From positions 64,459-128,458 of the forward strand of contig JAFZFQ010000021.1 in assembly GCA_017555825.1 (NCBI GenBank): DNA of 64,000 bases, in the 5' to 3' direction. Below the pieces are notes generated by a model, which saw only the letters and a list, made by a program, of their open reading frames with translations, made no database searches and was not told the origin of the DNA. The first letter of the stretch is position 1, and the number at the start of each line of letters is the position of its first letter. Source of the DNA: Bacteroidaceae bacterium. Lineage in GTDB: Bacteria; Bacteroidota; Bacteroidia; Bacteroidales; Barnesiellaceae_A. The position numbers and the translations under genes are program-made. Shown here one piece after another: positions 1 to 64,000 of the stretch.

Positions 1-2
1 TC

Positions 3-413
3 ATGCTCAACAACGCATCTACACACATATATCGCTACAATGACTCGATTGCTGTGATAGGTGTAGAGAATTGGGGCGAGCCCCCTTTTCAACAATATGG
101 TGACTTGGATGCTGCATATCCCAGCCTGCACAACGATACATACAAAATACTCATAAGCCACAATCCTCGACATTGGCGTGCAGTGGTACTGCCCCACAGC
201 AACATCGACCTGATGCTTGCCGGTCACACACATGCCTTGCAGACCGAGATATGCGGATACTCGCCCGTCAATGCAATATACCCCGAATGGGGCGGACTCT
301 ATAACGAAGACGAACAATATCTATATGTAAATATAGGTATCGGATGCACCATGACACCTACTCGCCTGGGTGCTACCCCCGAAGTAACATTGATAACTCT
401 CAAAAAGAAATAA
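3..413 (+). CDS. metallophosphoesterase (calcineurin-like), C-terminal part; the ORF is open to the window edge, so the true start is probably upstream
   Basis: The ORF-track protein carries the C-terminal metallophosphoesterase signature LAGHTHALQ (GHxH). The next gene starts 4 nt downstream. Confidence 0.6.
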   Translation: MLNNASTHIYRYNDSIAVIGVENWGEPPFQQYGDLDAAYPSLHNDTYKILISHNPRHWRAVVLPHSNIDLMLAGHTHALQTEICGYSPVNAIYPEWGGLYNEDEQYLYVNIGIGCTMTPTRLGATPEVTLITLKKK

Positions 414-416
414 AAT

Positions 417-794
417 ATGTCCAAAGCACTTCTAAGCCTTGGAGCTAACACGCCCGACAAGAAACAACGTCTTGCCGATGCCATGTCTGCTATAGCTCAA
501 ATAGCTCACATCGAGAATCAAACACCCATATACGAAACGGCAGCCGAAGGATCTGTAGCAACCCTGCCATACGCCAACGCTTTGATGTTGATAGAAACAA
601 GCGCCGAGTATGAAGCTCTACGAGCCACATTCAAGCAATGGGAGCGCAATGCGGGTCGCACCCCCGAGAGCAAAGCCCAAGGACTCATACCGCTCGACAT
701 CGACATCGTTGTCTGGGACGAGCAAGTAATCAAAGAGCGAGACATGGAATTTGAATACATGAAGTTGGGCATGAAGCTACTCAAGGAGAAATAA
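417..794 (+). CDS. HPPK (FolK)-like protein, short form
   Basis: 125 aa. By eye it matches 6-hydroxymethyl-dihydropterin pyrophosphokinase landmarks: LLSLGAN (cf. IGSN), PIYETAAEG, YANALMLIETS (cf. YLNAAVxLET), AGR, PLDIDIVVW (cf. LDLDIL). The C-terminal third of canonical HPPK is absent. Confidence 0.45.
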   Translation: MSKALLSLGANTPDKKQRLADAMSAIAQIAHIENQTPIYETAAEGSVATLPYANALMLIETSAEYEALRATFKQWERNAGRTPESKAQGLIPLDIDIVVWDEQVIKERDMEFEYMKLGMKLLKEK

Positions 795-824
795 AGAAGA
801 ATAATACAAGCTATCACAAAGGCT

Positions 825-2168
825 ATGAAAAATCTACTTTGGACGATTTCTACCATTGTACTATTATTGTGTGGCACAAATGCCACAGCACACGATTTTG
901 AGGTAGACGGATTTTACTACAACATTATAAGCAACGACGACAATTGGGCTGAGGTTACTTATAGAGGCAACACTGCGCTTGAATATCAAGATGAGTATAC
1001 CGACGATATTGCAATACCCAACATGGTAGAGTATAACGGTTGTGTGTATGCTGTAACATCACTAAATGACAGTGCGTTTTACCACTGCTCAAAGATTACT
1101 TCTACAACTATTCATGACGGGATAACATCGATAGGCGACGCAGCCTATGAGGGATGCTCGGCACTACACTATGTAGAGTACAACGCCACAAGGTGCAACA
1201 CAGGCGCTTATGTATTCGCCCTATGCAACAAACTCGAAACCATAAAGATAGGACATCAGGTAAAGAGCATTCCCGGGGGCTTGTTCAGTGGCTGTAGGGG
1301 CGTAACAGAGCTTACAATACCCGACAATGTAATGACTATAGGAAATGGTGCTTTCTCGGGATGCACCGGGCTACAAACACTGACTATAGGCAACGGTACA
1401 ACATCGATAGGCCTATATGCATTTAAAGACTGTATTGCTCTACAAGATATAGTTTGGGGCAGCAAGGTTACTGCAATAAACCGCTCGACCTTTGAGAACT
1501 GCTCGGCCATCACGCGCATAAGCCTACCCAACCGAGTTTCTACAATAGACGAAAGCGCCTTTAAAAATTGTAGCGCTCTACGACACATCTATCTACCCAA
1601 TAGTGTGATAGAGATAGGCGAATATGCCTTTACAGGGTGCTGTTCGCTCGACAGCATTGTTATCCCCAGCCGCATTACTCGCATCGAGACAGGAACATTC
1701 AAAGATTGTACCTCGCTGTCGAGCATTGTCATCCCCGAGAATATTACCAAAATAGGCAACTACGCTTTCTACAACTGCATAGGCCTGAAGGAGATAAACT
1801 CACAAGCCATCAACCCGCCCACAGTATCGGCCGAAACATTTTATAATATAGACCGAAATATACCGCTCTATGTACCCACTGCAAGTGTTGCTTTGTATCA
1901 ATCGGCTGCATATTGGAGCGAGTTTGACAACATTACCGAGTACCAATCGGGCATTGTAAGCACAAACACCAACAATCACATCACAATAACTACCAACGGT
2001 GGTATACTAAACATAGAAGGTTGCACTCCCAATGCCATTGTAAACATTTACACAACCAATGGCACACTCCTACACAGCCTAAAAGAAAGCCACGCAACAG
2101 GCATTGCCCTGCCACGTGGCATATATCTCGTACAGATAGGTAACTCTATCGAGAAAGTGGTATTCTAA
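825..2168 (+). CDS. BspA-type leucine-rich-repeat surface protein with T9SS C-terminal sorting domain
   Basis: 447 aa with signal peptide MKNLLWTISTIVLLLCGTNATA. More than 10 tandem ~23-aa LRR units fit the pattern I..IG..AF..C..L..I.IP. The C-terminal ~75 aa end in GIYLVQIGNSIEKVVF, typical of type-A T9SS CTDs. Confidence 0.8.
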   Translation: MKNLLWTISTIVLLLCGTNATAHDFEVDGFYYNIISNDDNWAEVTYRGNTALEYQDEYTDDIAIPNMVEYNGCVYAVTSLNDSAFYHCSKITSTTIHDGITSIGDAAYEGCSALHYVEYNATRCNTGAYVFALCNKLETIKIGHQVKSIPGGLFSGCRGVTELTIPDNVMTIGNGAFSGCTGLQTLTIGNGTTSIGLYAFKDCIALQDIVWGSKVTAINRSTFENCSAITRISLPNRVSTIDESAFKNCSALRHIYLPNSVIEIGEYAFTGCCSLDSIVIPSRITRIETGTFKDCTSLSSIVIPENITKIGNYAFYNCIGLKEINSQAINPPTVSAETFYNIDRNIPLYVPTASVALYQSAAYWSEFDNITEYQSGIVSTNTNNHITITTNGGILNIEGCTPNAIVNIYTTNGTLLHSLKESHATGIALPRGIYLVQIGNSIEKVVF

Positions 2169-2170
2169 TT

Positions 2171-2461
2171 CTACAAAGCTTGTAAACGACGACGGAATGC
2201 TATAGCTATATTGCGACGAGCATAGTCATTAACAGAAACAAAGGTTGTTCTTCTCATCAGCTCTTCAAGTGACATTTCAAACAAGAGCTTTGCCAAGCAC
2301 TCATCTGCAAAAGAGTTTGACACAACCTCTACTCCATCAAAATCGAGTATTACTTTGTCATTTTCTCTAATGAGAGGCAGTAAGGTTTCACGCACTTTGG
2401 CTCCAAGCAGCCTGGTTCCAAGAGCACTGTTTACTTCCTTAAACTTAAAAACCACATTCAT
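2171..2461 (-). CDS. STAS-like domain protein (DUF4325 family)
   Basis: 96 aa. The core ILDFDGVEVVSNSFADECLAKL matches the DUF4325/STAS-like pattern (ldF.gV..isssFaDE). It lies 32 nt downstream of the GHKL ATPase gene on the same strand, in an AT-rich segment. Confidence 0.7.
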   Translation of the reverse strand: MNVVFKFKEVNSALGTRLLGAKVRETLLPLIRENDKVILDFDGVEVVSNSFADECLAKLLFEMSLEELMRRTTFVSVNDYARRNIAIAFRRRLQAL

Positions 2462-2493
2462 ATATCATTCCTTTCTATTCAATCCGAAAAATA

Positions 2494-3150
2494 CTACCAT
2501 AAATTATCCAAATCATCTTCCATACAAAATGTATCATTATATTGAGCCTCACAATCCGTTCTATTATCAACAACTTCATTGGGGTCAATCTCACGATTAG
2601 AATGTAATTCTAAATAAATTATGGTACCACTCCATTTTTTCTCGTGACACACACATGTGTCAACACCATCATATATCAATTTATACTCTCCGGAATGGAC
2701 TTCCAATCTTATACCCACATTCTTTATCAAACGTGCAGTAGAATATAAGCCAAAACCCATTCCTTTACCGTCAGTCACGCCATCTTCTATACATATCTTG
2801 ACAGCCTCTTCTTCCGTAACATGTGCATACTTTTCATTGACACGCAATGAATTAGCCACGCCAACACCATCATCGGCTACAAGTATTTGTATTTTGCTAT
2901 TTTCGGGCAAATAACACATTATAGCCGTTCCACATTGTCTTTCAGAATGTGTTAAGACATTATCCAACACTTCATAAAAGCAATAACTAAGTGACTGTAA
3001 TACACTTATCTCAATATCCGGCTTACTATTTAACAAACCAACAATATCATTGTATGTATTATAAATAGTATCTGAATCAAATACTTCAATCATTGGAGAT
3101 GAATAACTATCTCCAAAATAACGATTTATGAGTCTATCTATATTCATCAC
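2494..3150 (-). CDS. GHKL-superfamily ATPase / SpoIIAB-RsbW-like kinase-fold protein
   Basis: 218 aa. N-box EVLDNVLTHS, G1 box VADDGVGV and G2 box GKGMGFGL are all present. The gene is AT-rich compared with its neighbours. Confidence 0.7.
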   Translation of the reverse strand: MMNIDRLINRYFGDSYSSPMIEVFDSDTIYNTYNDIVGLLNSKPDIEISVLQSLSYCFYEVLDNVLTHSERQCGTAIMCYLPENSKIQILVADDGVGVANSLRVNEKYAHVTEEEAVKICIEDGVTDGKGMGFGLYSTARLIKNVGIRLEVHSGEYKLIYDGVDTCVCHEKKWSGTIIYLELHSNREIDPNEVVDNRTDCEAQYNDTFCMEDDLDNLW

Positions 3151-3364
3151 CGCAAATATAATATAATATTCTTACAAAAGACATGATTATCAATCTTTTT
3201 TCCAAAAGATTGACGACAGCAACCATTAACATCACATTCCATTTTATATTTATATTTGTTAATTTTTGTTATTATTAAAACATTATTAGTGTCCGATAAT
3301 TCTAATCGAAAATTACCTACCACACTCCGGTCATTTTAGCACCTTATAGTTATCACAATAATAC

Positions 3365-3399
3365 CACGCCCCGCGAAGTCGAAGACCAAGCGGGGCGTG
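3365..3399 (-). terminator. hairpin downstream of the transporter gene
   Basis: 10-bp GC-rich stem CACGCCCCGC / GCGGGGCGTG with a 15-nt loop, 89 nt past the stop of the minus-strand gene ending at 3488. The T-tract is weak. Confidence 0.45.
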
Positions 3400-3487
3400 T
3401 TGTGTTATGGGTTGTTATCCTTGCGTCAGTGCGAAATCATGTGCCGAAGCGGCTGTCGCAGTTTATTACCTCATAAGACACAATGTC

Positions 3488-5161
3488 TTATGCCAAGGCA
3501 AGGATAAGGATTTGAGCTGTGAGGATGCGCAAGAACATGGTGAGCGGATATACCGTTGTATAGGCTACCGAGGGGGCATCGTTGTTGGCTACTTTGTTGC
3601 TATAGGCAAGTGCGGGGGGATCGGTGCAAGCTCCCGACATGAGACCCATGATGGTATAATAGTTGAGCTTGTAGTATCCACGAGCTACCGAACCTACGAT
3701 AAGCAGCGGAATGAGGGTGATGAGGAAGCCCCACAATACCCACATGAGACCACCTTTCATGATAGTGCTTACAAATTCACCACCGGCACCGATACCTACG
3801 CTGGCAAGGAAGAGGCAGATACCTACCTCGCGCAACATGAGGTTGGCGCTTGTAGAGGTGTAGGTGGTGAGGTGCATCTTGTGGCCAAAGCGACCTATGA
3901 GGATGGCTATGATAAGGGGACCACCGGCAAGACCCAACTTCAAGGGCACTGGCATACCGGGCACTGCGAAGGGCATGCTACCAAACACGATACCTACCAT
4001 GATACCAATGAAGATGGTAAAGAGATTGGGGTGGTTGAGGTGCTTCATCGAGTTGCCTAACTTCTCGGCCAAGCGGTCGATGTCTTCGTTCTTACCCACT
4101 ACGGTAACAAGATCACCCATTTGCAAGGCGAGGTTGGGGCTGGCAAGAAGGTCTACACCTGCACGAGTCACGCGGGTAACGTTGAGGCGATAACCCATGC
4201 GCAAGCGCATAGAACCCAATTTGCGACCGTTATACTCCTCCTTCGATACCAATATGCTGCGCGATACAACGGGTGCTTGTATAGCCTCCCAGTCCATCTC
4301 TACCTTGGGGCCGATAAAGGCTGTCAAGGCCTCTTCGTCCGACTCCGAGAGTACGCAGAGCAAGAGGTCTTTGTCCTCGATTACAGTAGTAGAGTTGGGA
4401 ATGATTACCTCGTCGTTGCGCTTGATGCGCGATACAACGAAGTTGCGGTTTATCATCGTTGCCAACTCGCTGAGTGTGCGACCTACGATGAGCTTATTCT
4501 CGATGCTGTAGGTGATAATGTGGGGAGCCAATTGGCTGTCGTTTTGCTCACGCTCTATTTGCTCGGTCTCCTCATTAAACTTCACACGGAAGATGGCGCG
4601 AATGATGATCATGGCCAAGATAATGCCCACAACGCCCAAGGGATAGGCTACGGCATATCCGAGCGCAAGTTGGGGTACTTGTGTGATGACGCCCTCGGTA
4701 TACAATTGGTTGAGAGCTTGCTCTGCTGCACCCAAACCGGGGGTGTTGGTGATGGCACCCGAGAGGATACCTACAATCATGAGACCGATGCTATCGTCGA
4801 AGAAGTAGATAACAAGCGCTACAACGATGTTGAGTGCAATGATTGCCATTGCCATCATGTTGAGCTTGATACCTTCGCTCTTGAATGATGCAAAGAAACC
4901 AGGTCCGACTTGCAGACCGATAGAGAATACAAAGAGTATAAGACCAAACTCTTTGACAAAGTGGAGAATCTCACCATCGACACCGAGGCCGAAGTGTCCC
5001 AACAAAATGCCCACGAAGAGCACAAAGGTAACACCAAGAGAAACGCCAAAAATCTTGACACGTCCCAGCAATACACCGGCCGCAATTACCAAGGCATAGA
5101 GAAATGCCGTATGTGCGATAGATGTACCACAGATGAGGTCAGTAAACCATTTCAATTCCAT
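3488..5161 (-). CDS. YidE/YbjL (AspT-type) duplicated-domain transporter with two central TrkA-C-like domains
   Basis: Two hydrophobic halves flank a soluble region (two RCK_C-like segments, e.g. LIVGRTLSEL... and GRKLGSMRL...). The start is set at MELKWFTDLI (ATG complement at 5159-5161) because a minus-strand TAccTTTG box lies at 5216-5223. The ORF track extends to 5242. Confidence 0.8.
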   Translation of the reverse strand: MELKWFTDLICGTSIAHTAFLYALVIAAGVLLGRVKIFGVSLGVTFVLFVGILLGHFGLGVDGEILHFVKEFGLILFVFSIGLQVGPGFFASFKSEGIKLNMMAMAIIALNIVVALVIYFFDDSIGLMIVGILSGAITNTPGLGAAEQALNQLYTEGVITQVPQLALGYAVAYPLGVVGIILAMIIIRAIFRVKFNEETEQIEREQNDSQLAPHIITYSIENKLIVGRTLSELATMINRNFVVSRIKRNDEVIIPNSTTVIEDKDLLLCVLSESDEEALTAFIGPKVEMDWEAIQAPVVSRSILVSKEEYNGRKLGSMRLRMGYRLNVTRVTRAGVDLLASPNLALQMGDLVTVVGKNEDIDRLAEKLGNSMKHLNHPNLFTIFIGIMVGIVFGSMPFAVPGMPVPLKLGLAGGPLIIAILIGRFGHKMHLTTYTSTSANLMLREVGICLFLASVGIGAGGEFVSTIMKGGLMWVLWGFLITLIPLLIVGSVARGYYKLNYYTIMGLMSGACTDPPALAYSNKVANNDAPSVAYTTVYPLTMFLRILTAQILILALA

Positions 5162-5286
5162 TGTCCTGATTTTAGTGTGGTTTGTTATTAAAAACTGATA
5201 ATTATTTTCGTGGTGCAAAGGTAGATAAAATAAGCGTCTCAATCAACAAAAGCCCGTTTTATATTTTTTCACCGTTACGAAAACGT

Positions 5287-5294
5287 TATCTTTG
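5287..5294 (+). promoter_or_regulatory. Bacteroides-type -7 box TATCTTTG upstream of the HAD phosphatase gene
   Basis: Exact TAnnTTTG match 24 nt upstream of the ATG at 5318. Confidence 0.45.
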
Positions 5295-5317
5295 TAGTTG
5301 TTAATAACACAAAAAAG

Positions 5318-5965
5318 ATGAAGCGACTTGTAATATTTGACCTCGATGGTACACTGCTTGACACTATCGAAGACCTTGCCGTATCGACCAACTATGCCCT
5401 TGGCGAGTGTGGATATCCCTTGCACGAGGTGAACGAATATCCGCATTTTGTGGGTAATGGTATAAGTAAACTCATAGAACGTGCCTTGCCGGCCGAAGCT
5501 CGTACTACCGACGAGATAGCGCGTGTAATGCAGGTGTTTATGTCGTACTACGACGCACACAGCGCCGACTATACCCATCCATACGCCGGTGTAGAGGCGT
5601 TGCTCACGACACTACACGAGCGAGGTGTGATGCTGGCTGTGGCGTCGAACAAATACCACAGTGCCACGTTGCAGATTGTGGCACACTACTTCCCCACTAT
5701 ACCTTTTGTAGCCGTGCTGGGACAGCGTGACGATGTGCCCAAGAAGCCCCATCCGGCCATTGTACACGAAATACTTGCCACAGCCAACGTGGAGGCGCAT
5801 GAGGCGCTGTATGTGGGCGACTCCGATGTCGATATGCACACAGCATCATCGGCCGGCGTAGAGTCGGTGGGAGTTACTTGGGGTTTTCGTCCCGAAGAGT
5901 GCCTGCGCGAGGCAGGTGCATGCCACATCATACATCGCGCCGAGCAACTCTTGCAGTGGCTGTGA
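5318..5965 (+). CDS. gph: HAD-superfamily hydrolase, phosphoglycolate phosphatase-like
   Basis: 215 aa. HAD motif I is IFDLDGTLLDT, motif II VASNK and motif IV YVGDSDVD. Confidence 0.7.
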   Translation: MKRLVIFDLDGTLLDTIEDLAVSTNYALGECGYPLHEVNEYPHFVGNGISKLIERALPAEARTTDEIARVMQVFMSYYDAHSADYTHPYAGVEALLTTLHERGVMLAVASNKYHSATLQIVAHYFPTIPFVAVLGQRDDVPKKPHPAIVHEILATANVEAHEALYVGDSDVDMHTASSAGVESVGVTWGFRPEECLREAGACHIIHRAEQLLQWL

Positions 5966-5967
5966 GG

Positions 5968-6723
5968 CTATAAGCCCGGTTCTTTATCTACATCGAAGCC
6001 TTGCTCGCGATAGTAGGCCATCGTGTGCTTGCCTATCGACTCGTCGTAGTAATCGACCATCTGTTGGCTCCAGGGTATGTATCGTGCAAGGGTATGGCTC
6101 TCGTTGTGACGGCCTATTTGGTCGTCGTATTTCTCCAATTTCTCTGCCACGCCATTGTCGCTGTAGTAGTTGTGGTGTATAAATAGCGACTGCTCTTGTT
6201 TGGGACGCTTGTCGGGTATCTCACGCGGGTATCCTATTGTGAGTCCGCACACAATGGCAGTATCTTGGGGTAACTTGAGTAGTCGCGACAGCTCCTCGGG
6301 GGCAGCAGTGCGTATATAGCCTATGCAACAGCAACCAAGTCCCAATCCCTCGGCCATGATGCGTGCATTGCTCATGGCTATGGTGGCATCAATAGCACCT
6401 ACAAGTATGCCGTCGAGCGTATGCTGTATGGGTTGTAGTTGCAATCCCTTGGCTTGTGCATAGACATCCATCTTGTGATAGTCGCTCACAAATACAAGAA
6501 ATAGCGCACAGGTCTTTATCTGCTTTTGCTTGGTGAGCTCGTAGATTTGCTCTTTCAGTTCTTGGTCTTCAATAGCAATCACGCCGAACTGTTGTCCGTT
6601 GTGGCTGGTAGGCGAGGTAGTGATGGCATCATATATGAGTTGCTTCTTCTCGTCTTCTATAGCCATGCGCTCGTAGCGTCGCACCGAGCGTCTTTCCAAT
6701 ATCGTTTCTACAATGTTTTTCAT
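5968..6723 (-). CDS. nitroreductase family protein
   Basis: N-terminal ILERRSVRRY is the classic nitroreductase FMN-binding start. The ORF track starts at 6759 and internal Met codons lie at 6747 and 6723. A minus-strand TAcaTTTG box sits at 6789-6796. The start choice is uncertain. Confidence 0.75.
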   Translation of the reverse strand: MKNIVETILERRSVRRYERMAIEDEKKQLIYDAITTSPTSHNGQQFGVIAIEDQELKEQIYELTKQKQIKTCALFLVFVSDYHKMDVYAQAKGLQLQPIQHTLDGILVGAIDATIAMSNARIMAEGLGLGCCCIGYIRTAAPEELSRLLKLPQDTAIVCGLTIGYPREIPDKRPKQEQSLFIHHNYYSDNGVAEKLEKYDDQIGRHNESHTLARYIPWSQQMVDYYDESIGKHTMAYYREQGFDVDKEPGL

Positions 6724-6853
6724 AGATTTATGAGGTATTTTATTCATTTTACAATACAATATGCATCAAGCAACAAGGCTTGACTGTGCAAATGTATATA
6801 CGCACAAGGTTAAATGCAAGCAAATTGTATAAAATATTCTAAAACAAACGGTA

Positions 6854-6937
6854 AATAGCACCCATTTTTTGTGGGGATTACATCTTATATATAGACAACA
6901 ACTCCCCAATCGCGCGACCGGGGAGTTGTTATATGGT
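6854..6937. repeat. 84-bp direct repeat, copy 1 (contains an 11-bp-stem hairpin)
   Basis: AATAGCACCCATTTTTTGTGGGGATTACATC...AACAACTCCCCAATCGCGCGACCGGGGAGTTGTTATATGGT is identical to 8925-9008 except for one base (A/G). Confidence 0.95.
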
Positions 6938-6974
6938 AAAATATAGGATATGAGCTAAATTACACTGAGTAATT

Positions 6975-8357
6975 CTAATTCAATAAACTTAAATCAATAT
7001 CCGGAACTATTACCTCAGCAAGTTTATCCTTAATAAGGAATCCCATATAGAGCGGGATTGTAAGTACCCCTTCTTCGCGCCCTACATTATATACACCCAA
7101 TTTAATCGCATTATTAACATGATAAACGCTTTTGTTCTTTAGCACCGTATTTAAGCTTTTTGCTTTGCCCGATTTCGCTTTAATCTCAAGCACTACACAT
7201 TCGCCTTTGTATCTCACAAGAAAATCCAGTTCGAGACCACTATCCTTCTGGAAATAATACAACTTTTGTCCACTCTTACACAGGAAATCGGCCATAAGAT
7301 TCTCAAATATAGCACCTTTATAGCCCAAAAGATTTCCTTTGAGAATATCGGCCTGTGTGCCATAGTCCAGCATAGCAATAAGCATACCAATATCCGTAGT
7401 GTATAACTTAAAGCAATCCTTTATCGAATTGCCCTCAAGAGGCAACTCCGTAATCTGTGTATTATAACATCTTCTTACCAAGCCTGCATCCTCAAGCCAT
7501 TGGATACTACCTATATATTGAGACGACCGCCCTCCTTTTCGCACTATAGAATACTGAAATTTCTTATTCTCTTTGGCCAATTGTTTTGGAATGGACTCAA
7601 AGCACTCTCTGATTCGCGATTTGTCGGCATCATCTGCATACTTAATCATATCCTCCTCATATTCTGTAATAAGGCTGCGCTGCATCTTGTATGTGAGATC
7701 GATATTTTTTGTTTCAAGAAATGTATTAACCACCTCAGGTAGGCCACCAACTATGACATATCTGTACAACAGTTCCATCATTACCTTATGAACGCCATCT
7801 GGAACGACAGTCTCACTCTCAAAACAAGCTTTTACCGAGTCAATAACCTGTTCGTTGATACCATTTGCCCACAAAAACTCCTCAAAATCCAAAGGATACA
7901 TTTCTACCACCGTCTCATACCCTACAGGTATAGAGTCTTGACCATCCGCTTTATTCTTTTCACTTTTACCATATCCTCTTACACCCAAGAGCGAACCTGT
8001 GGCAATGATATCAAAACGGCCATCTATTTGGAATGACTTTAATGCAGTTCGTGCTTCTCTACACTCCTGAATTTCGTCAAGAATAATGCAAGTTTTTCCT
8101 TTAACAAAACGACTGCCGGGTAACAGAGCCGATAAGTTGAGAATAATGGTATCAACATCTATACTACCGGTAAAGGCCGACTTTTTATCAGGATCAAGAA
8201 TAAAGTTTATATAAACCACACTCTCAAAATTCTCTTTCGCGAATTTCTGAACAATGTATGTTTTTCCGCATTGTCGGATACCTTTTATCACAAGCGGCTT
8301 TCTATTTTTAGAGTTCATCCACTCTGCCAATACAGACTCTATTTTTCTTTTAAGCAT
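6975..8357 (-). CDS. AAA-family ATPase of the AAA_14/DUF4143 type
   Basis: Walker A is GIRQCGKTY and Walker B is CIILDEIQ. The C-terminal half resembles the DUF4143 region. The start is set at MLKRKIESVLAEW (8357); the ORF track extends to 8417. Confidence 0.8.
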   Translation of the reverse strand: MLKRKIESVLAEWMNSKNRKPLVIKGIRQCGKTYIVQKFAKENFESVVYINFILDPDKKSAFTGSIDVDTIILNLSALLPGSRFVKGKTCIILDEIQECREARTALKSFQIDGRFDIIATGSLLGVRGYGKSEKNKADGQDSIPVGYETVVEMYPLDFEEFLWANGINEQVIDSVKACFESETVVPDGVHKVMMELLYRYVIVGGLPEVVNTFLETKNIDLTYKMQRSLITEYEEDMIKYADDADKSRIRECFESIPKQLAKENKKFQYSIVRKGGRSSQYIGSIQWLEDAGLVRRCYNTQITELPLEGNSIKDCFKLYTTDIGMLIAMLDYGTQADILKGNLLGYKGAIFENLMADFLCKSGQKLYYFQKDSGLELDFLVRYKGECVVLEIKAKSGKAKSLNTVLKNKSVYHVNNAIKLGVYNVGREEGVLTIPLYMGFLIKDKLAEVIVPDIDLSLLN

Positions 8358-8387
8358 CGTTTTTATTATTTTTCCACTGGCAAACAT

Positions 8388-8533
8388 ACACTTTTTCGAG
8401 CGAAAAAACAACAGCACAATACACTTTTTCGACCGAATATTTGTCGACTATTACATTTTTTCAAGCGAATAACTAAGCTTTGCTACACTTTTTCCAACGA
8501 ATAATTGAACCTTAATACACTTTTTCGACCGAA
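8388..8533. repeat. five phased 17-bp direct repeats (consensus ACACTTTTTCGACCGAA), period 32-33 bp
   Basis: Copies lie at 8388-8404, 8421-8437, 8453-8469, 8485-8501 and 8517-8533. They are separated by non-conserved 15-16-nt spacers and begin 31 nt upstream of the ATPase start codon. Confidence 0.9.
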
Positions 8534-8924
8534 AGAGAAACATACAACCTTGATAAAAGGTGCGTTTTCCTATAATACAACTATTAAAAAAAAGCGTTTA
8601 TCAGCTCCTGTGCGGTGGGGTATGTGCAAAAAAGAAAGTGTGGAGCCGATTCTCGTTTATCTATGTGACGGTTGTGGAAAGACCTTAGCAGTAATAAACG
8701 ATGCAATACCCCACACTTGGATAGTATGAGGTACATGCACAGAACGTGCATAGTTGCCACACAACTATACAAGCAATGAGTGCCATTCGTTGTCCTACTG
8801 CTTTGAAAACTTCCACATTTTCACATAAGAACAAAAGCGAAAAACACTTTCATTAATAAAATGTAAACCTTACTCCGCAGGGGGATAAGGATGTACAAAT
8901 ATAATGTTTTTTTCGCAAATAATG

Positions 8925-9008
8925 AATAGCACCCATTTTTTGTGGGGATTGCATCTTATATATAGACAACAACTCCCCAATCGCGCGACCGGGGAGTTGT
9001 TATATGGT
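8925..9008. repeat. 84-bp direct repeat, copy 2
   Basis: 83/84 identical to 6854-6937. It lies 19 nt past the gldN stop codon, in the position of the gldN terminator. Confidence 0.95.
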
Positions 9009-9027
9009 GAGGAAAAATTGCTATCTC

Positions 9028-10155
9028 TTACTTTGTGCGACGCACCGAGCGGACGGGGGCGTTGCTACTTGAGCTTGAGCTCGATGACTTCTGTGCCTTG
9101 GGCTTTGAGCTCTTTTGCTTGGCTCCGCTACGCGATGAGCGCGACTCGGTTTTACTCTCTTTCTTCTCGGTTTTCTTTACCGAGCGTTTCTTGTCGTCTT
9201 TGGCTTCGGTTGCTGTAGCATCACCGCCTTCGGCCTCGGCTTTGGCCTCTTCGATGGCTGCTTTCTCCTCGGGGGTGAGCACCCAAAGTCCTTTTTCGAA
9301 CGAATCCAATGTCTTCTCTATGCTGTCTTGTGCATGGCGCAAGAGCGAGTCGGTGGGATATTGTTGCATGAGTGACTGGTTGCGCAGGTTGCGTGTCTTG
9401 TAGATGTCGCCATCGTACATGGCCATCTTGAAGTAGTCGTCGTAGCTGTGTTGCATGACTTGGTTGGCATCGCCGGTGATGATGTACTGTTGAGCCAAGT
9501 AGGGACGAATATCGTCATATTTGAGCCAGAACATGGGGTAACGCAAGGGCTCGCCACCAAAGTCGCCACTGCGGTGCAACACGGGGCAAATGGCTTCAAT
9601 CATAACATCGTAGCGCGATGTACCGCGATTGAAGGCGCACTTCTCGATAAGGTAGTATGACAGTACCTCGTAGCAGGGCACGTCGCTCTCGTCGATGACA
9701 AAGAGAGGGTTTTTCTCGGTGCTACCCTTTTGCTCGGTATAGAGTATAGAGAAGCGATCGAGCATCTCGCGTACATTGACCTTGTACTTGTCGGTAAATA
9801 CTTCACGACCGTCGAGGTACTCGTAGGCTGTAACCTTGTTGTCGGCAAGGAGGCGGAGAAGTATACGGAAGAGGTTTTGAAGGTCTTCGGTAGGATCCTC
9901 GGGATAGTAAAGCGGGAGGTTGGCATCCTTGGTGAGGTCGAGTTGGCGATATACGACACGCATCCAGGGAATATCTTTCTCGGCCGACGAGTTGGGCTCG
10001 TAGAGACCCTTGGCGCGCACTGAGAGGTTGTTCTCGGTTTCGTTTTTCTTGGCAGCCACATCATTGTCGGCACGGCGCACGACCTGTGCATCGGTTGCTG
10101 CGACAGTGAGCATTGAGATAGCTACAGTGGCGATGAGAGCACGTAACATTTTCAT
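9028..10155 (-). CDS. gldN: T9SS/gliding motility protein GldN (PorN)
   Basis: 375 aa with a signal peptide. It is the last gene of the gldK-L-M-N block. The body resembles GldN (…LDLTKDANLPLYYP…LFRILL…). It has an extra K/S/E-rich C-terminal tail. Confidence 0.8.
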   Translation of the reverse strand: MKMLRALIATVAISMLTVAATDAQVVRRADNDVAAKKNETENNLSVRAKGLYEPNSSAEKDIPWMRVVYRQLDLTKDANLPLYYPEDPTEDLQNLFRILLRLLADNKVTAYEYLDGREVFTDKYKVNVREMLDRFSILYTEQKGSTEKNPLFVIDESDVPCYEVLSYYLIEKCAFNRGTSRYDVMIEAICPVLHRSGDFGGEPLRYPMFWLKYDDIRPYLAQQYIITGDANQVMQHSYDDYFKMAMYDGDIYKTRNLRNQSLMQQYPTDSLLRHAQDSIEKTLDSFEKGLWVLTPEEKAAIEEAKAEAEGGDATATEAKDDKKRSVKKTEKKESKTESRSSRSGAKQKSSKPKAQKSSSSSSSSNAPVRSVRRTK

Positions 10156-10191
10156 AATATATATATGTTTATATGCGTTTATCTTGGTTTA

Positions 10192-11760
10192 TCAGTTTAC
10201 AATAACTTCTATGGGCGAGAGGTCGCGGGTGATGCCGTCGGGACCTATAGCCTTGATGTTTGATATATAGAAGCGTTTGCCTCGGCTCAAGCGGTTGATA
10301 GCATCGCCTTGACGTTTCGAGAAGTTGGGACCTTCCGACTTTTCGAGCAGAGCATTACCCATCTGGTCGAAGGTAACGAGCTCGAAGCTCAAGACGTTGA
10401 ACGACACGTTTACCAATCCGTCGTCGATAGCAGCACCGAGGGTTGTCACACCGCGCAAGAGGCCCTTAGAGAAGGGCTTGCCACCCTTGTAGTGGAGTTC
10501 TTGTCCGTTGGCATCCTTGTAGGGTATGTAGGGTGTGGGGTCGGGCAAGCGACGTACACGGAAGGCTGTAGTAGCTACGGTTTGTGTGTGTCCGTCCATT
10601 GTTGCCGTTACGGTAATTACAGCATCTTCGCCTACGTTGGCAGGCTTGGCCTCCCACAAGTCGCCATTGCGAGTGAGCGTACCGTTGGTCATTGTAGCTT
10701 GGACAGCGTTGTTGGGGATACCGGGTACCGATATACTCACGGGGTTGGAGATACCGGCATACATTACGTTCATCATCGTTGCCGATACAGTAGCCGAGGG
10801 CTCGATAACGGTGTAGCTCGATGTGAAGTCGTGGCGGGTCGTAGTACCGTCGCCGTGAGGCACTTCGAGGTAGCCGTTGTAGTCGTATACACCTGTAGAA
10901 CCGCATAATACCTCATAAAGACCGTCTTTGTCGAGGGGCAATTGGTTGCCATTGACATAGATATTGGGCACTTGTGTGGTATCGATAGCAGCCAATACGA
11001 TGTTGGCACTGTACTTGCCACCTCGTATGATAACCTTAGAGTTGGGTATCACAAAGGCATCGAGCTTGTTTACACGCACGTCGCTGGCATCGATATTGGT
11101 AATGAGTGTGTTGAGAGCCATTTGCTCTACATACAACACATCGCTCTGCATCTTGGTGAGGATGGTAACAGCCGCTATGACGGGCATATTCTCAAAAAGA
11201 GTAGTCTCCCAAGCGATGGGATTGATTTGCTCGGCACGCGAGTTGATAGTGGTAGACAAGCACTCCTCGACGGTAGCCTTCTTGATAGAATCGGGCATGA
11301 GGTTGCTCACATAAGTACGATATGTGCTTATAGACTCGCGCAGGCGACCACCATGACGCATAGAGGGCGACAACATGACATACGATGCAGCCTCAAGGTC
11401 GTCTTGGCTCTTGATATTCTTCACATCGGCATCTTTGCCATCGGCTTTCTGCACGATGATGAGTTTGAGCGAGTCGATATAGTTATAGAGTTGGGTAGTG
11501 CGCTCGCGCAATTCGAGCGACTCCTTATACCACACGCCACCCTTTTCGGGGTTTTGCTCGTTGAAGTCGGCAAGTTGCTGATACAACGCATCATTACGTG
11601 CCGAAGCCGTAGCTGTGGTACGACCCAAACCCTCTTCGACTTGACGAAAACCGTTGAGCACATCGCTCGACACGTTCAACGCCAACATCGCAGTCAAGAC
11701 GATATACATGAGGTTTATCATCTTCTGACGAGGGGTGAGTTTTGTGCTATTTCCTGCCAT
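10192..11760 (-). CDS. gldM: T9SS/gliding motility protein GldM (PorM)
   Basis: The N-terminus KLTPRQKMINLMYIVLTAMLALNVSSDVL is the characteristic GldM start with a single TM helix. 522 aa, positioned between gldL and gldN. Confidence 0.9.
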   Translation of the reverse strand: MAGNSTKLTPRQKMINLMYIVLTAMLALNVSSDVLNGFRQVEEGLGRTTATASARNDALYQQLADFNEQNPEKGGVWYKESLELRERTTQLYNYIDSLKLIIVQKADGKDADVKNIKSQDDLEAASYVMLSPSMRHGGRLRESISTYRTYVSNLMPDSIKKATVEECLSTTINSRAEQINPIAWETTLFENMPVIAAVTILTKMQSDVLYVEQMALNTLITNIDASDVRVNKLDAFVIPNSKVIIRGGKYSANIVLAAIDTTQVPNIYVNGNQLPLDKDGLYEVLCGSTGVYDYNGYLEVPHGDGTTTRHDFTSSYTVIEPSATVSATMMNVMYAGISNPVSISVPGIPNNAVQATMTNGTLTRNGDLWEAKPANVGEDAVITVTATMDGHTQTVATTAFRVRRLPDPTPYIPYKDANGQELHYKGGKPFSKGLLRGVTTLGAAIDDGLVNVSFNVLSFELVTFDQMGNALLEKSEGPNFSKRQGDAINRLSRGKRFYISNIKAIGPDGITRDLSPIEVIVN

Positions 11761-11765
11761 AGGAG

Positions 11766-12833
11766 TTATGCGTTTTCTTCGGTTGTGGTTGTATTATTTT
11801 TCTCGGGCTCTTGGGCTGCGGGTTGAGGTTGAGCCACGGTAGCAGCCATAGGATGATACATATTGATAGTCATCGCAGTAATCATCTTCTCGTATACCGA
11901 GTTGAGTTGTTGTATGTATTGAGTCATCTTCTCGGTCTCGCGGCAGTAGCGGTCGCTATCGCCCATGGCCGACTCATACATGCGACTGATATTCTTGATA
12001 CCCGAGTTTACACGATCTATATTGTCGAGTTGCGAGCTCACGCTCTTCAACTGTATCTCGTAGATGGTATTCAAGCCATTGATATTGCGATTGAGTGTCT
12101 CCATTTGCTCTACATAGCCGGTAGATTGCTCGTTGAGGCCATCAGAGTTGGAAGTGATGGCTTGGTATGAGTTGAGCAAAGTATTGGATACTTGAGTGAG
12201 CGACTCGGTAGCTGTGCGCAATTGATCCATTTGAGCCGAAATAGCAGCCAACTGCGACAAGTATTGTTGAGTAGCATCGGTGAGCTCGGCCATGCGCGAG
12301 AGCTGATCGGCAGCAGCCGACATCTTTTGGATGCTTTCGCTGAGGCTCTTTGAGTCCTCCTCGCTGAGATCGATACCCTCGGGTATACCCACAGCACGAC
12401 GAGCGTCGGTAGGAGTTACTTGCACACCGCCGGCATGGTCGATGTTAGCGCCACCTACTACACCACCTACTACGCCACCTTCGGGAGCGGCATTGATGAT
12501 TACAGTACCGCCGTTGCCACCAACGATACCGCCACCGCCACCACCAAATTGCGGACGGTCTTCTTTGTCGCGTGTAGCAAGTACAGGAAATACATCTTCC
12601 CAATGGTACGACTTGCCGGGATTATCGAATGCCGAGAGGATAAACATCACAACCTCGGTACCCATACCCAACGACAAGAGGAAGTTGCCACCAGGAAGGT
12701 GAAGAATCTTGAAGAGTGCACCCCAAATAACGACGGCAGCACCTATACTATATGCAAAGTTGAAAAAACGTTGTCCGTTTTCGCTCGACAAAAATTCGGC
12801 GACTTTACTTTTATATTTTTTATATTTTCCCAT
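11766..12833 (-). CDS. gldL: T9SS/gliding motility protein GldL (PorL)
   Basis: The N-terminus has two TM helices (FFNFAYSIGAAVVIWGALFKILHLPGG...GMGTEVVMFILSAFD), typical of GldL. A Gly-rich linker is followed by a coiled-coil C-terminal half. Confidence 0.9.
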   Translation of the reverse strand: MGKYKKYKSKVAEFLSSENGQRFFNFAYSIGAAVVIWGALFKILHLPGGNFLLSLGMGTEVVMFILSAFDNPGKSYHWEDVFPVLATRDKEDRPQFGGGGGGIVGGNGGTVIINAAPEGGVVGGVVGGANIDHAGGVQVTPTDARRAVGIPEGIDLSEEDSKSLSESIQKMSAAADQLSRMAELTDATQQYLSQLAAISAQMDQLRTATESLTQVSNTLLNSYQAITSNSDGLNEQSTGYVEQMETLNRNINGLNTIYEIQLKSVSSQLDNIDRVNSGIKNISRMYESAMGDSDRYCRETEKMTQYIQQLNSVYEKMITAMTINMYHPMAATVAQPQPAAQEPEKNNTTTTEENA

Positions 12834-12866
12834 TTTATTTTTCCTAAACGAAGTTTGACGTTACAT

Positions 12867-14288
12867 TTATTTACCACGGCCTTTGGCAAAGCCCACTTGG
12901 GTGCGCACACAGCGGAAGCCGATGTATGAGCGTTGCTCGTTTTGATACTCCCACATGCGGAGGTCGGCGCGCACATAGTGCGACACATCTTTCCACGAGC
13001 CACCACGCACGATTTTACGTTTCATGCGATAGGGGTCCTCCTTGGCAGCATTATACTTATACTCGGGGTTCATATCGCTGGTGATGTGGCTCAGAGCCTC
13101 GTTGTATGAGGTTGAAGTCCACTCCGACACGTTACCTGCCATGTCATAGAGACCAAAGTCGTTGGGGGTATATGTACCTACACGGGCAGTGATAAGGTGT
13201 CCGTCGCGCACATAATCGCCATCGCCGGGCTTAAAGTTGGCATAGAAGCAGCCACGGTCATCGACCGACTCTTCGCCACTCCAGGGATACATATTCTTGC
13301 TATCGCCCATGCGAGCTGCAAACTCCCACTCGGCCTCGGTAGGCAAGCGATAGGGTTCTACGATAACAGGGTTGTTGCCCAACGATGCTACATAGAATTG
13401 TGTACGCCATTGGCAGAAGGCATTGGCTTGATCCCACGACACACCCACTACAGGATAGTCGTTGTAGCCCGCATGTGCAAAGTACATGCGCACATAAGGC
13501 TCGTTGTAGGCATTGTCAAAGTCATTTATCCACACAGTAGTGTCGGGATATATATTAACAATGTATGTATTCAAGAAATCATACTCGCTCGATAGCTGGC
13601 GAGTGATGGTTTCGCGATGTATCTTACCCTCATCATCGATGTAGGCAGTATCTTTCGAGATCATTATAATCTCGTTATAGTCTACAGGCACATCGGTATT
13701 GAGGTTGCGCAACTCGGGGTTGAGGCGGTTGCGACGCTTCGAGGCCTCGGTGTAGTCATACACCTCATAGCGGTAGTTGAGCTGAGCCACATCGAGCTCC
13801 TTGCGACCTGTAATGGGGTTGATGCGATATACACTCTCTATAGCGCGAGCCTCATCTTCGTTGGGGTTGCGCCAGGGTATAGCCTTGTTCCAGTTGAGAT
13901 AGGGCTTAATAGGATTACCCTCTTTGTCCTCCTCAATCTTGAACACCTCGTTGCCACCGTATGCGGGGTCGGCAAGGCGCTCGCGGATGATAGAGTCGCG
14001 CACCCAGAATACAAATTGCTTATACTTCGAGTTGGTAATCTCAGTCTCGTCCATGTAGAAAGCATCTACCGAAATGCCATGAGCATCCTTGGCAACGCCC
14101 CACACGCTATCTTTCTCGGCAGGTCCCATTTTGAAAGCACCACGGCTCACCAATACCATACCGTATGGAGCCGGCTCGGCCCACGACATGCCACCAACAC
14201 CGGTCACTTCGCCCGAGTTTTGGTTGCTCGGGGCACATGCTACCAACAGTGTTGCAGCGGCGATTAAGAACATCAAACTTCTTTTCAT
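12867..14288 (-). CDS. gldK: T9SS lipoprotein GldK (PorK), formylglycine-generating-enzyme (SUMF1) fold
   Basis: Lipobox LLVAC; the SUMF1-like C-terminal region includes RGGSWKD and FRCVR. 473 aa, directly upstream of gldL. Confidence 0.9.
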   Translation of the reverse strand: MKRSLMFLIAAATLLVACAPSNQNSGEVTGVGGMSWAEPAPYGMVLVSRGAFKMGPAEKDSVWGVAKDAHGISVDAFYMDETEITNSKYKQFVFWVRDSIIRERLADPAYGGNEVFKIEEDKEGNPIKPYLNWNKAIPWRNPNEDEARAIESVYRINPITGRKELDVAQLNYRYEVYDYTEASKRRNRLNPELRNLNTDVPVDYNEIIMISKDTAYIDDEGKIHRETITRQLSSEYDFLNTYIVNIYPDTTVWINDFDNAYNEPYVRMYFAHAGYNDYPVVGVSWDQANAFCQWRTQFYVASLGNNPVIVEPYRLPTEAEWEFAARMGDSKNMYPWSGEESVDDRGCFYANFKPGDGDYVRDGHLITARVGTYTPNDFGLYDMAGNVSEWTSTSYNEALSHITSDMNPEYKYNAAKEDPYRMKRKIVRGGSWKDVSHYVRADLRMWEYQNEQRSYIGFRCVRTQVGFAKGRGK

Positions 14289-14291
14289 AAC

Positions 14292-15269
14292 TTACAGTAT
14301 ACGAATACTTTTATGTTTGGTTTTATTTTTATCTGATAAATCGAGTTTCAAGCTATATCCTACAAATACCTCATGGCTACCACTACTTGCTTTGAGCACT
14401 GCTGTGACGGGCAAATCATACGAATATCCGAGGATGAATCCCTTAAATTCGGCACCCAACATGATAGAGACCGCATCGTTCCATCGGTAGCCTAAACCAC
14501 CCCAGAAGAGCTTGTTATAACGCACTCGCACCGTCGCTTCGGCTGTAAACACGTTCAAATCGGTCGATACCAATATTGAGGGCTGTACTTCATATAACGG
14601 ATTTCTTAAAGGTATATTGCCTCCTGCCATAAAATAAAATTGGCGGGGCACAAAAAATTCATATCCATTGTCGTTTTGCGAGCCACTATCCTGGTATCGC
14701 ACAGTGGGCTCGGTGAGGTGCGTAGCCGAGAGTCCCACATGAAAATTGGGGTGCACATAATATATACCAAAGGCCGCATCAAATGCCATGCCCGACACCT
14801 CGGTAGTAGGTATATCCTCGTCCTCGCCGGGAGGTGTGTGGTGATCGCTGCTGGGTATCTCCACCTTTGAGCCATCAAATTTCTGGTCGACAAGACCAAG
14901 TTGCACACCAAAGCACAGGTAGCTCTTCTTGATTTTGAGCTTATAGGCATATTGCGCACCAAAGACCATGTTGGAGAAAAGACCCTCCTGTGTGCTGCTG
15001 AAGGCAACACCTATACCATGATGACCACCCAAGAAGCGCAACGGCATGTCGGCACGACCCCAGAACGACGACGGTGCACCCTCGATGCCCAACCACTGCT
15101 GGCGAGTACCGGCCAAGATGTTCATCTTGTCGCCCTGACCCGTAGCACCGGCATTGTAATACGACGGTGCAGCCCAATATTGCGAGAGCTGAATATCGGT
15201 CTGCGCTTGCACCACAAAGGGCACTACACACAGTGTGGCAAGGATAATATGTCGTAATATATGGCGCAT
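14292..15269 (-). CDS. porP: PorP/SprF family T9SS outer-membrane protein
   Basis: 325 aa with a signal peptide. The N-terminal motif is QLSQYWAAPSYYNAGATG (cf. FSQY...NPA..G of PorP/SprF). It ends 4 nt upstream of gldK, giving the canonical porP-porK-L-M-N order. Confidence 0.85.
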   Translation of the reverse strand: MRHILRHIILATLCVVPFVVQAQTDIQLSQYWAAPSYYNAGATGQGDKMNILAGTRQQWLGIEGAPSSFWGRADMPLRFLGGHHGIGVAFSSTQEGLFSNMVFGAQYAYKLKIKKSYLCFGVQLGLVDQKFDGSKVEIPSSDHHTPPGEDEDIPTTEVSGMAFDAAFGIYYVHPNFHVGLSATHLTEPTVRYQDSGSQNDNGYEFFVPRQFYFMAGGNIPLRNPLYEVQPSILVSTDLNVFTAEATVRVRYNKLFWGGLGYRWNDAVSIMLGAEFKGFILGYSYDLPVTAVLKASSGSHEVFVGYSLKLDLSDKNKTKHKSIRIL

Positions 15270-15360
15270 GTTGCTACTTTATACCATATATTATAACTGC
15301 AAAAAGTGGAGAAAATTGTATCGACATAATTTTTTTGTTGCAGATAGGCATAAAATGGAG

Positions 15361-16488
15361 CTATACCGGCCTATATACGCCGCCGGGGAAGGCTACGACG
15401 CAGCCTTTGAACTCCAGCTCGACGAGCATGGCCGATAGTGTGGCGATGGGGGTGTTGAGTTCTATTGCCATGCGGTTTATTTGGCCTTCGCCTTGGTTGG
15501 CAAGGTAGTGCATGATGTTTTGCTCGTCGGGGGTGAGGTTGGCAGTATCTACTACCGATAGTGATGCTTGCGTGGGTGCTGCCTTACGAGTAGCCCATCC
15601 CATAGCTTCTATGAGGTCGTCGGCACAGGTTATTAAGGCAGCTTTGTTGTTGCGTATGAGTTGGTTGCAACCCATAGAAGAGAGGTCACCAACCCTACCC
15701 GGCAAGGCAAACACATCGCGATGATAGTCGCCGGCTACTGTGGCGGTAAAGAGCGACCCACCCTTCAAGCCCGACTCTACCACAACCACCGCATCGGCAA
15801 GTCCGGCAACGATGCGATTGCGTGCCAAAAAGAAGCCTTTGTGCGTAATTTGTTGCGATGTGTATTCGGTGAAGAGTCCGCCTTGCTCAAGCATCTCGAT
15901 AGCTGTATTGCGATGTACCGATGGATATATCGTATTTAGGCCATGAGCCAATACGGCCGTGGTGGGCAGTCCATAGCGCAAGGCTGCGCGGTGTGCAGCA
16001 ACGTCTATACCATAGGCCAATCCGCTCACTATCAACGTGTCGGGACATGTATCGGAGAGCTCTTTTACCAATGTTTCTACAAAATTCTTGCCATAGGGCG
16101 TGGCATGGCGCGTACCTACAATACTCACTACATGAGGTGCTTGCAAGGCGGTACTATTGCCCTTGTAGTAGAGCATGAGGGGCGCATCGTCACACTCAAG
16201 CAGGCGTTGCGGATAGTCGCTATCGGTGAAAAAGAGTGGTGTAATACCTTTGTTACGAATAAATGTCACCTCGTCGCTTGCCACACGCAAGGCACGACCT
16301 CGCTCTTCTTGCGAGAACAACGAGCTGTTGCAACCCACAAGGTCGCTCAACTCGTGAGGCGTAAGGGTAAAGAAAGCCGACACATCGCCTACTTGCTGCA
16401 ACAGACTCTCGGCCAGCAGGCGATTCATGCCCTTGATGCTCGCCAAGGCTATGCGGTAGCGTAGTTGTTCGTCGGCAAAGGTATCCAT
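15361..16488 (-). CDS. dprA: DNA-processing protein DprA
   Basis: 375 aa. The Rossmann-like core contains IVSGLAYGIDVAAHRAAL and VVVESGLKGGSLFTA, and there is a C-terminal winged-helix region. Confidence 0.85.
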   Translation of the reverse strand: MDTFADEQLRYRIALASIKGMNRLLAESLLQQVGDVSAFFTLTPHELSDLVGCNSSLFSQEERGRALRVASDEVTFIRNKGITPLFFTDSDYPQRLLECDDAPLMLYYKGNSTALQAPHVVSIVGTRHATPYGKNFVETLVKELSDTCPDTLIVSGLAYGIDVAAHRAALRYGLPTTAVLAHGLNTIYPSVHRNTAIEMLEQGGLFTEYTSQQITHKGFFLARNRIVAGLADAVVVVESGLKGGSLFTATVAGDYHRDVFALPGRVGDLSSMGCNQLIRNNKAALITCADDLIEAMGWATRKAAPTQASLSVVDTANLTPDEQNIMHYLANQGEGQINRMAIELNTPIATLSAMLVELEFKGCVVAFPGGVYRPV

Positions 16489-16491
16489 GCG

Positions 16492-16902
16492 TTACTCTCC
16501 GTTGATGAGCTTGTTGTAATAGGGAGCAAATTCGTCGCCACGTGTGGGGCGACCGTTGCGGGTAAATACCGTGTCGACAACAGCCTTTACACAGCACTCG
16601 CCGGTAGTCTTTACAATCTCTTGGTAGAAGACATATCGCACACCTTCGCGACGCACATATAGGCGCGACAAGAACGACTCGCCACTGCGCAAGGGCGTTT
16701 TATAGTGTATCTCTACGCGTGTAACCACAGGAGCAATGCCTTGCGATACCAACTCGCCAAAACCGGGCCCCATCGACAACATAAACTCGTGACGGGTATG
16801 TTCGAGGTAGTGCTGATAGTTGGCATTATTGACTATACCCTCGATATCGAGTTCATAGTCGCGCACTTTAAATTCAAGTTCGTATATAAACGGGGCTTCC
16901 AT
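16492..16902 (-). CDS. acyl-CoA thioesterase, YbgC/4HBT hotdog family
   Basis: 136 aa. VRDYELDIEGIVNNANYQHYLEHTRHEF is the typical 4HBT N-terminal catalytic region. Confidence 0.75.
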   Translation of the reverse strand: MEAPFIYELEFKVRDYELDIEGIVNNANYQHYLEHTRHEFMLSMGPGFGELVSQGIAPVVTRVEIHYKTPLRSGESFLSRLYVRREGVRYVFYQEIVKTTGECCVKAVVDTVFTRNGRPTRGDEFAPYYNKLINGE

Positions 16903-16905
16903 ATC

Positions 16906-18150
16906 TTACTGCTCGTCGGTTATATCTTCGTAGTGTTGAAACAAGAAGTCGTTATAAGGGAAACGTTGTGTGTGTATCTCCTTGACACGTTGGTAAAGCA
17001 TCGCCTTCAACTCCTCGATATTGTCGCGCTCAACGGCCGAGATAAAGATACAGTTCTCGTTCATCTTGGCCATCCATGTTTCGCGTAGCTCGTCGAGCGA
17101 AATGTTTTCGCGGGTGCGAGGTGTGAGGTCGTCGGCAGCCTTTTCGACGTAGGTAAAGGCATCTATCTTGTTAAATACAATAATCATAGGCTTGTCCTCG
17201 TTGGGGCAGATGTCGTGCAAGGTGCGATTTACCACCTCGATTTGCTCCTCGAAGGCAGGGTGCGAAATATCTACCACATGCACCAACATATCGGCCTCGC
17301 GTACCTCATCGAGGGTAGACTTGAACGAGTCGACCAAGTGAGTAGGCAGCTTGCGTATGAAACCGACGGTATCGGAAAGCAAGAAGGGCAAGTTGTCGAT
17401 AATAACCTTGCGCACAGTGGTGTCGAGGGTAGCAAAGAGTTTGTTCTCGGCAAATACCTCCGACTTGCTGAGCAAGTTCATCAATGTCGATTTACCCACG
17501 TTGGTATATCCTACAAGCGCCACGCGCACCATTTTACCACGATTTTTGCGTTGTATAACCTTTTGGCGGTCGATACTGCGCAACTCCTCTTTGAGGCGCG
17601 AAATGCGGTCGAGAATGATACGACGGTCGGTCTCGATCTGAGTCTCACCGGGACCACGCATACCGATACCACCACGTTGGCGCTCCAAGTGAGTCCACAA
17701 GCGAGTGAGTCGAGGCAATAGGTATTGATATTGAGCAAGTTCTACTTGAGTCTTGGCATTAGCAGTCTGTGCACGAAGGGCAAAAATATCGAGAATGAGC
17801 GTTGTACGATCAAGGATTTTCACTTGCAACTCGCGCTCTATATTTTGCAACTGTTTGGGAGACAATTCGTCATCGAATATCACCAAACCCACGCCACCAT
17901 CTTCGTCCTCGGCACGCATTTCGATATAATCTTTTATCTCTTGCAACTTACCTGTACCAACATAGGTGCGAGTATTGGGATAGTCGAGACGTTGCAAGAA
18001 ACGACGCTCGGGTTGAGCACCTGCCGTCTCGGCAAGAAAAGCAAGCTCATCGAGATACTCGTTGGTCTTGGCCTCATTCTGACTCGCAGTAATAAGACCT
18101 ACAAGAATGGCGCGTTCGCTCGCCATCTGGGTATGGATAAAATCTTTCAT
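16906..18150 (-). CDS. hflX: GTPase HflX
   Basis: 414 aa with an HflX N-terminal domain. G1 is GYTNVGKSTL, G3 DTVGF and G4 NKID. Confidence 0.9.
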   Translation of the reverse strand: MKDFIHTQMASERAILVGLITASQNEAKTNEYLDELAFLAETAGAQPERRFLQRLDYPNTRTYVGTGKLQEIKDYIEMRAEDEDGGVGLVIFDDELSPKQLQNIERELQVKILDRTTLILDIFALRAQTANAKTQVELAQYQYLLPRLTRLWTHLERQRGGIGMRGPGETQIETDRRIILDRISRLKEELRSIDRQKVIQRKNRGKMVRVALVGYTNVGKSTLMNLLSKSEVFAENKLFATLDTTVRKVIIDNLPFLLSDTVGFIRKLPTHLVDSFKSTLDEVREADMLVHVVDISHPAFEEQIEVVNRTLHDICPNEDKPMIIVFNKIDAFTYVEKAADDLTPRTRENISLDELRETWMAKMNENCIFISAVERDNIEELKAMLYQRVKEIHTQRFPYNDFLFQHYEDITDEQ

Positions 18151-18196
18151 CTATGATATTTTACACTTATAAGGCGCAAAGATAGTGATTATTTCT

Positions 18197-18204
18197 TACA
18201 TTTG
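18197..18204 (+). promoter_or_regulatory. -7 box TACATTTG upstream of the CotH-family gene
   Basis: Exact TAnnTTTG match 27 nt upstream of the ATG at 18231. A divergent minus-strand TATCTTTG for hflX lies at 18177-18184. Confidence 0.45.
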
Positions 18205-18230
18205 CATATCACAACTCACACTACACTATC

Positions 18231-20642
18231 ATGCTCAAGAAACTCTGTTTATTTCTCGCAATAATTACAGCGCTTACTTCGTGCGAGCGCATTGAGAAAA
18301 TAGAAAGCGACATCAACGACCTACAAAATCGCCTCGACAGCCTCGAACTGCGCGTAACAGATATCGAAAGTGCTATAGATATTTTTGAGGAACTACATGC
18401 CAATGGAGCTCTTATCAACAGCATAGAGCCCTCGGACGAGCAAGCCGGCAGTTGGGTTATCACTTTGTCCGACGGTCGTGTCATGCAAGTATACAATGGC
18501 GACCCCAAGAGCCACACACCCTACCTCAAGATAGACCAAGAGGGCTACTGGTGCTTGTCGTATGACAACGGTGCTACCTTTACACGCATCATGGACAACA
18601 ATGGCGAGCATGTAAAAGCCCCCGTTTCTATGTATATAACCACCGACGAAGAGGGTTACTACATGTTTGTAATACACTATGCCAACGACCCCGATAGTGT
18701 AATAGACATCATAAAAACATCGCACACATCCGATCCATCAAAGATTATACACTCTATCACACAGAGCGACATAGACCACTCTATAACCATCACAATGGCC
18801 GATGGTAGTAGCTTTACATTCGACAAAGAGTATATCATGCCCACCAGCATTGCCATACTCTCTACCCGACCGGTTATATTGGCATCGGGCTCTACGGCAA
18901 GCATCGAGTTCAGAGTCAATCCCTCCAATGCACTATTCAACTACAACATTGCATCCGATTCGTGCCAAATTGCACTCGACTGCATCGCCACAACTCGCGC
19001 CGGCTCGTATGTTACCACTCCTACCAACTATAAGCTGAAGGCTGTAGAGCAAGTATACAACGAACAAGGTGTAGCAAAAGAGGGACAATATCGTGCTTAT
19101 ATCGAAGACCTCAACATATCGACACTATACGACGAAGATGCAACCCTCGTGCTCTCTGTAGACAATTCTACAGGAACACCCGTGCAGATTTCGTCATCGG
19201 CATTTGGCATAAAATATACCGGCAACATCTTCACCGCCTTTGCATTCCTCAAAGAGAACAACCCCTCGCTTCCGGAGGATATGTATATCAACATCGACAA
19301 CAACTTCAACTACACCCATTGCACACCCTATAACACCGATTTAGACAAGCTCGTAGCCACATTTGAGACCAATGGCGAGAAAGTATTGGCAAACAACATT
19401 GAGCAGATAAGTGGCGTAAGTACCAACGACTTTAGCAACCCGGTTGTATACACCATCATATCGAGCAACGGCGAGGTAAATCGTTACACCATCAAGATTG
19501 TCAAGTCGGACCTTCCTGTGCTCTACATCAACACACCCAATGCAGCAACTATCCCCAACAAATATCAAGATTGGCTGGGCGACTGCACCATGCGCCTCTA
19601 CAATAGCGACGGCAGCATAGACTATGACGGAACAACCAACATAAGAGGTAGAGGCAATTCCACTTGGAACTTTGCCAAGAAGCCCTACGCACTGAAGCTC
19701 GACAGCAAGGCGTCGATACTGGGTATGCCCAAGCACAAACGCTGGGTGTTGCTGGCCAACTATCTCGACCGCACCCTGCTACGCAACCACACGGCATTCT
19801 ACATATCGACCCTTACTGACCTCGCATGGACCCCTCGCGGAGAATATGTCGAGTTGGTGCTCAATGGCGAACACAAAGGCAACTACTACTTGTGCGAACA
19901 GATAAAAATAGACGGCAATCGCGTGAACATACGTGAAATGGAGAGCACCGATACGATAGGCGAAGCCCTCACCGGCGGATACCTTCTCGAATTGGACAAG
20001 AACTACGATGAGGTGAATAAGTTCCGCTCGGAGATACGCCAATTGCCCTACATGTTCAAAGAACCCGACGAAGATGCTCTTGCAGGGCAACAGTTTGAAT
20101 ACTTGCAAAACTATATCAACAGCCTCGAAAACGAACTTTTCAATCGTTTTGAAGCTCGCGAATGGGTTTCTTATATCGACTTTACCACCTTTATAGATTG
20201 GTGGTTGGTACACGAGCTCACCAATAACGAAGAGCCCGAGCACCCCAAAAGCACCTATATGTATAAGGATATAAACGACGTATTGCGCGCCGGCCCTGTA
20301 TGGGATTTTGATTGGGGCACATTCACCCCCGACCGCTCGGCCGAATATAGCTGCATGGAGGGGCCTCTCTACTATGAGCAGTTATTCAGAGACGCCGAAT
20401 TCAAAGCACTCCTTAAAGAACGTTGGGCGCTATTGAAACCCAAGTTTGAGACCGTACCGGCATTTATCAACACCGAGAGTGTCAAGATAGAGACTTCCAA
20501 CAAGATAAACATTGCCATGTGGCCTATAAGCGAGCGCGTCAACGGTGACGAAACTATGACTTATACCGAAGCCGTAGCCCGCATGATCGAGGCCTACAAC
20601 CTCAAGTTGCAATGGCTCGACGACACTATAAACAGCCAATAA
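18231..20642 (+). CDS. CotH kinase-family lipoprotein with N-terminal coiled-coil/surface domains
   Basis: 803 aa. Lipobox ALTSC; a coiled coil (INDLQNRLDSLELRVTDIESAI); the C-terminal half is CotH-like (RGNSTWNFAKKPYALKL, KHKRWVLLANYLDRTLLRN, HPKSTYMYKD, GPVWDFDW). Confidence 0.8.
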   Translation: MLKKLCLFLAIITALTSCERIEKIESDINDLQNRLDSLELRVTDIESAIDIFEELHANGALINSIEPSDEQAGSWVITLSDGRVMQVYNGDPKSHTPYLKIDQEGYWCLSYDNGATFTRIMDNNGEHVKAPVSMYITTDEEGYYMFVIHYANDPDSVIDIIKTSHTSDPSKIIHSITQSDIDHSITITMADGSSFTFDKEYIMPTSIAILSTRPVILASGSTASIEFRVNPSNALFNYNIASDSCQIALDCIATTRAGSYVTTPTNYKLKAVEQVYNEQGVAKEGQYRAYIEDLNISTLYDEDATLVLSVDNSTGTPVQISSSAFGIKYTGNIFTAFAFLKENNPSLPEDMYINIDNNFNYTHCTPYNTDLDKLVATFETNGEKVLANNIEQISGVSTNDFSNPVVYTIISSNGEVNRYTIKIVKSDLPVLYINTPNAATIPNKYQDWLGDCTMRLYNSDGSIDYDGTTNIRGRGNSTWNFAKKPYALKLDSKASILGMPKHKRWVLLANYLDRTLLRNHTAFYISTLTDLAWTPRGEYVELVLNGEHKGNYYLCEQIKIDGNRVNIREMESTDTIGEALTGGYLLELDKNYDEVNKFRSEIRQLPYMFKEPDEDALAGQQFEYLQNYINSLENELFNRFEAREWVSYIDFTTFIDWWLVHELTNNEEPEHPKSTYMYKDINDVLRAGPVWDFDWGTFTPDRSAEYSCMEGPLYYEQLFRDAEFKALLKERWALLKPKFETVPAFINTESVKIETSNKINIAMWPISERVNGDETMTYTEAVARMIEAYNLKLQWLDDTINSQ

Positions 20643-20661
20643 TAATCAATGCGATAGAAAT

Positions 20662-20691
20662 AAAAAATCCACCCAAGAGGTGGATTTTTTT
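20662..20691 (+). terminator. rho-independent terminator after the CotH-family gene
   Basis: AAAAAATCCACC-caaga-GGTGGATTTTTTT: an A-tract, a stem and a T-tract 20 nt after the stop. Confidence 0.8.
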
Positions 20692-20727
20692 ATGAATTAT
20701 AGTTGTTGATATAGACTTGCTCGGCTA

Positions 20728-21459
20728 CTACTTCTCGCCCATATAGATGGTGCAAGCACCAAAAGTGAGACGGCGCAGGCGACAGTTCTTGAAACCTGCA
20801 GCACGAAATATATCGAGCATCTCCTCGCCTTGCGCTACGGCAGCTACCGAACGAGGCAAGTAGGTATAGGCCTGCTTGTCGCGCGACACGATACGACCCA
20901 CCAAGGGTATGATGCTATAGGTGTAGAACTTATAGAGTTGTCGCATGGGGAAGTACTCGGGTGTAGAGAGCTCTATGACACATAGCACACCACCGGGCGA
21001 TAACACACGATACATCTCGGCAAAGCCCTGCGCCAAATTCTCAAAGTTGCGCACACCATAGGCCACTGTGATGGCATCGTAGCTATTGTCGGGTAGCGAT
21101 AGTGCCAGACAGTCTTCGACCGCAAACGACACTCTATCGGCGACACCACGCTCTACAGCCTTTTCGCGAGCCACAGCCAGCATGCCGGCCGAGAGGTCTA
21201 TACCCAGCAACGACTCGGGCTTGAGTCTATTCTCGATAAGAAAAGCCAAGTCGCCCGTACCGGTAGCCACATCGAGCACACGGCGAGGCTTGTAAGCCCC
21301 CACCATATCGACCGCCTTGCGTCGCCAGATGGTATCGATGCCAAATGTCATCATGCGATTCATCACGTCGTAGGCCGGCGCAATAGAGTCGAACATATCG
21401 CGCACCTGCCCCGTCTTGGCTGCATTGGGATCGTAGGGTTTTACCTCCTCGGCTTTCAT
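20728..21459 (-). CDS. ubiE: demethylmenaquinone / ubiquinone-menaquinone methyltransferase
   Basis: 243 aa. Begins ...VRDMFDSIAPAYDVMNRMMTFG, has the SAM motif VLDVATGTGD, and the UbiE tail is ...CTIYMGEK. Confidence 0.9.
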   Translation of the reverse strand: MKAEEVKPYDPNAAKTGQVRDMFDSIAPAYDVMNRMMTFGIDTIWRRKAVDMVGAYKPRRVLDVATGTGDLAFLIENRLKPESLLGIDLSAGMLAVAREKAVERGVADRVSFAVEDCLALSLPDNSYDAITVAYGVRNFENLAQGFAEMYRVLSPGGVLCVIELSTPEYFPMRQLYKFYTYSIIPLVGRIVSRDKQAYTYLPRSVAAVAQGEEMLDIFRAAGFKNCRLRRLTFGACTIYMGEK

Positions 21460-21465
21460 ACGCTA

Positions 21466-22413
21466 TCAACGATTTTTGAGATACTCGGTAACATTACGCT
21501 CGATGCGAGCAGCAATATCGGCAACATCGGCCTTTACAAACTTCTCGCCAACGATATTCTCGTACAACTCTACATAGCGATCGGTTACGCTATCGCAATA
21601 GGCGGGAGTCATTTCGGGCACTGTTTGACCCTCTTTGCCTTGGAAACCATTGGCAATGAGCCATTGACGCACAAACTCCTTAGAGAGCTGACGTTGGTCC
21701 TCGCCCTTGGCCAAGCGCTCCTCGTAACCCTCGGCGTAGAAATAGCGTGATGAGTCGGGGGTATGAATCTCGTCAATCAAGATGATTTTGCCATCTTTTT
21801 TACCAAACTCATACTTGGTATCGACAAGGATAAGACCCTTCTCGGCAGCGATTTCGCAACCACGTTGGTAGAGTGCGAGCGTATATTTCTCCAATTGCTC
21901 ATAGTCCTCACGCGACACGATACCACGCTCTATAATCTCGGCTTTTGAAATATCTTCGTCGTGACCTTCATCGGCCTTGGTTGTGGGTGTGATGATGGGT
22001 TGGGGGAACTTCTCGTTCTCGCGCATACCCTCGGGCATGGGCTCGCCACAGATAGTGCGTTTGCCCTCTTTATATTCGCGCCACGCATGACCTGTAAGAT
22101 AGCCACGCACCACCATCTCAACCTTGAAAGGCTCACAGCGCACACCTACAGTTACCATGGGGTCGGGTGTAGCCATCTTCCAGTTGGGAACAATATCGGC
22201 AGTAGCGTCGAGGAACTTGGCAGCTATTTGATTCAACACTTGACCTTTATAAGGAATACCCTCGGGCAAGATAACATCGAATGCCGAGATACGGTCGCTG
22301 GCTACCATTACCAAGAGTTCGTCGTCGATGTTATATACATCGCGCACTTTGCCATGATATACACCCTTCTGTCCGGGGAAGTTGAAGTCTGTTTTTACTA
22401 ATGCGTTGCTCAT
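21466..22413 (-). CDS. purC: phosphoribosylaminoimidazole-succinocarboxamide synthase
   Basis: 315 aa, long-form SAICAR synthase: [24 protein letters not shown]. Confidence 0.9.
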
Positions 22414-22425
22414 TGTATTAAGTAT

Positions 22426-23451
22426 TTAATTGTTATTGTTTTCTGATTGATTTTCTGCCTCCGATTTCTCGGCAGCTTGCGCCATGCGACGCTCTTCTCT
22501 TTCGCGCTTGGCCTGCTCGTCGTGCTGCTCATAGGCCTCGACAATGCGTTGTACAAGTTTGTGGCGCACAATATCTTTCTTGCAGAACTCTATGCGACCC
22601 ACACCTTTTACACGCGAGAGTATGCGCACTGCTTGCACCAAGCCCGACACTTGTTGAGCCGGCAAGTCTATCTGCGTCATATCGCCGGTTATTATCATCT
22701 TGGCATTCATACCCAAACGAGTGAGGAACATCTTCATTTGGTGTGTAGTGGTATTCTGAGCCTCGTCGAGTATGATAACAGCATCGCTGAGTGTGCGACC
22801 ACGCATGAAGGCCAAGGGGGCAATCTGTATGATATTGGTCTCCATAAACTCCTTGAGTTTGAGAGGCGGTATCATGTCTTGCAAGGCATCGTATAGCGGT
22901 TGCAAATAGGGGTCGATTTTGTCCTTCATATCGCCGGGCAAGAAACCGAGCTTCTCACCAGCCTCTACAGCAGGTCTACTCAAAATAATGCGCTTCACCT
23001 CTTTGTTTTTCAACGCCTTTACAGCCAATGCAATAGCTACATAGGTCTTACCCGAGCCGGCAGGGCCCAAGGCAAAGACAAGATCGTTCTCCTCAAAAGC
23101 CTTGACCAACTTCTGTTGATTGACCGATCGTGCGGTAATGGGCTTGCCATTGACGCCATAGATAATGAGGTCGTCGTCGCGCTTTACGGTAATGGGTCTT
23201 TCGCCCTTGATGATAGTAACTATAACCTCTTCATTGAGGGTATTGTGCTCTTCGCAGTATGATATGAGCTGCTGTATCTTTTCTTGAAACAAAGCAGTCT
23301 CCAACTCATCGCCCATGACCTTGAGCACATTACCACGTGCCACAAGTCGCAACTTGGGAAACAAGTTCTTCACACACTGTATATTGCAGTTATTTACTCC
23401 GTAAAATAGTACAGGGTCTACACCCTCAAGAATTATTATGCGTTCTATCAT
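22426..23451 (-). CDS. phoH: PhoH family ATPase
   Basis: 341 aa. Walker A is GPAGSGKTY and Walker B is VIILDEAQN. The C-terminal tail is acidic/basic. Confidence 0.9.
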   Translation of the reverse strand: MIERIIILEGVDPVLFYGVNNCNIQCVKNLFPKLRLVARGNVLKVMGDELETALFQEKIQQLISYCEEHNTLNEEVIVTIIKGERPITVKRDDDLIIYGVNGKPITARSVNQQKLVKAFEENDLVFALGPAGSGKTYVAIALAVKALKNKEVKRIILSRPAVEAGEKLGFLPGDMKDKIDPYLQPLYDALQDMIPPLKLKEFMETNIIQIAPLAFMRGRTLSDAVIILDEAQNTTTHQMKMFLTRLGMNAKMIITGDMTQIDLPAQQVSGLVQAVRILSRVKGVGRIEFCKKDIVRHKLVQRIVEAYEQHDEQAKREREERRMAQAAEKSEAENQSENNNN

Positions 23452-23486
23452 TTATCTTCCGTTCGACTCTTTATTCTTTATAAGTG

Positions 23487-23585
23487 CAAAGATAATGATA
23501 AGCGAGCGAGAAATATCAAGTTTACTTGAATATTTTTCACAGCGAGCGAAAGTATATTCCCGGTAAACTTCAAAGACAATGAAAG
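23487..23585. repeat. single diverged copy of the ~85-bp intergenic element (promoter box + hairpin + T-tract)
   Basis: CAAAGATAATGATAAGCGAGCGAGAAATATCAAGTTTACTTGAATATTTTTCACAGCGAGCGAAAGTAT... aligns along its whole length with the tandem units at 38584-38765 (roughly three quarters identical by eye). Confidence 0.75.
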
Positions 23586-23623
23586 AAGAGCAAAAACGTG
23601 TACTTATATTTCTCTTTTTAACA

Positions 23624-24706
23624 CTACTCGCGCATATTCTTTTTTTCGATATGCTCATGATACAACTCCGTGAGACGCGACACGGCATATTGTTCAACAT
23701 CGGCACGAGCTATGGGTTGCAAGTGCGACAATGAGGCCGGATAACGCTCCACCTCGACCGTATAGAATGTAGCATGAATGATGCGATGCGTGAGCACATG
23801 GCGACAAGAATAGGGCTGACCTACAAATGTAACTTTCCCCACTCCATCGAAGAGTTTGCGATACTTGTCGGTGTGGCAAATATCGATAAAATGGGCGTTT
23901 TCGTCGGTTTCGATAAGCGGATACTCATACAGATTGCGCCATATATCTTTTCCCTCGCGGCGTTGCAACCACGTCGCCTCGCCACACGACAGGACAAAGT
24001 AGTGAAAATAGCGCGATTTCATCGAAACCTTGCCTTGCTTGACCGGCAATTGCGACACCGTGTGCGAGGCATGTGCAACACAAACATCTTGCAACGGACA
24101 CGCACTACAATCGCATGCTCCGGGCGTACACTGCAGGGCACCAAACTCCATAATAGACTGATTATAAAGACCTGGATGCTCACGATGCAACAGCGTCTGA
24201 GCCAACTCGGCATAGTAACGCTTGCCAGCCGGCGTATCAATAGGAATATCGACACCAAAGAGACGCGAGAGCACTCGATACACGTTTCCATCGACAACAG
24301 CATGAGGCAAGTCAAATGCTATAGAGGCAATTGCCGCTGCGGTATAGTCGCCCACCCCCTTGAGTGAACGAATATCGGAAAAATTCGATGGAAAGAGGCC
24401 TTCGAAGCGCTCCATTATATCCTTGGCAGCAGCGTGCATATTGCGCGCACGGCTATAATATCCCAAGCCCTGCCAATACTTCATCACCTCGTCTTCATGA
24501 GCCGAAGCCAAAGCCTCAACACAAGGAAATCTTTCGATGAAACGGAGGTAATAGTCATACCCTTGCGCCACACGAGTCTGTTGCAAAATAATCTCCGACA
24601 CCCATATACAATAGGCATCGCGTGTGGCACGCCAAGGCAACTCGCGAGCATGCGTGTTATACCACTGCTCAAGTTTGGCAATTATTACTTTGTTTACCTC
24701 TTCCAT
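23624..24706 (-). CDS. mutY: A/G-specific adenine DNA glycosylase
   Basis: HhH-GPD core (LPWR...YCIWVSEIILQQT), a 4Fe-4S cluster loop C..C..C..C (CTPGACDCSACPLQDVC), and a NUDIX-like C-terminal domain. The start is set at MEEVNK; the ORF track extends to 24745. Confidence 0.9.
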   Translation of the reverse strand: MEEVNKVIIAKLEQWYNTHARELPWRATRDAYCIWVSEIILQQTRVAQGYDYYLRFIERFPCVEALASAHEDEVMKYWQGLGYYSRARNMHAAAKDIMERFEGLFPSNFSDIRSLKGVGDYTAAAIASIAFDLPHAVVDGNVYRVLSRLFGVDIPIDTPAGKRYYAELAQTLLHREHPGLYNQSIMEFGALQCTPGACDCSACPLQDVCVAHASHTVSQLPVKQGKVSMKSRYFHYFVLSCGEATWLQRREGKDIWRNLYEYPLIETDENAHFIDICHTDKYRKLFDGVGKVTFVGQPYSCRHVLTHRIIHATFYTVEVERYPASLSHLQPIARADVEQYAVSRLTELYHEHIEKKNMRE

Positions 24707-25094
24707 AGTTGTAGCAAAAATAGATATTCTATTGCGATACACCAAGTATTGCGATAGAAATAAAAAGAATTAACGCATTGCAACACTATTCTACAAAAAG
24801 ACACAATATGTTAAAAGAAACAACCGATTAAAAGAAATATTGTTAAAACAGAGCTATTTTTTAATACAGAATTTTGTCTTTTCAAAACTGAGTTCTATAT
24901 TTGTATCAGTTTTTTCATAGTATTAGATTGTAAAGTTTTAAAGCAACTCCTGAGCCGTCGTGAGACGGCTCACGTTGTTTAATGGCATAGGAAAAAGAAG
25001 GTCGATAATACACAAAAGTCAAAAAATCATATCACATACACATTTAACTATAAAATTTGTGTTCTAAAAGCGTGGGAAATCGCGCAGTTTTTTG

Positions 25095-25102
25095 TACTTT
25101 TG
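25095..25102 (+). promoter_or_regulatory. -7 box TACTTTTG upstream of the hut operon
   Basis: Exact TAnnTTTG match ~107 nt upstream of the hutU ATG, implying a ~100-nt leader. Confidence 0.4.
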
Positions 25103-25208
25103 CGCTACAACTGAAGATGGGCATGCGCCTCGACAATAAAAGTGCATTGTAGAAGTAGCGCACCTATCTGCTGGTGAAGTAATTAATCATCCTTAATATA
25201 CTAAAAAT

Positions 25209-27203
25209 ATGGAACTCACATTACCTAATGTATTGCCCGACTATCCTACATTTGTCGAAGGCATACGTCGTGCGCCCGACCGTGGCTACAAACTTACACC
25301 TGAACAAACCGAAGTAGCATTGAAAAATGCCTTGCGCTACATTCCTGAAGAATTGCATGCCGAGTTGGCACCCGAATTCATGAATGAGTTGCTCACACGA
25401 GGCAAAATTTATGGCTACCGTTTCCGTCCTCAAGGTGACTTGAAAGCCAAGTCAATCGACGAATACAAAGGAAAATGTATCGAAGGTAAAGCATTCCAAG
25501 TAATGATCGACAACAACCTCTGCTTCGACATTGCTCTCTACCCCTATGAGTTGGTAACTTATGGCGAGACAGGTCAAGTATGTCAAAACTGGATGCAATA
25601 CCGCCTCATCATGCAATATCTCGAAGAGCTCACTCAAGACCAAACATTGGTTGTAGAGTCGGGTCACCCTCTCGGTCTCTTCAAGTCAAAACCCGATGCA
25701 CCCCGCGTTATTATCACCAACTCTATGATGGTGGGTCTCTTTGACAACCAAAAAGACTGGGAAATTGCCGCACAAATGGGTGTTGCCAACTATGGCCAAA
25801 TGACAGCCGGTGGTTGGATGTACATTGGTCCTCAAGGTATCGTACACGGTACATTCAATACATTGTTGAATGCCGGTCGCATGAAATTGGGCGTACCCCA
25901 AGACGGCGACTTGCGTGGCCACCTCTTCGTTTCGTCGGGTCTCGGTGGTATGAGTGGCGCTCAACCCAAAGCAGCCGACATTGCCGGTGCTGCATCGATC
26001 ATTGCCGAGGTAGACTACTCACGTATCGTTACTCGTCATACCCAAGGTTGGGTACAACACATCACCGACGATATGGGCGAAGCCTTCCGCATGGCGCAAG
26101 AGGCAGTAGAGCGCAAAGAGCCCTGCTCTATCGCATTCCACGGTAACGTTGTAGACTTGCTCGAGTATGCAGCCGAGAACAACATACACATCGAATTGCT
26201 CAGCGACCAAACATCATGTCACGCAGTGTATGAAGGTGGTTACTGTCCTGCCGGTATCTCATTCGAGGAGCGCACACGCCTCTTGAAAGAAGACCGCGAG
26301 GAGTTCTGTCGCCAAGTAAACGCTACACTCGTGCGCCACTTCAACGTTATCAAGACATTGGTATCACGTGGCACATACTTCTTTGACTATGGCAACGCCT
26401 TTATGAAGTCGGTATACGATGCCGGTGTAATGGAAATTTCGCGCAACGGATACGACGAGAAAGATGGCTTTATCTGGCCCTCATACGTAGAGGATATTAT
26501 GGGTCCCGAGTTGTTCGACTACGGCTATGGTCCCTTCCGTTGGGTATGTCTCAGTGGCAAACACGAAGACTTGATAAAGACCGACAAGGCTGCCATGGAC
26601 TGCATCGACAAGAATCGTCGTGGCCAAGACCTCGACAACTGGATATGGATACGCGATGCCGAGAAAAACAACCTCGTTGTAGGTACACAAGCTCGCATCC
26701 TCTATCAAGATGCATTGGGTCGTATGAATATCGCATTGAAATTTAACGAAATGGTGCGCAACGGCGAGGTAGGCCCCATCATGTTGGGTCGCGACCACCA
26801 CGACGTGAGCGGTACTGACTCACCCTTCCGCGAGACATCAAACATCAAAGACGGTAGTAACGTAATGGCCGATATGGCTGTACAATGCTTTGCCGGTAAC
26901 TGTGCCCGTGGTATGAGCCTTGTAGCATTGCACAACGGTGGTGGTGTAGGTATCGGTAAGTCTATCAACGGTGGTTTCGGTATGGTATGCGACGGCTCGG
27001 AGCGTGTAGACGAAATCTTGCGTTCGTCAATGCTATGGGACGTAATGGGCGGTGTTGCCCGTCGTTCATGGGCTCGCAACATCCACGCTATGGAGACAAC
27101 CGACGAGTTCAACCGCACAATGCCCGGCTATGACATCACAATGCCCTACATCGCCGACGACCAATTGGTGAAAAACGTCATTAAAGAAGCATTAAATAAA
27201 TAA
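25209..27203 (+). CDS. hutU: urocanate hydratase
   Basis: 664 aa, long-form urocanase. Conserved blocks include GGMSGAQP and GRDHHDVSGTDSPFRETSN. Confidence 0.95.
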   Translation: MELTLPNVLPDYPTFVEGIRRAPDRGYKLTPEQTEVALKNALRYIPEELHAELAPEFMNELLTRGKIYGYRFRPQGDLKAKSIDEYKGKCIEGKAFQVMIDNNLCFDIALYPYELVTYGETGQVCQNWMQYRLIMQYLEELTQDQTLVVESGHPLGLFKSKPDAPRVIITNSMMVGLFDNQKDWEIAAQMGVANYGQMTAGGWMYIGPQGIVHGTFNTLLNAGRMKLGVPQDGDLRGHLFVSSGLGGMSGAQPKAADIAGAASIIAEVDYSRIVTRHTQGWVQHITDDMGEAFRMAQEAVERKEPCSIAFHGNVVDLLEYAAENNIHIELLSDQTSCHAVYEGGYCPAGISFEERTRLLKEDREEFCRQVNATLVRHFNVIKTLVSRGTYFFDYGNAFMKSVYDAGVMEISRNGYDEKDGFIWPSYVEDIMGPELFDYGYGPFRWVCLSGKHEDLIKTDKAAMDCIDKNRRGQDLDNWIWIRDAEKNNLVVGTQARILYQDALGRMNIALKFNEMVRNGEVGPIMLGRDHHDVSGTDSPFRETSNIKDGSNVMADMAVQCFAGNCARGMSLVALHNGGGVGIGKSINGGFGMVCDGSERVDEILRSSMLWDVMGGVARRSWARNIHAMETTDEFNRTMPGYDITMPYIADDQLVKNVIKEALNK

Positions 27204-27240
27204 TAGAATAAAATTTAACCTATAAAGACTTTTTAAAACT

Positions 27241-28143
27241 ATGAGTTGGAGTAAAATTATGGAGTGCGTGCCCAATTTCAGCGAGGGCCGCGACTTGGAG
27301 AAAATTGAGAAAATCGTATCGGCATTCCGCGCCAAAGAAGGTGTAAAATTGCTCGATTATAGCAACGATACCGACCACAACCGTTGCGTTGTGACAGTAG
27401 TAGGTGAGCCCGAGGCATTGAAAGCTGCCGTTCTTGAGGCTGTAGGTACAGCCGTTGAGCTCATCGACCTCAACAAACACGAGGGTCAACACCCCCGTAT
27501 GGGTGCTGTAGACGTTGTGCCTTTCATCCCCATCAAGGGTTGCACAATGGAAGATGCAGTAGCTATGTCAAAAGAAGTAGGTGCTAAGATTGCCGAGCTC
27601 TATAACTTGCCCGTATTCTTGTATGAGAAATCGGCTTCGGCTCCCTATCGTGAAAACCTTGCTGCAGTGCGCAAAGGCGAGTTTGAGGGTATGGCCGAGA
27701 AGATCAAACAACCCGAGTGGGCTCCCGACTTTGGTCCCGCCGAGCGTCACGCTACTGCCGGTACTGTTGCCGTAGGTGCTCGTATGCCTTTGGTTGCTTT
27801 CAACATCAACCTCAACACTCCCAGCCTCGACATCGCACACAGCATCGCCAAGCGCATCCGCTTCATCGGTGGTGGTTTGCGTTTCTGCAAGGCTATGGGT
27901 GTAGACCTTACAGAGCGTGGCATCACTCAAGTAAGTATCAACATGACCGACTATAGCAAGACAGCTCTCTACCAAGCATTTGAGATGGTAAAATATGAGG
28001 CTCGTCGTTACGGTGTGAGCATCGTAGGTAGCGAAATCATCGGTCTCGTGCCCATGGCTGCTCTTATCGATACTGCCGAGTACTACCTCGCTATCGAGAA
28101 CTTCTCGATGGATCAAGTACTCGAATCTCGCATCATGGAGTAA
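27241..28143 (+). CDS. ftcD: glutamate formimidoyltransferase
   Basis: 300 aa. The N-terminal ECVPNFSEGRD is the hallmark of the FTCD N-domain. Confidence 0.9.
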   Translation: MSWSKIMECVPNFSEGRDLEKIEKIVSAFRAKEGVKLLDYSNDTDHNRCVVTVVGEPEALKAAVLEAVGTAVELIDLNKHEGQHPRMGAVDVVPFIPIKGCTMEDAVAMSKEVGAKIAELYNLPVFLYEKSASAPYRENLAAVRKGEFEGMAEKIKQPEWAPDFGPAERHATAGTVAVGARMPLVAFNINLNTPSLDIAHSIAKRIRFIGGGLRFCKAMGVDLTERGITQVSINMTDYSKTALYQAFEMVKYEARRYGVSIVGSEIIGLVPMAALIDTAEYYLAIENFSMDQVLESRIME

Positions 28144-28228
28144 TATCATTTATTAACACATTGTGCCAAAGAGATATAGGACACCACTCGGTGGCCTGTA
28201 TCTCTTTAGCCGATAATAATAATAGAAC

Positions 28229-29464
28229 ATGAGCAACCTTATTACAACCAATGCTCGCATCATCACCCCCCTGGGCAACACTGCCATCAAGGGCAAAAAG
28301 ATGAACGACTTGCACATCATCGACTGTGGTACTGTAGAGGTAACAAACGGCATGATTACCTATGTAGGCGAAAACCGCGAGAGCATACCCCAAGGCTATG
28401 AAGTTCTCGACGCCAAGGGTCAGGTTTTGTTGCCCGGATTTGTCGACTCACACACTCACCTCGTATTTGGTGGTTTCCGCCCCGAAGAGTTTATGTGGCG
28501 CATGCGTGGCGACAGTTATATGAGCATCATGGAGCGCGGCGGTGGTATCGTCAACTCTATGAAAGCAACTCGCGAAGCTACTCATGAAGAGTTGACCCAA
28601 AAAGCCTACAAATTTATTGAGGTAATGAGCCGCATGGGTGTCACTACTGTAGAGGGTAAGAGTGGCTATGGTCTCGACCGCGATGCCGAGATAAAGCAAC
28701 TCGAAGTGATGCGCGACATCAATGCCAACCCCGACCGCAAGGTAGACATTGCCACCACATTCTTGGGTGCACACGCTTTACCTCCCGAATACAAAGGTCG
28801 CCACGAGGAGTTTATAGACTTCATTATCGACGAAATGTTGCCCCTTGTCAAAGAGCGCAACTTGGCCGAGAACTGCGACATCTTCTGCGAGAAGGGTGTA
28901 TTCACTGTTGAGCAATCACGCCGACTCCTCTCGGCAGCCAAGGAAATGGGTTTTGGCGTAAAGATTCACGCCGACGAAATCGTAACCTTCGGTGGCTCGG
29001 AGCTTGCCGGTGAGCTGAAGGCCCTCAGTGCCGACCACCTCTTGCACGCATCGGACGAAGGTATACGCGCCATGAGCGAGAACAACGTTGTTGCAACCTT
29101 GTTGCCCCTCACAGCATTCACCTTGCGCGAGCCCTACGCTCGTGGTCGTGAAATGATCGACCGCGATTGTGCCGTAGCACTTGCCACCGACCTCAACCCC
29201 GGTAGCTGTTGCTCGGGTAGCATTCCTTTGACATTTGCATTGGCATGTATCTATATGCACCTCACTGTCGAAGAGGCCATCACAGCCATGACACTCAACG
29301 GTGCTGCCGCCATTGGTCGTGCCGATAAGATTGGCTCTATCGAGGTAGGCAAACAAGGCGACCTCGTACTCCTCGACACCGATACTCACTACACATTGCC
29401 CTACTACACTGCAATGAACTCGGTGAAACATACTATTAAAGCAGGTAAAATACTCACATATTAA
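28229..29464 (+). CDS. hutI: imidazolonepropionase
   Basis: 411 aa amidohydrolase fold: PGFVDSHTHLVFGG and KIHADE. Confidence 0.9.
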   Translation: MSNLITTNARIITPLGNTAIKGKKMNDLHIIDCGTVEVTNGMITYVGENRESIPQGYEVLDAKGQVLLPGFVDSHTHLVFGGFRPEEFMWRMRGDSYMSIMERGGGIVNSMKATREATHEELTQKAYKFIEVMSRMGVTTVEGKSGYGLDRDAEIKQLEVMRDINANPDRKVDIATTFLGAHALPPEYKGRHEEFIDFIIDEMLPLVKERNLAENCDIFCEKGVFTVEQSRRLLSAAKEMGFGVKIHADEIVTFGGSELAGELKALSADHLLHASDEGIRAMSENNVVATLLPLTAFTLREPYARGREMIDRDCAVALATDLNPGSCCSGSIPLTFALACIYMHLTVEEAITAMTLNGAAAIGRADKIGSIEVGKQGDLVLLDTDTHYTLPYYTAMNSVKHTIKAGKILTY

Positions 29465-29480
29465 AAAAACACATACAGTT

Positions 29481-30116
29481 ATGAAACTCGTAGACCTTAA
29501 TGTTACAGCATTCCTCGAAAAAACAGCAAGTAACGAACCCGTACCCGGTGGTGGTAGCATCTCGGCCCTCAACGCCGCTATTGCAACTGCATTGGGCACT
29601 ATGGTTACAAACCTTACCATAGGTCGTAAAAAATATGCCGACAAAGACGCTGAAATGACTGCCGCTGCCGAGAAACTCAACGCTATGCGCACTCGTTTTG
29701 TAGAGCTCATCGACCTCGACTCAGAGGCTTATGACCAAGTCTTTGCCGCCTTCAAGCTCCCCAAAGAGACAGACGAAGAGAAGGCTCATCGTGCAGCCGT
29801 TATTGAAGAGGCTACTAAGCACGCTGCCGAAATTCCCATGGAAGTAGCTCGCACTGCCGTTGAAGCTATGCCTACTATTATCTACATTGGCGAGAACGGC
29901 AACACCAACGCCATTACAGATAGCTGTGTAGCCATCATGTGCTGCCGTGCCGCTGTACGTGGTGCTATTCTCAACGTGCGCATCAACCTCGGTGGTCTCA
30001 AAGATGAGGCTTACGTTGAGAAGATGAAAGCCGCTTGTGAGGAACTTGAAGCTATGGCTCTTGTTCACGAAAACGAACTTATTACTTACGCTCAAGAAAA
30101 TCACGGATTATGCTAA
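29481..30116 (+). CDS. formimidoyltetrahydrofolate cyclodeaminase-family protein (FTCD C-domain)
   Basis: 211 aa, all-helical. TASNEPVPGGGSISALNAA matches the cyclodeaminase/cyclohydrolase family N-terminus. It overlaps hutH by 7 nt. Confidence 0.8.
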   Translation: MKLVDLNVTAFLEKTASNEPVPGGGSISALNAAIATALGTMVTNLTIGRKKYADKDAEMTAAAEKLNAMRTRFVELIDLDSEAYDQVFAAFKLPKETDEEKAHRAAVIEEATKHAAEIPMEVARTAVEAMPTIIYIGENGNTNAITDSCVAIMCCRAAVRGAILNVRINLGGLKDEAYVEKMKAACEELEAMALVHENELITYAQENHGLC

Positions 30117-31606
30117 AGACATATTACATTGGTTCGGGTGAACTCACATTCGACCTTATCGAAGAGATTCTCGATAGCAAAGCACGCCTCGAACTCTCGG
30201 CCGAAGCTATTGCCAAAATAGAGAAATGTCGCAACTATCTCGACCGCAAAACCGAAACTTCTGAGGTTCCCTTGTATGGTATCACAACAGGTTTTGGTTC
30301 TTTGTGCAACCGCAATATCTCGCCCAACGAGCTCACTACTTTGCAAGAAAATCTTGTTAAGAGCCACGCTTGTAGCGTAGGTACTGAGTTGGATCCCGAG
30401 ATTGTACGCCTCATGCTCCTCTTGAAGGCTCACGCCCTCTCAATGGGTCACAGTGGTGTACAAGTGGTTACTGTGCAACGTGTACTCGACCTCTACAACA
30501 ACGACATCCTCCCCATCGTTTACGATCGCGGTTCGTTGGGTGCATCGGGCGACCTTGCTCCCCTTGCCAACCTCTTCTTGCCTCTCATTGGCGAAGGTGA
30601 TGTAAACTACAAGGGTGTGCGCCGTCCTGCTGCCGAGGTATTGAAAGAGGTAGGTCTTGAGCCTGTAAAATTGCAAAGCAAAGAGGGTCTTGCACTCTTG
30701 AACGGTACTCAATTCATGAGCTCAAACGGTGTATACGCTATCATCCGTGCCCGTCACATCATGAAGGGAGCCGACATGATTGGTGCTATCTCATTGGAGG
30801 CCTTCGATGGTCGCATCGAGCCCTTCTTCGACAACATCCACCAAGTACGTCCCCACATGGGTCAAATCGAGACAGGCGAAGCATTCCGTCGTCTTCTTGC
30901 CGGTAGCGAACTCATCGCTAAGCCCAAAAAACACGTACAAGACCCCTACTCTTTCCGTTGCATACCCCAAGTACACGGTGCTATCAAAGATGCAATTCGC
31001 TACGTGAGCGGCGTGTTGTTGACCGAGATTAACTCTGTTACCGACAACCCCACCATCTTCCCCGACGAAGATTGCATCATCTCGGGTGGTAACTTCCACG
31101 GTGAGCCTCTCGCTCTCGTGTTTGACTACCTCGCAGTAGCACTTGCCGAGCTTGGTAATATATCTGAGCGTCGTGTAGCTCAACTCATCATGGGCTTCCG
31201 TGGCTTGCCCGAATTCCTCGTAGCCGAGCCCGGATTGAACTCTGGCTTCATGATTCCTCAATACGCCGCCGCTGCTATGGTGAGCCAAAACAAGATGTAC
31301 TGCTTCTCGGCTGCCAGCGACTCTATCGTATCGAGCAACGGTCAAGAAGACCACGTATCGATGGGTGCAAACGCAGCTACCAAGTTGCACAAAATACTCG
31401 ACAACCTCGAGAACATCCTCGCTATCGAGTTGATGAACGGTGCACAAGGTCTCGACTTCCGTCGCCCCGAAAAGACATCGCCCATCCTCGAAGAGTTTAT
31501 GGCTGCATACCGCGCCGAAGTTCCCTTCGTGAAAGACGATATTATCATGTACAAGATGATTCAAAAGACAGCCGACTTCCTTGGCCGTTACAAATTTGAG
31601 TATTAA
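30110..31606 (+). CDS. hutH: histidine ammonia-lyase
   Basis: 498 aa. The MIO-forming motif GSLGASGDLAPLA is present. Confidence 0.95.
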   Translation: MLKTYYIGSGELTFDLIEEILDSKARLELSAEAIAKIEKCRNYLDRKTETSEVPLYGITTGFGSLCNRNISPNELTTLQENLVKSHACSVGTELDPEIVRLMLLLKAHALSMGHSGVQVVTVQRVLDLYNNDILPIVYDRGSLGASGDLAPLANLFLPLIGEGDVNYKGVRRPAAEVLKEVGLEPVKLQSKEGLALLNGTQFMSSNGVYAIIRARHIMKGADMIGAISLEAFDGRIEPFFDNIHQVRPHMGQIETGEAFRRLLAGSELIAKPKKHVQDPYSFRCIPQVHGAIKDAIRYVSGVLLTEINSVTDNPTIFPDEDCIISGGNFHGEPLALVFDYLAVALAELGNISERRVAQLIMGFRGLPEFLVAEPGLNSGFMIPQYAAAAMVSQNKMYCFSAASDSIVSSNGQEDHVSMGANAATKLHKILDNLENILAIELMNGAQGLDFRRPEKTSPILEEFMAAYRAEVPFVKDDIIMYKMIQKTADFLGRYKFEY

Positions 31607-31626
31607 TCTTGACAATACCCAATAGA

Positions 31627-31660
31627 AAGGGGGCTGCATCACAAACGGTGCAGCCCCCTT
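31627..31660. terminator. bidirectional hairpin between convergent hutH and the WG-repeat gene
   Basis: AAGGGGGCTGCA-tcacaaacgg-TGCAGCCCCCTT: a perfect 12-bp stem, followed by ATATTTTG on the + strand. Confidence 0.8.
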
Positions 31661-31680
31661 ATATTTTGTAGCTTATAGCA

Positions 31681-32451
31681 TCAATCCATGAAATCGGGCA
31701 CTTTTGCTCGGAGAATATTATCGTCGTAGTCTTTTACAAAGTCACCGTTTACATCTATATAATAGAAGTCCTCGCCACGACCCACAATAGCGAGTCCGTC
31801 CTCAAAGTTTCCTACATAGTCGTATGTAATGGCTATAACCTCGTTGTTATGGGCATCTATAAAGCCACACTTGCCATCGCTACATACCGCGGCGCGACCA
31901 TCGGAAAACGAACCTACAAAGTCATATTCAAAGGGTATGACCACACGGTTGTTGCGATCGATAAATCCATATAGCCCACTCTCTTCGTCGCGTGTGGCAG
32001 CCAAACCTTCACAGAAGCGTCCCATTACCAAATACTCAACAGGTACAACCTCTACACCTTGGGTATCGACATAGCCATATCGGCCCTCTATAGTTACCAT
32101 AGCCACACCATCGGCAAAGGGGTGCACCACCTTATCATAAAGATAGGGAGTCACTTCACGACCACTCTTGTCGACGATGGCATACTTTCCATCGCGACAC
32201 ATAGCACCGTAACCGTCTACAAAGCTCACACCACCATCATATTGCATGGGCAACACTTCGCGACCATCTACATCGACAAGGCCCCATTTGCCATCGAGAC
32301 ACACCAAAGCCACTCCGTCGGAGAAGTCGCGTGCCGCATCATAAATAAGGGGTATCACCTCCTCGGTATCACGGTCTATGTAGCCAAACTTTCCATCACG
32401 CTCTACACAAGCGCGGTCGTTATTATATTTTCTTATATCGTCGTAATTCAT
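31681..32451 (-). CDS. WG (KWG) repeat-containing protein
   Basis: 256 aa made of ~7 tandem ~33-aa units of the pattern GK(W/F/Y)G(Y/F/L)(I/V)D..G.EV(I/V)P..YD. Confidence 0.8.
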   Translation of the reverse strand: MNYDDIRKYNNDRACVERDGKFGYIDRDTEEVIPLIYDAARDFSDGVALVCLDGKWGLVDVDGREVLPMQYDGGVSFVDGYGAMCRDGKYAIVDKSGREVTPYLYDKVVHPFADGVAMVTIEGRYGYVDTQGVEVVPVEYLVMGRFCEGLAATRDEESGLYGFIDRNNRVVIPFEYDFVGSFSDGRAAVCSDGKCGFIDAHNNEVIAITYDYVGNFEDGLAIVGRGEDFYYIDVNGDFVKDYDDNILRAKVPDFMD

Positions 32452-32510
32452 AGTAAAAGGGTTATAATAATATTATATAATAGAATACAAAAGTAATCAA
32501 TAACTCTTAT

Positions 32511-32553
32511 AAATAGAGATGCGCATGGGACTTTTTCTCATGCGCATCTATTT
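32511..32553 (-). terminator. hairpin downstream of the GH2 gene
   Basis: GATGCGCATG-11 nt-CATGCGCATC: a perfect 10-bp stem flanked by AAATA/TATTT, 26 nt past the GH2 stop. Confidence 0.55.
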
Positions 32554-32578
32554 AAAAAGAATTAAATCCTATCTACAA

Positions 32579-34387
32579 TTATTTGGCAAGGCTGTTACAG
32601 ATGCGACGGTTTATGTCGCGTATGCGATCTTCGTGCATTTTCACCACCTTACGGTCGTATGTCATGATACCGTTCACCTCAACTTCCACGTCGGTGGTTT
32701 GGGTGTAGATGGCAGCAGTAAAGCCACGCTTGATATATTCGAGAAGCATCTCGCCATATTTTACATACTCGTTGGTCACAGCATCGACCGAGTTGTATTG
32801 TATGTAACCCCAGTTACGATCGGGCTCCCAGATATGACCCTCTACAACATAACCTATACCGCCATATTCGCCCAAGACATTGGCACGTGTAGCGTCATAG
32901 AGATACATTTCGGGCGCGGGATAGTTGTGCAAGTCGAGCACATCGCCACAGGCAAAGAAGTTGCCACCACTTGCCGAATTAACCATGCGCGAGGGGTCGT
33001 AGTTCTTGGTCCATTCGGTTATCTCTACGGTCTTGAATTGACCCCAAGCCTCATTGAAAGGCACCCATACTGCTATGCTGGGATATGAGTAGAGATAGTC
33101 CATAATCTCGCGCCACTCCTTGCGGAAGTTTGCTTCAGAAGCTGCAGAACGCACCTCTTCGGCACCTTTGAAATATTGACGATTTTGCCAAGGATAACAG
33201 TTGTCGCCACTGGGCATATCTTGCCACACAATCATACCCACGCGGTCGCAATGGGTGTACCACACAGCGGGCTCTACCTTCACGTGCTTGCGTATCATGT
33301 TGAAGCCCCACTCCTTGGTCTTATCGATATCGTATACGAGCGCCTCATACGAGGGAGCTGTATAAAGACCATCGGGCCACCAACCTTGGTCTAGTGTGCC
33401 AAATTGGAAGAGGTCTTCGTTATTGAGTTGCATACGCACTATACCATCGGCATCACGACGAGTCGAGAACTTGCGCATAGCAGCATAACTCTCTACCTTG
33501 TCAAGTATCTTGCCATTGCGCGATATAGTCACTTGCAAGTCATATAGGAAAGGTGCATCGGGAGTCCACAATTTCACATCTTCGGGCATAGATACCTCTA
33601 CCGCAGCATTATTTACACTGCTACCACGAGCCACCAACTTGCCGGCATCATACACCTTCACCTCGGCTGTAATATCGGGACAAGCAACAGACTTGCACAC
33701 TTCGACAGTAAGGGTATTTGTATCGATATTGGGCAATATACGCAAGTCACCTATGTGCGTTTCGGCCACAGGCTCCAACCACACGGTTTGCCATATACCA
33801 CTCACGGGAGTATACCATATACCACCGGGGTTGCTCACTTGCTTACCACGAGGTTGATAGCCCTTATCGGTAGTATCTACAACGCGTACTTCGAGGCTAT
33901 TCTCGCCCTTGCGCAATGCAGCAGTAATATCGAATGAAAAGGGTGTGTAACCACCGGTGTGACGACCTACCTTCACGCCATTGACCCACACATCGGCTTG
34001 CCAATCGACAGCACCAAAGTGCAACAATACACGACGTGACTTCCACGACGAAGGTACTGTAAAGTTGCGTTGATACCACAAAGCATCATTCTCGCTCAAT
34101 CGACGCTCTACGCCCGACAATTGCGATTCGATGGCAAAAGGCACCAAGATTTCGCCCTCATACTTCTCGGGCATATTACTTTGCAACGATGTTACGGCAT
34201 AGTTCCACTCGCCATTGAGGTTCATCCACTCACCGCGCTCCATGATAGGACGCGGATATACATTCCACACATTCTCTTTGTCGAGGTTTTCGCCCCACGA
34301 TGTCATGATACGCGACGATTTCTCTGCGACAGCACCCCCGGCAAGCAACATACCCACCAATAGGCACAACATTTGTTTGATTTTCAT
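32579..34387 (-). CDS. glycoside hydrolase family 2 protein (secreted)
   Basis: 602 aa with a signal peptide. It has the GH2 sugar-binding, Ig-like and TIM-barrel layout, with acid/base region VPFNEAWG and nucleophile region LGEYGGIG. Substrate is not assignable from sequence alone. Confidence 0.8.
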   Translation of the reverse strand: MKIKQMLCLLVGMLLAGGAVAEKSSRIMTSWGENLDKENVWNVYPRPIMERGEWMNLNGEWNYAVTSLQSNMPEKYEGEILVPFAIESQLSGVERRLSENDALWYQRNFTVPSSWKSRRVLLHFGAVDWQADVWVNGVKVGRHTGGYTPFSFDITAALRKGENSLEVRVVDTTDKGYQPRGKQVSNPGGIWYTPVSGIWQTVWLEPVAETHIGDLRILPNIDTNTLTVEVCKSVACPDITAEVKVYDAGKLVARGSSVNNAAVEVSMPEDVKLWTPDAPFLYDLQVTISRNGKILDKVESYAAMRKFSTRRDADGIVRMQLNNEDLFQFGTLDQGWWPDGLYTAPSYEALVYDIDKTKEWGFNMIRKHVKVEPAVWYTHCDRVGMIVWQDMPSGDNCYPWQNRQYFKGAEEVRSAASEANFRKEWREIMDYLYSYPSIAVWVPFNEAWGQFKTVEITEWTKNYDPSRMVNSASGGNFFACGDVLDLHNYPAPEMYLYDATRANVLGEYGGIGYVVEGHIWEPDRNWGYIQYNSVDAVTNEYVKYGEMLLEYIKRGFTAAIYTQTTDVEVEVNGIMTYDRKVVKMHEDRIRDINRRICNSLAK

Positions 34388-34556
34388 ATCTTGATTTATA
34401 TTTAGATTCTTAGGACAAAGGTAGTGAAAACATGTGTAGAAAAAGAAACAACTCTATTTTATTTTATCGCAAAAGACCGGCACAATGCAATATCATGAAA
34501 AAGGCCGCATCATCTACATGACACGGCCTATTAAGAGTAGTATATATCAACCGCTA

Positions 34557-35936
34557 TCAGGGTTGTACGTTGTCGTTGGTGAGGGGCTTGCCTTCATACT
34601 CACCTGTAAGGGTGTTGAGGAAAGCAACGATAAGGTCTTCTTCATAATCGGTAAGCTCTACACCCGATTGGTATGTACCCATCTTGCACACAGCCTCTTT
34701 AAGCGAAGTTTGTGTACCATCGTGGTAATAGGGCCATGTGAGGGCTACGTTGCGCAAAGTGGGCACTTTGAAGCGGTGACGATCGCGCTCGTCTTGAGTC
34801 TCTTTGTAGCGACCATTATCCTCTACGGTGAGTTCCATGCCACGGTCGGCAAAGTAGTCCTTATATTGTCCCATGAGTTCATACGACTCACCACCGAGAT
34901 TGACACCTACGTGACATGTAGCACAATTGTATTTTTTGAACAACTCATAGCCATCCTCCTCGGCTTCGGTTATGGCATCTTCGTTGCCTCGCAAGTATTG
35001 GTCAAAGCGAGAGTTGGGAGTTATAAGAGTCATTTCAAATTGCTCGATAGCATCGGTTATAGTGGCTTGCGACCAACCCTCGGGATATACCTCGGCAAAG
35101 GCACGAGTAAGTTCCTTATCGGCAGCAAGTTTAGCTATAATTTCGTCGAAAGATGTAGAAGCCATCTCGATGGGGTTTAGAGGAGGACCTGCTGCTTGGT
35201 CGGCAAGTGTAGCTGCACGACCATCCCAGAATTGCACAAAGTTATGTACGGCATTGTACACAGTGGGAGCATTGACACCACCCAATTGACCTTGTACACC
35301 CTCCGAGTATTGCTTGTTGTCAACACCGGCAGTATTGAGGCCGTGGCAACTTGCACACGACACTGTATTGTCGATCGAGAGACGCACATCGTGGTAGAGG
35401 ATACGACCCAACTCGGCCTTGCTCATGTCGGCATTGTGTGTAAGAGGCAAGGGACGCACAGGCTCATCGGCATTGTCATCGGTAAGACCATCGGCATAGT
35501 AGGCTATGCGATAGTCGCGAGCCCAATCTTCAATAACATCGGCCTTCTCGTCGGTAATCTGGCTACCCCAATGCACCAAATAATATTGCACAGGAGGCAT
35601 AGTACCATCTTCGGCCACCTTCTCTACCTTGGCCACGTCAATGGGCTTGAGGGGTTGATCGGCAAGGAGTGCATCCATAAAAGGCTGCATGTCATACATG
35701 CGATAACCCTTCTCAACATCGGCTTTCACCATGTCGCCAACTACAGGCACGTTGGCGTAGAAGGGCAATTGTGCTTGAGCACTGTGGCAAGAGAGACAGT
35801 CGCCTTTGATAAAAATAGAAGCAACTTTGGCTCTTTCGGGATAGTCAATACCCGAGGGAGCCTTGACACTGATGCGATAAATGGTAATAAGCAATACTAC
35901 CAACACCAATGCAGCGATAATCAATTTTTTCTTCAT
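34557..35936 (-). CDS. tri-haem cytochrome c peroxidase (CCP/MauG family) with an extra N-terminal haem-binding domain
   Basis: 459 aa with an N-terminal TM/signal anchor and three CxxCH motifs: CLSCH (N-terminal extension), CASCH and CATCH (di-haem CCP core). Confidence 0.8.
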   Translation of the reverse strand: MKKKLIIAALVLVVLLITIYRISVKAPSGIDYPERAKVASIFIKGDCLSCHSAQAQLPFYANVPVVGDMVKADVEKGYRMYDMQPFMDALLADQPLKPIDVAKVEKVAEDGTMPPVQYYLVHWGSQITDEKADVIEDWARDYRIAYYADGLTDDNADEPVRPLPLTHNADMSKAELGRILYHDVRLSIDNTVSCASCHGLNTAGVDNKQYSEGVQGQLGGVNAPTVYNAVHNFVQFWDGRAATLADQAAGPPLNPIEMASTSFDEIIAKLAADKELTRAFAEVYPEGWSQATITDAIEQFEMTLITPNSRFDQYLRGNEDAITEAEEDGYELFKKYNCATCHVGVNLGGESYELMGQYKDYFADRGMELTVEDNGRYKETQDERDRHRFKVPTLRNVALTWPYYHDGTQTSLKEAVCKMGTYQSGVELTDYEEDLIVAFLNTLTGEYEGKPLTNDNVQP

Positions 35937-35967
35937 AGTTTTGTGTATTTTGTGTTATATGGTTGTT

Positions 35968-36747
35968 CTATCTATTATATATGTGTACACTATCGGAAGC
36001 CGCAGGCAGGTAATTGACACCATACCAGCACATCTGCAATGCCAAGAATGCAACAATGAGCACAATACCACAGAGGCGCTTATCGGTCTTTCCCATCAGG
36101 CGCAAGTGCATCGACAACATATACAGCATCCATGTCACTGCAGCCCACGACTCTTTGGCATCCCAACTCCAATATTCGCCCCACGCCTCCTTGGCCCACA
36201 ACGAGCCGGTGAGCATACCAATGGTAAAGAAGGCTACTCCGGCATAGACAAGACGGTCAATAGCGGGATAAATATCGGTTTGCGAATAGAATTGATACAC
36301 TGCCAACAATGTTGCACAGCCAAGCAAGGCATAAGAGAACATATACACCGCAACGTGGGGTATAAACCACACACTCTGCAATGCCGGCATGAGAGTATGA
36401 TCGTGTATCTCGGGACGAGCAATATTGATAATCATAAATACCGTAGACATTACGGTAGAGAAACTGAGTACCCAACGATAATGCCAGCGTGCATAAGTTA
36501 TGGCACCTGCTACAAGCATAAAGAAAGAGTACCACAGTCGAGTCTCGCCCATGGTGCGCATAGGAGGACGACCCAACGTGATGCCCAAGGCCACAATAAA
36601 TCCACCCAACACAAGCATGGCCACAAGCGTGAGCCATAGCGCCACCCTATTGTACTCCTTGCTGCGAAGTGCTACAACAGCACCACCCATAGCCAATACC
36701 ATAGTAATGACTGCAACCCATGCAAATATATTCCATCCAACTATCAT
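35968..36747 (-). CDS. ccsA: cytochrome c biogenesis protein CcsA (System II haem handling)
   Basis: 259 aa polytopic membrane protein with the tryptophan-rich WWD motif WAKEAWGEYWSWDAKESWA. Confidence 0.85.
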   Translation of the reverse strand: MIVGWNIFAWVAVITMVLAMGGAVVALRSKEYNRVALWLTLVAMLVLGGFIVALGITLGRPPMRTMGETRLWYSFFMLVAGAITYARWHYRWVLSFSTVMSTVFMIINIARPEIHDHTLMPALQSVWFIPHVAVYMFSYALLGCATLLAVYQFYSQTDIYPAIDRLVYAGVAFFTIGMLTGSLWAKEAWGEYWSWDAKESWAAVTWMLYMLSMHLRLMGKTDKRLCGIVLIVAFLALQMCWYGVNYLPAASDSVHIYNR

Positions 36748-37577
36748 ACATTCTGCTTTTTAGGTCCTTGTATAAACATGAGTACTGCACCGGCAATGAG
36801 CATAATGATTCCGGCCGCCATGGGCCACTTCCACGGATGTCGCACCACTTGCAACACACACGTCATGCCACCACTACGAGGCTCGTAGCTTGTGAGATAA
36901 ATATCTTCGCACCATGTGCGCGCATAGGGATGGTTGACCGAGAGAGTAACACTCTTGCCATCTATGAGCAGGTCGGCCTCGTATGACGAGGGTGCACCAT
37001 TCTCAAAATAGTCGGCTCTAAAATCGAGCAATTGCATTTCATATCCCAGCAATGTCATGCGACCATCTTCATAATAGGCCTCATCGGTAGGTTGCGAAGC
37101 AACGACCGTGCGCATAATGTCGCTATCGGGAGCACCCCAAAAGCCGGCAAAAAGCACCAGCCATAGACCGATGTGATTAAATATAAACCGCCAACGAATA
37201 GCTACCGCGTTGCGCCAACCGCGCAATATAACCATAGCCAACTGTGTGAGTACAAAAAGCGTAGCTATAGAAAAAGGAAACGACATGACTGCCGGATGAC
37301 GTTGCAAGCCCATTACCACACAGGCCACTACTACAACCGAAACCGATAGCCACGAAGCCTGGGGCGACAAGAGGTATTGTGCCACAGCATTGCTTTGTCG
37401 CCTGCGATAGAGCTCAGCGATGATGTAGAGCCACAAGGCTGCAATAATGAGGTTGAGCGGAAAGCGGAAAAGCGCAGCCGGCACGTCTCCTATCAACAAT
37501 TGCATCAACGCAGCTATCGCCCCAAGAGCGACAACAACCATGAGAGAAACAATCAAAGCGCTATACCGTTTTGCCAT
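36744..37577 (-). CDS. ResB/CcsB-like cytochrome c biogenesis membrane protein (short form)
   Basis: It has N-terminal TM helices, a soluble segment and a C-terminal TM helix. The 4-nt ATGA overlap with ccsA suggests translational coupling. The assignment rests mainly on position and topology. The start is set at MAKRYS; the ORF track extends to 37661. Confidence 0.5.
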   Translation of the reverse strand: MAKRYSALIVSLMVVVALGAIAALMQLLIGDVPAALFRFPLNLIIAALWLYIIAELYRRRQSNAVAQYLLSPQASWLSVSVVVVACVVMGLQRHPAVMSFPFSIATLFVLTQLAMVILRGWRNAVAIRWRFIFNHIGLWLVLFAGFWGAPDSDIMRTVVASQPTDEAYYEDGRMTLLGYEMQLLDFRADYFENGAPSSYEADLLIDGKSVTLSVNHPYARTWCEDIYLTSYEPRSGGMTCVLQVVRHPWKWPMAAGIIMLIAGAVLMFIQGPKKQNV

Positions 37578-37725
37578 ATTTTCAAATAATTTTTTGTAAA
37601 AATATATATTTAACCACAAACACACAAGCAACGGGCAATATTTTTCTATATTTTTAGACAAAAATCAAAAAGTCGCCTTGGAAATAAACTCCGAGGCGAC
37701 TTATGTATGTTAGTTGCAGTTATTA

Positions 37726-38469
37726 TCAACTCACTGCCACATTGGTATCTTCAACCAACAAGGGGTCTTGTATACCCGCCGAAAAAGCTTGGCGATAGAG
37801 TGCCGCTTGGGCATACATGGTTATAATCATAGTGAAGATACTACCCACCAAAAAGCACAGAAGACCAATAGTCATAATGAGCAATGCGAGCAAGAAGAAT
37901 AGAAATATGCGTCCTTGCAACGGATATGAAGCCTTCCAACTCATCTTGAGCGCCTCGATGGGGCCTACACCTCGGTCTATGAGCAAATAGGGCGCAAAGA
38001 AAAGGCGCAACGATATGTATATTGTAGGCACGCATGCCAATGCCAGCCACAACGTCATGGTAGAAAGGGCCATGGGATCGAAGGCTGCAAGTGTAGTGAG
38101 CGAAACACTACAAGAGGCGGCTCCTATGCCCACGATAGCACATGCCGGAAGGAGTATAGAAAGTGACATAATAATCATGAGCACAACAAAGTGCAACAAT
38201 CGAGGCAACACCTCCTTGAAGACTCCAAAGCGAGGCTCCTCGCCATCGACAACATCTAACGTGAGGCGAACAATACCCAACGACCAAATGAGGCTAACAA
38301 ACACATTGAGCAATTGCGCTATTGAGCCCACCACGCCACCGGGCGGTATCAGAGACAACAACGTACTGACAATAGTAAAAGCTAACACTAAACCCAACGA
38401 AACAATAAAATGCTCCTTGGTACACCGCCAACCTGTTTTGATGGCTGCAAGAGGACTAAATCGATCCAT
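37726..38469 (-). CDS. integral membrane protein of unknown function (DUF975-like topology)
   Basis: 247 aa with ~6 predicted TM segments. A hairpin AAGTCGCCTTGG/CCGAGGCGACTT lies just past the stop. Confidence 0.5.
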   Translation of the reverse strand: MDRFSPLAAIKTGWRCTKEHFIVSLGLVLAFTIVSTLLSLIPPGGVVGSIAQLLNVFVSLIWSLGIVRLTLDVVDGEEPRFGVFKEVLPRLLHFVVLMIIMSLSILLPACAIVGIGAASCSVSLTTLAAFDPMALSTMTLWLALACVPTIYISLRLFFAPYLLIDRGVGPIEALKMSWKASYPLQGRIFLFFLLALLIMTIGLLCFLVGSIFTMIITMYAQAALYRQAFSAGIQDPLLVEDTNVAVS

Positions 38470-38583
38470 AATACATATATCCTTAAAACAACGATAACAG
38501 CATATTACAACAAACGTGCTTATATAATGATGTAACCCTCAATATATTTCTCAGTGAAAGCTGTATATCTATGCCGATTATTG

Positions 38584-38765
38584 CAAAGATACGAATAAGT
38601 GAGCGAAAAAAGATGAAGTTTACTTCAATATTTTTCACTGCGAGCGCAAGTATCTTGGAGGTTTATCTCAAAGATACGAATAAGTGAGCGAAAAAAGATG
38701 AAGTTTACTTCAATATTTTCACTGCGAGCGCAAGTATCTTGGAGGTTTACCTCAAAGATACGAAA
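38584..38765. repeat. tandem repeat: 2.15 copies of an 84-85-bp unit
   Basis: Units start at 38584, 38669 and 38753 (partial). The two full copies differ by only a few bases and a 1-nt T-run length change. Each carries a minus-strand TATCTTTG box, flanking GAGCGA/GCGAGCG motifs, and a TGAAGTTTACTTCA hairpin within A/T tracts. Confidence 0.9.
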
Positions 38766-38845
38766 TAATATTCTATTCGACCAAATGATTTGACAAAATA
38801 GAGTATTTGCATTATCTTCGCAAAGCAAACATAAAAAATCATCTT

Positions 38846-39502
38846 ATGAAAGTTTCTATATCATCGCTCGTTGCCGAGGCATGTCCCGGCTTGCGTGCGG
38901 GCATCATAAAAGCACATGTTGTAAATAGCGAAACAGGCGACGAGCTCTGGAATGAGTTGCAAGCCGAGGCTTCGCGCATTGCTACCACATACGCTACCGA
39001 TACACTATCTAAGCGTCCTGCCATTGCCGGCACTCGCCAGGCATACAAGACATTCGGCAAGGATCCGGCACGCTATCGCGTCTCGTCGGAGGCGTTGTGC
39101 CGTCGTGCCATTCGCGGACTCGACCTATACCGCATCAATACGCTGGTCGATCTCATCAACGTAGTCTCTATGCATTCGGGCTACTCGATAGGCGGATTTG
39201 ATGCCGACCGTATCGAGGGCGATATGACACTGGGTGTAGGTACAGCCGACGATCTTTTTCACGGCATAGGACGCGGTGTGCTCAATATCGAAGGCATGCC
39301 CGTCTATCGCGACAACGTGGGCGGTGTGGGCACTCCTACCAGCGACGAGGAGCGCACCAAGATAACCATGGATACAACCCACCTGCTCATTACTATCAAT
39401 GCCTATGCGCCCGAGATGCCTCTCGAAGAGTGCATGCAATGGACCATTGAGCTACTTGAAAAGTATGCCCAAGCAACCAACGTAGAAAGCTATATAATCT
39501 AA
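38846..39502 (+). CDS. B3/B4 tRNA-binding-domain protein (PheT B3/B4-like)
   Basis: ~218 aa. Its length and pattern resemble stand-alone B3/4 domain proteins. The start is set at MKVSISSL (ATG at 38846); the ORF track starts at 38807. Confidence 0.6.
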   Translation: MKVSISSLVAEACPGLRAGIIKAHVVNSETGDELWNELQAEASRIATTYATDTLSKRPAIAGTRQAYKTFGKDPARYRVSSEALCRRAIRGLDLYRINTLVDLINVVSMHSGYSIGGFDADRIEGDMTLGVGTADDLFHGIGRGVLNIEGMPVYRDNVGGVGTPTSDEERTKITMDTTHLLITINAYAPEMPLEECMQWTIELLEKYAQATNVESYII

Positions 39503-39518
39503 CACAACCATCACCGTC

Positions 39519-40130
39519 ATGCAACTCGTCAAGATATACCCCGACAACCCCAACCGCCGAGCCATACAGCAAATAGCCGAGGCTCTGCGCAATGGCGACA
39601 TCATCATCTATCCTACCGATACGCTCTATGCCATAGGTTGCGATGCCCTCAACGTGCGCGCAGTAGAGCGCATCTGTCGCATCAAGGGTATCGACCCCAC
39701 CAAGGCGGCCTTGTCGATTGTATGTCAAGACTTGAGCGATGCAGCACACTATGCACGCATAGATAACACAACACATCGTCTCATGCGCAAAAACCTGCCC
39801 GGAGCATTCACCTTTATACTCCCTGCCGGCTCGGAGCTACCCAAGCTCTACAAGCAACGCAAGAGTGTAGGTGTGCGTGTGCCCGACAACAATATAGCAC
39901 GCGCCATTGTCGAGGAGTTGGGCAACCCGCTACTATCGACCTCGGTTGCTACCAATCACGAAGAGCCGGAATATACCACCAATCCCGAATTGATAGCCGA
40001 GCTATATGCCTCGAAGGTAGATTATATTATTGATGGTGGCGAGGGAGACTTTGTAGGAAGCACCATTATAGACTGCACCAATGGCGAGCCCGAGATAGTG
40101 CGACAAGGCAAGGGAAATATAGAAGAGTAG
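39519..40130 (+). CDS. tsaC: L-threonylcarbamoyladenylate synthase (YrdC/TsaC type)
   Basis: 203 aa. YPTDTLYAIGCDA and VRVPD motifs of the YrdC/Sua5 fold are present, with no Sua5 C-domain. Confidence 0.85.
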   Translation: MQLVKIYPDNPNRRAIQQIAEALRNGDIIIYPTDTLYAIGCDALNVRAVERICRIKGIDPTKAALSIVCQDLSDAAHYARIDNTTHRLMRKNLPGAFTFILPAGSELPKLYKQRKSVGVRVPDNNIARAIVEELGNPLLSTSVATNHEEPEYTTNPELIAELYASKVDYIIDGGEGDFVGSTIIDCTNGEPEIVRQGKGNIEE

Positions 40131-40256
40131 CAAGTTTTTTAAGCAAAATTTAATTGTTGAAACTTTTCGACATTATAAAATTATGCTAACTTTGTGGCTA
40201 CCTTAAAAAGAGTAAGGATATTAACTAAAAATTTCATTATATAAAAAATTACAATT

Positions 40257-41192
40257 ATGTCAAAAGTAACCGTTGTAGGCGCCGGTAACGTAGGCGCAAC
40301 ATGTGCAAATGTATTGGCATTCAAAGGTATTGCCGACGAAGTAGTATTGCTCGACATCAAAGAAGGTGTATCGGAAGGTAAAGCTATGGATATGATGCAA
40401 ACAGCTCAACTGTTGTGCATGAACACTGTAGTTAAAGGTGTAACCAACGACTACTCGGCAACTGCCGGTTCTGACGTGGTTATTATCACTTCAGGTATTC
40501 CCCGCAAACCCGGTATGACTCGCGAAGAGCTCATCGGTGTTAACGCTGGTATCGTTCGCTCGGTAGTAAACAGCGTACTCGAACACTCACCCAACGCTAT
40601 CATCGTGTGCGTGAGCAACCCCATGGACACAATGACTTACCTCATCCACAAAGTAACTGACCTTCCCAAAAACCGCATCATCGGTATGGGTGGCGCATTG
40701 GATAGCTCTCGCTTCAAATATTACTTGAGCCAAGCTCTCGGTGCTAACGCCAACGAGGTAGAGGGTATGGTAATCGGTGGTCACGGCGACACTACTATGA
40801 TTCCTTTGAAACGCTTCGCTACATACAAGGGTCTTCCCGTATCGGGTCTTATGCCCGCAGAGCAACTCGACAAGATTGCTGCCGACACAATGGTAGGTGG
40901 TGCTACTTTGACTAAGTTGCTCGGTACTTCTGCTTGGTATGCTCCCGGCGCTGCTGCAGCTATGGTAGCTTCTTCTATCATCCACAACGAAAAACGTATC
41001 ATCCCCTGCAGCGTAATGCTCGAAGGCGAGTATGGCCACAGCGACCTTTGCATCGGTGTTCCCGTTGTATTGGGCAAAGATGGTATCGAGCGCATCATCG
41101 AGCTCGACCTCAATGCTGAGGAGAAAGCTCTCTTCGATGCCAGCGCAGCCGCTGTTAAGAACACTAACGCTGCTCTTGCCGAACTCATCTAA
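40257..41192 (+). CDS. mdh: malate dehydrogenase (LDH-like family)
   Basis: 311 aa. NAD motif VVGAGNVGAT, substrate-loop region GIPRKPGMTR and catalytic GGHGDT. A TAACTTTG box lies at 40187-40194. Confidence 0.9.
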   Translation: MSKVTVVGAGNVGATCANVLAFKGIADEVVLLDIKEGVSEGKAMDMMQTAQLLCMNTVVKGVTNDYSATAGSDVVIITSGIPRKPGMTREELIGVNAGIVRSVVNSVLEHSPNAIIVCVSNPMDTMTYLIHKVTDLPKNRIIGMGGALDSSRFKYYLSQALGANANEVEGMVIGGHGDTTMIPLKRFATYKGLPVSGLMPAEQLDKIAADTMVGGATLTKLLGTSAWYAPGAAAAMVASSIIHNEKRIIPCSVMLEGEYGHSDLCIGVPVVLGKDGIERIIELDLNAEEKALFDASAAAVKNTNAALAELI

Positions 41193-41424
41193 TAGAACAA
41201 TGTGTGCTTAATGCACATATAGTTATAACGAGGGTGTCTCAAAACGAGGCATCCTCTTTTAGTAGCTAAAAAATAAACAAAGCCCTGACTTTCACAAGCC
41301 GGGTCTTTGTTTTATGTATTTTTTGGGGGGACAAAATAGAGGGCGCATCAGACTTTTGATACACCCTCTTGTTATAAGTGAGACAAGTAATATAAAGTAT
41401 ATAACTACGCTTCTTTTTCTTGTA

Positions 41425-43095
41425 TTATACAATACCCTCTACGTTGCCATCTTCGGCGAGGTGGATATTGACAGCTTGGGGAGTCTTGCTCAAACCGGGC
41501 ATACGCATAATGTCGCCGGCGAGAGCTACCACGAAGCCACTACCTGCATTGAGTTCGATATCTTTGATATTGATTTCAAAGCCCTCTACACTACCATAAC
41601 GTTTGGCATCGGCACTGAATGAGAATTGTGTCTTAGCGATACAAACGGGAAGATGACCCAATCCCCATTTCTCAATCAAGGCAATCTCCTTTTGAGCCTT
41701 AGGACCAAATACTACCGAGCCGGCACCATAGATATTCTTGCACACCTTGGTAATCTTATCTTTGATGCTATCTTCGAGGTCGTAGGCATAATTGATAGGT
41801 TGAGAAGGTTGATTTTCAATAAGTTCTACTGCAGCTTGAGCCAACTCTGCTGCACCGGCACCTCCTTGTGCATAGGCGTTGTTAATAACACAACGTACGC
41901 CCAACTCGTCGCAGTGAGCCATTACCATTGCAATCTCATCGTCGGTATCGCTTGCAAAGCGGTTGAAGCATACCAACACAGTTTGACCAAACTTGCGCAA
42001 GTTGGCCACGTGACGGTCGAGGTTGGCAAAACCTTGCTTCAAGCCCTCGGCATTGGGCAACTTAATTTCGGTCTCGGGCACACCGCCGTGCATTTTGAGC
42101 GCAAGAGTCGAGGCTACAAGTACAGTGAGGTCGGGTTTCAAGCCGGCTTGACGGCACTTGATATCAAGAAACTTCTCAGCACCAAGGTCGGCACCAAAAC
42201 CGGCTTCGGTCACGGTATAATCGGCCCATGACATAGCCATGCGAGTAGCTATTACCGAGTTGCAACCGTGCGCAATATTGGCAAACGGACCACCGTGGAT
42301 GATAACAGGGTTATGCTCGGTAGTTTGCACAAGGTTGGGGTTGATAGCATCTTTCAAGAGAGCCACAACAGCACCTGTTACGCCTAAATCGTCGACAGTG
42401 AAGGGGGTATCGTCATAGCGCACACCAAGTACAATGCGACCGATGCGTACATAGAGGTCTTCTACGTTGCGAGCCAAGCAGAGGATAGCCATAATCTCCG
42501 ATGCAGGAGTTATATCGAAACCTGTCTCGGTGGGTATACCATTGGCCGAGCCTCCCATACCCGAAACGATGTTGCGCAACGAGCGGTCGTTCATATCAAG
42601 TACACGACGCCACATAACCTTCTTCAAACCTACTTGTTTCGAGCGGTTGTGATAGAGATAGTTGTCAAGCAACGCGGCAATAAGGTTATTGGCCGATGTA
42701 ATAGCGTGGAAGTCTCCTGTAAAATGGAGGTTGATATCTTCCGAGGGCAATACTTGAGCATAGCCACCACCAGTAGCACCACCCTTCATACCGAAACAGG
42801 GACCCAACGAAGGCTCGCGCAAGGCTATGATGGCATTTTTACCAATGTGATTCAAGCCCATACCCAAACCTATGCTCACGGTAGTCTTACCCACACCGGC
42901 TTTGGTTGCGGTAATAGCCGTAACGAGTATAAGGTGATTTTTGGCAACCTTTTTCTCATCAATAAGTTTATACGGAACCTTGGCTATATACTTACCATAG
43001 TTAAAAACTTCGTCATCGGGGAAGCCAACTTTTGCGGCAACCTCGCGAATGTTTTTTAGCGTCGTTTCACGAGCTATTTCAATGTCTGTTTTCAT
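41425..43095 (-). CDS. fhs: formate--tetrahydrofolate ligase
   Basis: 556 aa. P-loop [31 protein letters not shown] and [10 protein letters not shown]. Confidence 0.95.
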
Positions 43096-43116
43096 TTTTC
43101 TTTTTCTATTTTGGGT

Positions 43117-45147
43117 TTAACTATTAATATCTAATAATTTGAGTTTATCTTCAAGTTTAAGCATTTCGTCGCGCAGTCGTGCCGCCTCGATAAAGTCCAT
43201 TTGCCGTGCAGCTTCGAGCATATCTTTGCGAGTGCGCTCGATGGCCTTCTGCAACTGTGGCGCGCTCATATAGGCCACTACAGGGTCGGCCGCAATATTG
43301 ACCGTGGGAGTATACTCGCGTGCGTAGGGCACAGGCGCAGCCTGCTCCTTGTCACCACGTGTAAGTATGTCGCGACGAGCCTTGTTGATGGCCTGCGGTG
43401 TGATGCCATGTGCTTCGTTGTAGGCCAATTGCTTTTCTCGGCGGCGATTGGTCTCGTCGATGGTGAGTCGCATGCTATCGGTTATCTTGTCGGCATACAT
43501 AATCACAGCACCATTGAGGTTACGTGCAGCGCGACCCACCGTCTGAGTAAGTGAGCGATGCGAGCGCAAAAATCCCTCTTTGTCGGCATCAAGAATTGCC
43601 ACAAGCGACACTTCGGGCAAGTCGAGACCTTCACGCAAGAGGTTTACACCCACCAACACATCATATACACCGGAACGCAGATCTTCAAGAATCTGTATAC
43701 GGTCGAGAGTATCAACATCGGAGTGAATATAGTTGCTACGAATATCCAAGCGCAAGAGGTAGTTGTTCAGCTCCTCGGCCATACGCTTGGTAAGGGTGGT
43801 AACCAACACACGCTCATTGCGTTCTATGCGCAATTGTATCTCTTCGAGCAGATCATCTATCTGATTGAGACTCGGTCGCACCTCGATAGTAGGATCGAGC
43901 AATCCGGTGGGGCGTATGATTTGCTCTACAAATACACCCTCGCAACGATTGAGCTCATAATCGGCCGGTGTGGCACTCACATAGATAGTCTGCTTTACAA
44001 GCGACTCAAACTCCTCAAACTTCAAGGGGCGATTATCTACCGCAGCAGGCAGTCGGAAGCCATACTCCACCAAGTTCATCTTGCGCGAAGCATCGCCACC
44101 ATACATAGCACGTATCTGAGGCACGGTAACGTGACTCTCGTCTATAATCACCAAGAAGTCGTCGGGGAAATAGTCGAGCAAGCAGAAAGGTCGTGTGCCT
44201 GGTGCGCGTCCATCGAAGTAGCGTGAGTAGTTCTCTATACCCGAGCAGTATCCCAGCTCACGTATCATCTCTACATCATAGGTCACCCGTTCATACAAGC
44301 GCTTGGCCTCATACTCCTTGCCTATAGAGCGGAAGAAATCGACCTGACGACCCAAGTCGAGCTGTATCTGCTCTATAGCACGAGCTATACACTCCTTGGT
44401 TGTAACAAAAATGTTGGCAGGATATATCTTATAGGCATCGAACGATGCTATGCGCATGCCCGACACGGGGTCGATGGTAGAGATACTCTCTATCTCGTCG
44501 TCCCAGAAGACAACACGTAATGCTGTCTCGTCGTAAGCCAAATATATATCTACCGTATCACCTTTGACGCGAAAAGTGCCACGCTTAAACTCCACCTCGT
44601 TGCGCGAATAGAGAGCATCGACCAAGTGTCGCAAGAAGTCGTTGCGATCGGTGCGATCTCCCACTTTTACCTCGGTAACATTTGAGTGAAAGTCTTGCGG
44701 GTTGCCTATACCGTATAGACACGACACCGACGATACCACCACCACATCTTTGCGACCCGACAACAATGCCGATGTTGTAGCAAGTCGCAAGCGGTCTATC
44801 TCGTCGTTTATAGCCAAGTCCTTTTCGATATAGGTATCGGTTGTGGGTATATAGGCCTCGGGCTGATAGTAGTCGTAGTACGATACAAAATAGTGAACAG
44901 CATTGTCGGGGAAGAATGCCTTGAACTCTCCATACAACTGCGCTGCCAATGTTTTGTTGTGGCTGAGGATAAGGGTTGGTTTTTGCACACGCTCAATGAC
45001 ATTGGCCATTGTAAACGTCTTGCCCGATCCGGTAACACCCAACAACGTCTGTGTAGGAGTGCCATCCATGACACCTCTACTCAACTCGTTTATTGCCTCG
45101 GGCTGGTCGCCGGTAGGGGCATATGAAGAAACCAACTTAAACTCCAT
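43117..45147 (-). CDS. uvrB: excinuclease ABC subunit B
   Basis: 676 aa. Walker A is GVTGSGKTFTMA, with DESH and the helicase motifs, and a C-terminal UVR domain (...AARLRDEMLKL). Confidence 0.95.
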   Translation of the reverse strand: MEFKLVSSYAPTGDQPEAINELSRGVMDGTPTQTLLGVTGSGKTFTMANVIERVQKPTLILSHNKTLAAQLYGEFKAFFPDNAVHYFVSYYDYYQPEAYIPTTDTYIEKDLAINDEIDRLRLATTSALLSGRKDVVVVSSVSCLYGIGNPQDFHSNVTEVKVGDRTDRNDFLRHLVDALYSRNEVEFKRGTFRVKGDTVDIYLAYDETALRVVFWDDEIESISTIDPVSGMRIASFDAYKIYPANIFVTTKECIARAIEQIQLDLGRQVDFFRSIGKEYEAKRLYERVTYDVEMIRELGYCSGIENYSRYFDGRAPGTRPFCLLDYFPDDFLVIIDESHVTVPQIRAMYGGDASRKMNLVEYGFRLPAAVDNRPLKFEEFESLVKQTIYVSATPADYELNRCEGVFVEQIIRPTGLLDPTIEVRPSLNQIDDLLEEIQLRIERNERVLVTTLTKRMAEELNNYLLRLDIRSNYIHSDVDTLDRIQILEDLRSGVYDVLVGVNLLREGLDLPEVSLVAILDADKEGFLRSHRSLTQTVGRAARNLNGAVIMYADKITDSMRLTIDETNRRREKQLAYNEAHGITPQAINKARRDILTRGDKEQAAPVPYAREYTPTVNIAADPVVAYMSAPQLQKAIERTRKDMLEAARQMDFIEAARLRDEMLKLEDKLKLLDINS

Positions 45148-45161
45148 CTACGGCGTCTATA

Positions 45162-45356
45162 TTAGCGACCCTCCTCGGGAATTACCAACCAGCAAATAAG
45201 GTAAGCCAAAAATCCTGTGCCTGCCAACAAAAGAGCCAACAACCACACAATGCGAATAATACTTACGTCTAATCCAAAAAAATTGGCAAATGCCTTACAT
45301 ACGCCGGCTATTTTACGATCTTCGCGAGGGCGCATAATCTTTTGTCCGTTTTCCAT
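45162..45356 (-). CDS. PspC-domain membrane protein
   Basis: 64 aa. RKIAGVCKAFANFFGLDVSIIRIVWLL plus a TM helix. A minus-strand TATATTTG box lies ~40 nt upstream. Confidence 0.7.
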   Translation of the reverse strand: MENGQKIMRPREDRKIAGVCKAFANFFGLDVSIIRIVWLLALLLAGTGFLAYLICWLVIPEEGR

Positions 45357-45666
45357 AACTCTATTTTTTATTCACTTACAATATATAGTTTGCAAATATA
45401 ACAAAAAGTAAAATAGAAAACAAGGCAGGATTGCATTGTTTTTATATTCTTCACCCGACAATAGAACTTTGCCAGCACAACGCCTATATAAACAAATCTC
45501 AAAAAGAATATTTTTTTCACAACATCACACACTATTTCCTACATGAAACAAGTGCTTTTACTACATTTTCACAAAAAATCACCCTCTTTAATCGTTAAAA
45601 AATCATCTCAAATTACGTTTATTCGCAAGTATTGTGTAACTTTGCAGTTCGGTAAATAATATACTT

Positions 45667-46467
45667 ATGCGAAAGATAGTCATTTTTTCACTTTTGGTAT
45701 TACTCTTGGCCTCATGCGGTGAGTTTGAGAAGGTGCGCAAAAGCACCGACTACTCAATGAAGTATGAGTATGCCAAAGATGCGTTTGAAAATGGAAAATA
45801 TCTTGAATGTGCCACCCTTCTCGAAGAATTGGTAACTATATACAAAGGATCGAGCAAAGCCGAAGAAGCTCTATATCTGTTGGCTCGTAGCTATTATGAG
45901 AACAAAGATTATCTTACTGCCGGCGAATACTTCAAAGCCTACTATCGCAACTTCCCTCGTGGCGAATATGCCGAGTTGGCTCGTTTCTACTGCGGATATG
46001 GCTACTACCTCGACTCGCCCGACCCTCGATTGGATCAAAGCGGTACATACAAGGCTATAGACGAGATGCAACAATTTATCGATTACTATCCCCGCAGCGA
46101 AAAGGTAGCCGAGGCACAAAATATCATCTTCGAGCTACAAGACAAGCTTGTATACAAGGAGGTACTCAACGCACAGTTGTACTACAATTTGGGCAACTAT
46201 CTGGGCAACAACTATCAGTCGGCCATCATTACAGCCGAGAACACACTGAAAGATTACCCCTACACCAAGTACAAAGAGACTTTAATGATGCTCATCCTCA
46301 AGTCGAAGTACCAAGAGGCATCACAAAGCTATGATGAGAAAAAACCCGAGCGCTTCCGCGCTGTGATTGACGAATATTATGCCTTTATCAACGAGTTTCC
46401 CGATGGAACCAATGCCAAGGAGGCTCAACAAATATTCAAGGTAGCAAGCCGATATGTAAAGAATTAA
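45667..46467 (+). CDS. bamD: outer membrane protein assembly factor BamD (TPR lipoprotein)
   Basis: 266 aa. Lipobox LLASC, TPR-like repeats and YAELARFYCGY. A TAACTTTG box lies at 45637-45644. Confidence 0.8.
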   Translation: MRKIVIFSLLVLLLASCGEFEKVRKSTDYSMKYEYAKDAFENGKYLECATLLEELVTIYKGSSKAEEALYLLARSYYENKDYLTAGEYFKAYYRNFPRGEYAELARFYCGYGYYLDSPDPRLDQSGTYKAIDEMQQFIDYYPRSEKVAEAQNIIFELQDKLVYKEVLNAQLYYNLGNYLGNNYQSAIITAENTLKDYPYTKYKETLMMLILKSKYQEASQSYDEKKPERFRAVIDEYYAFINEFPDGTNAKEAQQIFKVASRYVKN

Positions 46468-46489
46468 GAAACAATTTATTATAAGCACT

Positions 46490-46840
46490 ATGGATTATAA
46501 AAAATCAAACGCCCCTACCAACACCGTAACTCGCGACATGATCAGCTTGTCGGAAGATACCGGCAACGTGTACGAAACAGTAAGCATTATTGCCAAACGT
46601 GCCAACCAAATCTCTCGTGAGATGAAAGAAGAGCTCGACAACAAGCTCCAAGAGTTTGCCGCAAGCTCCGACAAAGACAACATGGAGGAAGAGACCGAAA
46701 ACCGCGAGCAAATCGAGGTATCGCGCTACTACGAGAAACTTCCCAAAGCTACTCTTATTGCTACACAAGAGTACATCGAGGGTCGTGTATACCACCGCAA
46801 CCCCGAGAAGGACAAAGACATCGAAGACGATATCGATTGA
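46490..46840 (+). CDS. rpoZ: RNA polymerase omega subunit-like protein (Bacteroidota form)
   Basis: 116 aa. GNVYETVSIIAKRANQISREMKEEL resembles the omega helix-rich core. It lies directly after bamD, as is common in Bacteroidota. Confidence 0.6.
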   Translation: MDYKKSNAPTNTVTRDMISLSEDTGNVYETVSIIAKRANQISREMKEELDNKLQEFAASSDKDNMEEETENREQIEVSRYYEKLPKATLIATQEYIEGRVYHRNPEKDKDIEDDID

Positions 46841-46868
46841 TATTGCATCGTTAAGACTGATGTATATA

Positions 46869-46905
46869 ACACGAGGCAACCGACACAAAATCGGTTGCCT
46901 CGTGT
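46869..46905 (+). terminator. hairpin after the rpoZ-like gene
   Basis: ACACGAGGCAACCGA-cacaaaa-TCGGTTGCCTCGTGT: a perfect 15-bp stem 29 nt after the stop. Confidence 0.7.
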
Positions 46906-47146
46906 TGTAATGAGCCGATAACAACGAAACATTGGCAAAGACACACCTTGCACACTTGGGAAGAAAAATGAACATTTCGTGCTCGTACTACAAAATTTAA
47001 CAAAGTAAATTTTGTCCATTTTATCCGTTTGTCACTATCTTTGCGATAAATCGCGAAAACAGACTGCACTCGCTGTGAGAAATAGCAAAACAAGTTTCGC
47101 ATTTCTCACTCGTTTGCTACCTTTTTTGCAAGTGAATAGTTATCAC

Positions 47147-48052
47147 ATGACCACACGCACCATCATAACACTGATTATATGCGCAATGATGTCGTTGACG
47201 AGCATTGCCACACCTCACACACATACTTGCGAGCAGGAACATGCTACCACGCACGATGATAGCACAATAGAGTGGGATGGTTGTGATGTATCAATTGCCA
47301 CAACAAGTGACGCCGATGCCACATCGGAGCTGAATACTTGCTACGCAACCGAAGTCTACGATGACGAAATCGAGTTTATTCCAGCCAAAGACAACACAAA
47401 GAAAAAGAAGAAGAAAAAGAAATCTTTCAACTCGCCCAAGACCAAAAGTTTTTGGGGATTTACAGCCGGTTATACATCGAAGCGTTGGCGCAAAAAAACT
47501 GCTACAGGCCAGGAAGAGTACGTCTATTTTGTCGACGGCAGGGCTTTACACGGCGTACAATTGGGAGCTCGATACAATCCACTATTTAAATATGGATTCG
47601 GACTGGACGTGGCATTGTTCTACGAGTACTACCACTACCGCTACACAACATCCGACGCTGTAATCAAAGATCTCATGGTATATCGCACACTCAACGAGCA
47701 CGTGATACGCCTACCTCTGCATCTCGAATATAGACTCAACTTTTCCAAGACATTTCAGTTGTTTGTGTTTGGAGGTATTGCTGCCGACTATATTATAGCA
47801 GGCAATATGATTATAAGCGACCAGAACACACCCAATAGCGATGCCAACAAGGTTATAACCGATATATATGGCAAGTATATACCTTCCGAAAGTCACTTCA
47901 ATGCAGCATTCTCGTTTGGTGGAGGATTTCGCTTTGGAGCCATACAATTCAATGTGAGCAGCGCAAGAGGATTCTACAACGGCGCACCATCCAATGAGTA
48001 TACACTCATGCAAGACAACCCGCTCAACATCACCATGTCGGTCATGTTCTAA
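47147..48052 (+). CDS. outer-membrane beta-barrel (porin-family/OmpA-N-like) protein with lysine run
   Basis: The start is set at MTTRTIITLIICAMMSLTSIA (signal peptide). The C-terminal 200 aa show alternating-hydrophobic beta-strand periodicity and end in an aromatic residue (…SVMF). The ORF track starts at 47012. Confidence 0.65.
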   Translation: MTTRTIITLIICAMMSLTSIATPHTHTCEQEHATTHDDSTIEWDGCDVSIATTSDADATSELNTCYATEVYDDEIEFIPAKDNTKKKKKKKKSFNSPKTKSFWGFTAGYTSKRWRKKTATGQEEYVYFVDGRALHGVQLGARYNPLFKYGFGLDVALFYEYYHYRYTTSDAVIKDLMVYRTLNEHVIRLPLHLEYRLNFSKTFQLFVFGGIAADYIIAGNMIISDQNTPNSDANKVITDIYGKYIPSESHFNAAFSFGGGFRFGAIQFNVSSARGFYNGAPSNEYTLMQDNPLNITMSVMF

Positions 48053-48123
48053 GACACTGCCACTGAGAGCAAAATACAACGTCCCTTGCACCTATCGGTA
48101 CAAAGGGCGTTGCGTATATTTTG

Positions 48124-48519
48124 TGGAGCTGGAGGGAATCGAACCCTCGTCCAAACGAGGAACTGATGAGCTTTCTACATGCTTATCTTCGCTGCGATTG
48201 TAGGGAAATGGCAAGCACGAAGCAACCAACCATAACCTTAGTCCCTAAAGTTTCGCCATTGGCCCGGGACAAGCCGCCGACTATTTCCGATATTATCTGC
48301 ACCACCATTTCGAACCGCTTCGGAACAACAGCATCCGGGTGATGTCTCGTTCCCGCACCTTGTGGGGGAATAAAGCTAATCTACTGTACTTCGATTAAGC
48401 AGCGAGAGCGTAAGTGTTTTCGCCAATTAAATTTGTGAAGTCTGAGATTATAGAGCCAGGCTACGAAGCTCTGCATGCTTACACACCACCTCTACCCGCT
48501 GTCAAAGCCAGTCAGCCCC
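48124..48519 (-). ncRNA. ssrA: tmRNA (SsrA)
   Basis: The minus strand starts GGGGCTGACTGGCTTTGACAGCGGG and ends GGTTCGATTCCCTCCAGCTCCA (T-arm + acceptor; CCA not encoded). The internal tag reading frame at 48395-48424 is GGC GAA AAC ACT TAC GCT CTC GCT GCT TAA = GENTYALAA*. Confidence 0.9.
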
Positions 48520-48659
48520 GGTGTATGTTCGATGTGACAACTCTTTGTACTACATCGTTGGGAGTGCGAAGATACAACTTTATTATTTTCGCGTCAAGCG
48601 TTACAATACATAATTTATAATAAAAGTATTTACGCCTTTGACTATTGCCACAATTTTAC

Positions 48660-48667
48660 TAACTTTG
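48660..48667 (+). promoter_or_regulatory. -7 box TAACTTTG upstream of ffh
   Basis: Exact TAnnTTTG match 43 nt upstream of the ATG at 48710. This supports the shorter ffh start. Confidence 0.45.
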
Positions 48668-48709
48668 CGCTTTAAAACAAACGCAATAAAATCAACACCA
48701 TATACAATT

Positions 48710-50047
48710 ATGTTTGAAAATCTAAGTGAAAGACTCGAACGATCGTTTAAGATACTGAAAGGTGAAGGCAAAATCACCGAAATCAACGTTGCCGAAACGC
48801 TGAAAGATGTGCGTCGCGCATTGCTCGACGCCGACGTAAACTATAAAGTTGCCAAACAATTTACCGACACCGTAAAGGCCAAAGCCTTGGGTCAAGACGT
48901 GCTCACTGCCGTTAAGCCCGGTCAAATGATGGTAAAAATCGTACACGACGAGTTGGCAACCCTTATGGGTGGAGAGACTGCCGATGTAAACATCAACGGC
49001 AATCCCGCTGTTATATTGATGTCAGGTTTGCAAGGTTCGGGTAAGACTACCTTCTCGGGCAAATTGGCCAAGATGCTCAAGTCGAAAAAGGCCAAACGCC
49101 CCTTGCTCGTAGCTTGCGACGTTTATCGTCCTGCGGCTATCGACCAGCTCAAGGTTCTCGGCGAGCAAATCGATGTGCCCGTTTACACCGAGGATGGCGT
49201 AAAAGACCCCGTACAAATTGCCAAGAATGGTATACAATATGCTCGCCAACACAACCTCGACCTCGTTATCGTCGATACAGCAGGTCGCTTGGCTATAGAC
49301 GAGCAAATGATGCAAGAGATAGCAGCTATCAAGGCCGCCATCAACCCCTCTGAGACACTCTTCGTTGTCGACTCAATGACCGGTCAAGATGCCGTAAACA
49401 CTGCCAAAGAGTTCAACGAGCGTCTCAACTTCGACGGCGTAGTGCTCACCAAGCTCGATGGTGATACTCGCGGTGGTGCTGCCCTCTCAATACGCACTGT
49501 GGTCAACAAGCCCATCAAGTTTGTGGGTATGGGCGAGAAGCTCGACGCTGTCGACTACTTCCACCCCTCGCGTATGGCCGACCGTATCTTGGGTATGGGT
49601 GACATCGTATCACTCGTAGAACGCGCACAAGAGCAATATGATGAAGAAGAGGCTCGTCGCTTGCAAAAGAAGATTGCCAAGAACCAATTCGACTTCAACG
49701 ACTTCCTCGCACAGATACACCAAATAAAGAAAATGGGTAACATCAAGGAGCTTGCCTCTATGATACCCGGTGTGGGCAAGGCTATCAAAGACATGGATAT
49801 AGACGACAACGCCTTCAAGGGCATTGAAGCCATTATCTACTCAATGACACCCGACGAGCGCACCAACCCCGCCATTCTCAATGGCTCACGTCGCCAACGC
49901 ATTGCCAAGGGTAGCGGTACTACCATACAAGAGGTAAACCGCCTCATAAAGCAATTTGACGACACACGCAAAGTAATGCGCATGGTAACACAAAATGGTG
50001 GCGCAGGCATGCGCAACGCCATGAAAAACATGCGTCATAGAAGATAA
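48710..50047 (+). CDS. ffh: signal recognition particle protein Ffh
   Basis: Starts MFENLSERLERSFK. GTPase G1 is GLQGSGKTT, then DTAGR and TKLDG. It has a methionine-rich M-domain. The ORF track starts at 48638. Confidence 0.95.
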   Translation: MFENLSERLERSFKILKGEGKITEINVAETLKDVRRALLDADVNYKVAKQFTDTVKAKALGQDVLTAVKPGQMMVKIVHDELATLMGGETADVNINGNPAVILMSGLQGSGKTTFSGKLAKMLKSKKAKRPLLVACDVYRPAAIDQLKVLGEQIDVPVYTEDGVKDPVQIAKNGIQYARQHNLDLVIVDTAGRLAIDEQMMQEIAAIKAAINPSETLFVVDSMTGQDAVNTAKEFNERLNFDGVVLTKLDGDTRGGAALSIRTVVNKPIKFVGMGEKLDAVDYFHPSRMADRILGMGDIVSLVERAQEQYDEEEARRLQKKIAKNQFDFNDFLAQIHQIKKMGNIKELASMIPGVGKAIKDMDIDDNAFKGIEAIIYSMTPDERTNPAILNGSRRQRIAKGSGTTIQEVNRLIKQFDDTRKVMRMVTQNGGAGMRNAMKNMRHRR

Positions 50048-50073
50048 TATTTTAACCCTTTAAATAGATAACA

Positions 50074-50958
50074 ATGCAACTGATTGATGGAAAATCTATC
50101 GCGGCTAAAATCAAGCAAGAGATAGCCGACGAGGTTAAAGAAATAGTAGCCGCAGGAGGCAAACGTCCCCACTTGGCAGCCGTATTGATAGGCCACGATG
50201 GTGGTAGCGAGAGCTACGTTGCTCACAAAGTACAAGCTTGCGAGCAATGCGGTTTCAAATCGTCACTGCTCCGCTTCGACGAGAACATTACCGAAGACGA
50301 GTTGTTGGCCGAGATTCACAAGCTCAACAACGACGACGATGTAGACGGCTTTATCGTACAACTCCCCTTGCCCAAGCACATCCGCGAGCAAAAGGTAATT
50401 GAGGCCATCGACTACCACAAAGACGTCGACGGTTTCCACCCCATCAACGTAGGTCGCCTCTCTATAGGTCTGCCCTGCTTCGTATCGGCCACTCCCTCGG
50501 GTATCATCGAGCTGTTGCGTCGCTACGACATCGACACCAAAGGCAAGCACTGCGTAGTATTGGGCCGTAGCAACATCGTAGGCAAGCCCGTTGCATCGCT
50601 CATGATGCAAAAGAGCAAGCCCGGCAACGCCACAGTTACCGTATGCCACAGTGGCACACCCAACCTCAAGGAGATATGCCGCACTGCCGACATCATCATC
50701 GCAGCCATGGGTTGCCCCAACTTCGTAACTGCCGATATGGTGAAAGAGGGCGCCGTAGTAATCGACGTAGGTACCACTCGCCTTCCCGACCCCAACAGCC
50801 CCAAAGGCTGGACACTCACCGGTGACGTATGTTTCGACGAGGTAGCACCCCGCTGCTCATACATTACCCCCGTACCCGGTGGTGTAGGCCCCATGACCAT
50901 CGTTTCGCTCATGCGCAACACCCTCTTGGCAGGCAAGAAGTGCGTGTTTGACTTCTAA
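50074..50958 (+). CDS. folD: bifunctional methylene-THF dehydrogenase / methenyl-THF cyclohydrolase
   Basis: 294 aa. Conserved blocks are [21 protein letters not shown] and [10 protein letters not shown]. Confidence 0.95.
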
Positions 50959-50982
50959 TCGACCTCTACACAACCCACATAA

Positions 50983-51018
50983 GCGACACCTTTCCACACG
51001 GAGAGGTGTCGCATTTTT
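50983..51018 (+). terminator. rho-independent terminator after folD
   Basis: GCGACACCT-…-AGGTGTCGC followed by ATTTTT. Confidence 0.7.
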
Positions 51019-51143
51019 ATATGTCGGGGCACAAGCGTTTTTCATAACAAAAACACCACAAAAAACTTGACTTTTCGGCAAAAATTGCGTAAGTTTGTCT
51101 AAAGAAAAACAAATACTCAATCTACAAAGAAAACACTATCGAT

Positions 51144-51983
51144 ATGAAATATATAGGAGCACACGTAAGCGCACAAGGCGGACTCGAAAACGCCGCCATC
51201 AATGCCCACGCCATAGGCGCACGAGCATTTGCACTATTTACCAAGAACCAACGTCAGTGGCAAGCCCCGGCACTCACCGCCAAGAGCATCGAAGCCTTCA
51301 AGGCCGCATGTGCACAATATGGCTACACCCCCAACCACATACTACCCCACGACAGCTACCTCATCAACCTGGGACACCCCGAAGCCGATGGGCTCGAAAA
51401 GTCGCGCCAATCGTTTATCCACGAGATGCAACGCTGTGAGGCACTCGGACTCACCATGCTCAACTTCCACCCCGGTAGCCACCTGCGAGCCATAGACCTC
51501 GACACCTGCCTCACACGCATAGCCGACAGCATAAACATGGCCCTCGAACAAACAAACGGCGTAACAGCCGTCATAGAGAACACCGCCGGACAAGGTAGCA
51601 ACGTAGGCTTCGACTTTGCCCACCTTGCCGCCATTATAGACCGCGTCGAAGACAAGAGTCGCGTAGGAGTGTGCATAGACACCTGCCACGCCTATGCCGC
51701 AGGCTACGACCTCGCCACCGACGAAGGTTTCGCCAAGACCTGGCAAGAATTTGACAACATTGTCGGATTTAACTACCTGCGAGGCATGCACCTCAACGAC
51801 GCCAAGAAAGGCCTGGGATCGCGCGTCGACCGCCACGACAGCCTCGGCAAAGGCATACTCGGCACACGCTGCTTCGAGCTACTCATGCAAGACCCGCGCT
51901 TCGACAACATACCCCTCATACTCGAAACCCCCGACGAAACCCTCTGGGCACAAGAAATAGAGTGGCTATATAGCCTTGCCTAG
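51144..51983 (+). CDS. nfo: endonuclease IV (deoxyribonuclease IV)
   Basis: 279 aa. Conserved blocks are [23 protein letters not shown] and CIDTCH. A TAAGTTTG box lies at 51090-51097. Confidence 0.95.
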
Positions 51984-53177
51984 TAAGCACCAAACAACAC
52001 TTTTCTTTCTTTGATGTGATTACAGACAACGCGATGGCAACATCGACAGCACCCATTTGTGTTGTGAATTGATGAAATTTTGTATCTTTGATGTGATTAC
52101 AGACAACGTACAATCAGCGCGAAGCCGTTAGCGGTGTGTTGTGAATTGATGAAATTTTGTATCTTTGATGTGATTACAGACAACTTATTTGAACTCATAA
52201 ACTACGCAGAAGTTGTGAATTGATGAAATTTTGTATCTTTGATGTGATTACAGACAACTCTCTCTTCACTCTCTCAAGCTCGCCGCTCGTTGTGAATTGA
52301 TGAAATTTTGTATCTTTGATGTGATTACAGACAACAGCTGATTGACCGCTTGGAACACTTGCTTTGTTGTGAATTGATGAAATTTTGTATCTTTGATGTG
52401 ATTACAGACAACTTTAAGCGATTAAATAGCCCACTTTTTGTAGTTGTGAATTGATGAAATTTTGTATCTTTGATGTGATTACAGACAACGATATGCCGAA
52501 GCAACCACGAACCATTGTGTTGTGAATTGATGAAATTTTGTATCTTTGATGTGATTACAGACAACCGTGAGGTTCTGCACCATCGCGGAATGTTGGTTGT
52601 GAATTGATGAAATTTTGTATCTTTGATGTGATTACAGACAACTCAACAATGAAAAAGATAGTATTTGTATTAGTTGTGAATTGATGAAATTTTGTATCTT
52701 TGATGTGATTACAGACAACATACCATTAACTAATGGCAAATTTATTGAGGTTGTGAATTGATGAAATTTTGTATCTTTGATGTGATTACAGACAACCTCA
52801 CCTATCTCTATACCTCCATATCTTTGTTGTGAATTGATGAAATTTTGTATCTTTGATGTGATTACAGACAACCTACACTTTGCCGAACCCTCATCTATCA
52901 AGGTTGTGAATTGATGAAATTTTGTATCTTTGATGTGATTACAGACAACGCACCACGAAGATTGTGCTGAACGCTTCCGTTGTGAATTGATGAAATTTTG
53001 TATCTTTGATGTGATTACAGACAACGCATTGACGGATTGAAGAAACGATAACCCGTTGTGAATTGATGAAATTTTGTATCTTTGATGTGATTACAGACAA
53101 CGCCGAGTATAACCACGCCGTACACACTACGTTGTGAATTGATGAAATTTTGTATCTTTGATGTGATTACAGACAAC
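51984..53177 (+). CRISPR. CRISPR array: 15 identical 47-nt repeats + 1 degenerate terminal repeat, 15 spacers (type II-C style)
   Basis: The repeat is GTTGTGAATTGATGAAATTTTGTATCTTTGATGTGATTACAGACAAC. Copies start at 52061, 52138, 52212, 52289, 52366, 52443, 52519, 52596, 52673, 52750, 52826, 52903, 52979, 53055 and 53131. The degenerate copy at 51984-52030 has only its last 23 nt identical. Spacers are unique and 27-30 nt long. The + strand is assigned from tracrRNA complementarity and the repeat-internal promoter box. Confidence 0.97.
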
Positions 53178-53249
53178 ACAATATTCGCATCAAATTGTAT
53201 ATCAACAAGATATACCGCAGATTAGAAATAAAAAAAATGTCTGTAAAAC

Positions 53250-53282
53250 AACAAAACCGGCCTTGTAAAGGTCGGTTTTGTT
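53250..53282. terminator. hairpin between the array and the cas2 stop
   Basis: AACAAAACCGGCC-ttgtaaa-GGTCGGTTTTGTT: a 13-bp stem in which one position is G:U on the + transcript but A/C on the minus transcript. A T8 run follows on the minus strand (the cas2 side). Confidence 0.6.
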
Positions 53283-53285
53283 GTT

Positions 53286-53627
<342 letters not shown>

Positions 53628-54560
53628 CTAAAGTGTAGGATAAGCAATCTTACGCACTTCTCCCGTGAAACATGCTGCCAATGATGCTGTAGTACGACCC
53701 ATAGCCACCATTAATGGGCTGTGTCGTCCCTCGATATTAACATCGAGCACGGGTATTGTGAGCAGTTGTGACTTGATGTCGCGCGAGAGTTGCGTTATAT
53801 CGCCACACTCGCGCACTATATCGGCCACTAAACAATCCACATAGGGACGATATGGCTCCATGATATCGTCTGCTAGGCAATAGGCATTGTAGCGGTTGTG
53901 ATGATGTATGCCCAAGGTGGGTAAGAGTCCGCTACCCACCAAAGCCCTTGCCACTACGGCACGCAGTATTGCGTAGCCGTAGTTGAGCAAATTGTTGGGA
54001 GGCTCACCTTCACGTCCGCGCTCAAAATCGGGGTATTGCGGGAAAAACGTACGCCAATAATAGACTGCTGCACGCGCCTCGTAGTTGTCGGGGTCGCCAC
54101 TGCGCACATCGCGCGCCCATGCACGCATATTGCCTACCTCGCACCCCACTACGTGTTGCAAAGCCGTGGCTTGGTTGTTTATCTTGGCTTGTACGGTTTG
54201 TTGCCACAACTGCTTTTTGAGTGGCAACGAAGCCTCTATCTGATATCGAAATCGTTCACTCTGCAACGTGTTACCATCGAGGGGCAACATCAATCCGGTG
54301 GGCATGTGGTTGCTGTCGCACGACACCACAGCACAATTATTATTGAGCAGAGCCTCAAGCACTGCTTGTGTTATGGTTATCTGCTTGTTGTCGAGCACCA
54401 CTACCCCTATATCCTCAATGGGAATCATGCGCACCGCATCTTGCTTGAAGCTATCGGGCAAAGTATCATTGCGCTCTACCTCAGGTAGCTTTATCACCAA
54501 CTGGCTATTCTTGAGGCTTAAATAGGCCGGATTGCTGAAACAGATTGTTTTCTTTATCAT
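53628..54560 (-). CDS. cas1: CRISPR-associated endonuclease Cas1 (type II)
   Basis: 310 aa. Conserved C-terminal blocks are NNLLNYGYAILRA, LGIHHHN and LADDIMEPYRP. The start codon lies 1 nt after the cas9 stop. Confidence 0.9.
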   Translation of the reverse strand: MIKKTICFSNPAYLSLKNSQLVIKLPEVERNDTLPDSFKQDAVRMIPIEDIGVVVLDNKQITITQAVLEALLNNNCAVVSCDSNHMPTGLMLPLDGNTLQSERFRYQIEASLPLKKQLWQQTVQAKINNQATALQHVVGCEVGNMRAWARDVRSGDPDNYEARAAVYYWRTFFPQYPDFERGREGEPPNNLLNYGYAILRAVVARALVGSGLLPTLGIHHHNRYNAYCLADDIMEPYRPYVDCLVADIVRECGDITQLSRDIKSQLLTIPVLDVNIEGRHSPLMVAMGRTTASLAACFTGEVRKIAYPTL

Positions 54561-54561
54561 A

Positions 54562-57500
54562 TCATTCTCTACCTTTTATAGAAATATTTCCCAATCTATC
54601 AATCTTGAGGGGCAGGCATATTTCTTTGATCATCTCATCTGTCCATGCTCTTTCTGATTTATTATTACTACCCAATTCAACAGTTTGAGCAATAGGATTG
54701 GCAATATTCACCGGCACAAAAAATACTTGAGATTTCGAGCAACTCACCATTTTATAGATACGACTCTTATCTATCGAGGTTATCTCACCACCATCCGACG
54801 GAACGTAAACCAAATCATTGGGCGATAGGACATACTTAGGACTATTGCCAGACTCGTCGGCAGGAGCCGGCGACAAGCCTTGCTTGAGTCTATCCATCAC
54901 AACATTCAAGGGAATTGTTGCAAAAGTTCGTTTCTTCACAATAGCTCCGGTCTCCTCATTTACCAACTCGTTTTCGTATATTGCAAAATATAAATTAGTA
55001 CCTTTGTCCGCCTCTACAAACTTGCTTACTTTGTTACCGACCTGACCAACGGCAAATTTATCGGCTTTTTCATATACGCGCACCTTGTATATAGGCTGAT
55101 GTAATTTACCACCATTGAGTTGTTGAATATTTCTATTCATTTCATCAATTCCATCTTCAGAGAAGGCCAATTCGGGATTACCGCCATAGTTCTCAAGATG
55201 ATTCAATAATATCTTACATATACCACTATCGGTTACACTCGACTCTATCTTCTTCTTATCGAAACTTGTGTCCAACACCTTTCGCGTAGCAAAATAGCGG
55301 TCTTTTGTATCCTTTGTAAAGTAATACACATCTACCTTAGAGAGATTTATATCACTCCACACATCTTTATTTTCATCAATATGCTTTTTGATTTTCTTGG
55401 CATCCAATCCTTTGTCCAACAACATCAAGACTTCCTTTTTAAACTCTTTCACGACAATACACTCGGGATGCTTAAGAGCTTCATTCAAAGAAACAGCCTT
55501 TATCTTTCTCAAATTCACCTCTCCATACACTGTATCTTTGTGCATAGACTTGCGTATAGCCCAATTAGTAGGCATTCCCGCACCACCTTGTTTACACACA
55601 ACCTTCTTGCCTGTAGCGGGGTCGTACTTGGTATAATAGTTATTGGCCTTATTGATAACACGAAGATTTTGCTTGAAACTTGCAACAATATCATTGAGGG
55701 TTTTATAGACATCTTCGGTAAACGACAACCAAGGTTTCTTCAGTTGCCATTTATAATTGCCATTTAAATCAGTCTTGACCTTCTCGCACAAAATCTGTTG
55801 TAAGTCGTGTCTTGAAATCTGGGCCTTGGCACTGGCCGACTCATTATTGAGATAGTTTACAATATTTCGGTTTGCACATGCTATCACAATAGCATCCATC
55901 GCATGATGACGATGATCTATGCGTTTTTTATTGAACCCTTTTTGCAAATCTATAGGTATGCTGGGTACTTCATGACCGTTGGCTGTAAATGCAGTAAACT
56001 GATTTGTATCTTTCAGTTGATTTAAGCGTTGGAAACGAGGCAGTACAATTTTGTTCCATACATCATTCACACCCCAATCTTTTTTCAAGCGATCGGTTAC
56101 ACCTCCGGTACATACAATTACATTTTTTGAAACCGCCTCTTCCTCGCCCTCCTCTCTAACAACATTAGACATTAGATTCTTTACAAGTTTGCTTATATAT
56201 CTACTATCGTTAAGCTGACGAGCAATAAAATCTTCGGGAATACTTTCCATCAATAACTTACGCATCTTCTCACGATTGGCCGAATAGTATTTTTTCACAA
56301 AGTCCTCATACTCATCCTCTGTAAAAATTCTAACTACCTTACCAAAACTGAGTTCTACTTTTTCACCATGATGTTTTTTGATAAATTCATAACCCAATTT
56401 ATTATCTTTGAGTTTGTTTACCTCCGACTCACATATAACTTTATTGCTGAAAGAGTCATCGAAGAAACGCGACTGTGGAATTATGTGCTCTATTTCATAC
56501 ATTGGTGTAAAGAGTTTACCCAAAGGTATTATCTCTCCGGTATAGGGCGAGCGATATTTTTGCTCCAACCACAATTTATATCGCAACACTTCGCTACGAG
56601 TCGGACGCTTCTTAACATCACTCTCGCTAAATTTCTTGATAATGGTACTAATTTCTTCGGGCAATTCTGAGACGCTATTCAAAACACCATCTTCATAAAT
56701 ACGCAATATATCTTGTTGACTTGGAGAATGTGGACGCACGTTGTCTATATCGAATTCCAGATTCATAAACTCCATCAACATTGCCTTAATACGCAAATTG
56801 GTATTTTCGTTTTCAATAACACGTTCAGTAATACGTTTGCGCTTATCGGCCGGATTTTTCATTTCTCTGCCCAACTCAATGTGTATCTCATCAATATGTC
56901 CAACTTGTTTCCAGATATCACGCACTGTACGCAACGTCTCTGTAATAACTTGTTCTACAATTGGGTTACGCAAAGAGTGTTGCTTAAACGATTTTAGATA
57001 ATTATCTACATCCTCGGGAGTGTTCCACTTATGGAGTTCGCCCGACTCGGCATGTCGGCCATAGACAACATAACATGCAAGCCACAAAGGCAAGCCTCTA
57101 AAGTCTGCAATATTATTGAGATGTATCGTTTTCTCTCTTACTCTCAACTTTATATTGTCATCATATTCTCCTGTTATCAACTTCTCAATACGCTCCTTGG
57201 TATACTCGTCAATGGCTTGCTCTCGCCAATATTTACCACAACGCATGAGAGGCAACAACTTCTTGATAGCCTTGGCAGAGTATGCTCCATAATCTTTGTC
57301 GAATGGCGGAAATTTCTTGAACACTTCAATAAAACTACTATTCAATGAGTGTTTATAAGCAAATTTTGTCAATGCTTTAACAAACTCCTCTTTGTCGGTA
57401 ACAGAATAGAGTATATGCCATAAATTCTCCTCTATATCATTGGTCAAAAAAGCAGATGATATATCGGCTTTTTTCAGCAACGACAATATTATTGCATGGG

Positions 57501-59070
57501 TTTCATTGCAAGGATAGTTCTTGTCTTGAACATAATTCCATCTATACTGAGCAAGTTGTTTTTTATCAATATATCTACCAAGCAGGGCTTTTTGATTGAT
57601 TTCTTTTCTTTCATTCAGCCAATCGAATAATTCGGCATAATCATCTTCTCCTTTAATAAATTCGGCTGTAACATCTTCATCTTTTGTTGCACCCAACTTA
57701 TAAATGCGCAGATTGCTTATAAACTGCCAAAGTCGAAATTCTTGAAATATGGGATGCGATTTAGCAATACACTTCAATGCGTATCGTGTTTCTTTACCAT
57801 TATTTAGTAGATCTCTTGACACTCTACTTTCATAGGGACAGCTATCAATCAATGATTTTTTACTCTTCAAAGGTCGTTGATAGAAAAGTATATCATCAAC
57901 CAATAAGTAAACAAAATCTCTATGTGCAATATCATTGCGATGAGCAACATTATTGGGATATAGATGCTCTATACAAGAGGCATAGAGGTCTCTATCATTT
58001 AGCTCTGGATGAAATTCTTTTTGCTTCTGCAATATTCGCACAAGTTCTTCTTTATAAAACTTACGTTCAATAGTACGCACCAATTTTCCACGCACCTTTT
58101 GTGTCGGATTTTGCAATATTGCATCATATATATACTCTCCCACACTCTTTCCTGAACTTTGAATATTTGCTTGCGTCTTCTCTTTTACCAACGTCCAATC
58201 TTCTTCTTTAGGAACACGGAAAGAGCGTTTTACATTACCATCTTTATCCTTCTTGGGTGTACCGTCTGTATCCAAATCAGTGGTAACGATAAACTCTTTA
58301 GTTTTTCCCACCCAATCGAGAAATACAGAACTTGGCCTACGATATATCCAACCATTCTCTAAATGGACATTATACCATATATCCTTACCCTTTCTATCAC
58401 CCGAATCTTCTACCGCTACAACTTTCAAGGCATGATACTCAACAAGTTTGTCATTATTTGCCTCATCCTCTTCACCTCGCAACTGATAATATCCTCGTTT
58501 TTGATTGAAATTCAATAATATCCAAGCAAGCTCTTCTTTAGTTATTGGCTTGGATAAAGCCTTCTTGCGAATATAATATATAGTCCAATCATACGGTATT
58601 TTTTTCTTATTGCCATCGTTTCCTATAATTTGTGGGTGGTTCGACGCAAACTCGCACAACATTTCATCAAACGACTCTTGAAATAAGAAATGACTATTAC
58701 CATTTTCATCATGAGCCCACGGCAATTTGGGTTCTTGATTGTTAATAAACTTACCATATCGATCCAACGCACTTGCATAGTGCTGTGGCAAAAAACCACA
58801 CAAATTCAATATTCTATGCAACCTTTCACGACGCAATAGCGCGCGCTCACGCAAATGGCGCATGCCTCGCATCCTTGTTCGTTCTGCCGTTTGTGAAATG
58901 GAATTCCCTCTATCAAAATCACTTAACACCGCAGCATCCAAAGGTATGATGCGAGTTCCTGCATCCTCAATATGCTCTAAATAGGTATTACCATCTATAT
59001 CAGTATTCGCATTTACAACAGCCCATCCTATACTATTTGTTCCTAAGTCTAATCCGAGAATAGTTTTCAT
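54562..59070 (-). CDS. cas9: type II-C CRISPR-associated endonuclease Cas9 (large Bacteroidota form)
   Basis: 1502 aa. RuvC-I is ILGLDLGTNSIGWAV. The bridge helix is arginine-rich (RTRMRGMRHLRERALLRRERLHRIL). RuvC-II is IHIELGREM, HNH is YEIEHIIPQSRFFDDSFSNKV...VNKLKDN, and RuvC-III is DHRHHAMDAIVIA. All catalytic residues appear intact. Confidence 0.95.
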   Translation of the reverse strand: MKTILGLDLGTNSIGWAVVNANTDIDGNTYLEHIEDAGTRIIPLDAAVLSDFDRGNSISQTAERTRMRGMRHLRERALLRRERLHRILNLCGFLPQHYASALDRYGKFINNQEPKLPWAHDENGNSHFLFQESFDEMLCEFASNHPQIIGNDGNKKKIPYDWTIYYIRKKALSKPITKEELAWILLNFNQKRGYYQLRGEEDEANNDKLVEYHALKVVAVEDSGDRKGKDIWYNVHLENGWIYRRPSSVFLDWVGKTKEFIVTTDLDTDGTPKKDKDGNVKRSFRVPKEEDWTLVKEKTQANIQSSGKSVGEYIYDAILQNPTQKVRGKLVRTIERKFYKEELVRILQKQKEFHPELNDRDLYASCIEHLYPNNVAHRNDIAHRDFVYLLVDDILFYQRPLKSKKSLIDSCPYESRVSRDLLNNGKETRYALKCIAKSHPIFQEFRLWQFISNLRIYKLGATKDEDVTAEFIKGEDDYAELFDWLNERKEINQKALLGRYIDKKQLAQYRWNYVQDKNYPCNETHAIILSLLKKADISSAFLTNDIEENLWHILYSVTDKEEFVKALTKFAYKHSLNSSFIEVFKKFPPFDKDYGAYSAKAIKKLLPLMRCGKYWREQAIDEYTKERIEKLITGEYDDNIKLRVREKTIHLNNIADFRGLPLWLACYVVYGRHAESGELHKWNTPEDVDNYLKSFKQHSLRNPIVEQVITETLRTVRDIWKQVGHIDEIHIELGREMKNPADKRKRITERVIENENTNLRIKAMLMEFMNLEFDIDNVRPHSPSQQDILRIYEDGVLNSVSELPEEISTIIKKFSESDVKKRPTRSEVLRYKLWLEQKYRSPYTGEIIPLGKLFTPMYEIEHIIPQSRFFDDSFSNKVICESEVNKLKDNKLGYEFIKKHHGEKVELSFGKVVRIFTEDEYEDFVKKYYSANREKMRKLLMESIPEDFIARQLNDSRYISKLVKNLMSNVVREEGEEEAVSKNVIVCTGGVTDRLKKDWGVNDVWNKIVLPRFQRLNQLKDTNQFTAFTANGHEVPSIPIDLQKGFNKKRIDHRHHAMDAIVIACANRNIVNYLNNESASAKAQISRHDLQQILCEKVKTDLNGNYKWQLKKPWLSFTEDVYKTLNDIVASFKQNLRVINKANNYYTKYDPATGKKVVCKQGGAGMPTNWAIRKSMHKDTVYGEVNLRKIKAVSLNEALKHPECIVVKEFKKEVLMLLDKGLDAKKIKKHIDENKDVWSDINLSKVDVYYFTKDTKDRYFATRKVLDTSFDKKKIESSVTDSGICKILLNHLENYGGNPELAFSEDGIDEMNRNIQQLNGGKLHQPIYKVRVYEKADKFAVGQVGNKVSKFVEADKGTNLYFAIYENELVNEETGAIVKKRTFATIPLNVVMDRLKQGLSPAPADESGNSPKYVLSPNDLVYVPSDGGEITSIDKSRIYKMVSCSKSQVFFVPVNIANPIAQTVELGSNNKSERAWTDEMIKEICLPLKIDRLGNISIKGRE

Positions 59071-59141
59071 AAAATTGAATTTAAATTTTTCGCAAGTTAA
59101 GAAATATTTGTCTTAAACTATTATTTAGTTTGAAAATTTAT

Positions 59142-59149
59142 TATATTTG
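59142..59149 (+). promoter_or_regulatory. -7 box TATATTTG driving the predicted tracrRNA
   Basis: Exact TAnnTTTG match 6 nt upstream of the start of anti-repeat complementarity. It is divergent from the cas9 start at 59070. Confidence 0.5.
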
Positions 59150-59152
59150 CAA

Positions 59153-59240
59153 CATAAAATTTCATCAATTCACAATAAGGATTATTCCGTTGTGAAAACA
59201 TTTAAAGTGGGGGTAGATTTATGCTGCTCTCGCTTTTTTT
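59153..59240 (+). ncRNA. predicted tracrRNA
   Basis: 59156-59175 (AAAATTTCATCAATTCACAA) is a perfect reverse complement of repeat positions 2-21, extendable to ~24 bp with G:U pairs. It is followed by AAGGATTATTCCGTT, which resembles the SpCas9 tracrRNA nexus AAGGCTAGTCCGTT. Then comes the stem GTGGGGGTAG (59207-59216) / CTGCTCTCGC (59224-59233) and a T7 run (59234-59240). The 5' end is approximate. Confidence 0.8.
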
Positions 59241-59359
59241 GTGTGAGCGAGTTGCGGGAAATAAAAGCTTTTTAACACACCTATCACGATTTGTTGCACA
59301 TGTGTGGCGGTACATTTGCAGTGTTAACCGATGTTTAACCTTGACAAATACATACTGCT

Positions 59360-59635
59360 ATGATGACTGCAATGGAACGTTTTGTGATGCAACCGAGTGA
59401 ATGTGCGGGCTGGTGGATGGTGGTGGATACTGCCAATTTTATTTCGGTGCGATTTAAGGCGGGCGAGTTTGACGAGACGATGCTGCCCATTATCCACTCT
59501 ATGCCTGGCGACACTGCCAAGAGCAAGGCCGAGAGGATGATACGATCGATTACCGACATTGAGCAGTACATGGACGAGTTTCACCACGATATAGCTTTCG
59601 GCAAGGCGAGTCGTGCAGTGTCGTGGGCTTTCTGA
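59360..59635 (+). CDS. small hypothetical protein (91 aa)
   Basis: A TACATTTG box at 59311-59318 lies 42 nt upstream of the ATG. Composition looks host-like, unlike the AT-rich cas block. I recognise no motifs. Confidence 0.5.
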   Translation: MMTAMERFVMQPSECAGWWMVVDTANFISVRFKAGEFDETMLPIIHSMPGDTAKSKAERMIRSITDIEQYMDEFHHDIAFGKASRAVSWAF

Positions 59636-59795
59636 CGTGGCACGGGCTCTGTGATGCAGATTGGGTTGTTACATTAGAGTAGAACTGTGTGGCATCGAAA
59701 AAGAAAATCGAACAAGTTCGCTTCTTTTTCACTCACCTTTCACTATCTTTGCCACACAGATATAGGTAACAACATTAAAATCACTTTATAATCGT

Positions 59796-61229
59796 ATGAA
59801 ACGCATTCTACTTTCTGCAGCAACATTGCTTGCTGTATCGATGAGCCTTGTGAGCTGTTGCAACAAGTGCTCGCAAACTCCTGCCGAGGTTACTAACGAC
59901 GAGGTTATCTTGCACGCTTGGTCGTGGTCGTTCAATACCATTGGCGAGAATATGAAGTTGATAGCCGAGGCGGGCTACGACATGGTGCAAACTTCGCCTG
60001 CACAAACATGCTTTGTGGGTGAGGATGGCGGCCTTGCTCTGTGGAGCGAGGAGGGCGATGCCGTACGTGGCAAATGGTACTACTACTACCAACCCATCGA
60101 CTGGAAGATTGGTAACTATATGCTGGGCTCGCGCGACGAATTTAAGGCTATGTGCGATAGCGCCCACAAATATGGTGTGCGCGTGCTTGTAGACGTGTTG
60201 CCCAACCACGTTGCCATAGACCACACTGCTGTGACCGCTGCTCTTGATAGTGTAGTAGGTGGCCATGAGAACTTGTTCCACGCCAACGGCTTTACCGATA
60301 TTACTCAATGGAACGACCGCTTTGAGTGTACTACAGGTATGATGGGTAAACTGCCCGACGTGAATACCGAGAATCCCGAGTTTCAATACTACTACATGAA
60401 GTATGTAAACGACCTCATCGCTTGTGGCGCTCGTGGCTTCCGCTACGACACTGCCAAGCACATAGGCTTGCCCAGCGACCCCACCGACGAGAAATCGGAG
60501 CGTAACAACTTCTGGGACATTGCCACCGGTCGCGAGGCTATCAAAGACATCACATTGCTCTACCCCGACAGCCTCTTTATCTATGGCGAGGTGTTGCAAG
60601 ACAAGAACGTAAAGGAACTTGAGTATGCCGAGTATATGGACCTCACTGCCAGCAACTATGGCGGTGCATTGCGTCATGCACTCGAACAACACAACTACCA
60701 CGCTGCCGACTTGGCTCAATGGCACCACCCCGTAGCCCCCAACCGCTTGGTAACATGGGTCGAGTCGCACGACACCTATTGCAATGGCCATGAGTCGGCC
60801 GGTATCAGCGACGAGCTCATTCGCCAAGGATATGTATTCCTCACTGCTCGTCAAAACGGCACACCCTTGTTCTACAGCCGTCCTGCCGGTAGCACTCGCG
60901 ACAACTACTACGGCAACAACCGCGTAGGCGACCGTGGTAACGACGAGTTCTTCCATCCCGAGGTTGTAGCTGCCATCGCATTCCGCAAGGCTATGAGCGG
61001 TTGCGCCGAGCAAGTAGAAGCATCGGAAAACGGTGCTGTTATCGAGGTATTGCGCGCCGACAAGGGTGCAACCCTCATCAACATCAGCGAGGAGGCACAA
61101 AGCATTGCCATGACAACCACCCTCCCCGCAGGCGAGTATACCGACAAGGTACACAACACAACATTTACTGTAGCCGACGGCATCATCAGTGGCGAGTTAG
61201 CCCCCCTTGCATCGTACGTTATTTACTAA
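59796..61229 (+). CDS. alpha-amylase, GH13 family lipoprotein
   Basis: 477 aa with lipobox LVSC. The GH13 regions are VDVLPNHVA (I), GFRYDTAKHI (II), YGEVL (III) and WVESHD (IV). A TATCTTTG box lies at 59744-59751. Confidence 0.9.
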   Translation: MKRILLSAATLLAVSMSLVSCCNKCSQTPAEVTNDEVILHAWSWSFNTIGENMKLIAEAGYDMVQTSPAQTCFVGEDGGLALWSEEGDAVRGKWYYYYQPIDWKIGNYMLGSRDEFKAMCDSAHKYGVRVLVDVLPNHVAIDHTAVTAALDSVVGGHENLFHANGFTDITQWNDRFECTTGMMGKLPDVNTENPEFQYYYMKYVNDLIACGARGFRYDTAKHIGLPSDPTDEKSERNNFWDIATGREAIKDITLLYPDSLFIYGEVLQDKNVKELEYAEYMDLTASNYGGALRHALEQHNYHAADLAQWHHPVAPNRLVTWVESHDTYCNGHESAGISDELIRQGYVFLTARQNGTPLFYSRPAGSTRDNYYGNNRVGDRGNDEFFHPEVVAAIAFRKAMSGCAEQVEASENGAVIEVLRADKGATLINISEEAQSIAMTTTLPAGEYTDKVHNTTFTVADGIISGELAPLASYVIY

Positions 61230-61248
61230 TTTTATCGCAACAATAGAG

Positions 61249-61290
61249 ACAACATCGGCACGCTCAATAGGGTGTCGATGTTGTTTTTTT
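61249..61290 (+). terminator. rho-independent terminator after the amylase gene
   Basis: ACAACATCG-…-CGATGTTGT followed by TTTTTT. Confidence 0.75.
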
Positions 61291-61334
61291 AAAGGTTTTG
61301 TATTAACTTCGCACCGATAATAACACCCCGGCGC

Positions 61335-61982
61335 ATGACAATAGACCAGCACACCGACGCACTCATTTTCGACATGGACGGCACCATGTGGGATGCGGTA
61401 GACACGTATGCCGAGATATGGAACATGGCGTTTGAACGCGAAGGCATAGAACGTCGCATCACTCGCGACGACCTCTTGGCTCTCATAGGTACTCCCATCG
61501 ACGACATTATGCGACACTTTGTACCCGCCGAGCGCGTAGAACACCTATTGCGAGTCATAGCCGAGTTGGTTGTGACCCAACTGCCCCGATTGGGAGGCAA
61601 GCTGTATGAAGGCGTGCAAAAGGGTATCGCCACGCTTGCGCAGCACTACAAGCTATTTATGCTGAGCAACTGCGACGAGCTCGAACTACCCATTTTCGTG
61701 CGATATGCCGGTATAGAGTCGCACATAACCGACACCATTGCCTACGGCAACACACGCCTTCGCAAGGCCGAGAACATGCGTCTGCTGGCCGAGAAGTACC
61801 ACCTACAACACCCCGTATACATAGGCGATACCGATGGCGACTGCAACGAGGCACACCGCGCCGGCGTTCCCTTTGTGTGGATGAGTTACGGATTTGGCAC
61901 TACAGACAAGGCGCAACTACAGTTCGACCACTTTAGCGACTTTGTAGAACACTTTGTCAAACTCAAACAACCCAACAAGTAA
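61335..61982 (+). CDS. HAD-superfamily hydrolase (phosphatase)
   Basis: 215 aa. Motif I is IFDMDGTMWD, motif II LSN and motif IV YIGDTDGD. Confidence 0.75.
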   Translation: MTIDQHTDALIFDMDGTMWDAVDTYAEIWNMAFEREGIERRITRDDLLALIGTPIDDIMRHFVPAERVEHLLRVIAELVVTQLPRLGGKLYEGVQKGIATLAQHYKLFMLSNCDELELPIFVRYAGIESHITDTIAYGNTRLRKAENMRLLAEKYHLQHPVYIGDTDGDCNEAHRAGVPFVWMSYGFGTTDKAQLQFDHFSDFVEHFVKLKQPNK

Positions 61983-62009
61983 GTAATAAACCTTAAAATA
62001 AAACACATC

Positions 62010-63185
62010 ATGTACACTCCCGAATTTGCTCCCGAAGTAAGCATTCGCAAGAACAAAATTGTAGCCGCACTCAAGGCTATGAATACCGATGCTATTCTCT
62101 TAGGTACCAACGTAAACAACTACTATATCGCAGGCCGCGTATTCAGCGGCTATGTATACATCAATAGTGAGGGCTTCATGCACTACTATGTAAAGCGCCC
62201 CGCACTCTTGAAGGGCGACAACGTGACTTACATACGCAAGCCCGAGGATATACCCGCACTCTTGCAACAAGCAGGCGTACCCATGCCCGCCACTCTCGCA
62301 CTCGAAATGAACTTCATGTCGTATAGCGATGTTACTCGCTTGGCCAAGTCATTCCCCGAGGCAACAGCCACCAACGGCTCGGCTATCATGAGCTATGTGC
62401 GTTCTACCAAGACACCCTATGAAATAGAGAAGATACGCATATCGGCCCAAGGTCACATGAGTGTATACAAGAACTTGCAAGGCATATACCGTCCCGGCAT
62501 GACCGATGCCGAATTGCAAATAGAGATAGAATCGCGCTTGCGTCGCGCCGGATGCTTGGGTATCTTCCGCGTAGCAGGCCCCAGCATGGAAGTCTTCATG
62601 GGTAGCCTCATCAGTGGCGACAATGCCGACAACCCCTCACCCTACGACTTTGCCATGGGTGGTGCAGGTCTCGACAGCTCACTGCCCGGCGGTTGCAACG
62701 GCACTGTGATAGAGCCCGGTATGAGTACAATGGTAGACCTCTGTGGTAACTTCACCGGCTACATGAGCGACATCTCGCGCACATACTCGGTAGGTACACT
62801 CAGCGAGTTGGCTCAACGTGCACACCAATGCTCACTCGACATACACCATGCCGTAGTAGCCATGGCACGTCCCGGAGTAAAAGCTGCCGACATCTACAAC
62901 CTCACCCGCACAATGGCCGAGGAAGCCGGTCTCGGCGAGTATTTCATGGGCCACAACCAACAAGCCGGCTTTGTGGGTCATGGTGTAGGTATCGAAATCA
63001 ACGAGTCGCCCGTATTGGCACCCCGTTCACGCGACGTGCTCGAAGAGGGCAACGTGATAGCCCTTGAGCCCAAATTTGTCATTCCCGGCACAGGCGCTGT
63101 AGGTATCGAGAACACATACCTCATCACCGCCGATGGTATTGAAAACCTCACCGACTTCACCGAGGAGATTATGCCCCTCGACTGA
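62010..63185 (+). CDS. M24-family Xaa-Pro aminopeptidase
   Basis: 391 aa with a creatinase-like N-domain and a pita-bread C-domain. Metal-ligand blocks are VDLCGNFTGYMSDISRT, GHGVGIEINE and ALEP...IENT. Confidence 0.85.
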   Translation: MYTPEFAPEVSIRKNKIVAALKAMNTDAILLGTNVNNYYIAGRVFSGYVYINSEGFMHYYVKRPALLKGDNVTYIRKPEDIPALLQQAGVPMPATLALEMNFMSYSDVTRLAKSFPEATATNGSAIMSYVRSTKTPYEIEKIRISAQGHMSVYKNLQGIYRPGMTDAELQIEIESRLRRAGCLGIFRVAGPSMEVFMGSLISGDNADNPSPYDFAMGGAGLDSSLPGGCNGTVIEPGMSTMVDLCGNFTGYMSDISRTYSVGTLSELAQRAHQCSLDIHHAVVAMARPGVKAADIYNLTRTMAEEAGLGEYFMGHNQQAGFVGHGVGIEINESPVLAPRSRDVLEEGNVIALEPKFVIPGTGAVGIENTYLITADGIENLTDFTEEIMPLD

Positions 63186-63228
63186 TTTTAGATATAGAAC
63201 ATACAACCCTACAAATCTTGTAACAGCT

Positions 63229-64000
63229 ATGCACAAGCACCTCGAACAACCTGTATTCAGACTCATAGGCCAAGTAGCCGATGAATTGCAACGCCCATGC
63301 TTTGTGATAGGCGGATATGTGCGCGATATCGTACTATGCCGTCAATCGAAAGATATTGATGTTGTGACATTGGGCAGTGGCATAGAACTCGCCGAGGCCT
63401 TGTGCAAGAAGCTGGGACGCCGCGCACACTTGTCGGTATTTCGCAATTTTGGCACAGCACAAGTCAAGTATCGCAACGGCAAGGAGATGTGGGAGGTAGA
63501 GTTTGTGGGAGCACGACGCGAGTCATACTCGCACGACTCTCGCAAGCCCATTGTAGAAGATGGCACACTGCAAGACGACCAAAACCGTCGCGACTTCACT
63601 ATCAACGCCTTGGCTCTGTGCCTCAACAGCGACCGTTATGGCGAGTTGGTAGACCCCTTCGATGGTATGGGAGATATAGAGCGTGAGATTATACGCACAC
63701 CGCTCGACCCCGACATCACCTTCAGCGACGACCCCTTGCGCATGATGCGTGCCATACGATTTGCCACACAACTCAACTTCCGCATATACCCCGACACCTT
63801 CGATGCGATAAAGAGAAATAAAGAGCGTATAAAGATAATTTCTCGCGAACGCATTGCCGACGAGTTGGGCAAGATAATGCGATCGGACATTCCCTCACGT
63901 GGATTTATCCTCCTCGACGAGAGTGGCTTGTTGCCCTACATCTGCCCCGAATTGGCAGCACTGAAAGGTAGCGAAACCATCGACGGACACGGACACAAAG
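63229..64000 (+). CDS. tRNA nucleotidyltransferase / poly(A) polymerase family protein (CCA-adding type), 3'-truncated by the window end
   Basis: I translated this manually from the ATG at 63229 and it stays open to the window end: MHKHLEQPVFRLIGQVADEL...FVIGGYVRD...DIDVV...RRDFTINAL...DDPLRMMRAIRFA. These are the head-domain motifs of the family. It is not in the supplied ORF track because no stop is reached. Confidence 0.8.
   Translation, partial: MHKHLEQPVFRLIGQVADELQRPCFVIGGYVRDIVLCRQSKDIDVVTLGSGIELAEALCKKLGRRAHLSVFRNFGTAQVKYRNGKEMWEVEFVGARRESYSHDSRKPIVEDGTLQDDQNRRDFTINALALCLNSDRYGELVDPFDGMGDIEREIIRTPLDPDITFSDDPLRMMRAIRFATQLNFRIYPDTFDAIKRNKERIKIISRERIADELGKIMRSDIPSRGFILLDESGLLPYICPELAALKGSETIDGHGHK

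Follow-up and report, generated by a model that had tools for sequence, protein, structure and literature searches.

Does the DNA upstream of the cas9 gene in a Bacteroidota CRISPR-Cas9 locus encode a functional tracrRNA, in which direction is the accompanying array read, and does the RNA belong with the Cas9 that lies next to it? These questions are raised by a locus in a gut metagenome-assembled genome, of which a stretch of 64,000 nucleotides, here called the window, was analyzed. Judged by its gene content, the locus is a complete type II-C system with cas9, cas1, cas2 and an array (Table 1). The cas genes abut (54562/54560 and 53628/53618) and a further cas ORF (csn2, cas4) is absent. There is no spare ORF between cas9, cas1 and cas2, which bears on the PcrIIC1 accessory gene of CbCas9-type systems. 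The locus is flanked by nfo and by a 91-aa ORF without family matches. The closest solved structure to the window Cas9 is that of CbCas9 from Chryseobacterium (8iyq, 1522 bits), whose complexes with guide RNA have been solved (PDB 8iyq/8wmh). The segment at 59154-59240 of the + strand is very probably the functional tracrRNA gene of this type II-C locus. It is 6 kb away from the array, on the same strand, and about 85 bp upstream of cas9, on the opposite strand.

Table 1. Features of the CRISPR-Cas9 locus and of the predicted tracrRNA gene, in window coordinates
Feature	Position	Strand	Evidence or remark
Degenerate 'extra' repeat; only the 3' 23 nt (52008-52030) kept	51984-52030	+	
CRISPR array: 15 identical 47-nt repeats, 15 spacers including one at 52031-52060	52061-53177	+	
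19-bp hairpin between array and cas2	53246-53286	both strands	-26.5 and -24.3 kcal/mol, z about -8
cas2, 110 aa	53286-53618	-	TIGR01573, 76 bits
cas1, 310 aa	53628-54560	-	TIGR03639 cas1_NMENI, 310 bits
cas9, 1502 aa	54562-59070	-	TIGR01865, 423 bits; catalytic motifs conserved in alignment
Candidate cas9 promoter box TAACTTGC (TAnnTTGY variant), 21 nt before ATG	59099-59092	-	
-7 promoter box TATATTTG (TAnnTTTG), Bacteroidota sigma-A type	59142-59149	+	tracrRNA gene
Predicted tracrRNA, ~85-87 nt: anti-repeat, nexus hairpin, linker, intrinsic terminator	59154-59240	+	
Anti-repeat: 20 Watson-Crick pairs (59156-59175) plus U:G, U:G, A:U; partner is repeat positions 1-23	59154-59176	+	
Nexus AAGGAUUAUUCC; stem G59179-A59181 / U59186-C59188, loop UUAU	59177-59188	+	fold; invariant in 38/38 aligned loci
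Linker GUUGUGAAAACAUUU	59189-59203	+	fold of free RNA; GTTGTGAAAAC nearly invariant in family
Intrinsic terminator: 13-bp stem, four G:U pairs, 7-nt loop (59204-59236) + T7	59204-59240	+	

The core of the anti-repeat, AAAATTTCATCAATTCACAA at 59156-59175, is perfectly complementary to positions 2-21 of the 47-nt repeat GTTGTGAATTGATGAAATTTTGTATCTTTGATGTGATTACAGACAAC, as an earlier note on this DNA had stated. The note had also extended the duplex through G:U-compatible positions to about 24 bp. The extension is real, with U59176:G1, U59155:G22 and A59154:U23 lengthening the helix, but it ends at 23 contiguous pairs, the 24th position being a mismatch of C59153 and A24. The duplex has a calculated energy of -26.0 kcal/mol (RNAduplex), compared to a mean of -13.8 and a best value of -15.7 kcal/mol in 200 shuffled anti-repeats. 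Co-folding, which the note had suggested as a check of the repeat:anti-repeat duplex, yields the expected duplex, a 3-bp nexus hairpin (GGA/UCC) and the terminator. The nexus-like string recognized in the note, AAGGATTATTCCGTT, is located at 59177-59191, immediately 3' of the anti-repeat.

The remainder of the gene is likewise close to its first description. The terminator stem GUGGGGGUAG/CUGCUCUCGC, described as 10 bp long, contains the four G:U pairs ascribed to it and, with the flanking AAA/UUU added, is 13 bp long. The final three positions of this stem fall within the T7 run at 59234-59240. The hairpin was expected to form in the + strand RNA only and to be followed by U7. It is indeed strand specific, with -15.9 kcal/mol (z -5.25) for the + strand RNA versus -1.6 kcal/mol (z -0.62) for the - strand. 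The promoter box TATATTTG is present exactly where the note had placed it. In Flavobacterium psychrophilum, the TAnnTTTG box spans positions -12 to -5 of mapped transcription starts (PMC9723704). The same spacing puts the tracrRNA start at about 59154, so that the RNA would open with the anti-repeat and be 85-87 nt long, close to the ~88 nt of the note but slightly shorter. More generally, the start is placed by the promoter box (+1 at about 59154-59156) and the end by the U-tract. The cas9 start, thought to be about 80 bp away on the other strand, is the ATG at 59070 (-), about 85 bp from the predicted tracrRNA start. At the level of sequence, the tracrRNA has the attributes of its own transcription unit: a TAnnTTTG box at the modal distance of the family and a hairpin with T7 that forms on the + strand only.

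Some observations count against this reading. Upstream of the tracrRNA box, a -33 TTG is not clearly recognizable at the canonical spacing. When the free RNA is folded, the final 8 nt of the anti-repeat are predicted to be tied up in a cis hairpin formed with the linker. The linker begins with an 8-nt copy of the repeat 5' end, which can pair in cis with the 3' end of the anti-repeat. A long-form, self-targeting tracrRNA, as in S. pyogenes, was also considered; a second exact promoter box is absent upstream.

The element is unique in its genome. In the 2.09-Mb, 70-contig assembly, the 20-mer anti-repeat is the sole such match outside the array (blastn-short E=5.9e-5). A better anti-repeat elsewhere, which by the note's own reckoning would tell against its proposal, was found neither in the window nor in the 2.09-Mb genome, where the next best match is 15 nt long (E=0.056). 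The 23-nt core that comprises the nexus and linker occurs once, with no second copy in the genome. A scan of 51500-60000 against Rfam (E<=10) produced chance-level matches only and no tracrRNA family. Any Rfam model of a Cas9 tracrRNA would presumably rest on type II-A sequences, so that the lack of a match does not weigh against function. The sequencing runs that contain the tracrRNA sequence are DNA gut metagenomes only.

Related loci have retained the same arrangement. In four relatives of the window Cas9 (53-61% identical, from other families of the same order) a tracrRNA-like element is found just upstream of, and antisense to, cas9. Its parts are a box of the TAnnTTTG type, an anti-repeat, TCACAATAAGGATTATTCCGTTGTGAAAAC, and a hairpin with a T-run. 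When one genome per species was scanned, 80 loci emerged with Cas9 proteins 49-69% identical to that of the window, from Bacteroidales, Flavobacteriales, Chitinophagales and others. With no more than one mismatch allowed, the 23-nt core AAGGATTATTCCGTTGTGAAAAC is shared by 72 related loci, the window included. It is antisense to cas9 in 68/68 loci of the oriented contig set, which is a subset of the 72, at a median of 103 nt upstream of the ATG. An exact TAnnTTTG box precedes the core in 54 of the 72 loci, and in 36 of these the G of the box is 26-28 nt before the core; the distance in the window is 27 nt. A run of five or more T follows downstream in 63/72 loci, and the sequence before the run folds at a median of -12.7 kcal/mol.

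Evidence for function is also provided by covariation. Repeat nt 1-22 were joined to the anti-repeat in 38 distinct loci that have both an array and a tracrRNA, and the pairs were counted. In this set, 99.5% of the cells pair, and 7 of the 14 duplex pairs have changed on both sides. None of 500 shuffles reaches the observed values, and slid registers pair at 33-51%. The nexus pairs never vary and give no covariation evidence. Positions 12-20 of the window repeat are atypical (ATGAAATTT instead of CTTTCAAAT), and the window's own anti-repeat matches every change. Together, the covariation and these matched atypical positions argue strongly that the RNA:RNA duplex is under selection and, by extension, that the tracrRNA is functional.

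A cis hairpin UUCACAAU / GUUGUGAA around the nexus (window 59170-59196) was examined as a possible selected structure. The free RNA may form it, but it was rejected as a selected structure because the covariation favors the trans duplex. Position 41 of the tracrRNA co-varies with repeat position 8 and not with the invariant linker A68, and positions 42/67 of the cis helix show one compensatory case, two disruptive cases and one wobble.

The anti-repeat also indicates the direction in which the array is read. The + strand anti-repeat is complementary to the + strand repeat, so that crRNAs would come from the + strand too, and transcription of the array would proceed towards cas2 and meet that of the cas operon head-on. 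II-C loci have been published with this layout, their arrays being read against the direction of the cas genes and converging on the cas operon (PMC3737331, PMC12080349). Every repeat contains, on the crRNA strand, TTG at positions 2-4, followed after 18 nt by TATCTTTG at positions 23-30. This TTG-N18-TATCTTTG combination is predicted to be a full Bacteroidota promoter. An exact TAnnTTTG box in + strand sense is found inside 26 of the 37 distinct repeats of the family, compared to 1/37 on the other strand. Repeat-encoded promoters were proposed earlier for Flavobacterium II-C arrays (PMC10309648).

The degenerate repeat is positioned at the far, cas-distal end of the array, directly after nfo, which would be the transcription-upstream end. 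It is without the half that pairs with the tracrRNA, and no repeat-type duplex with the tracrRNA forms. Its promoter box reads TTTCTTTG. A mutated 'extra' repeat at the transcription-upstream end has been described in II-C arrays, where the mutation is proposed to suppress 'extraneous crRNA' (PMC12080349), and by analogy the degenerate repeat of the window would fit this pattern. The + strand orientation of the array, converging on the cas operon, is thus independently supported by the boxes inside the repeats and by the extra repeat at the upstream end. The proposal of the earlier note that crRNA and tracrRNA are both + strand transcripts holds in silico, on account of the covariation, the strand-specific terminator and the + strand boxes in the repeats. 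The 19-bp hairpin at 53246-53286 probably terminates transcription in both directions, where the transcripts of the array and of the cas genes would converge.

The spacers give an indication of what the locus has encountered. A megablast comparison of the array with phage records gave no match, and a more sensitive search produced one spacer match. Protospacers for three further spacers were obtained in scans of IMG/VR. Thus four spacers (52108-52137, 52336-52365, 52950-52978 and 53026-53054) match Bacteroides phages or IMG/VR viral contigs, which suggests that the array recorded real invaders. The phages are Bacuni_F1, F4 and F2 (head-tail connector gene, 1 mismatch), and the matches to IMG/VR viral contigs are perfect. 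The two cas2-proximal spacers, which are presumably the newest, match viral contigs perfectly. The 3' flanks of the four protospacers, GCAGAT, CCAACT, GTAGAT and ATAAAA, all have A at +3 and a purine at +4. They hint at a PAM of NNAR, for which four sites are too few. The use of the PAM as an independent test of orientation was dropped because, with four sites and about 20 columns examined, the agreement is near chance.

From the sequence features, the uniqueness in the genome, the conservation and the repeat:anti-repeat covariation we infer transcription of the element, its exact RNA ends, processing by RNase III or by other means, and binding by Cas9. RNA polymerase with the housekeeping sigma factor would start about 5-7 nt past the TATATTTG box, near 59154-59156, and would halt at the G:U-rich hairpin and U7, releasing about 85 nt of RNA. 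Through its first 21-23 nt, this tracrRNA would form a duplex with the initial 21-23 nt of each repeat in the + strand transcripts from the array; these transcripts probably begin within every repeat at its own TTG-N18-TATCTTTG promoter and head towards cas2. Besides the duplex, Cas9 would bind the nexus hairpin (GGA/UCC), which is invariant, the linker GUUGUGAAAAC and the hairpin of the terminator. The crRNA, made of the spacer and the 5' part of the repeat, would then guide the cleavage of DNA.

A compact control region common to the divergent tracrRNA and cas9 genes is plausible. The cas9 side contains TAACTTGC, a candidate promoter box, and the same string is conserved in the same-genus genome G001 and in the locus L005. 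About 27 relatives have an exact TAnnTTTG box 16-34 nt before the cas9 ATG, and the window has only the variant box.

The relationship between the tracrRNA and the Cas9 next to it is less straightforward. Five genomes of the same genus (G001, G006, G008, G011 and G012) share the same unusual anti-repeat type, AAAA[T/A]TTCATCAA[T/A]TCACAAT, and the same core; the loci L126, L127 and L121 are those of G011, G006 and G001, respectively. The G006 repeat is identical to the window repeat at 45 of 47 positions. The adaptation proteins are also similar, with Cas1 82% (G006) and 77% (G011) and Cas2 88% (G006) and 81% (G011) identical to those of the window. The Cas9 proteins of G006 and G011, however, are 1372-1381 aa long and only 24-26% identical to the window Cas9. 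Enzymes of the large clade from other families share 62-67% identity with the window Cas9, but their loci have more distant Cas1 (66-69%) and Cas2 (71-75%) proteins and anti-repeats of the common type. The window anti-repeat type travels with the genus's shorter Cas9 clade and not with the clade of the window Cas9.

The borders of this discrepancy are sharp. The window and G006 are homologous at the DNA level across the array, cas2 and cas1, up to exactly 54560, where cas1 meets cas9. The homology is regained at 59010, inside the first 60 nt of cas9, and covers the intergenic region as well as the tracrRNA; for G001 and G008 it reaches the right flank. The simplest reading of this pattern is that the cas9 ORF alone was replaced and that the tracrRNA would be resident and older than the present cas9. 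As a further point against the reading of a functional tracrRNA, the window Cas9 appears not to have co-evolved with it, and their compatibility is assumed. Such a swap could work because the 23-nt core is identical in both Cas9 clades, being found in 7/8 genomes that encode the other, shorter clade. The 91-aa ORF (59360-59635) just past the tracrRNA terminator has no match in NCBIfam; DNA homology to G001 and G008 spans it, indicating flanking host sequence outside the swapped cassette.

The locus can also be lost. Metagenomes X1 and X3 contain the full locus at even depth. In two other gut metagenomes, X4 and X6, an allele of the same species lacks the whole locus, and the depth over cas9 is about zero. 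Single contigs from X4 and X6 contain nfo and the degenerate repeat (to 52030), 31 spacer-like nt, and then 59191 onwards (TGTGAAAAC..., the terminator and the right flank). The deletion removes the array, cas2, cas1, cas9 and the 5' half of the tracrRNA. One of its endpoints is inside the tracrRNA linker, in the repeat-like GTTGTGAA, which duplicates the first nucleotides of the repeat. Recombination between these two 8-mers, in the linker and at the repeat start, would give a product from which the junction differs by one T. Separately, the depth over 59068-59324 is 64-160x, compared to about 5-10x in the flanks (X1, X3 and X6), and contigs break at 59178-59195. This spike is attributed to the conserved tracrRNA core, which is common to many co-resident gut Bacteroidales.

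These observations can be combined into a wider proposal, which stands an even chance of being correct. The tracrRNA, repeat, Cas1 and Cas2 would form a genus-resident module, in which only the cas9 ORF (about 54562-59010) was replaced, from a clade about 25% identical, so that one scaffold would serve two deeply diverged Cas9 lineages. In addition, GTTGTGAA (59189-59196) may recombine with the array and cause loss of the locus in one step, as in the two metagenomes.

The same data could be explained differently. The tracrRNA could be real but a leftover of the genus-typical locus, mismatched to the swapped-in cas9, leaving the system crippled or inactive in spite of its complete appearance. 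The low identity (24-26%) to the same-genus Cas9 that goes with the same tracrRNA and repeat, the breaks in DNA homology at the borders of the cas9 ORF and the strains of the same species that have lost the whole locus are all in line with this idea. It is nevertheless improbable, considering that the 23 nt of nexus and linker are identical in both Cas9 clades and that the duplex sequence varies freely inside the large clade. Furthermore, the 15 repeats show no differences, the locus has kept its cas genes intact, and viral contigs contain perfect matches to the two cas2-proximal spacers.

Even less credit can be given to the view that the element is a decayed orphan repeat or a non-transcribed relic beside cas9, whose match to the repeat serves no purpose. 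In its favor, repeats are the presumed origin of tracrRNAs, and the runs that contain the sequence are DNA metagenomes only. A relic, however, would not have retained, over some 70 loci in many families, a promoter box at constant spacing, the unchanged 23-nt core, a terminator specific to one strand and changes that compensate those of the repeat, and this explanation is very improbable. The least probable alternative, to the point of being nearly negligible, is that both RNAs are read from the - strand, in which case the array would run in the same direction as the cas operon and a - strand RNA would carry the anti-repeat at its 3' end. Complementarity by itself does not fix the transcribed strand. 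The - strand, however, has no hairpin (-1.6 kcal/mol) and no terminator, its anti-repeat would be 3' of the scaffold, unlike that of any Cas9 tracrRNA, and the promoter boxes of the repeats are on the + strand (26/37 vs 1/37). A functional + strand tracrRNA thus remains the preferred reading.

The identification of the tracrRNA completes the annotation of one gut-bacterial CRISPR-Cas9 locus and would fix the orientation of its array, which is needed for a correct reading of spacers and PAMs. The 23-nt core is invariant over Bacteroidota Cas9 proteins that are as little as about 25% identical. This invariance and an apparent natural swap that kept the old guide RNAs suggest that guide scaffolds are exchangeable between Cas9 clades, a property of relevance to Cas9 engineering and to the recombination of CRISPR modules. 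The deletion allele shows a route by which a locus is lost within a species.

A tracrRNA family has already been described from Bacteroidota II-C loci whose repeats are 46-48 nt long, and on sequence grounds the window contains a further member. The window shares with this family the ...TCACAAT 3' end of the anti-repeat, the core AAGGATTATTCCGTTGTGAAAAC, a single terminator hairpin and a repeat (47 nt) that starts with GTTGTGA; its array is predicted, as in this family, to converge on the cas operon and to have promoters embedded in the repeats. It differs from the common Bacteroidota type in repeat positions 12-20 and their anti-repeat counterpart (TTCATCAA instead of TGAAAGCAA), in a duplex without a bulge and in a terminator stem that is longer and rich in G:U pairs.

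The nexus string of the type II-A tracrRNA of S. pyogenes is UAAGGCUAGUCCGUU. The nexus UAAGGAUUAUUCCGUU of the window resembles it, and the two RNAs have the same order of modules: anti-repeat, nexus, 3' hairpin and terminator. The RNA of the window has a single 3' hairpin where that of S. pyogenes has two, its duplex is free of bulges, the repeat is 47 nt and not 36 nt long, and the promoter is of the Bacteroidota type. The II-C loci of N. meningitidis and C. jejuni are similar to that of the window in containing cas9, cas1 and cas2 only, in an array transcribed, by prediction in the window, opposite to the cas genes from a promoter in each repeat (PMC3737331, PMC12080349), and in the mutated 'extra' repeat at the transcription-upstream end. 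Their promoters have an extended -10 element, whereas that of the window is TTG/TAnnTTTG. The predicted start in the window is inside the repeat, about 11-13 nt before the spacer, and the window Cas9 is about 400 aa larger.

The position of the tracrRNA, upstream of and divergent from cas9, is common to the window, R. anatipestifer CRISPR1, F. psychrophilum, F. columnare and loci of the CbCas9 clade. In R. anatipestifer CRISPR1, a 16-nt anti-repeat, TGAAAGCAATTCACAA, is located upstream of cas9 (PMC5006608), and the tracrRNA of F. psychrophilum is drawn upstream of cas9 (PMC10309648). The closest parallel to the proposed swap is the change from Fp1Cas9 to Fp2Cas9 in F. psychrophilum, in which cas9 alone was exchanged by recombination between the conserved tracrRNA and cas1 (PMC10309648). 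The window differs from this case in that its incoming and resident Cas9 clades are only about 25% identical.
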